This document shows, one piece after another, positions 1-64,000 of a DNA stretch of 64,000 nucleotides. A model generated the notes under the pieces. It saw nothing but the letters and a program-made list of their open reading frames with translations. It was not told where the DNA came from and did no database searches. Numbering within the stretch: position 1 is the stretch's first letter; each line of letters opens with the position of its first letter. The position numbers and the translations under genes were made by a program. Location of the stretch: NCBI GenBank assembly GCA_039096225.1, contig JBBPEB010000025.1, forward strand, positions 434,001 through 498,000. Reading direction: 5' to 3'. Source of the DNA: Blastocystis sp. Blastoise. Taxonomy: Eukaryota; Protista; Bigyra: Opalinata.

Positions 1-1311
1 GTTGCCGTCCAAGGGAATGCTTGACCAAATTGAACCAAAAAATAAAAAAGAAACAGACGTCTCTCAACTGTACATTGTGTAAAAGAATCCAAGAACTTCT
101 CAAATCTTGTCATTGTATATTAAGCCTAAAAACAATCAAAATATACACACACAAAATGTCATTTATTATTTTTGTCATTTACTTATTGGAGGAAAAGTTC
201 CACTTTTTAATATCTAAGAAAATAATTTTCACATTTTTCTTTTCTTCCATGATTTTCTAGGAGGGTTTTTTGTGTGATAATTATTTCTATTTATTTATTG
301 AATGAAATTAGTTAGATTAGTCTGTAGGTCCTTTATGAGAAATGTAAAATCTATTCTATGTTGATCTGTTCTAATTCATTAATAGTCAAAATGATTATTT
401 TGAAATGCTTATATGATCTTATGATATTATACGCACGGGTATATTGATAGCATAGTCTATTTTAGATTATAATATTCAGAGATGAAAAAAAAAGGAAAAA
501 TATTGTTCATACAAATTTGTGGAGATATCTAATTAAGTAGAGACTTTAAGACTACTGCTACATGCTCATACTTATTTACAGCAACTGGTTTCAATGATAA
601 GTGATAATCTTCTTCATAATAAGATAGAAATAATGCAAAGTGACTTTTTTGTTTTTGATTTTAATTGTTCATATACGATAATCTTGCTACAGTGTATTTC
701 TAAAAACTTCTTATTTACTTAATACAACGATTACTTATGGTTTAATAGATTTCAATTAAATAAGCGATTGAATATTTTATTTACGAATAGTAAATGCATT
801 ATAATAAGCAATTTTTATATATGTGAATTGACTAATATTTAGAAAATAGCAATAATTAAAGATTTGATTTAAAAGTTTCTTTTTATATAAGCTTTTAAAA
901 TCCAGAATCGCACTTTACATACCATACAATGTATTCTCTATATAATAACAATTTGAATATGACAAAGAAAGTAAAGATAGGAAATGAAAATTGAAAACCG
1001 GGTCTTTGAGAAAAGAACGTTTTTTAATCAGTAGTTAATGGCATGTATAGATTTTGTGATCAGACTGAGTTTCAAATGTCTTAGGTATCTATAAATATAT
1101 AGTAGTAGGAGTATATGTCAATGAAATAAAAATGAAAAAATGAAATGTAAATTTTCCAAGTGAAATGGAGAATCCAATGAAAACACTTAAAAGTCTATTC
1201 AGATTATTTGATTGGTTTCTCTAATTTAGGAAGAACACTAGACAAAAAGGAAATTTATAAAAAATAAAGAAAATGATATTGAATATAATTCTTTTATTGA
1301 TCTAGTTAAAT

Positions 1312-3612
1312 ATGAGTGATACAATAGAAAGTGAAGTTCCCTTAGTGTCTACTAAGGATAAGGCTAAGAATGATATAAAGTTACTTGGATTCTTTACTGC
1401 TTTAGCTGCCATTGTTAGTTTAATTATTGGTATTTCTGCTATGACAACATCTGTGCAAAAATACAATTCTGTAGTCATTGAGCCTGAAGGTGCTCAATGG
1501 AGTATACCTTATACCTTTGACTATCCTCTTACTCGTAACCTTACTGAGAATTTTGTCAATAAAACTGTTTCTTTTGATAACGATGGTGAACCATCTATTG
1601 GTGGAGGTATGTCTATTTACAAGGATGTTTATGTAGATAAACTTGCTGCAAAGCATCTTAAAGTTGCTCTTCATGGATCTAACGTTATTGTTGCTGCTTT
1701 TGATGGAACCATTCGTATTATGATTCTAAATGATAACGATAAAGTTGTTGAAACCAAAGATTTCTCCTTTACTGAATTCCCCAAAATATGTGATTTAGTT
1801 GAATTAAATAATAGAGTTGTTTTATTATTAGGTCAGAATACAATTCTTCCTTTAGTTGTAGAAGCTGTTCCAAACAATATTAACTTATTTTTTGGTCAAA
1901 GAACTTCCTTTGAAAATGAGCTTGATTCAACTCCTTATTTCGATACATTAGATGATAATAAATGTATAGTGATGAGTACTCGTGTAGATACAACTATTTA
2001 TGCTTCTTATGGTTGTGTTTCTGGAGATAAAACAAATACAAAAATTACTCTTCATTCTACTGTTAAGATAGCAGAGGGATTCTTGTACCATGGTGTTGCT
2101 GGTATGCTATTTTTTATATATTTTTTGTTATTTTATATTCTTTTATTGTTTTGTTTAATTTATATACTATATATGTAAATATATTTATTTTTTTAATTTT
2201 TACTAAAAAAATTATATATATATACATATATATAGGTATGAGTTCATCTCGTGCTATTATTGGTTATAGTGGTAGTACTACTCCTCTTGAAGGAATAGAT
2301 CCTTTACATTTCACTTTAGGGAAGATTGTGAATAACACTATATCAAAAGGATTTAATACTTATAATTATGTATATCATGGAGCTAAAGGATCTTTTGATT
2401 TTGATAAGTATTTTTATATTTATTATATTTTTTATTTATTTATTATATTTATTATATTTTTTATTTATTATATTTATTATATTTATATATTCATTTATTT
2501 ATTAACCATGTTTTAATATTTATTAAAAATATATTATTGATAATAAAAAATCTTAATATATATATATATATAGTATTGATTCAGAAATAGCAATAATAAC
2601 ATTTGTAGATAGTGAGAGTGTAAATGGTTTAGTTTGTTTAATGTTACGTTATGATATTCAAACAGATAATGTTGCTTTTGGTTCTTTCTTTGATATTCAG
2701 GATGGAGGTGCTTCAGGAAGACAACCTGACGGAGATTATCAATTTGTTGATATTCGTATACTCTCTGATACACGTTTTGGAGTATATTATTATATATATT
2801 ATAATAATATTTTTTGTAATAATATCATTTTATTATGAATATACTATAAAATATATTCTGTAGGTTTTCTATTCTAACTTTATTAATGGTGGTGCCATGT
2901 GCTTTATCATGTGCGAAATCACACCTGCACGTGATATTATCCAATTAGGACCTGAATATATTTTATCGAAAGCTGTTCCTAATACTGTATATATACATAA
3001 TTTTAATTTTTTTTTTTTTTATTTAATCTATTCTTTAAAAAAAGAATTTGAAGTAATTCATTTATATATATATGTATATATATATAGAAAACGGATTATT
3101 ATTATTCTGCTCAAGTGTATTCTACGGACAAACGTTTCTATTTAGTAGACTCACTTATTGCTTCTACTGTATATATATATATATATATATATTTAAAGAT
3201 AATATCTTATATATATATAATTATATTATAATTATTATATTTTATATTTTTTTCTTTACATAAAATAGTATTTATTCCATATATATAGAAATCTTCGTTT
3301 AATCTTCATATAGGTGAAGTGATGTCAAATCCTATAGGTATAGTTACAGAACAAACCGATAAATATCTTAGTATTGGTATAGCTGGTATTTGGACTATTC
3401 CTGAATCTTATGAAGATTTAATTCCTGGTCGTTATTATTATACTAATACTTATGGTCTTATTGTTCCTGGTGAATATTTTGGTACTACAGATATTAATGG
3501 AATTTCAACCTATATTGATAGTCATAATCAATTACTTAGTAATAATAACAGAATTGGTTATGCTGTATCTGCTAGAGGATTATATATTGAATCAAAAGAA
3601 TCACTTAATTAA
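1312..3612 (+). CDS. Multi-exon type II membrane protein of unknown function (N-terminal TM helix, beta-rich ectodomain)
   Basis: ORFs 1312-2178, 2151-2516, 2641-2838, 2897-3145 and 3319-3612 join via GT-AG introns. Hydrophobic segment LLGFFTALAAIVSLIIGISAM. Ends at TAA 3610-3612. Confidence 0.7.
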
Positions 3613-4094
3613 TTTAAGTGTTTTTTTATGGTTTATTGTTTATTAGCATAATTCGTATCTCTGTTTATCTAGGAGAACATTATCATTTATTTTATTATCT
3701 GCTTTATATTGTATAAATAAACATTTTACAAATCACTTTTTAATGTTAGTTATATTTTCTTACATGCTTTGTTTTTGTTTAAAATCATAGAATGATTTTG
3801 TGAATGGACATTAATTCTATAACTTTTATAAACATAATTTCTTTAACATTAATAGTTACATAAATAATTATTTTGATTACATAAATGATAAATATAAAAA
3901 CAATGTAATATAGATAACATAATTATTTACTTTTTCAATTATAAAGAACAATGACTTTAGAATATATATATATATATATAGGAGACATGAGATAAAGAGA
4001 TTATATATACACATAAAAAGATATACACCTTTAAAAAAGGAATAACTTAATGAAGAAAGAATATAATAAAGAAAGTAATAATTTATTATATCCT

Positions 4095-5755
4095 TTAAAT
4101 AGTACTGGCTTTAACAGCGTCATACAGTAATTGAAGCTTACATAAATATTCAATTTGTCCCATAATCTTATCATATTCTATATATATAAATATATATACA
4201 TATAAAAAGATAGCATTTGAAGAAAATAAAATGAAGAAAAAATAAGTATAGAATATATATATATATATAAGCATATATACATAAACAAAAGAATATACTG
4301 TTGTAACTACGAACATTACATTTGCAGATATTTCTTAATAACTTACAATATTTTAAACAAAACATAGCAAAAATTAGGCCACATAAAATAAATGCGAGGT
4401 ATAGTATGCTATTAACATATGTATCTGTAAAATCATGGTTTATATAAAAATAAATACCATATCCTATACCACCAATACTCATAACAAAAAGTATTAAGTG
4501 GAAGATATAAGCTTAAATCAAAAGTGAAGGATAATTTTAATATATACAAAGAGAGATTTATAATATATATATGTATAATAATCATAAATAATAGATTTTT
4601 ATTGAATATATATAATTCTAAAGGATATAATAAGAAAGATCCAATAATTATAGTACTTAACACTTATCATAACTAGAAGAGCAAGTATTATATAAACGGA
4701 TATACAAATCCAAATTATTGTATTACTAAAGTAAAACATAGTAATAATAACACCGATAACAATAAGGAACATCTATATAATCATATGTATTTATATGTTA
4801 TTGGAATATTATAAAGAATACAATGTTCAACATATATATCTATAAATGTATATATATACACTAAAAATTAAAGGAAAAAGACACAATGATTCTATTGAGA
4901 TTCGTAATGGAATATATTTTTTCCAAACATTATATAAAGTACTATCACAAGCAGCTTCAATAAACTATATATGTATATATATACAGAATCTTGAGGATAC
5001 ATACTTGATCGATTGTTCTATAGATTATAATATATACATAATAATAATAATAATATATAAAATAATAAATATAATAAATATAATAATAATAATAATAATA
5101 ATAATATATAAAATAATAAATATAATAAATATAATAATAATAAATCTATTAATAATAATAATAATAAATATAATAATAAATGTAATAATAATATAGCATA
5201 ATAATAATATAAGCATAATAAATAGCCCAATAATATATACTGTCCAGATCTATAATATTGGTAGGCGTCATATATTATCGAAGTGAATAGGTTTAGAAGA
5301 TCTTTCTTTGAAGTTAAAAACAAGGGATTCAACAGCATTGTTCACGACTCTAGGCCTAGTAGCAGCAGCTTTAGCAACTCTATATATATTGATCATATAT
5401 TCTTAAATACATTAAAAAATAATAAATAAATAATAAAATACGATTGTTGAGGATCGTTTTGATTGTCAGTCATAATATAAGCTAGTTAAGATTTATTCAT
5501 TTTAATGAAAAGAAAATAATATACTGTCATTACTACCGTTATCTGCTTCAGGTCTAAATAAAATGTGAATTATAAAAAAAAAAGAGCAAAGTGATATACG
5601 GGTTTGCATAAGGAAATGTTGAATTTGGTTCTGGTATAGACTAAGAAGCAGTACTAGGAGGAGCAACAACGTTGTATGTTAAATTATTGTTTCTAATTTT
5701 TTAAATATTTATTGAAAACGTAGTTTACATACTGAGAAATACTTAATGGATTCAT
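4095..5755 (-). CDS. Multi-exon multi-pass membrane protein, function unknown; 5' exons carry lesions (possible pseudogene or assembly errors)
   Basis: Exons can be joined from MNPLSISQ to ...VKASTI*, with several TM helices at 4320-4770. In-frame TAG at 5641-5643 and a frame break near 5270. Contains a U12-type intron at 4513-4628. Confidence 0.45.
4513..4628 (-). other. U12-type (minor) intron, AT-AA termini
   Basis: 5' site ATATCCTTT and branch-like TTATCCTTCAC, with 12 nt from the branch A to the 3' end. Removal joins ...NYWIFLI|AYIFHLILF... in frame. No suitable GT donor found. Confidence 0.7.
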
Positions 5756-6329
5756 AATTTATAGAATATATATATATATGATCAATAATTAAAATATAAA
5801 AGAAATAAAGGAATGACGAATTTAATCTTTTCCAAGATTATATAGAGAAACACGTCGTTTTTGTGGAATACAAAAAGGAAATTGTCCAATAGAGAAAAAA
5901 TACAGCTTTAAAGAATTTATCAAACTAGTGGTCGTCTCAAGCTGAATTTTGTGGTTTTCTTCAGGTCAAGGTTCACGAGGAAGACTTTAATAAGAAATAA
6001 ATTTCCTAAAAGACCTAGTTTTAAGGGTATTTCTAACGCCTCAAGGTGTAAGATAAAAATTATCTGGGATAGGTTACCTATCTTGGGTGGACTATGGACA
6101 ATTTCAAACTTATATATGAAACTACATTGTATTCATATATCACGAAATCACTTTAAACATTCATAACGTATCTCAAGAAGAATATTGAAAAATAAATAAT
6201 TTTGAAAAAAAACACGGTTATTTTACAATTCACTACTTGAAAAACAACATATTCGCAAATCTTCTTAAAATTTCTTCTTTTCTTCCCAAGTTGCTTTTAA
6301 GAAGTTTTAATACTTTAAAAACCTTTTTT

Positions 6330-7610
6330 ATGTATACTAGTAAAAGAGTTAAAATGGAATCAAAGCCTTTCTGTATATTCCCTGAATATGTTCTCAAACA
6401 ACATGAATTCGTCTCAACTATTGATGTTTCAAGTAATCTCAATGAAGATGTGAAACAAATCGCTACTCATGATGGTACTTTCCATTGTGACGAAGCTTTA
6501 GCTACTTCTCTTTTAAAGTTTCTTCCTGAATTTAAGGATCATTCAATTTTAAGAACTCGTAATATGTCATTCATTGAGAAATCTGATATTGTTGTGGATG
6601 TGGGTAGTATTTACAATCATAATGAAAAACGTTATGATCATCATCAACAAGGTTTTGATGAGACTTTTGACAGTAACCATAAGACCCGTCTTAGTTCTGC
6701 TGGATTAATATATATATATATTTTTTTATTATTATTAGTCATGTTTTTATTTAATATTTGTTAATAAATATATATATATTCATTTAGATATAAACATTAT
6801 GGTCAAAGAATTATTAAAACACTATTTCCCTCTCTTTCTGAACATCAATTAAAAATGACTTATAATAAAATATATATATATATTGCTTTGTTTTAATACT
6901 TTTTTTTTAATGTTTTTTTTAATAATATATTTATCTTATTAATTAATAGAATTCTTACATAATTTATATAAATATAGATATATGATTCTTTTGTAGAAGC
7001 TGTTGATGGTATAGATAACGGTATAGTTGCTGTAGAAGGTAAAAGTAATTATTCACTTAATACTGATTTAGCCTCCAGAATCAGTCATTTTAATCCAAGC
7101 TGGATTGAAACTGAATCAGTATTTATATATATAGTTTTTATTTATATTTTTATATTTTTATTTTTATTTTTATTCTTATTTTTATTTTTATTTTTATTTT
7201 TATTTATTTTTATTTTTATTTTTATTTTTATTTTTATTTTTATTTTTATTTTTATTTTTATTTTTATTTTTATTTTTATTTTTTTTTTTATTTTTATTTT
7301 TATTTTTATATTTATATTTATATTTTTATTTATATTCATTATATTTATATTTTAATTTATATATTTCTCTATAAATAAAAAATATTACTACAATATATAT
7401 ATATAGAAAGATTATTCGAATGATCGTTTTAAGTGTGCTATGGCCTTAGCTTCAGGAGAATTCTTAGAAGCATTACATAGTTATATTGAAATACGTCTTC
7501 CTGCAAGATCTATTGTCGAAAGTGTATAGTTTATATTATATTATTATTTTATATATGTATTCAAAGAATTATATAGATATATTGAATTTGATAATATATT
7601 TTTTAATATA

Positions 7611-7678
<68 letters not shown>

Positions 7679-8388
7679 GTGTTTAGATCAAGCTGAAGCC
7701 GTACACCCTTCTAAATCTATTCTGAAATTGTCTGAAAAGTGTCCTTGGAAGGAGCATCTGTATAGTATAGAAAGAGAAAGAGGTATATTTGGACAAACAT
7801 TATTTGTTCTCTCTCCTGATAATGATCAATGGTATATATATATTTATATATTTATTATTATATACACTTTATTTTATATTTAATTATATATATTTTATTA
7901 TATACACTTTATTTTATATATTTTATTATATACACTTTATTTTATATATATTATTTTATATATATTATTATATATGTTTTATTATATATATTTATTATAT
8001 ATCTCATAATCTATCTATATAGGCGTATTATTTGTGTAAATAAAAGTAGTGATACATTTGAACTCCGTAAATCTCTTCATCCTGATTGGTGTGCTTTAAG
8101 AGATGACGCACTATGCGTCAAGAGTGGTATTCCTGGATGTACTTTTGTTCATATCCTCTTTTTATTATATATATATGTAGATATATATTTTTATAATCAA
8201 CTATTCTTTAACAACAGATATTATTTATTTACCATTATTATACCATGAATAACTCTTATATTTCAAAATCTCTATTTCATCTTTTTCCCTTAATATATCT
8301 TTCACATCGCAACGGTTTTACAGGTGGTAATAAAACTTACGAAGGTGCTCTAGAAATGGCAATCAAATCTTTAGAATATCAATCGTAA
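6330..8388 (+). CDS. MYG1: MYG1 exonuclease (UPF0160, DHH-like)
   Basis: Motifs IATHDGTFHCDE, VVDVG, RYDHHQ, LSSAGLIYKHYG, DGIDNG, CPWKEHL and GCTFVH-RNGFTGGNKTYEGAL over about 7 exons. Confidence 0.93.
8151..8305 (+). other. U12-type (minor) intron, AT-AC termini, in MYG1
   Basis: Starts ATATCCTCTT, branch site TTTTTCCCTTAAT (8282-8294), ends CAC. Removal restores the conserved TFV-H-RNGF. Confidence 0.92.
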
Positions 8389-8807
8389 ACATTTTTTTTT
8401 CATCACTGATCTACTTTATGATTCTAAATCTTCTATTTTTTTTTCATTTCATTAAACTAAACTACTTCTGTTCCTCAACTAAAATGTTTCATGATGTTTT
8501 AAGCCATTAAAACAATTTAAATCATTATTTTAAATGAATATTTCCTGAAAAAGAAATAATAAAATATCCCTCATTTTTAAGAAATGACAGTTGAAATTAT
8601 TTCATTTTTAGCAATAAATCAATCAAATAATTACGATTATTTCCATCACTTCTTTATTGTTTGCTTTGCAGCCTATAGATCAGTAGATCGATCAATTCCT
8701 TGATATATCTGTTGATATATAATGAGTATATTATATAGAAAAATTTTTATCGATCAATAATAGACCAGAAATATGAAACATTCATTCCACTTCCTCTTTT
8801 ACCTGGA

Positions 8808-12475
<3,668 letters not shown>

Positions 12476-13004
12476 TAATATTTATTTATTATTGTCTATT
12501 ATATCTATTTTTATTTTTTTTTTTATATAGTTTTTGTTATTTGTAAATTTATCATATCTAATAAGCATTCAATATCCTTTTATAATTATAATTTTATTTC
12601 CTTGTTTTTATCTTATCATGAATCATTATCTATTCTTTTTTTTAATAATAATAATTATTTACTTTTTATATTTATTTCCTGGGCTTATCTTATCTAATCA
12701 TTATCCTTATATTATATACATATATATATTATAATTTTTATATTTATTTATCAATATTTAATTTATGATTTTCAACTGTTTTTAATTATCATTCCATATA
12801 TATTATTTGTGTATATATCATAAATCGATAAACATGTTTATATACATCTTCTATTAATCTATACTATATCCTATAATATATTTGTTTGATATATATAGAT
12901 CTCTTATAAGAGTACATCAGTATTTCTATCAGTTTCTGATATATATTTATTTCATATTTAATTTGATTTTTTTTAACTCTTGATTATTAATGATTTTTAT
13001 GATT

Positions 13005-13190
13005 TTTAACGCTTTTATATGTTATTTTTTTAATTCTTTTATATGTTATATATATTTTTAATTCTTTTGTATATTATATATATTTTTTAATTCTTTTATA
13101 TATTATATATTTTTTTAATTCTCTTATATATTATATATTTTTTTAATTCTCTTATATTATATATTTTTTAATTCTCTTATATATTATATT
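13005..13190. repeat. Intergenic minisatellite, ~28-bp unit (TTTTTAATTCT[T/C]TTATATATTATATA), about 6 copies
   Basis: Direct reading of tandem copies. Confidence 0.8.
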
Positions 13191-14075
13191 TATTAATAAC
13201 TCTTTCCTCGTTTTTGTTTTATATCATTTTTTATCATTTATTTGTGACTCATCTACTTTATATATATCTATTTATATTTTTTATTTGTAAATCTAATTAA
13301 CTATATCTACTTTATTGTTTAATTATATAAATATTGGTTTGGTTTCTTACAAAGAAATGAATTATTCTTCTTATTCACTGGATTTTTATAATTTAATAAT
13401 TCAAACGATTTATATATCTATGTGAAGAACAGGAGTTTTCTTTGTACCAATTAAAAATAAGATATTCATTTTAAAAATGAGTATTTCTGATAATAATATC
13501 ATTATAATAATTCAATTACTTTATTTATAACAATTATACTTTTATATATCATTTTTACAATAAAAAAAGCAAATGTTAGTATTAAAAAATGAGACATTTC
13601 ATTATTTGACTACATTACTGAAGAAAATTATGACAATTATGATTGATTTTTTTGTTTAAATGTGTGTCATCTATGATTCATACTTTGTAAAGAAAATGAA
13701 GAATGTTTAAATATTTCGAAAGCATGAGTCAGTCTACACTGAAATGGTATTAAGTCGTCACTTCGACAAATATAAAAAAACAATTGTGATTCTTATGTTG
13801 TCATTGATGACACATACTTTAATCTGAGGATAAGCCAATTAAAATTGAGATAGCTACTCTATAATGACGCATTCAATAGACACAAATAAAAGAACAAAAA
13901 CAAGAGAAAAAAAAATGTCACGATCCAATAAAACTTCATAAAAAGTGGGTTGTCAGAGATCACCTTTTTTGACAAACTTTCGATTTTTGTTTTTAGAGAA
14001 TTTGTTTGATTAGAAGGATTAACACATATTTCTTTTATTCTTCATTTAAAATAGAATATTCGTTAATTATAAAGA

Positions 14076-15302
14076 ATGAAATCCTTAGTTTCTCTTTCTC
14101 TATTACTTTTTGTATTTATTAACGCCGCTTATGCTGCTAAATGGGCTGTTTTAGTTGCTGGTTCTGCTGGTTATTATAACTATAGACATCAAGCTGATAA
14201 TGCTCATATTTATCGTATTCTTATTAACAATGGATACAAACCTGAAAATATTATCGTCTTCTCTCAAAATGATGTTCCTAATTCTAAGAGTAATCCTATT
14301 CCTAACTCCCTTTTCAATAAACCTGGTAATAACTCTATCAACTACTATGAAGATTATGTTATTGATTACGAAGGTAATGATAATATCCCTGCTAATTATG
14401 TTAAAGTCTTAACTGGTGATGACTCTACTGGTAAGAAAGTCTTAAAATCTACTGAAGAAGATACTATTTTCCTTGCTTTCTTTGATCATGGTAGTGATAA
14501 TCTTATTTGTTTCCCTTATGAAGAACTTTATAGTAATGCTCTCTTAAAGGCTTTTGAAACCATGAAAGCTAAGAAGATGTACAAGAGAATTGTTTATTAT
14601 TTAGAAGCTTGTCATTCTGGTTCTATGTTTGTTGATCTTCCTACTGATTCTAATATTTATGGTTTAACTGCTGCTAATCCTCATGAATCTTCTTGGGCTT
14701 ATTATTGTGATGATGAAATTGTAAATCACGTTCAATTTGATACTTGTCTTGGTGATGAATTCTCTATTCAATGGATGGAAAATGTTGATGAAGGTGATCT
14801 TACCCAAACTTTTAAGGATCATGCTTCTGTTATCACTGCTCTTGTCAAGGAATCTCACGTATCTCGTTATGGTGATTTATCTTTTGAAAATCTTCCCATT
14901 TCTGAAGTTTTCACTGGTGATCTTGCTACTGTCAAGAATGGTAAGAAGATTGCTCAAGAAAAGATTGAAGGTGCTCGTGGTGATATTTACTTAAATAAGC
15001 TTAATTATCTTAGACGTAGAATGGAAAAGACCAACGATTCTCAAGCTGAAAAGGAATATAAGCAAGAATTAGAACTTATTGAAAAGATTGATACTTATTT
15101 TGCTGTTCTTGTTAAGAAATTCAAGAATATGGGTGTTATGAAGGTTGATAGTATTGAAGCTCCTGTTAAGGATTTCAACTGTTATAAACAAAGTATTGAT
15201 CATTCTATTAATCTCTTTGGTAGAAGTGATTATCTTGTTAAATATTATCATACTTTACATACTATTTGTGATCAATATAATGAAGCTTATCTTTATTTAT
15301 AA
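14076..15302 (+). CDS. LGMN: Legumain / asparaginyl endopeptidase (peptidase C13), secreted, intronless
   Basis: Signal peptide, WAVLVAGS..YYNYRHQAD, catalytic DHG and EAC, TCLGDEFS. Confidence 0.95.
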   Translation: MKSLVSLSLLLFVFINAAYAAKWAVLVAGSAGYYNYRHQADNAHIYRILINNGYKPENIIVFSQNDVPNSKSNPIPNSLFNKPGNNSINYYEDYVIDYEGNDNIPANYVKVLTGDDSTGKKVLKSTEEDTIFLAFFDHGSDNLICFPYEELYSNALLKAFETMKAKKMYKRIVYYLEACHSGSMFVDLPTDSNIYGLTAANPHESSWAYYCDDEIVNHVQFDTCLGDEFSIQWMENVDEGDLTQTFKDHASVITALVKESHVSRYGDLSFENLPISEVFTGDLATVKNGKKIAQEKIEGARGDIYLNKLNYLRRRMEKTNDSQAEKEYKQELELIEKIDTYFAVLVKKFKNMGVMKVDSIEAPVKDFNCYKQSIDHSINLFGRSDYLVKYYHTLHTICDQYNEAYLYL

Positions 15303-15496
15303 GCTAGCTTATTCACTTTTTTTATAGCTTTATTTTGTTTTGCTTTTTTCTATTTGCTTCTTTTATCCTATAATTTTATGTGAAATTTTTAAATTTTTCA
15401 TTGTTGTATTTAAAAATGAGTTTTGTTCATTTTAATATTTTTTTATAAAATCTAACGAAAATAAAAACTACTTATAAATAATCAATATTAAAAGGG

Positions 15497-16018
15497 TTAA
15501 TAATATAAATTAACATGATGCTCATCATCTACTAAAACATAAGGCTCTTTACTCTTTCTAAGAGTAACATCATCTATATATTATGTATATTATTATAATT
15601 TATTATGTATATTATAATATTTATATTATAATTTATTATGTATATTATAATATTTATATTATTATTTATTATGTATATTATTATAATCATATATTTTATA
15701 TTATATTATATTATTATTACATATCATATATAATAAATTTTATTATATCATTATATAAATATACCTGAATAGCAACTAATTGTTAGATTTTTACTCATAT
15801 GACAACGTTCTAAAATAGGATAAAAAGCTAGAATTCCATCATTAGAAACTTTACAACGATATAAAGATAATTGAGTTAGTTTTGATAAGCATTTTCTATC
15901 GAATGCATTACAAGCAGAAATAAACATAGAATCTTGAAATGGAATATCTATATAAAGAAATATGAAAAAATGTGTAAATAACTGTTAAAGAATAATTAGA
16001 TAATATGTTTTACAAATG

Positions 16019-16055
<37 letters not shown>

Positions 16056-16166
16056 TAAAAAAATAATAAAAAATACTTTCAAATTGTAAAGATTCTAGGG
16101 CAGGCAAGCATTCAGGTGTCAAATTATCAAATAAATAAACTAAACTTGAATCACTAACTATGTTAT

Positions 16167-16210
<44 letters not shown>

Positions 16211-17066
16211 GATATCATGAAATATAATATATAATTATTAAATAAAATAAAAATTACTTGAGAAATAAATTGAAGAAAGTTTTTGAAATTTATTAGCTAA
16301 GACAACTGTGTTTTCTAACGTTATCATTCCCTCATCACTTATTCCGGTTTCTATATATAAATATAGAATTAGAGAAATAGAAATAAAAACAAAAAATAAT
16401 AGATATAAATATACGATTTATTTTTAGTTCTGTTACATTTTCAAGACCCCCATTATATATAACGTCTGCTAACTGTTCACACCACTCTATAGGTAATGTA
16501 CAAGCTATATAGATAATGAATATATAGAATAAATGCACATTAAATGTAATAAATATATATGTATATATAAATATATAGATAAGAATTTGATTAAAATGTA
16601 TATATAATAATATATATACTATCTAAAGAAAAATTTGATATATGACTACAAACATCAGATAATAATAAATCGTGTAACATATAAATTTTTTCCTCTTTAA
16701 AACAATCTTTAATAATAAATGTGTTTATTGGTTTCAATATTTTTCTTAAATTTAATTCATATAAATAATCGATAGAAGTTTCATTTACACAAACACCTAT
16801 AAAATATATACATATATATTATAAAATTATAATAATGATTATCATTCATAGATAAAAAGAAATAAATAATAATAGAATAATATAAATGAATATAGTTTAT
16901 ATACTTTCCATAGATAAAGATTCCAATTGTGGGAAATATTCATTATTAATAGCATCATATAAAGCACAAAACATTTCTGCATTCAAATCTATAGTATTAA
17001 TATGAATATATAAGTAAGAATTCATTTTTTGATCAAGATAATCATTAATTAAATAAGTAAATTTTA

Positions 17067-17150
<84 letters not shown>

Positions 17151-17695
17151 CCAGTAATAATAATATGTTTAAGATTTGGATATGTATTCTTTTTAATATA
17201 ATTTATAAACTGACAAAAAGGATTCGAACTATTATTCCCTATATACATATATATAACTATATAATAACAATAATTCAGCTATATAATAACAAAAATATAA
17301 CTATATATATATATATATATATATATACATGAAATCCTATAGGTTAAAGATTCGATTTGAGAATAAGTATGATCAAAAAGTTTTCCAAATTCTTGTATTC
17401 CATTAAATAAATATTCACTAAAATCGAGTTCAGTTACTTTAGGAAATAAGCCATTATAAAGCATTTTCATATATTGATATAAAACATTACTTCCTATTTA
17501 TATATTTATAATAATAATAAATATAATAATAAATATAATAATAAATATAATAATAAATATAATAATGAATATAATAATGAATAGAATCATAAATAGAATC
17601 ATAAATAGAATATACTAATAATAATTGATTTCGCTTCTTGTAATACTGGCATATTAAGATAAGTAGATGTATAATTAGAATATCCACTACCTATT

Positions 17696-17738
<43 letters not shown>

Positions 17739-18228
17739 ATTATTATCATAAAAACTGTAATAAAATTAATACTGGATATGAACAACAACAAAAAATATAT
17801 ATATATATATACATTGCTTTTTTTATTGTATATTGCATAGATGAATCTATATATATATAAATATTAAAAACATTTATACTATATAACATAATGATAATAG
17901 TTTATATATAATTAAAAATATATATATATTATTAATAAAGCATAATATAATATACTATTTTTCTTTTGTACATATTCTTGTTCAAAATATATTTCTAACG
18001 ATATCCTTCTATAAAAATTTCCATTTATATAATCTATATATATATTAATTATATTATTGTTTATAGATATACTTAAATTAATTTCAGAAATAAGAAAATA
18101 TCTAAGAAAAAGAACTTATATATAATTATATATACCTTGAACACAATAATAATCAAGATTTGGAAATACTTTGGGGAAAATACGATTGAAAATTAATGAA
18201 TAATCAAAAGGATAATATATATTTTGAG

Positions 18229-18271
<43 letters not shown>

Positions 18272-19005
18272 AACATATAAATAACAATTATAATCATTCT
18301 ATACATGTGAAATATAATAATAAATATAAAATAATTCTTTATATACATTTTAATGTTACTACTTTAATGGGAATATAACAAAAAATGGATTTATATAAAT
18401 CAAGAAAAGACAATAATTCGTCTGTTATAAAACCATTTATCCATATATCTAAATCACAAAAATCTTTTTCTTCAAATTGTGAAAATGATTTAATTGCAAA
18501 TTCTTCACTAGATGTATATCCATTGGATTCATCATATTTTTTCTGATCAAAGATTTCAATATTGTTATCTAAAAGTACATTAACTGCTATTTTTCTTATC
18601 TTATTTAACAGCAAAGATGTCATTTTCTTCGGTTTCTGTTTAAAAAACTGATTTAGGCACTTATACACTTTTGAATAAGTTTCCGGTGTCCATTCTTTAT
18701 AATCGTCTTCAGGTTGAGATAAAAACAAGCACATTTCCTCAACACCATCACTTACAAAATCCATATAATACGAATCTGAATCTTCAACTCTATTATTCTC
18801 ATCATTCGAACACTCCTCTAAAATGCACCCAGGATATTTCTTAAATAAAGACGTTGAAACAGAAACTGCCTTGTTATCTTGGAATAAGAATATCTTAAAG
18901 TCTATATTGAAATACAAATTATAATCCTTTATTTGTGCAAACTATGAATATGAATTAGATACCGCCTGACTCAGATTGATCATTTCTCTTCTGTTTTTTG
19001 ACCAT
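15497..19005 (-). CDS. Multi-exon protein with a BTB/POZ-like N-terminus and LRR-like repeats (lineage-specific family)
   Basis: MVKKQKR..GDFKIFLFQD..LFKKYPGCIL (BTB-like). Repeats such as FPKVTELDFS, YPNLKHI, FPQLESL and LPALESL. About 13 GT-AG exons. Confidence 0.6.
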
Positions 19006-19918
19006 CTTTAATTTGTCTATATGTATATAATCATATACATTATGTTGGCAATATCACAATAAGAATATCATACATGTAGAACTCTTTGAAATGAAAAATA
19101 TAGGAAAATGAGGAAAAAAAAATCACAAATAGAGTCGCTTTGATCCGTTTCAGAAAAATCAGAACAGGTTGGAAATGGATTTTCTTATTTATTTCTATTA
19201 TTCATTATATTTCATTCGATATATAATAATTCATGATGAAATAGGTTTAAATAAATTGAGATATATACATAAATATTCTTTGAATTTTTTTGTCTTAATG
19301 TCTTCACAGTGTTATTGAATCAGTGGTGAATCATGGTTTCTTTCTTTCTTTTGACAATGAAAAATATATAACAAGATGTACTTTTTGATAAATAAGTCAT
19401 TGAGCAACATTCTAACAATAGAATCTTTAGTTGACAGATAAATTGTTTGCAGCTTTTCCTTTTAAATCATTGAATTATAATAAATTTTATGATATCATAT
19501 ACGATTACCAAATAAGTTTTTCTTTATCGTATAAAAAGTCACAAATCAGAAAATAAAAACTAATTATTTTCTTTTAAAATCACAAAATATTGGTCATCAT
19601 ATTACATTTCTAGCATTTCATAAAATAAAAATTATTTATTAATGTGTAAATCAAATGTATTCAACATTTAATTTAGAATTAAGGATAATTTTCTTCGCCG
19701 TTATCTTCCTATGCCTAGAAAACTATAATAAACGATTTAATAGTATCTCAAAAACATATTATATATTTTTTCTATATTTTTATAATCTTCAATAAATTGG
19801 TTATGCAAATCATAAAATAAAACAAGCTTTATTAATTCTTTCAAATTTTTCATTTTTAATCTTTTTATTATTATTTATTTTCTTATTTTTTATTTCATAA
19901 CGTTACTATAATATATAC

Positions 19919-22900
19919 ATGAGCGAATCTGAGGATGATGAACCAATTGTGAGTCGATCAATTGATCAGAGGTGGCCTTTACCTGATGAACCTGTTTGTA
20001 AAGTAATCATAATACAGTTTAATGTTGTTATCTACTGATTTAAATAGATATGTGGTAGATATGGTGCCTATGTTTGTGATGAAACTGATGAAGATGTATG
20101 TAGTCTTCAATGTAAAAGTAAGTCTATTGAGAACAACAAGAAAAAAAGTCAATCAGAAGAAAAAATAGCTGTTATTCCATTAGATGCATCATTAAATACC
20201 AATAAGAATATGAATAATCCTGAAAAGAATAAAAAAAACGATGCCACTATTCAAAGTCAGTCTCCATATCCATTTTATATTGAATCACAGGAAACAAAAT
20301 CAATTAGTATCTCTCAAGTATATATCTCTAAAAATTTTTATTAATGAAATTCTAGAGAGATTTACTTCGCCAGAAATTAGGCATTACTGTCAAATCACAA
20401 ATAGAATTATCTCCAATTTCTCAATTTGAATTCTGTGGCTATTCTACAACATTAATAAATAATATAAAGCAAGCGGGATATTTACATCCAACACCTATAC
20501 AAATGCAAGCAGTATATATATATATTATGAATATTAAAATGATAGATATATAAATATATGTTATTATAACGATTAATAATTGAAAAAAATATAAATATAT
20601 TATTATATATATATAACTATTCCTATTATTATTAACTCTAAATATTATAATTAGATTCCCTATATTCAAGCATCTATAACCGCGGTTATTTCGTCTCCAA
20701 CAGGATCTGGGAAATCTGCAGCTTATTTATTCCCTCTAGTTCATATAGTATATTATATATATATATAATAATTATCTATTTTATAGTATAATTATCTATA
20801 TATATTATTATTATATAATACTTGTTTATTCTATTTTACATGTTTTATTTATACTTAATAGTGTTCCTCTCTTTCTTCTTCTTGTCCCCCATCTGTTGCA
20901 TGTAGTCATCCTTACGCACTCATCGTCACTCCTTCTCGAGAACTCTGTATTCAAATCGAAAATACTATTAAAATAATATCTAAAGGTATTTTTATCAACT
21001 ATTTTATATATTTTTTTCAAACTTTTATTCTAAATCAATAAATCAATAAATCAATATATATATTTATTTATTACTGTTAATATTATTGTTATTCCCAGGA
21101 TTATTTCGAATGCGTACATGTCTTCTTGTTGGGGGTATACCTATTCAAACTCAAGTATATATTTATATATATATATATATATTAATATTGTTTTTTTTAA
21201 TTTTTAAATATTTTTATTCTATTTATATAATAAATATTCATTCAATTCAATTATAATGCTTCATATATATATATATGTAGATTCATCGTTTAAAGCAAGA
21301 TATAACTATTGTTATTGCTACACCAGGTCGACTATTAGATCTTCTAAAGAACCAGGATTCCCGTGATTATCTTGAGAGTGTATCAAGTCAATCGATATAC
21401 AAAGAAGATGAAGTTAGTCCAGTCTTATTTCTTGATGAATTATGTATATATAGTATAGATGAAGGAGACATGATGGCCAAAGGAGGATTTGATAGACAAT
21501 TAAACGATATTGAATCCTTTATTAAGCATACCGTTCAAGTATATATGTATTTATAATGATAATAAGTATTTTTTTAAATCTGTTTTTTTGTATTTGTATT
21601 TATAATATTTGGAAATATAATATATATATATATATATATAGAAAGTGATTATTACTGCTACTATTACTTCAAATCTCTCTGAATATATTGCAAAAACCAT
21701 TATAAATCCTTCATTTATTACAGTCAAATCAGGTATATATATTCTAGTATTCATATATTAAAAAAATAAAAGTTTTCTATATATTCTTATTATATATATA
21801 TTTTTTTTATAAATTCTTCTAACTCAAGCTTATATCTATTTATTTCTCTTTCTATACTTATATATAGATCTATCTATGAATCCAATAATCGAGTCATTCT
21901 ATTGGGTAGAAGAAGCAAATAAGCGAATCAAATTACTCAATTTTTTAACAGATAAAGATTTTATCCATTTTCCTGTACTTATATTTGTAGCTACCAAGTA
22001 TTCTGATAAATATAAATATAAATAAATATATATATATATATAGATTGGATTGTATTGAATTATATAATTATTTAAAAGAGAATCTTAATTATTCAATGAA
22101 TTGTATACACGTGGATATCCCTCAATCTCAGCGTATAAACATAACATCAGATTTTATTCAAGGAAATATTGATGTATATATATAATGTTTATATAATTTA
22201 TATATATATAATGTTTATATATATATATAGATATTAGTTCTAACCGGTATATTAGGAAGAGGAGTAGATCTACAACGTGTTCAAACGGTATATATATATA
22301 TATATATATATATGATTAATATAAATAATAAACCTTTATTATTTTTCTCTGTATGCTATGTATATTTGCTATATATTTATATTAATTAATATTTTTGATT
22401 CATCTATACTATTCTCTCTCTCTCTCTATATATATATATCTATGTATATATATATATAATTCTTTGTAGGTAATTCATTATGATTTCCCTCTTTCTCTTT
22501 CAGAGTATACACATCAAAGAGGGAGAGCTGGAAGATTAGGTGAAAAAGGGTATTCAATTGCATTTATTAATAATAAATGTCAAAAAGTATTTGGAGGATT
22601 ATATAAATTAATGGAAGAACGAAATATTAAGAAACCTAAAGGTATTCTATATATATACTATTTATATATGAATACCATTTCTTTATAGAATTAGTTTATT
22701 TCATGAGTAATAAAACAAAACCAAAAAGTATATATAAAATTATTATATCTATATAATATAAAAATTTATAATATTAATAATAATAATAATAATAATAATA
22801 ATTATTATTATTATAACATTCTCCATATAGAACAAATATCGATTCCTATATTGCAAGAGAAAGAATTATTTTCTTATCAGAGTCAACAAGATTGGAAACA

Positions 22901-22922
22901 ATTTCTTTCTTCTCGAAAATAA
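19919..22922 (+). CDS. DDX59: DEAD-box RNA helicase with N-terminal HIT zinc finger (DDX59/RH41 family)
   Basis: [79 protein letters not shown]. Confidence 0.88.
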
Positions 22923-23468
22923 AAAAAATATTTATTGTGCTTATAAAGAATAAATTATATATAGATTAGTTTTCTTACGACAATAAATACTTAATATCAT
23001 TTCTTTAAAATGAATAATATACCTTTTCATTATTAATATGAACAAAACAAAAAATAAATACTTGCCTATAACAATGAAAAAAAACAAATAAAACAATTGG
23101 ATATCAAACTATAAATATGAAAAACTCAAAAACATTCATATATTCATAGCTAAAGCTCATAAATTAATATCCATATAAAATAAACAATTAGTTCACAAGA
23201 AAGATAATATAACAAATATAATAAAAATAAGAAGAAATTTATCAAAGCAAACGCAAATAAAAGATTTAAAATTATATTTAAAAAAAAATAATATATATAT
23301 AACTAGTTGATATCCACTCAAAGATTATCTCTATTAGAAAAAAAGTATTCATAAATAGTACCATAGGAAGAAAGAAATAAGAATAAAGAGACTACTCTTA
23401 TTATTACAAACACACAAAAATAAATGTAACTAACAAGAGAGAACTCTTCAGCGAAGCATATAGAAGAA

Positions 23469-23861
23469 CTAATGCTTTCTCGATTTATTAGATTGCTTCA
23501 CATAAAGACCCCAAGCATTATCTATTTAAATAAATAAATAAAATAATAAATTAAATAATAAAAATAATAAAATAAATAATGAAATAAAAATAATAAAATA
23601 ATAAATAAAATAAATAAAATAAATAAAATAAAAATAAATAAAATAAATAAAATAAAAATAAATAAAATAAAAATAAATAAAATAAAAATAATAAAAAAAA
23701 AGCTTACTCAAATAAAAGTTAACATCATCTGATGATACAACTTGATTTCCAGAACGTTTTGCTACAAGACATGCTCCATCAATTAGATTTTCAACAAAGT
23801 CTTGAGTTAATGAGGCCATAAAATATTGAACTTCAGAAGAAACATTAATTTCATAATTCAT
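23469..23861 (-). CDS. TAF12: TFIID subunit 12-like histone-fold protein
   Basis: EVQYFMASLTQDFVENLIDGACLVAKRS..DDVNFYL|NNAWG matches the TAF12 histone fold. One GT-AG intron. A possible extra 5' exon at ~23935-23956 is unresolved. Confidence 0.7.
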
Positions 23862-24269
23862 ATTAGAAATATTATTTAAAAAAGAAGAAAGAAATAAATA
23901 GAAAAGAAAAAAATCAAAAATAAATAAAAAATGCCTTTTTTTTCTTTTTCATCCATGTTTCGCTTTCTGGAGCTGTTTGACCACTGAAAAGGGGGTATCT
24001 GTATTGATATTTCATTTGTTCATTTTATACTTATTTTCCCGTGATAAATCTAAAGAAGATGGACGATCTTTTATTTTTTTTATGAGACAATATTTGATTG
24101 GTCAATTAATTAAAGTGAAAATTGAGTCAAAAAAATTGATAAAAAGAGCTCATGGTTATTCTTTAATTTGATTCGCTAATCTGTTTTAGACTATTTTTAT
24201 GGATAGAATTCTTTTTTTGAGTCATTGAAAGATGATTCTAAACGAAATTCGATGAATCCAGTATTTTGG

Positions 24270-24343
24270 GCAAGAACCAGGGTGTGCCAAAACTGCGCTT
24301 TAAGCGCAAAGTGCGCTTTTCGATGTTGTTTTTGCGCTTAAAT
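24270..24343 (+). repeat. Left TSD, TIR and subterminal TTAAGCGC motifs of the hAT element
   Basis: GCAAGAAC|CAGGGTGTGCCAAAACTGCGCTTTAAGCGCAAAG...TTTTTGCGCTTAAAT. Confidence 0.88.
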
Positions 24344-25544
24344 CTTTTATTTCATTTTTCTTTTAATTTTTATAAATCTACATAGAATAAAACGTTTAAT
24401 AATTTTTAGAGGATCGAGATAAGCTCAATAATGATGTTTTTGACATTTTACACGAGGTTTGTGTTTGTTGATGTAATTTGATTTGTTGTTGAATAAATAA
24501 TAACCTTACACATATTATAATTAGAGAGCAAATTGAATTTTTTAGCATTTTTAGAATGTTAATCATGTAGTTATAATGATTGATTGTCTTTAAGTATTTA
24601 ACAATTAGGAAAAAAGCGTGATTATGTGTAGATCTTAATAATATAGTAGTAGTAGAATCATAATAGCAATACATGCTTCAAATTTTTACAAAACTTTGAA
24701 TTCTTTTAAATTGGCTAAATACTGATTATTAGTGGTCAAAAAATTTTCAAACTCAGCTCATCAAGACGCATTAATTTACACACTTTTCATGAAAAAAAGA
24801 CCGGGTGACATAAAAAAGTAATTCATTCCATTGACTATTATACTATGACATGACAGTTTTTAACTTAAAACATATTATTTTGATATATAATGTATAAATG
24901 TTTTGAAATAAGTCATCTAAGAAGATTTTTGTGACACATGTTGTGACAGATACATGACTTAAAAGTTCATAAGTCATCAAATAACAACAAGTATGATTCC
25001 TATATTTGACTATTTGTGTTAATTTGGGTGACAAATAAAAATTATTTTGTGACAAAAGTCAATTGCTTAAGATATTCTTTTGTATATTATTTTAAAGACT
25101 TTTATTTATGTTTATAATGAAAAATAATGTCAATAAATACTAAAAAATATTATAAAAAATAATAATGTAATTAAAAAGTTTTTATTTTTATAAAATATCA
25201 TGAAGTAGTCTTGTAGGGACTGTACAGATACATCCTGACAAGTAATAAAAATTAAATAAACGAAAAGCATATTAAAATATTATTTTTCAAAAATCAAACA
25301 AAAAACAATACAATGAACAAAAGCTGGATTTGAAAAAACAATACGTCCAACAAAATGATTTTTAATAGCCTTATAAAATGGTTTTAAAATGTATTTTATA
25401 TGTAGAATAAGTCACACAACACATTTATAATATTTATATTATAAAATATATTGTTTTTATGTTTAAAAATAAAAAAATAAAAAAACGGTTAGTAGTCACT
25501 AGCTTTGCAATTATTATATGACTTGATGAAAAATATTATAAGGG

Positions 25545-25616
25545 AGTTGTTTGGTCAAATGGTCAGTGCGTATAAAATTTTTACATAGTGGACGGATCGA
25601 ATCTTACGAGGAACTA
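25545..25616 (+). ncRNA. Degenerate tRNA-like Pol III unit inside the transposon
   Basis: A-box TGGTCAAATGG and B-box GGATCGAATC at tRNA spacing, partial acceptor pairing (AGTT/AACT), followed by an oligo-T run. Confidence 0.5.
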
Positions 25617-25908
25617 TTTTTTTAAACTTTTTCTTTTGACTGCTATTTACAATGATTTTATTTAAAATCAACTTTGTTTCATTTTTATTATCTGTAAACA
25701 TTATTTACATCATTGATATCTGCTTTTTAGTTTAGAATCAACATATCAACAAACTTTTTTTTTCAAAAAATAGTAATTATTGTTTAAAAACAATTCTAAG
25801 TATTTCTAGAATGTTATAAATGTAATAAAAGAGCATAAATATAATATTTGAAGATATCAAATAATTTTAAACTTATTATATAGAACACATGAAAAAATAA
25901 AATTGAGA

Positions 25909-25981
25909 AATCGGTTGGTATAGTTGACCAGCGCTGTAGCTATTATGGTAATTGTCGCTGGATCGAATCTCGCAAGAGGCA
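25909..25981 (+). ncRNA. Second degenerate tRNA-like Pol III unit inside the transposon
   Basis: A-box TGGTATAGTTG, B-box GGATCGAATC, partial T-stem GCTGG/CTCGC, followed by an oligo-T run. Confidence 0.5.
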
Positions 25982-26171
25982 TTTTTATTTTTATTTCTTG
26001 GAAAAACATCTTTTTATGAAACTTGTTCTTTTATATATTTATTTTGATTATCTCTTGATACGATCATTTATTTTGGTTTAATTTAATTAACTTAGTTTAT
26101 CAAGAGTATTCGCCTTGAGTATTTATTTTAATTTTTATAATCTGCTTTACTTAATTACTTTCTTTCTTTAG

Positions 26172-33267
<7,096 letters not shown>

Positions 33268-34199
33268 ATATGTTTGATGGCTTATATCAAATAAATGATA
33301 GCTTTATTTGCTCATTTATAAAGACATTTTTTTATTTAGGTTAACTTTGTCAAAAATATTATGATTTATGGCCATGTATACAAATAAGGTGAAAAGCCTT
33401 TCATTCAGTCTGATGACAAAACTCATGAGTATCATATTTTGTTACAAAAAACTTCCTTATGTGTTTGATAAATTCAGCAGAATTAAGCATGGCTGAAAAA
33501 GTGTCACAAAATTTGGTGGCAAGTGTCACCAAAGTCAGGAAAGGACTGACTATTTGATTATTTTTAAAACTTCAGTCATTCTTTAAAAATTTCAATGATA
33601 ATTTCATTCTTTTGTTAAAGATTCAAATCAGAATAAGATTATTGCCTATAATATTTTTTCAAACTTGCTTTCTATCTGCTTTCTGAACTAATAATGGTTT
33701 ATCATTAAGATTCATATTGGTTTTTGTTGCATTGTGAACTCCTCTTAAATACTAGTCAATATCTACTACATGATGATTTCCCATTGTTTGTTGATTGCTT
33801 TGTTACGTACTTGCTCGTTATGATCAGTGTTCAATACACATATCTTACAATGTGCTACGTGATGGATACTTATCAGTTACTTATTCTTGGAATGATTACT
33901 TGCAATGTATAATTTTATGAATATTTACAGTTTGTTGCCTTCCATTTATTATTTACATCTGATTTGGTTACTCACCAAACTTCCTTACTTCTCTTCTTGA
34001 ATTAGTATACTCATTTTTCTTTTTGTAACTTTGCGATTAATGAGATCTTTATTTATGTTGTTTGTATGTTTGATTTTATTCGACTAATGTGCTTTTGATT
34101 GCTTGTTCTACTTTATAAGTGCTAATTATTTTGTTTTTGTTTTTTATTTTTCTGATACTTCCTTTTTTCATACTGTATTATAATGGTATTTATATATAA

Positions 34200-36900
34200 C
34201 GATGACATTTTCTTATAGATTTACTTATTATGAATTTTCTTATTCTTATTCTAGTATTTAATAAATACTTAAACACTTCATCTCTGCGATTAATACTTAC
34301 TATGGTTACTAACATACATAAGTTTCTACTGAAGATAGTAGCAGATTAGTAACAATTGATGTTTATTTCTTTTCATCCTTAAATCCTTTTGTCTATATTA
34401 CAATATTATCATGTACTCTTATTCTATCAAGTTTACTATTATAAGTTTTTGAATGTTTTAGTATCTTATTGTGTAATTCTTTAATATGCTATTATACAGG
34501 AAAGTATCTATATGATATTTCTTTGTTGTAGTTTTCTGTATAAAATTTTTGAATTTCTTTTTATTCTTTGTATATATTTTCATCTTGGTTAATTATTCTT
34601 CAACTTCTCTTCATGTTATCGTTAGTCTACTATTATATATTGAATTTTTAGTTATAAACCTTATCTTATTTCCTTATCTTATTTCATCTTTTGTTCTTTT
34701 AAGGTATTATAGCATTACATTAATTGTATTAGTTTTCTGGTTTTTCAGTCTCTTCCTATCTTCTTCGTATGGTATCTTTATATTTATTAGACTCTTCATT
34801 TCTTCTGGTGCTTTTCAATTATTATGTGATCATTCGTAATACTTCACCTGCATGTTCTTTTCCCTTTATTAAAGAGTTTCTAGATGTGCTATTTTTATAT
34901 TACTTTTATATTATCCTTAGTTGATATTCCTTTTTCTCCTATGATAGAATTCTTTATGTTCTTATGTTATTCTAATAGTCGTTTCATATTTCTCTATTAA
35001 ACATACTATGAGATTTAATGACGATTTTCTTTTCCTTTAATAATTACAAATTCCTCACTATTATATATTATTATATATCTTAGTTTTATTATTCTAACAG
35101 ATTTATTTTTATATTTGTTTCTATAATTGAAAACATACTCAATTAATTTATTTTCATATTTCATTCAAATATACTCTTCATATACATATTCATATCCTTC
35201 ATTTATGGTTTTCTTCGTTTTCTCATGTTCTATATATTATCCCATGGTCTACTTATTTTTGTGCCTATTTTTAATCCTATACTTCCTCATTATCTCTATT
35301 TCTTTATCCACTTTTCTTTTATTTCTAGTGCTTCTATTGTGTATATTGTGTGCTCATTATTAGACTTATTCATTTTAATACTGCTTCATCATTATCTCTC
35401 TTCATATTCTTTAATGCTCATGTTTATTGTATTTCCTATTTACACAGTTATTATTTCAGAAGCATTTTCCATTTCTTGTCTAAATAATATGGGTTTGAAT
35501 ATTTTTATTAGTCCTATTTCTTACTATCGTTTTTTATAATTCTTCTCGTTCGTTTCCTTTCTTTTTCTTTCCAACAATTTCTCTCTTGGCACTACTCATC
35601 ATGGATTTTAGTAATCAAAGTTAGGATTTGTTCTCATTGTTGTATTACTATTATCTATATACCACAAAAGATATTTTTATTATTTCTCTTCATTCTAAGG
35701 TTTTGCTCTTTTTGTTACTTAAACATATTTATATGGCTACTCTTATTTATTATTATTGTGTACATTCTCTTCTTCTTATTTAATTTTTTATAAAAGCCTA
35801 GTATCTACACCTTCTATTCCTTCTATTCTTTCTCATTTCTAATTACTCTCATTTTCCAAAAATGATATAATTATATAATAGGATCTATGTCTCCATATTT
35901 CTTTCGTACTGTTATTTAATAAAATACTATCTCTATTTACTTTAAACCATTTCAACTCCCTTTAACTTATTATCTATATACATCTTACATTCATGCTGAT
36001 ATGAATACTATAATACTATTTGTATTTCTTCTATTTTGTTGAATACGGTTGAGGTAGTTCTCGAATTGTTTATTTTCTAAATTTATTTTCATTTCTATTA
36101 CTTTAGATATTATATCTTCTTAAGTGCATATGTACATAATTAATATGCTTATATATATTTACACCTGCTTTTTCCGTTATCAGCCGTTACTTCATATTAT
36201 TTATACAATGTCTAACTATTATATACAATTTACTCCGTTTGTTCTTTTACTCATGATGATATAATATAGAAATCAACTTCTTATTACTTCTTATGGTTTA
36301 TTTATTGTATTTCTATTTATAGATTTATATATATTTTTATACGAATATTGTTCTCTCTTCATGTTATTGTCTTTAAAAATATACTAAAAATAATTATTAT
36401 CGTCTCTTCTACTCATTTATCACTGCCGATTATAAATTCAGTTGATATATGCATTCTTCCTTCTTCTTAACTTCAAATTTTATTTACAAGTTTTTAGTTA
36501 TCTTCTTTATGATCTACATATATAAATATATTCTCATTAAGTCTATGTCAATCTTTCCAATAATTTTTCTTCTGATAATCTTTCAAATGCTAACCTTTAT
36601 ATAATATCATGAATCTTAATCTAATACTTATTTCATGCTATTATAATATAAAATCCACATTACTTTCTATTATATCATATATTCTAATACTCTTTCGGAT
36701 ATATATAATCCCTCATATGATACTTAATATAGATATAACACATCTTGCTCTTTCCTTTTGAATTCATGTATAAATATAAAATTGTTGGTGTAAACGATTT
36801 AAGATTCCACTTTATATATATGTTTTGGAAAATAGTATATTCTTTAGGAACCAATTGTTATCACTCTCTTTGTGATATTTGATTGATAAGTCAGGTAAAT
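34200..36900 (-). mobile_element. Highly decayed Ty3/gypsy-like pol relic (tentative)
   Basis: Purine-rich minus strand without microsatellite introns. Ordered broken motifs resemble CVDYRxL (~35800), FVVYIDDI (~35655), IGLI, IIKGKEN (~35030) and HAG (~34850). Confidence 0.3.
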
Positions 36901-37550
36901 GATTTTAGTAGTTATTTGGTTCTTTCTATTGATACATTATGATTGAAAATATATTTTGCTATTTATTTATATATTTAATCTTCTTGATTAGATATACTAT
37001 TTGATTTAAGAAGAGTATACTTTATAGTTGTATATTATACTTTTGATTGAATAAAGATTCTTATTAGTATTGGATATTGTTTTAAAGTATTATACTAGAG
37101 AGATTAGTATATATGAAATAATTACTTCTAAAATAATATTTATTTTTCATATAAGTAATAATATTTCTCAGTTATTCGTTTGATCTGAATATAATAGTAC
37201 TTGAAAAAGAATATAATTAGAAAAATAATTGAAATATAGATAAAAATTATTAAGGAATAGTGATTCTAATTAAGAAACTATATACTATTGATATAATCAA
37301 ATATATAAAGGAATATTCAATGTCATCTATTTATAATTATATTTAAAAGATAACAGTATATCTTCTTGAGTTAATTAAAACAATACAAATTATAATGTAA
37401 CAATAAAACATTATGGAATACAAATAGTTAATATAATGAAAACAATATAAATATATAAATATTAATAGTAAAAGAAATCAATGTACTTTGTAGTATAAAT
37501 ACAGTAATTAAGTAGTTGGATTAGATTAGTGATTTTGTTGCTAGATGTTA

Positions 37551-40287
37551 TCAATCGAGTTTCTTTTTCTTTAATTTATCTATATATAATTAAGAATAGA
37601 TTCTATATTATGTGAATTATGAATATAATACTTATAATATACATACGCTCTAAAACAGTAGTTATAAGTGATGAAGAATCAATGATATCAGAAGTTAATC
37701 CAATTGTCATTTGGGTTGTTGGATTAATAGTGTTTCTGTATTTGTTTTTTATATACACGAGATGACTGAAACCGCTCTCACAGAGATATGAAGTTGCAAA
37801 GGGAAGAAAACATTTCTTGGCTATATCATATAATAATGGAAAACGACTCTTATGGCTTATATAGAACTCATCTATTGGTACGTTATTAAATTCTTCTCTA
37901 CATGTTTTATCAGCAAGTAAACAGAAATACTCTTCTTTAACATGAAACTCCATTTTATTTTCGTCAGCTACTTTTGAAAATGGATTAGTAATCCAATATA
38001 AAGAATGATCAATAAGATTAGTTGTTGGTGTATTTTTTGGTTTTTTTATGTTACTATTCGTTTTCTTCTGCTTTTTATTCTTTTGTACTTCTCCTTGATT
38101 TGTATTATTACTTATTTCATTTGGAATGATTGCCCCAAGAGTTATTATACAATTGATATTAGCCTGAATTATATTTATATTACTAATGATTCCATTGTAT
38201 TGTCCTTGAATACTACTATTAGGGAAATTATTAAGAACACCAGAAATACTACCTAAAGTGTATCCATATACTAAATATGGAAAGTCAATTCTAATCGTTA
38301 CTTGAGTTTCTATTAATTGCTGAGTAACTATGTCAACATAGGTTATTAAGCCATTTACAACTCCATTTGGAGATACGCAACCTTGTAATGATCCAAGAAT
38401 ATTAAATTGGTTTGATACTACTGATGTATTGTTATTAACATTACTATTCACTTCATGAGATATATTTGATGTATTATGTGTATTTTCTTGGTCTATTAAA
38501 TATTCATTAAGGTCTTGAAGATACGATTCATCACTACCAATATAATTTAGTATTTCTGGGAAATAATTCAGTAAATTACGTCGAAGAGTTATTAGATGAT
38601 TTTTGATATAAAATATGATTGAATTAATATCAAGCTTGGTTGTAGATACATAATCCTTAAGTTTCGTAAATGATGAATAATCGTTATTATTTATTAGTCT
38701 TTCTAATCTCAACGATAATTTTATAAATAAATCCTTCATAATGTCTATTAACCCAAATATATATCTATGCTGTCCTTGCATTGATTTATTACAATCATAG
38801 AATAAACTGGTAACATCCTCAAGGTATAACATTGAAGCTATGAAGTTAGTATCAATAATGGTGTTATATAAGTCCTTCTTTTCTTTATCCTTTTTTATTA
38901 CTAGTGTTATTCCATTTCTAAGTAAATTAAATCTTTTAATTGATGAATGGCATGAAAGCCATCTTGTAGGGCAATAAAGGAGAAGTTTATAACTTCTAAT
39001 ATTTTTTTCCTTTTTTTCTTCCTTCTTATCATTACTATAAACTTCATGAATATTATTATCTATATTATTATCTGTATCAGATGTATCTAAAAGGGATTCA
39101 ACTACTTTATTATATTCTATCTCTAAAGAAGATATATTATTAGGGGAATCAGGTATGTTATCTTGAGGAGAGAAGATAGAAGAGGTTAATGAATATTCAT
39201 TATCAATATTGTAATTATTGGATTCGTCTTGTCTAACAGCAGACTTCTTTATATATGAAATTATCTCAACAGCACTTTTGAATATATTAGTGAAGTATTT
39301 TGGTAAACAGTTTACACAGAGTTCTTCTCTATGAAGAAAACAGTGGATGAACATACAATTCTTATTCTTCTCTAGTACTCGTGTTTTGAAGGAGTTTTTG
39401 TCTCCATTCATATTCGAAGCACCGTCAAAAGTAGCTGATACGCAATTATTCCACAGAAGGTTATTATTATTAAAGAAATTATCTACCATGTTAAATATAT
39501 TATCACCTGTTTTGGAACTAATCTGAAAAATACTTAAAAATGATTCAGTAAACTTTTTATTATATTCGTATCTAGCATAAACGAGTAAATAGGATTTCAT
39601 TTCTATGTCAGTTGACTCGTCAAGCTGAATAGAAAATGATCCTGATTGTCTTATCCTATTTATTACTTCTTGTTGAATTGTCAAAGCAATTTCATCACTT
39701 TTTCTTTTGATACTGCTTGAGGATAACGGAAGATTAGAAAGGACTTTGACATTCTTTAACCTTTCATATTCTTCAATAATAGGTTTAACTAATTTTTCTC
39801 CAGTTCTGTAGCTGTATCCATTCTTTGAAATGGAGTAGGCGATGAAATATGAAAGCTTACTGGATAAATCTGAAAAGCTAAAGAGAGAATTTGAGTATTC
39901 TGTGTTTTCATTATGATCTTTTAAGAGTTCTTGAATGTCATCATATGTATATTTGCTTAACCCATGTTTATTCTTGAAATGAGTGAAGAGTTTTGAGGCT
40001 TCATAACCTTTACACGTGAGAGTAGACTCACAGATTAAACAAAAATAGGAGTTTTTTGTTAATTTTTTAAATCCATAAACAACTGGATTGGCATTATATC
40101 TTTTAACTCCTTCTTTTACTTCACTATAATATTTGGATTTAGGATTAATATCTGGTTTATTATTCGTTTCTTCTGTAATTATGTCATCATCATCTTTTTT
40201 TTTTCGTCTGTTGTAGACTTGTCAATCTATATATATATATATATATTACTATTAATATACTTGTAATTTTTTAAAGTACTGTTCCAT
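37551..40287 (-). CDS. hAT transposase, Buster/ZBED5-like, with BED zinc finger
   Basis: Exon 1 MEQYFKKLQ (40261-40287), intron 40227-40260. BED finger CLIC..HFKNKH, LPLSSSSIKR, QLDESTD, FDGA, HCFLH, PTRW, WITNPF, ATSYLCESGFS, KNKYRN. One frameshift in an A10 run at ~40195-40204. The last short exon is tentative. Confidence 0.92.
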
Positions 40288-40432
40288 GTATTTAAACAAT
40301 AAAAAAAGTTTATCTAATATAGAATGTTCTTTTTGGTTTAGCAAAACATTTTCCCTTATATTTTTGTTTTTCCCGTGTTTTCATCACTTAAAATAACTAT
40401 GAAAATCACGGTAATAAAAAAGTAACTTTGTT

Positions 40433-40498
40433 ATTTAAGCGCAAAAATTTTGGTCCTTTCGCTTAACGAGTAACTACGTGGTGACCCCTGGCAAGAAC
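40433..40498 (-). repeat. Right subterminal motifs, TIR and TSD of the hAT element
   Basis: ATTTAAGCGCAAAAA...CGCTTAA...TGGTGACCCCTG|GCAAGAAC. Confidence 0.88.
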
Positions 40499-40987
40499 CG
40501 AGAGATTTCTAGCGGAGAGGTTTATAGAAGAAGGATTTGATAAAAGTAGTGATGACGCATTATGACTAGAAGGAAATAATATTCAATAAAAATGGCTATA
40601 CCACCTTGAACATGAGGTCAAAAGAAATGAATGTTCTTTTTTCCCATAAAACACAAGTTTATTGGATACTATTTGGTATTCAAATGTGGTTATATCATTA
40701 ACACTGAATATATGAAGCACTTCTCTTTTTGTATCTAAAGTTTCACCATTGATTATACAAAGAACAATCGAACATTCCTTTTTAAAGAACTAAAATTTGA
40801 GAAATATTGACTTTTAAAAAGATATAATGACAAGCCAAGGTATTAGAGTATGAAGAAGTTCTGAATTGAACATACATAATAAGAAACATGGAACAAAACA
40901 AGACAATTAAATGTGTATGTCACATGGTATTTTGCATAAAACTAAATAAAACAAATGAATATATGTGCATAGAAGGATATGTAGAGT

Positions 40988-43384
40988 TTAAAGTATGATT
41001 CTTTTTGATCGTTTGTGAAGATTATTGTTTTCATTCACTGCATCATCTATATATATGTGTTATAGATAATGTATTATATGATTGTAAATGAATAACTATG
41101 ACTATAAGCAGTTAATTTTAACAATAATATATTATAGATGAAAGAGATAAGAGAGAAAGAAGAGAATAATGAGCATACCTAGTAGACTGATAACTTGTGG
41201 TTGATTATTAGATGTTTCTGACTAGAGAAATATATATATGAGTAAAGAATAGTATATTACAGACAATATAAGAGACTAGAATAGGAATAGAAGAGTATTC
41301 TATTGTTTATAAGTGTCTATATACTTGTTGCGATGAAGATTCAATAGTAGTTTCGTTATGAAGAGAAGAAGAAGAAGGTTTATTATCTATAGTGGGAAAT
41401 ATAGACGTAATTAATTCTTGGAATAAAGATATAGGATGATTTTCAGGGGAATCTAACGTTGTTTCAAGACTATTATTATTATTATTATCTTTATTATTAT
41501 TATCTTTATTATTATTATTATCTTTATTATCTTTGTTATTATTATCTATATTATCTTTGTTATTATCATCTTTATTATTATTTTTATCATCTTCATTATT
41601 ATCTATATTCACGTTATCCTTTGTAACATTATAAGGAGAAGATGGAGAAGAAACAGAAGAGGAAGGACTTGAAGAAGGAGAGAGGTGAATTACATGAATT
41701 GCTTTCTTATTTTTTTTATCAATAGTCTTTTGTTCTATAGTATCTTGATCTATAGTATCTTGATCTATATTCTTCATATCACTATATTTCTTATCTCCAC
41801 ATTCTTCTTGTGTATTAGACTCACTACTATTATTACTAGTAACTAATTCTTCTTCTTCAGATAAAGCACTAGAACAATTACTTAACTCTTCTTCTTCTTC
41901 TAGTTGGATCTTTTCATTCTGTTTGTTTGACGCTATTATGAAAGGAATTAAATACAAGAAGAGACAGAAAAACAAGGAATTTATTGTCTATATATACATA
42001 TTATAGATTTATATATTCTATATCAAATGTAATATATACCATAGTAGCAGCAAATGAAAAAGCATTAAACCAACGAAACTTATAAAGAAATCGTCTATAT
42101 AGATGTTATTATTGATTATTTAGGATAATAATAAAAAAAAAGTATTACATACTTATTCAAACAAATATATGAGAACAAAATATCAATTATATTTATAGTA
42201 TAGATAATAAAGGTATATAAATGAAAAGAAAGATATAAATATAAATAAATATACTTAAATAGATTATAATGAGGATCTATATGTATCGATGCATTTTGAA
42301 TGGTTAACGAAGGGTCAGAAAGTGTTATACTGACAGAAGAAAGAGGGAAAAAAGAATTCTAAGAAGTAATCATATATATATATATATATAAATATAATTA
42401 TATATATTTATAACAATGAAAAAATGATATAGAATTTATAAGATAATTAATAAAAAATAATTTAAATAACAAACTAACATCACTATTATATATATATACT
42501 TCTTTATAACCAAAGAAACAAGGTATATTTAAGTCAAAAGATGTATCTGATTTCCATATATCGATCCACCATAATAAAATAAATCTAAATATTCTTTTTA
42601 TTAATGGTTTTCTTGGTATATAAGCTTCTTTAACACTTTGAGCTATAATAGTATTATTATGATAGATTTTTGAAGTTACATAAAAAGGAGGTTGTCTAAA
42701 CGAAGAACTCTCTGAAATAATGCGAAGATGTAAATTAATATCATATTTAACCTTGGGATTTATTATTCTATATATATATGTAGATATTAAATAGAATACT
42801 CATTATAGAACAAAAACATTTGTTGAAAATATAGATAATAATACAAAGAGCAAATGAATCAATATATATTATTATTTGATTAAAAAATATATATACTTTG
42901 AATCCTTAGATTCATTATTTTGAAGGAGGTAAGAGTCATAATCAGAATTATAGGTAGTCAAATTCAGACAAGTATTAAGTTGAAATCCACTATAACTATT
43001 TACTGATACATAAGGGGATGGTGTCTCTCTATATTTCATAAAATAAATGGTATTAAAGGGAGATATATTCCAGTAAAGACGACAGGAAAAGAATTTGGAG
43101 TCGCAATGATAATCTTATTGTATATGGACCAGAAAAAAATAAAATAACATATGAAAAGACTCATAGAAGTGAAGATCAAAACAGATCCTTTGATTAAGTA
43201 GCATATGATTTTTGCTGCAATAGATGTAAATAGTTCCTATATAGATAATGGTAGTGTTAAATGAATAAAAAATAGACCATAATGAATCAGATACAGTGAA
43301 GAATCCAGGTTTATCATTTTGATCATGTGCAGAACTCTTAGGAGTATTGGAATTAATGCGATTGACAGACTTTTGAGATTTCAT
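40988..43384 (-). CDS. BSCL2: Seipin-like lipid droplet biogenesis protein
   Basis: TM1 then SIYNKIIIATPNSFPVVF; KYDINLHLRI; IIAQSVKEAYIPRKPLIKRI; ENSFFPLSSVSITLS..IQNASIHIDPHYNL..FLYKFRW then TM2 and an acidic tail. Colinear with the seipin domain. Confidence 0.7.
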
Positions 43385-43607
43385 TATTTAGAAAAAGAAG
43401 AAAAAAAATACTCTAGAAAACGGAAATTCTATAAAAGAGAGCTCAGTTCAATCGAAGTTCTTTCACTCATTTTTGATATATCCACGGGAATTTCTTTTTT
43501 CTTCTCTTTTTATTGGTGTTTCCAAGGAGAATTATTTTTTGACACTATCATTTGTTTTCTTTCATTATTTCATATAAATAAGACACAAATACTAATAAAA
43601 ATTATCA

Positions 43608-44770
43608 ATGAGTACAACAGAAGAATCTACCAAAAGATTCCCCAAAGTTCCAGAATATCGTGCTAACAAATCTCTTGTTCATTGGGATGATTCTCTTAAC
43701 ATGGGTCTAATTGAGAAATTCAAGTATATAATGAATATCTGTATTCATATTTTAATAGTAATATATATTTTATAGAGGTACATATATACAACAATTTGGA
43801 ATAACTTATGATAAAAGTGTATATTTATTGCCAGAAGAGGTTTTATATTTGAAGTCATCAGATATTATTACTGTAGAGTATAATGGCGATTATTTAACTT
43901 ATCAAGTATCTTGTTAATTTCTTTATTATAAAAAAATATATTTTTTAAAGGATTTAAGGCTGCGTATCATTCCAAGATATATTGATATTCCATCTTTTGC
44001 TACTTATTGTTTCTTTAGAAACAACAATTATCGCGTTCTTCGCGTTGAAAGGTATGATTCTTCTTCATATTTATTATTATTATATTTTATTTCGTTTCAA
44101 TTATCTATATAGACCTATAAGTTTACCTATAAAACGACTTTATATGAAAACATTCACAAATTCTTTAGATAATTATGATTCGAATGAAGATACAAACTCA
44201 ATAGATATAGATGAATTGTCATGTATATATATATATATATTTAGTATACATAAATGCTCTTTTTAGTGATATTTATTGCTCTATTTGTTGTTTCTTTTTA
44301 TTTGCTTTTATATATATTTTAATTGATTGATTTATAAATTAATATAAGTTTTTTAAGTATTTTAAAATTATTTGCTTTCATATAAATATATATTTAAATA
44401 TATATATATAGCTCTATTTTCATTTGATATTATTAATCCTGACAGGCCTTATAAAAGAACTTCTCCTGGGCTACCTGACTATAAATGTGTTATTTCAACG
44501 TATATATATATATTTATAGTCTATTTTATGTAATAATAATATATTATTATTTTTTTTCTCTTCTAATTATTCAAATTATATATATATTCTTCTAGTATTC
44601 ATAATAACTTTTTTTCTTCTGAAGAAATAAAAACTATGTATAATACTATTTCAAATTCTTCAAATAATGATATTAAAGTGATTGTGGCTATCGTTGAAGA
44701 TGAAAGTACAGTATTAACTTATAAATTGAATAATCCATTACTGATTTCACCATCCAAATACATGAATTGA
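43608..44770 (+). CDS. TSEN54: tRNA-splicing endonuclease subunit Sen54
   Basis: GTYIQQFG..YLLPEEVLYL, TYCFFRNNNYRVLR and FDIINPDRPYKRTSPGLPDY match Sen54 N- and C-terminal motifs. Confidence 0.75.
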
Positions 44771-45031
44771 AATGTTTTGTATTACTAAATTTTTTTTATA
44801 GTTGTTTTCATCATTTTTAAATTTTCTGTTTTTTTTTCTGGTTGTTTTATATTTTTTGTAATTCTTTATTGCTATCGTTTGTTCTTTTCTATCATTTAGC
44901 TTATTTATTATATCCTATGCTATTCATACATTTCTTTTATAATTCTTTTTATACGAAATACTACTAATATTTATTTAAAATAACTAAAACTATTTCTATG
45001 ATATAAAAGCAGATTCTATTCTTGAATATAA

Positions 45032-45118
45032 CTCGCTGTAATATAGTGGCTAGTACCATTAATTAGGTGGATTCTCCATCACTATTAAATAACCGAAGTT
45101 CGATTCCTTGCGGCGAGG
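45032..45118 (+). tRNA. Atypical tRNA-like gene (identity unresolved; extended anticodon arm or intron)
   Basis: 7-bp acceptor CTCGCTG/CGGCGAG, A-box TAATATAGTGG, GTTCGATTC T-loop, downstream oligo-T. The anticodon region carries ~15 extra nt. Confidence 0.6.
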
Positions 45119-45990
45119 GTATATATATTTTTTTTCATTATTTCTTTTCGTTTATTTTTTTAAAAATTATTGCACTTTAAAAGTATATGATTTATTTATA
45201 AACCGTAATAATTTGGAGTGAAGAATGGCAAATAAAAAATACTCAAGTCGATTTGAAAATTTGTTGTTGTAAATGACTTTTCCTCTTGTTCACATACTAC
45301 TGATTCATAATAAAACACCATAAAACTTATGAATCATTAAGAATAACTTGGAAAAACATTATTGACACAGTTCCATCATTTTTGAATTCTTTCTTTGAAT
45401 GAGTGATATCTTATTTTTATGAGCATACATTGATCTAACAGATTGTCTTGATTATAAAACAATTAAAAAAACAACAAAATAGTGTCAATTACGATCATTC
45501 TTAGAATTTCCTTTTTGATATTATGAATAGTGCTTCTTATTATAATAAAAGGTTGTATGAGCCGTAGAGAACATATACATAACTAAGATACACAGTTTAT
45601 TCAAGTAAGTCACACTATGATCGTTTTAGTTTTTGTTTATTTTACTCTAATCTTTTCATAATCATACATAGATGTTAATATAAATATATTTAAAAGAAAA
45701 TAGAAGAAAATAAATATAGAAATCACACCTTTAATTTCTGATAAGTCAAGTAAAATATTTCGAGATAGTTTCTCTTTTTGATTATGGAAAATCATCAAAT
45801 AATTGGTCTTCTTTTTCTTTATTCTTGGGAATCGTTAATTATTTGGAAAATGGTCATAAAGTTTGTAAATATTAATGAGAACTTATAAGTTTTATTTTCT
45901 TTTGTTTTTATATTCTAAAATAAATATTTATTCATTTCTTGATTTATTCAAGTTTAAAACAAGGATCTACATTTGTTTTACTGAGAATCC

Positions 45991-50975
<4,985 letters not shown>

Positions 50976-51670
50976 ATTATATATATATATATATATATAA
51001 ATATAATTACTATTATCTAACCAATTTTTATTTCTTAGCAACCTATTCATATTTATTCATTTTATTTTGATTCAAAATGTAAATAAATGTATATATTTTT
51101 TTCATTTTTAATTTTCTTTTTTCCTTTTTTATTTAATTAACTTTCTATTAATATAATATATGATTATTATAATATGTTTCTTATTATATATTTTAATCTA
51201 GTATATAATACTATCTTTTTCTCTTGTTTTTTCTTCCTTTTGTTTTTTTGTCATTTATTTTTATGATACTTTTTTTTTATTTATAGAATACTTTTTTTCA
51301 TTTTCTTCTTTTTTTGACACTTTTATTATTTCCATCTATTTCTGTGTTTATCGTTTGTTTGTGCTGCTATTCTTATAGTTCAACATCTTTTTTTTTATAT
51401 ATATACATTAAATAATTTATATGTTTTTTTGCTCTGTTCTTTATTATCAGATTTCATGTAAATTGATTAGTGATGGTTTATTTATAAATAAATACGCATA
51501 AATGTTCTTATACAATAATGATCAACAAAATTTCATAATTATATTTTCAATACTTTAATAGTTACAATATAGGATACTTAAGATAAATATATTTAAAAGA
51601 AGAATAAAACATTATTATTGTATAGATTCTTATGAATAAAATAAAAAAATAAAAATAGAAACAATACCAT

Positions 51671-52986
51671 TTAGTTTCTGGCCTTCTTTCTTTCAGCCTT
51701 AGTAACAGCATGATAACCGCTTCTAATTGTAGCAACAGAACGACGACCTCCACAAGAATGACAATCTAAGAAATAAAGTTTATTATCAGGATCACGAATA
51801 AGACTGGTATTCACAGAACGACAATTAGGACATACCAAATATATAGCTATATATATATATAGATAGATAACCAATATGAATAATAATTAAATTATGAATA
51901 ATATAAATATAATAATATAAATATAAATAATATAAATAACATAAATAATATTAATATAGAAATATATTTTTTAAGAAGGGATTCAATCTTTGCAGTAACA
52001 TATTTTCCTTTAATCATAAATTGATTCTTACCATCAATAGCACCCTCTGTACCTAATTCACTAAGAACAAAGCTTTGAACATGTTTAGGGTCTCTATTAA
52101 TTTGTGTACAATGATCAAAGAAATTAGCCCAACATGTACGGGTAGTACCCACTCTCATTACTAGAAGAAGAATAGTTATTATAGTAATAATAATAAATGA
52201 ATAGTATATTATTTATATATAGAATATAATAAATAGAAATAAATATAAATAGAATAAAAGCATTAAATATAAATCGAATAAATAGAAATAAATATAAATA
52301 GAAATAAATAGAAATAAATATAAATATAATAAAAATAATAAATATAAATAAATATAAATATAATAAAAATAATAATATAATATAAACATAATAAATATAT
52401 ACTAGTAAAAGGAGGAAGTTTAATCTTATTAACAACACTTTGACCACTTTCTTTATTAATTTGTTGATATACTAAATCTAATAATTCTTTATAAGTATAA
52501 TATTCATCTCCAGCAGTTTCAGCAGTTAAATAAGCAGAATCATTTTGTTCATCCATATTGTTATCTATTTCTTCTTCTTCTCGTTCTCTCTTTCTAGTCT
52601 TCTTTAAGTTACTATCGCTAAAATAAGCAATCATCTATACAAAAAATATATAATGATTAAAAAAAAAACTCTTTATTTATGAACTAACTATAAACGATCT
52701 AAAATAAAACGCATACTTCTTCTTTAGCCTTTATATCCTGTTCAGTAAGGACAATTTCTTCTTCAGCAGGAGTAGCATCACCTTCTTTATCTTTCTTTTC
52801 ATCCTTATCTTTCTTTTCTTTCTTTTCTTTCTTCTCCTTCTTTTCATCCTTATCTTTCTTTTCTTTCTTTTCTTTCTTTTCTTTCTTTTCATCCTTATCT
52901 TTCTTCTCCTTCTTTTCTTTCTTTTCCTTCTTTTCCTTCTTTTCTACAACGACTTCTTCTTTTTGGATTTCTTCTGTATCACTCAT
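51671..52986 (-). CDS. EIF2S2: Translation initiation factor eIF2 beta subunit
   Basis: Lys-rich N-terminus, YTYKELL, RVGTTRTCWANF, SELGTEGAIDG, CPNC..CHSC zinc ribbon. Confidence 0.95.
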
Positions 52987-53673
52987 TCTCTTTTTACTAA
53001 TTATATGAATTAATTATCTTTATGAAAAGTTTTCTTTGGTAATTGTATGGAATGAAATATTGCTGGGAATTCAAGAATTTAAAGGCTTTTCGCATTGTTC
53101 CCCTTGGAAATCGACTCTTACGGCTTCTTTTTTATTATTTTTTATTGCCGATTTTCTCTTGATATATGCTCTAATCAATGCAAAAAACATTAATCAGATT
53201 GATTATAATGTGTTTTTATGACCATTTAATAAATCACTTGCGTTTTTATTATGTCATTACATGCTAATCCACTTTTTAATAGCACATTATTAATATGAAC
53301 TGTGTAAAAATTATATGTTACGTGATAATTATATTATATATATTAGTGAAATAAACAATTACAGTCTTGTAGATATATCTTTGGTGATTTTTATATCACT
53401 TCGACCATTCTTCTTATAGAAAACGCCTTCTATATATTCGCATGAAAGAATAATAGTGTTTCATGTAATAAAAAAGCTATTTGTAAGTTGCTTATATTAT
53501 TTTATATATGCATTGTTGTTTGTGTATCATATTAATGATAATATATAGATAGATGATTTAGAATATAAACATATATGTATGTGAACCTAACAAAAATATT
53601 TGTTAATCATAAAATAATTCATTTATGACACAAATTTAGCAATATAAGAATAGATTCAATAATAATCATTATT

Positions 53674-55130
53674 CTAATTGCAGTATTCTCCATCCCATAG
53701 TTTTTCTAATGAATTATCACCAGGTAAACATCCTCTAAAATCACAGAGTCTTTTTCCTTTATCTATTTGTTTTATTTTATTCATTTCTTCTTCTGTTAAT
53801 TCAAAATCTAAAATATTCATATTTTCGATCAATCGATCATTATGCATTGTTTTGGGTATTACTGCAGACCCTCTTTGAATCCCCCAACGAAGTACAATTT
53901 GAGCGGGTGTTTTATTATGATTTTTAGCTATTGTCCTTATTATTGAATTCTTTAATGGTTTCAGAGAATCACTCCTATGTGTATAGAATATTTTGAAGAG
54001 AAACAGAATTAAATATAATATATATATAATAATAATACTATACGCTTCATTTCCAAGTGGGAAATATGCTGTTACAGTTATATTATGTTGTTTACAATAC
54101 TCTAGTGTTTCCCATTGTTGTAATAAAGGATGTAATTCTATCTATAAACAAATAAATAAAAAATACTATATATATTATGAAGTTTATAATATTATAATAT
54201 ATAGTAAAAGAAATGACAAAAAAAAAATACTATATAAACATGTATATATGATATTCTATAAATATAAATATTATAAAGCACGAAAAAGTGATAAAAATAA
54301 ATAAAATGAAAACAAATATATATTATACTTGAAGATTAACAGGCATTATTGTGCACGAAGGTAAAAACTCTTTCATTTTTTTAACAGTAAAATTACTGAT
54401 TCCAATATTACGAATTTCTTTCTATATTATATATATGTAATTTTTAAAATCAAAGCATATATATATGTTTCAATACTTTTTCAACAAGTTTTTCTAATTC
54501 TTTCCATGTATTTGCCATTCTTTCTGGATTCCATCTATATTCGTGAAAATGATATATTCAATAAAAATATTGATTTCTGTAGATACCCTATCAGTTCCAT
54601 AGGCTGATTGTGTGTCTCTTCATGAACTAAGAATTCATAGGGCTGATGAATAAGATATAAATCAATATAATCTAATTGGAGATTCTTTTTACTTCGTTCA
54701 AATGCTTTAGAAACACGTCTTGGATCTAAATCGTCACTACTATATATTTAAATGATAAATTATTGTATATTAATAGTCTATATAGAATATTTGTAAAAAA
54801 AAATAATAATATAACTTTGTTGTAAAAAATAAAATAATATAACTTTGTTGTAAAAAAGATATAACTTTATTGTAAAAAATATAATTACTATAACTTTGTT
54901 GTAACAAATAGATCTTCACGTTTGACAATTCCATCAACAATTGCTCTTTGAATTGCCTGGCCTACTTCTTTTTCGTTTGAATACATGGATGCAGTATCAA
55001 TTGATCGATATCCAAGTTTAATAGCTTGATAAATTATATTGATTCCTTCATGACCTTGAATTAAGTAAGTACCTAATCCAAGTGAAGGCATTGTATATCC
55101 ATTTAGAAATTTAAGAGTAGAGATACTCAT
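53674..55130 (-). CDS. Aldo-keto reductase
   Basis: MPSLGLGT, IDTASMYSNE, FVTTKL, DLYLIH, IGISNF, AQIVLRW, IPKT. Catalytic D/Y/K/H present. Confidence 0.93.
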
Positions 55131-55479
55131 ATTGATTATTAAGATATTCAAAAGTAAGATATAATGTGAAGAAGATATAAAAAAAATCATTAAAAAAAGT
55201 ATTCGATTTGTCAAACTGACTATATATTTGTTTCTCTTACAAAATTGACCAATGATTTATAAAAACATAATGTGTTTCCAATATTTTTGAAATATAAACC
55301 TTCTTTTTAGTTTAATTTTTCTTATAAAAAAAAAATAACAATTAAATTGATTAGCTCTTTTATATAATAGTAAATATTATTAAAAAAATAAATTGCCCGA
55401 TATATATATACAATTCTTAAAAACAACAATATACATGTGAATAATAGAATAAATATACAAAAAATGAAAAAAATATTGT

Positions 55480-56543
55480 TTACAAAAAGTCTTCAATATC
55501 AATAATAGTAAGTAAATATAGTAAGATACTACCTCCAGCTATTAAATAAAAGTTACGATTACTTTTTCTGTCAATATGAACAATTTCTTCTCCTTCTTTT
55601 TCTTCTGTTTTCTTCTCTATATATAGTATTATATGCATAATTTATAATATTAATAAAGAAATAATAATTGATTTTATTTGTATATATATACCATCTTGTC
55701 TCCATTCATTATCTTCAATTGGAGTGGCTATAATAATAAGTATAAGTATAATAATAGCAAGTATAATAATAATAATCAGTATAATTATAAGTATAATAAT
55801 AATAATAATAAGTATAAGAATAATAATAGCAAGTATAATAATAATAATAAGAAATATATATATATATACCAGAGTTAATAGAATAAGGTAGACAATCATC
55901 ACTTGAAGAAGCATGTGCCGATATACGTAAATTATAATAATGCTAAATATATATGTATATAGAATAAAATACTAATGTATAATACATATATAGCTATTTC
56001 TTTTAAAAAAGTGAATATATATATATATATATATACAATCCATGGATTTCTCGAAACTTCTTCTCCAAAAGCAGCAGAGAAATACTGTTTCATAATTCGT
56101 TCATAATAACGAATTAAATGATCAAAATCTTTTAATAATGTTTTTAAACCAGAAGAAGATAATTGTAATTGAGCTATTAATCCAAATAAATAAGCATCTA
56201 ACGTTGAAGGTCTTTATATATATATATACATAATTATATAATATAGATAAAAATACATATATTATTTTATTAAAAAAAAAAATAATACTATTTATTAAAC
56301 TATATATCAATATACTTTTCTCCATATATATAATTATTATATCCTAATTTTGTTTCAAATGTACGTAAATATGAAGATAATTTATATAGATTCTATATAT
56401 ATATATAATTAAATAAATAATATAAATAATATATATATATAGTAATACTTCATTATTATTTGTATATCCTTTTAATTTCAATTCATGATTTAATGATTGA
56501 GATTTAGTTAATATATAATAACTATATATAATAATAATATATA

Positions 56544-56582
<39 letters not shown>

Positions 56583-57120
56583 AGTTATAAGGGAAAGAGA
56601 GTAGTTTTATATAGGGCCATAAATCAGTTGTTAAATTATTTGTTACTTGCCATTTTCGATATTCATATAAATATTGTAAAGAATCGTTTATAAGAGCAAT
56701 AAATGCAAGACTATCAGATTGCTGTTCTGGACTTATATTACAATCAAGGTCAACAGCCTACAAAATAATAATCAAACAAATAATTATGAAAAAATTTGAA
56801 TATACATTTTCTTTTAAATAAGATATTATATCTGAATTAGGAATTAATTTGTGTCCATCTTGTAAAACAGGTACTTTACCTTTATGTACACAATATATAA
56901 AATAAATATATTATTGTAAGCATACCAACAGATACCATATTCATATAATGGATGTTTTCTTCAGTATAATCAATATTTGCAAATCTCATATAGGCCTAGA
57001 ATGTATTTAAAATAATTTTTTGAATATCTATATAGCAAATTATTATCATACATGTATTGTCCATGCATATTCATTTTGAATCAAGTGATAAGGAACTTTA
57101 ATTGCTTCTTCAATATTCAT
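55480..57120 (-). CDS. Metaxin-like mitochondrial outer membrane protein (GST fold, C-terminal TM)
   Basis: AYMRFANI, GKVPVLQDG..DIISYLK, YGE-PSTLDAYLFG, C-terminal hydrophobic anchor. Confidence 0.75.
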
Positions 57121-57429
57121 TTTTTAAGTATTGATCGTATCTAAAGAAGTTCTTATAAGTATAGAAATACATATCTTATTACTCAGAGATAAATTGGTTG
57201 TAAAAGAAGAGATATTCAAAAAATATTGAAAATTCTAAGAAATTCTTGGAAATTTGAACATTTCTCTTTTTCTTTTTTTTCCAAAAATAAATTAGAAATT
57301 TTGGCGACTTTTGATCAAATTCTCGCTATTTTTGGGAAGAATCTACTTTTCATTTTCTGGTCATAGTATAGTTTCATATATCACTTGATCTCTTTGTGTA
57401 ATCATCTGTTGTTTCTGTAAGAATTAAAC

Positions 57430-59509
<2,080 letters not shown>

Positions 59510-59907
59510 ACATTATGTATTTAATAAATATATATTAATATCATATTCGAAAGCTATATAAATATACATAGGGGTTGAATTATTTATATATATTGTTTTT
59601 ATTTTATTTTTACATTTTTATTTATCCTCTAATTTCTAATATATATATTCTTTGTTAATTCTAGTTTTTTTTTTATTATTCAATTAAGTATTTTTTATAT
59701 ATATAAAATATTTAACGTAAATGAACAAAACTTTTAAAAGAATTGAAATATTTTTTATATAAAGCAAAACCAAAAAACAAACAAACAAAAGAAATAAAAA
59801 GTGCCTCTTATACTATATATATAAATATATTTATAAGAAATACTAAAAGACAAAAACCTAACAAGAAAACAACTAAATAATGAATTATGTAATAATAATA
59901 TTATCTT

Positions 59908-60154
59908 TTAATGTAGATTGAATCCATCATTATCATTATCATCATCATCATCATCATCATTATCATCTTCATCATCATTATCAAATATAGTTCCTTTTGT
60001 TGTTAAATGTAATATATCTATTATAGGAACTACCCCTTCTTCTAAGAAATAATCTTGTCTTTCTTTTTCTATAGGTATATATAATCCTTTTTTCATTTGA
60101 TCTTTTGTCCAGGATTCTAACAAACCATTTAATAAAGGAAACCAATCATAATTA

Positions 60155-60198
<44 letters not shown>

Positions 60199-61914
60199 TT
60201 AATATTGCTATAATTATATAGAATTAGTATAGAATTTAATATAAAATATATACAGTTCTAATTCATCTGAATCTTGCTGAATATTGATTAACTGCTGTTT
60301 AATTAACTCTTCAGTTTCTGTTTTAGATTGCTATATTTAATAGATATAAATATATATAAATATAAATATAAATATATATATATATACTTCATATTTATCA
60401 AGCCTTTCTTTTTCATTTGGTTTTAATGAATTAATATCGTTATTAATTATGTTAATAAATAATTTTAATAAAAGTTATAGAATAATAAAAGTAATAGAAT
60501 AAATATATTAATAAAACAATAAATATAATAATAAATATAATAATATATACCGTTATTATATATAGAGATCATTTGAATTAATTGATTTCTTTTTTCTCTT
60601 AAAATACTTAATTCACTTTTATGAACACAAAATATATGTATATCTTTCATATAATCTTTTGTACTAAGAATATATATATATATATATATAGAATAGAATA
60701 AAAAAATGATACTCAATAAGAAAAAATAATAATAATAAATACTTAATTAAAGAAGCTATATATTTTTTAATACACTGATAACCAATTTCAGCCATTTCTG
60801 AAGTCATCTTAGTATCGTTTAAAGGACTGATTTCAAATTCAGATAATTTTTCAGCACCATCTTTTAAAGAATCAATTACATAGATATTCCCGTGGTTTTG
60901 AACAACAGAAAAATAATGAGGAATTTCATCCTAAAAAAGTATATATAATTATATAAGTAAAGAATAATAATATATAATTAACGAAACATAAATAGAAAAT
61001 AAAAATATAATATATATTAATGTAAATATTTATAGATATTAATATAAATAATAATAATATATATACGCTCATATCTTCAGCAATAGACATTAATTCTGTA
61101 GGATTATAATCATGAAAGAAACTATTATTAATATTCTGAATTGTTTTATTTTCAGTTATATTCATAGCTATATAATAATAATAATAATTATTATTATTTT
61201 TTTTATTATTAATAAAAGGACATACTTAGATCAAATACATTCAAAACATAGGAGATTGAATAAATTGAGTGTAATAAATCATCTATATAATAATAATATA
61301 ATAATAAATAAAAAAATAAATATAAATAAAATAATAAATAAAATAATAAATAAAATAATAAATAAAATAATAAATAAAAATATAAATAAAATATATAATA
61401 AAATATATAATAAAATATATAATAAAACAATAAAATAAAATAATAAATAAAAATATAAATAAAATAATAAATAAAATAGCCATACTATGTTCAATTAATG
61501 AAGGATTATTTAAGAGAAGAGATAGTATAGCAAGTGTTCCACAAGAGTTACAAGTAGACTAATATCTTATAAATAAATAAAATATAAAAATAGATTTACT
61601 TCTGATAGAAAAATAGGAGAGTCTTTTTGATTCTTCTTTCTAGATTTTATATCATATAGATCTTCATCTTCTGTTTGTTGAACATAATCGGCATTCTCTT
61701 CATTCATATATACAATATACCCATAAATGTCTTGAAAGCTCTTTATTATTTCTAAAGAATCGGCCTTAATTTCTGTTACTTCTACATTATTGATTTCTAA
61801 TTGTTTAAAATATGAATCAAAGACACTTTTTTTTGGAGGTAGATCGTTCCATATAAATTGTTTTGTAGTGCTTAACACATAATCATCATCATTAAAATCT
61901 TGCATACTCATCAT
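59908..61914 (-). CDS. Divergent ubiquitin C-terminal hydrolase (peptidase C12, UCH37/UCHL5-like)
   Basis: IFLSE|ILVYSCGTLAILSLLLN, NINNSF, PHYFSVV..GNIYVIDSL, and C-terminal YDWFPLLNGLL resembling the ULD. Confidence 0.65.
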
Positions 61915-62110
61915 ATTGAATAATATAAAAAAATTTAAATATAAAAATATTCTTTCGAAATAAAACGAAATTACATCGTCTCTACCCATAATTTCCTTGG
62001 GAATCTTTTTTTGTGGTCAAACCACCCACTTTTTCTTTGTAAAAGATCAAAAGACTTTTAAAGTGATATTTCACCTTTATATTGACTATATATTTGATTT
62101 TTAAATAAGA

Positions 62111-62918
62111 ATGGCTGATCAAGCTCTTGAACAAAAGATTATAAAACAAGTTGAATTTTATTTTAGCGAAGCTAATTTAAAGAGAGATAAATTTATGCAA
62201 ACTACTATTGCTAACGATGCTGATAAAGCTGTCTCCATCGACACTTTAATGACTTTCAATCGTTTAAAGAAACTCTCTGAAGATAAAAACGTTATCATTG
62301 AAGCTCTTAAGAAATCTACTGAACTTACTGTACGTAGAATGTATTATTGTCGTTTTTTTTATCATTTTATTCTTATTTAGTTTTTTAACATATATTTTTT
62401 AAAATTGAAATACGTTTATATTACCTATATGCTTTATGTAGTTAACTGAAGATTCTCAAAAAGTCAAGGCTACTGTTATTCCTACTCAAATTGAAAAGAA
62501 TGCTAATTTATGTGTTCATCTTCGTGGTTTCCCTTTAAGTTGTAATCTCGATGATATTCTTAAGGGATTAGAACCTTATGGTGCTGTTCAATATATTGAA
62601 ATGAGAAGATTTAAAAATAAAGATTTTAAGGGAACTGTTAATGTTGAATTTAAGACTGAAGTATATTTATATTTATTTTGTTTATTATATTTATGCTTAT
62701 TTTGATTATGTTTATTATTATGATTATTATTATTATTATTATATATATATATATAGGAAGAAGCTAAGGCCTTTTTAGAAAAGACTATTATGTTTGCTGG
62801 ACAAGAAATTACTGATAAATCACTCTTGTATATATTATTATTATATTTATTATATTTATTATTATTATTATATATATATATATAGATCTACTCACAATGA
62901 AGAAAAGAAGAAGGCTGC

Positions 62919-62984
<66 letters not shown>

Positions 62985-63541
62985 TATAGTCTAAATATGC
63001 TATGCGTCCTAATTCTCTTCTTAAACTCACTGTTGAACCTGATGTTACTAAGGAAGAAATACTTACTATATTAGAACCATATCAATGGACTAATTTCTTC
63101 TTATATTTTATTCAAGGTGATAAGCATTGTATTGCTAGATTAGAAAATAAAGATAAATGTGAAGAAGCTAAAGCTCAATTATTAGATGTTCTCGTTAAAG
63201 GAAAGAAAATACGTCCTTTTATTTTAAGAGGTATATATATATATATATTATTATTATTATACTTATTATAATAAGTATAATCATAATAAATAATAAGTAC
63301 AATAAGTATAAGTATAATAATAATATATATAGGTAAACAAGCTAATGATGCCTGGTCTAAGGTTAAAGCTGCCATGCAAGCGGAAGAACAACAAGCACAA
63401 GAACCTAAAGAAGAACAACCTGCTTCTGTTAAGAGACCTGCTGAAGAAGAAACTGTTGAAGATAATAAGAAGACCAAACAAGAAGAAGAAGAAAAACCAA
63501 CTGAACCAGAAGCTCCTAAAGAAGAAGAAAAACAAGAATAA
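62111..63541 (+). CDS. SSB: La autoantigen homolog (La motif + RRMs)
   Basis: KIIKQVEFYFSEANLKRDKF, TFNRLKKL, VHLRGFP, FKGTVNVEF. Confidence 0.92.
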
Positions 63542-64000
63542 ATATATATTCCAATCATAAATATATATATATATATCTTTTTTTAAATAATTCTTTTCGA
63601 GTGAATTCTTTTATACTTATTTTTATAAAATTAATATATTGTATGTAATGCTTTGATTGTTATAAAAGTAATATCTCATTTATATTGTATTGTTTTATGA
63701 TTCCTTATATAAAATATATATTTCTACAAATAAAAATGATACACAACTTTCAGCAAAACAATTTCGTCATTAATTAATTTGACCAGAAACAGAATTCTTT
63801 TTTGCCAGTCAAATTTCTCAATTTTTTTTATAACTATTTTGACGTTTAATTCTGAATGAATATACATCTTTATATAGTTATTGGATTGTCAGTCACTTTA
63901 TGTGTTGCATCTATTGTTGGCTTATTTCTTAATTTTGGAAAACTCAATGATTTCTCATTAGATAGTATGATGTATACTAGTGATGAATATAAAAAAGTCT

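Follow-up and report, generated by a model that had tools for sequence, protein, structure and literature searches.

hAT transposons such as Ac, hobo, Hermes, Tol2 and TcBuster generate 8-bp target site duplications (TSDs), have short imperfect terminal inverted repeats (TIRs) that start with CAG and are accompanied by subterminal repeats, and encode a transposase with a BED finger, a DDE core bearing CxxH and W motifs, and a C-terminal hAT dimerisation domain; their usual length is 2.5–5 kb (PMC3942097). The Buster family, of which ZBED5 is a member (PMC3606216), has the target consensus nnnTAnnn (PMC3517528, PMC3499496), whereas in the Ac family the second TSD base is enriched for T and the seventh for A (10.1101/2022.09.16.508221). 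A much larger case is ToxhAT, a ~14.3-kb hAT-like element that carries ToxA in wheat-pathogenic fungi, with 74-bp TIRs, undetectable TSDs, a single copy per genome and an adaptive virulence-gene cargo; horizontal transfer, together with an inversion, is the ground on which its movement has been deduced (PMC6737239). Pack-MULE, Pack-CACTA and Pack-TIR elements amplify intron-containing host-gene fragments of several sources between cut-and-paste ends; they are non-autonomous and mostly 1–2 kb long, and the original survey recorded none above ~7 kb (PMC6431247). According to a review of giant transposons, the efficiency of cut-and-paste movement is believed to drop sharply once the cargo exceeds ~6 kb, and Pack-type elements in nature remain small (PMC6431247).

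Here we describe a 16,213-bp unit (positions 24278–40490 of the window, the 64-kb stretch of DNA that was analysed) in the 33.3-Mb genome of Blastocystis sp. 'Blastoise' (isolate Rus-B, from a tortoise gut). It shares with canonical hATs the TSD length, the terminal organisation and the transposase domains (the BED finger being putative here), and departs from them in its size of 16.2 kb (22.7 kb in a derivative), of which ~17% codes for transposase. Like ToxhAT, it is at least three times the usual hAT size, and its TIRs enclose unrelated genes and nested transposons in addition to a transposase; unlike ToxhAT, it has short TIRs, 18 near-identical copies (16 of them with perfect TSDs) and a pseudogene cargo. 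It resembles the Pack elements in amplifying host-gene fragments with introns from more than one source, and differs from them in that the family has its own transposase and a passenger load of ~13 kb, of which ~6.5 kb is gene fragments. On sequence grounds the unit is very probably one copy of a recently amplified 16.2-kb hAT transposon that is autonomous at the level of the family, and our verdict is that it appears to be a recently active giant hAT, several times the usual size, belonging to a known hAT kind.

Results

The unit is flanked on both sides by the 8-bp sequence GCAAGAAC, at 24270–24277 on the left and, identically, at 40491–40498 on the right. A genome search with both termini recovered the left end 18 times and the right end 19 times, with ~100% identity, and these ends pair at distances of 16,099–16,222 bp, with two longer copies of 18,385 and 22,709 bp. 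The resulting 18 full-length copies, window unit included, are spread over 11 contigs and together make up ~0.3 Mb (~0.9% of the genome); 16 carry perfect 8-bp TSDs, every one of a different sequence, and in two the TSDs are unmatched. With its ends so paired and its TSDs all different, the unit is confirmed as real, far beyond chance, and the preliminary description of a giant, cargo-carrying hAT in a protist, with intact boundaries and moving as one piece, is borne out by the window sequence and the genomic copies alike. Inter-copy identity, sampled in pieces that included one 3.6-kb stretch, is extremely high: that stretch holds ~7 substitution sites among 18–19 copies (divergence ~0.03%), and sampled interior segments are 100% identical in 16–18 copies. 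Older partial relatives of the element, at 79–97% identity, are also present in the genome. The 22,709-bp derivative consists of the 16.2-kb element plus a nested 6.5-kb insertion, and this insertion recurs in a second, truncated copy on a different contig.

The assembly derives from R9 Nanopore reads with short-read polishing, so that small indels are unreliable in an 18-copy repeat, and repeats can be misplaced when a diploid organism is assembled from long reads in metagenome mode. These properties, together with the unmatched flanks of two copies, could suggest that the copies are segmental duplications or an artefact of assembly. We consider this vanishingly unlikely: the boundaries of 16 copies fall on precisely the same bases, each copy with its own 8-bp duplication, where mis-joins would scramble the ends; the copies lie on 11 contigs; and one right junction is reproduced by an independent short-read contig from a public run (run type not stated), which runs through the right end of another copy and on into its flanking DNA.

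The left terminus (24278–24345, plus strand) opens with the imperfect TIR CAGGGTGTGCCA, continues with subterminal GCGCTT/AAGCGC repeats that include a quasi-palindrome at 24295–24307, and then has the 15-bp sequence TTTTTGCGCTTAAAT at 24329–24343. The right terminus (40433–40490, minus strand) holds the complement of this sequence at 40433–40447, a CGCTTAA motif and the TIR ...TGGTGACCCCTG. Each 15-bp repeat, perfect as first described, is unique within the 64-kb window; the TIRs, compared as CAGGGTGTGCCA on the left and the reverse complement CAGGGGTCACCA on the right, match at 8 of 12 bases, five of them forming the perfect part. By analogy with the subterminal repeats of Hermes (10.1101/2022.09.16.508221), the repeats of the left terminus are probably binding sites for the putative BED domain. 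GCGCTT/AAGCGC motifs occur at the two unit ends only, and the search of the 64-kb window found neither internal termini nor further subterminal motifs elsewhere.

Both tips are shared with a MITE family of 11 copies (332–333 bp, 10 with perfect 8-bp TSDs), to which the first 98 bp of the giant element are 86% identical. In maize, paired Ac/Ds ends are known to bring about macrotransposition, and the existence of a 333-bp MITE with the same tips raises the idea of two small hATs or MITEs on either side of 13 kb of host DNA, mobilised jointly. Such a composite would be expected to have inner ends, yet CAGGG tips and GCGCTT-type motifs are absent from the interior, and, just as in the MITE, the left and right termini differ from each other as the two ends of one element do. 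Moreover, transposase and a T/C-rich region of the interior still lie together in an old, decayed relic: this region (approximately 33600–37400, defined by composition, with no Pfam matches) belongs to the element lineage only and is found outside element copies solely at C15:596686–597974 (71–72% identity), adjoining a decayed transposase at C15:593870–595245. The T/C-rich region is therefore old in the lineage, and the composite origin is extremely improbable.

The remaining non-coding DNA, which with the T/C-rich region makes up ~7 kb of the cargo, comprises an AT-rich left arm (24346–26016) with no Pfam matches, a copy of a dispersed repeat (26017–26683) found at 69–73% identity in at least 12 other places, and two short dispersed repeats (33303–33553) found at 73–88% identity in many others. 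The left arm holds two ~75-nt units (~25540–25615 and ~25905–25985) in which a B-box-like GGATCGAATCT is accompanied by an oligo-T tail, and tRNA-like units had been proposed as part of the cargo. That motif and tail are all that is visible: ARAGORN predicted no tRNA gene in the element, Rfam gave no tRNA match at the gathering score or at E≤1, and a relaxed ARAGORN run returned 39 noise-level calls in 16 kb. The retroelement relic proposed alongside them fared no better, as 30 internal ORFs gave no Pfam match at E≤0.1 to reverse transcriptase, RNase H, integrase or gag-like domains.

The cargo proper is a rearranged, intron-containing pseudogene fragment of host UTP20, whose parent gene lies on contig C34; the earlier claim of a captured host gene fragment thus finds its source. 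Part 1 (26620–27396, plus strand) is 88% identical to C34:680433–679570, with introns kept and exon/intron structure visible; its exon at 27196–27333 matches UTP20 of other eukaryotes, and tblastn with UTP20 proteins matches 27232–27330. Part 2 (30260–33112, plus strand) is 92–96% identical to C34:679432–676519 and contains the UTP20_N domain (Pfam E 1.5e-23 and 2.6e-7). Between them lies a second multi-exon fragment (27397–30160, plus strand) with GTATAT...ATAG introns: it is absent from the parental gene, which has just ~138 bp at this point, it has no Pfam family, and one of its exon peptides occurs only in element copies and their older partial relatives. Of the gene-fragment junctions, one is at an intron and one at a microsatellite; the latter, the right junction of the second fragment, is a (TAA)n tract at 30160–30456 where the parent has (AAT)n.

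Cargo UTP20 differs from its parent by 2.9% substitutions, and neither end of UTP20 is present in it. Over UTP20_N positions 3–363 the parent shows a single ORF of 646 aa, which in the cargo is broken into pieces of 241 and 251 aa, and at least three frameshifts in part 2 (indels at ~31694, 32405 and 32574) are common to all copies. Identical frameshifts in every copy, together with a divergence of ~0.03% between copies against 2.9% between cargo and parent, show that the decay of the cargo preceded the latest jumps, as the preliminary description had proposed. A private capture by the window copy was considered and rejected: the cargo is fixed content of the whole family, with partial relatives at 79–97%.

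Could the cargo be functional for element or host, for instance as a truncated UTP20-like product or as a source of antisense or small RNA against parental UTP20? One inner-fragment exon is 96–100% identical as protein in relatives with DNA only 79–93% identical, and the cargo and transposase genes converge, which in principle could give antisense read-through. The excess of exon identity may merely reflect unalignable, microsatellite-rich introns, however, and at least three frame-breaking indels fall within a single parental ORF in a fragment that has neither end of UTP20; we regard function as very unlikely and keep to the reading as a pseudogene.

The right 2.7 kb of the element encodes the hAT transposase (37551–40287, minus strand; NCBI model of three exons and 876 aa, main exon ~37632–40226). 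An 872-codon open frame (37606–40221, minus strand) includes the hAT dimerisation domain, PF05699, which scores 22.0–22.3 bits, a small margin over the Pfam cut-off of 21.4, and NCBI protein WA158_007455 is a 100% match to the window transposase. When 14 homologues were combined into a profile, it matched Hermes chains (E 4e-19) over 485–510 of their residues, spanning the whole catalytic region. In the homologue alignment D205/E206, D270, C298 and H301 are invariant, and W425 and E819 nearly so, a pattern that points to a Hermes-related DDE core with CxxH and W motifs. The BED finger is putative, with a C..C...H....H pattern at residues ~60–90, where a weak C2H2-type hit is the only Pfam match (E 0.026).

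The transposase had been called Buster-like, and its domain signature agrees: the precomputed Pfam signature (PF27073 FAM200-ZBED5_RNase-like, PF27046 and PF14291) and the nearest ESM-Atlas clusters (FAM200C, GTF2IRD2-like and ZBED5-like) are shared with Buster (ZBED5/Buster1, TcBuster). The target sites, in contrast, do not follow Buster: TA stands at TSD positions 4–5 in just 2 of 17, while T at position 2 (12 of 17, p ~0.01) and A at position 7 (12 of 17, p ~0.005) are enriched, so that the preference looks Ac-like, fitting nTnnnnAn, not nnnTAnnn. The nearest outside relative found, at 32% identity, is part of an element of 2,338 bp that has an 8-bp TSD of its own.

Most copies have transposase frames of 872–888 codons, and the C-terminal 565 aa, in long open frames, are 100% identical in 17; two copies are frameshifted. 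The 5' coding region contains an A-tract (40195–40204, minus strand), A10 in the window copy and A10–A13 among copies, whose length sets the transposase reading frame. The published annotation has a spliced model, from a pipeline that took RNA-seq-supported introns only; the contig from the only public run that contains the sequence is unspliced. With the annotated 53-nt intron, the first 511 codons are open in 2 of 19 copies, and with an alternative 34-nt intron (GTATA...TATAG, a type common in the genome) they are open in 11. The majority form, A11, does not keep frame with the annotated start and intron. The window copy is open under neither intron, and its annotated start codon is not in the transposase frame; it probably cannot make transposase from that codon, and sister copies would then need to supply the enzyme for its movement. 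Its frame break could also be a homopolymer assembly error, A-tract lengths being uncertain in an assembly from R9 Nanopore reads; the short-read contig shows the A11 form.

These observations bear on whether the family is now non-autonomous, with all transposase genes crippled, at the A-tract or in some other place, and the copies either frozen from a past burst or moved by another hAT transposase. The mismatch of the majority A11 form would fit this, as would a second hAT lineage with intact 763–773-aa frames at five places in the genome. That lineage, however, is just 35–37% identical and was not found adjoining giant-element termini; 11 copies are open with the 34-nt intron and two under the annotated model; the A-tract lengths may be sequencing error; and copies only ~0.03% apart imply an extremely recent burst. 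We therefore think it unlikely that autonomy has been lost, and favour a family that still encodes its enzyme. The preliminary label of a Pack-type gene-capture vehicle with its own transposase accordingly holds as regards the carried host-gene fragments, 'Pack-type' itself being loose, as it implies a non-autonomous element and this family encodes its own transposase.

Discussion

Our results suggest a history in which some 80% of the element is passenger DNA acquired by the lineage before the burst: an internal UTP20 fragment, now a pseudogene and split by the second fragment, together with the non-coding arms. The transposase encoded at the right end, with its putative BED finger and its DDE core, would bind the GCGCTT-type subterminal repeats and CAGGG termini. 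By comparison with hAT elements, the whole unit would then be excised and reinserted through an 8-bp staggered cut, with nTnnnnAn sites preferred, and copy number may have been gained through donor-site repair or replication. The same termini would also drive the 333-bp MITE, and the 22.7-kb derivative with its nested 6.5-kb insertion has been mobilised as well.

On this reading a natural hAT family has made no fewer than 18 moves of a 16.2-kb unit and one or more further moves of a 22.7-kb derivative, over a period so short that hardly any substitutions accrued. It would thus provide a natural system for the upper size of a still-transposing hAT, for the pick-up and reshuffling of gene fragments, and for the share of transposons in genome enlargement among tortoise-associated Blastocystis. 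Transposable-element content is described as unremarkable in the genome paper (PMC10690189), and a term search of it finds no mention of hAT or of this element. Together, the giant autonomous element and the 333-bp MITE offer an enzyme along with a defined pair of ends, which might be tested for use as a genetic tool.

A bolder proposal, which we hold to be unlikely, is that this is the largest naturally amplifying autonomous hAT so far (within a limited literature search), routinely moving 16–23 kb in vivo, its output throttled by an A11–A12 tract near the coding start, at which slippage or alternative 34/53-nt splicing sets the frame. If true, the A-tract would be a built-in switch that lets a bulky element burst without killing its compact-genome host, and the enzyme could become a high-capacity vector for a protist without genetic tools.

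Results

We searched the whole-genome assembly (33.3 Mb, 34 contigs, C1-C34; reportedly diploid), in which the window is C18:434001-498000, with the first 300 bp and the last 300 bp of the 16,213-bp element at 24278-40490, and recovered its left end 18 times and its right end 19 times, each at 99-100% identity. These pair in the correct orientation at 16,099-16,222 bp, except that two copies are longer (18,385 and 22,709 bp) and that a single right end has no left partner, and the flanks of 16 of the 18 pairs carry perfect 8-bp duplications, all of them distinct. The element is a family, not a single event, and its summed copies occupy ~0.3 Mb, or ~0.9% of the genome. The constant spacing of paired ends between unique, perfect target-site duplications (TSDs) bears out the proposal of the preliminary description that the whole ~16.2-kb unit moves as one, which was to be checked by just such a genome search with both termini, comparing lengths and TSDs. 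Because matched, unique TSDs lie at the same end points on 11 contigs, segmental duplication is ruled out as the origin of the copies; assembly mis-joins are very unlikely, since they would scramble the TSDs, and an independent short-read contig from a public run spans the right end into the flank of the copy at C33:359030-375249. The copy at C31:218719-237103 has TCTGCTAG on both sides, the left one offset by 3 bp (an extra TCT before the left end). The unrelated flanks of the copy at C16:443718-459931, GAACTGAG and CAATCCAC, could reflect inter-copy recombination or an assembly error.

Sequence identity among the copies is nearly complete. Seven interior samples (25900-27500, 27450-29950, 29950-31100, 31093-31710, 31700-33300, 33300-34500 and 34500-36500) are 99-100% identical across 16-18 copies, and the outer 1.79 kb at each end holds ~7 substitution sites over all copies, or ~0.03% pairwise, in an assembly built from R9 Nanopore reads (Flye, racon) with short-read polishing, which affects small indels within this 18-copy repeat. 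The longer copies carry further changes. The 22.7-kb copy, flanked by the perfect TSD TTATTCAG, is the standard element plus a 6.49-kb insertion (C16:1151775-1158267) at the point corresponding to 36085, and a different contig holds a copy truncated on its left (C22:56001-67024) that carries this insertion (C22:60404-66893) at the same point, so the enlarged element has itself spread to a second location. In the 18.4-kb copy, ~2.1 kb of the passenger DNA (the cargo) is missing and a further 4.1 kb is present between 36.5 and 37.6 kb.

In the window, the boundary features first reported for the element are all present. The 8-mer GCAAGAAC is identical on both flanks (24270-24277 and 40491-40498), the unit starts with CAGGGTGTGCCA and finishes with TGGTGACCCCTG, and the 15-bp TTTTTGCGCTTAAAT at 24329-24343 and its reverse complement at 40433-40447 occur once each in the 64 kb. 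The CAGGG tips and the GC-rich subterminal motifs GCGCTT/AAGCGC are confined to the two unit ends within the whole window, so that neither terminus has another nearby partner there; termini paired with different nearby partners were what the preliminary description had named as overturning its reading. An exact search of JGI metagenome contigs with the left terminus gave 0 matches. This copy is inserted in the upstream intergenic DNA of a TAF12-like ORF; that ORF (23529-23861, minus strand) lies ~0.4 kb from the insertion and matches Pfam TFIID_20kDa slightly under the cut-off (E 2.4e-5).

The same tips recur on a miniature element (MITE). At least 11 nearly identical loci of 332-333 bp (e.g. 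C14:629227-629559) match the element over the first 98 bp of its left end (86% identity) and also at the right tip; they end in GATGACCCCTG, and 10 of the 11 are flanked by perfect 8-bp TSDs. That a MITE carries these tips shows that they are the functional ends, and where a giant autonomous element and its miniature derivative have the same tips, the classical interpretation is that a single transposase mobilizes both. The genome holds a second hAT transposase lineage and other CAGGG-type ends besides. The second lineage, at 35-37% identity, has intact frames of 632-773 aa in five places (C2:17054-19027, C23:490879-492852, C33:276907-278880, C23:217789-219505 and C28:33420-35005), three copies having equal search scores. 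An abundant 17-mer terminus, CAGGGTTCGCCACGAAG, with ~30 exact repeats (e.g. C1:321779, C4:1352371 and C21:610199), probably marks a further family of CAGGG-type transposons or MITEs.

The transposase lies on the minus strand as an open frame of 872 codons from 40221 to 37606, and is 100% identical to the NCBI protein WA158_007455 of Blastocystis sp. 'Blastoise' (taxid 3128533). The NCBI model of 876 aa (gene span 37551-40287, minus strand) starts in an additional 8-nt first exon, at the ATG at 40287-40285, and has two introns, one of 53 nt and, near the 3' end, one of 52 nt. In Pfam, the hAT dimerisation domain scores slightly over the cut-off and DUF4371 under it; precomputed labels are PF14291, PF27073 (FAM200-ZBED5 RNase-like) and PF27046. 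Just 13 remote relatives, at ≤32% identity, were found among 5.8 billion proteins. Their alignment conserves D205/E206, D270, C298, H301, W425 and E819, which fall in the DESTD, FDGASNM, HCxxH and RWLS motifs and the C-terminal E region and which, in the light of what is known of Hermes, we read as the DDE triad with the CxxH and W motifs. The transposase as a single sequence has no match in the PDB; a profile of the relatives' alignment matches Hermes transposase chains across the catalytic region (E 4e-19). Taken together, the domain, the conserved residues and the profile match leave membership in hAT well supported.

The narrower label 'Buster-like', under which the transposase was first described, holds in part. 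The domain signature and the language-model neighbours (FAM200C, GTF2IRD2-like and ZBED5-like proteins) agree with it, ZBED5 being Buster1 (PMC3606216), whereas the target sites depart from the Buster consensus nnnTAnnn (PMC3517528, PMC3499496), with TA at positions 4-5 in only 2 of 17 TSDs. The second base is T in 12 of 17 and the seventh is A in 12 of 17 (binomial p ~0.011 and ~0.005, respectively, against window composition), which fits the nTnnnnAn preference of the Ac family (10.1101/2022.09.16.508221).

The C-terminal 565 aa are the same (100% identity) in 17 transposase copies, whose open frames measure 787-888 codons, and a frameshift is present in two copies. Variation concentrates in a poly-A tract near the 5' end (40195-40204 in the window copy), which reads A10, A11, A12 or A13 depending on the assembled copy; the A11 form is present in 12 of 19 copies and in the short-read contig. 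Because R9 Nanopore reads miscount homopolymers, this length variation may be an assembly error. We compared two splice models of the transposase start by reading frame only. With the annotated 53-nt intron, the A12 form alone is in frame and the first 511 codons are open in 2 copies; if a 34-nt GTATA...TATAG intron is assumed instead, a type abundant in the cargo gene, it is the A11 form that is in frame, and the number of open copies rises to 11. The window copy (A10 plus one extra GAT) is open under neither model and its first in-frame Met is located past the first catalytic aspartate, so that, as assembled, it would need transposase supplied by a sister copy. The annotation pipeline took only introns with RNA-seq support, and the annotated introns are therefore an indirect sign that the gene is transcribed and spliced. 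One public run, of either RNA or DNA, contains element sequence as contigs without splice joints; the element was not found in two further runs of the same study, which does not prove its absence from them.

A host-gene fragment was among the proposed passengers, and it proves to be a piece of UTP20. From ~26.6 to 33.1 kb the plus strand is gene-like, with numerous short exons between introns of the form GTATAT...(TA)n...ATAG; the ORFs at 31093-31710 and 31665-32417 match Pfam UTP20_N (E 1.5e-23 and 2.6e-7), and UTP20 proteins from other eukaryotes align colinearly at 27232-27330 and 31003-31889. In a genome-wide Pfam search, one locus, C34:675944-678284, has UTP20_N 3-363 in a single frame (646 aa) and extends to 538, while in the element copies one frame spans UTP20_N 3-121 only. 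Cargo positions 30260-33112 align with this parental locus (C34:679432-676519) at 92-96% identity, and 26620-27468 with C34:680433-679570; homology ends at 33112, beyond which the parental gene continues. Within the parental ORF the cargo carries 2.9% substitutions, and its frame is broken by indels of 1 bp at 31694, 1 bp at 32405 and 8 bp at 32574, among others. The cargo is thus an internal, partial copy of UTP20 with its introns retained, made at the DNA level and later decayed. The same broken frames occur in all copies, and with 2.9% divergence set against ~0.03% between copies, they uphold the view that the cargo decayed before the latest jumps. A search with the 241-aa cargo ORF returned no NCBI gene models in the cargo within the length range allowed. 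A motif at 32089-32136 forms tandem arrays of 27-bp period elsewhere (C14:1307354-1307698, C21:10309-10518, C19:973202-973330, C3:1725118-1725219 and C18:270-344); several of these lie within ~10 kb of a contig start, adjoining UTP20-fragment copies of 68-84% identity, and are possibly subtelomeric repeats.

The UTP20 piece is itself interrupted. From 27397 to ~30160, 2.7 kb with its own exons and introns takes the place at which the parental gene has ~138 bp, comprising a different short exon and then (AAT)n; its left junction falls in an intron and its right junction in a (TAA)n microsatellite. This inner fragment matches no Pfam family, does not resemble UTP20 and lacks a separate source locus in this genome, and one of its exons, searched singly, occurs only in the element copies and older partial relatives, and not at C34. 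We read it as a second captured fragment, whose source has been lost or has diverged beyond recognition. Partial relatives of the chimeric cargo, at least nine in number, persist at 79-97% identity (e.g. C15:700469-706626, C28:236037-242637 and C16:188938-193461), with more distant copies of UTP20 pieces (68-84%) near contig ends, and the chimera is therefore far older than the burst of transposition.

In the remaining interior, the left arm (24.35-26.0 kb) is AT-rich and non-coding, and the supposed tRNA-like units come down to two ~75-nt units, each combining a B-box-like GGATCGAATCT with an oligo-T tail: no tRNA is called in the window by ARAGORN, and Rfam has no match at gathering score or E≤1, the 39 calls in 16 kb under relaxed ARAGORN settings being noise. 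Nor did the suggested retroelement relic materialize, as Pfam detects no reverse-transcriptase, integrase or gag-like domain anywhere in the element. Copies of dispersed repeats lie at 26017-26683 and 33303-33553. Between 33.6 and 37.4 kb the sequence is T/C-rich (AT skew -0.34) and has no ORF with a Pfam match. This region is found in this element only, except at a decayed locus (C15:593870-597974) where a stop-ridden transposase of 67-71% amino-acid identity stands beside a T/C-rich copy of 71-72%, in the same order and spacing. The T/C-rich region has thus long belonged to the lineage and was not captured recently.

Discussion

Described hAT elements measure 2.5-5 kb, with terminal inverted repeats (TIRs) of 10-25 bp and 8-bp TSDs (PMC3942097). 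The nearest outside relative of the transposase that we could place (P0003, 559 aa, 32% identity) lies in a compact hAT element of 2,338 bp with tips CAGAGGTTC and TSD TTGTAAAG, at positions 9822-12159 of a metagenome contig of ~30% GC (ENA ERZ26696514, ctg303231). Pack-MULEs stay below ~7 kb and cut-and-paste efficiency drops above ~6 kb according to a review of giant eukaryotic transposons, in which a term search finds no mention of hAT (PMC6431247). In the genomes of tortoise-isolate Blastocystis, transposable elements make up 5.6-7.5% and were treated as unremarkable, hAT again going unmentioned by term search (PMC10690189).

Among described elements ToxhAT, the hAT-like carrier of ToxA, comes closest: it is 14.3 kb long, has TIRs of 74 bp and occurs as a single copy, and no TSD was found for it (PMC6737239). 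Both are hAT elements with passengers. In contrast to ToxhAT, the family described here has a MITE partner and resides in a stramenopile gut protist, and it shows unambiguous, repeated and recent transposition of the full 16-kb unit.
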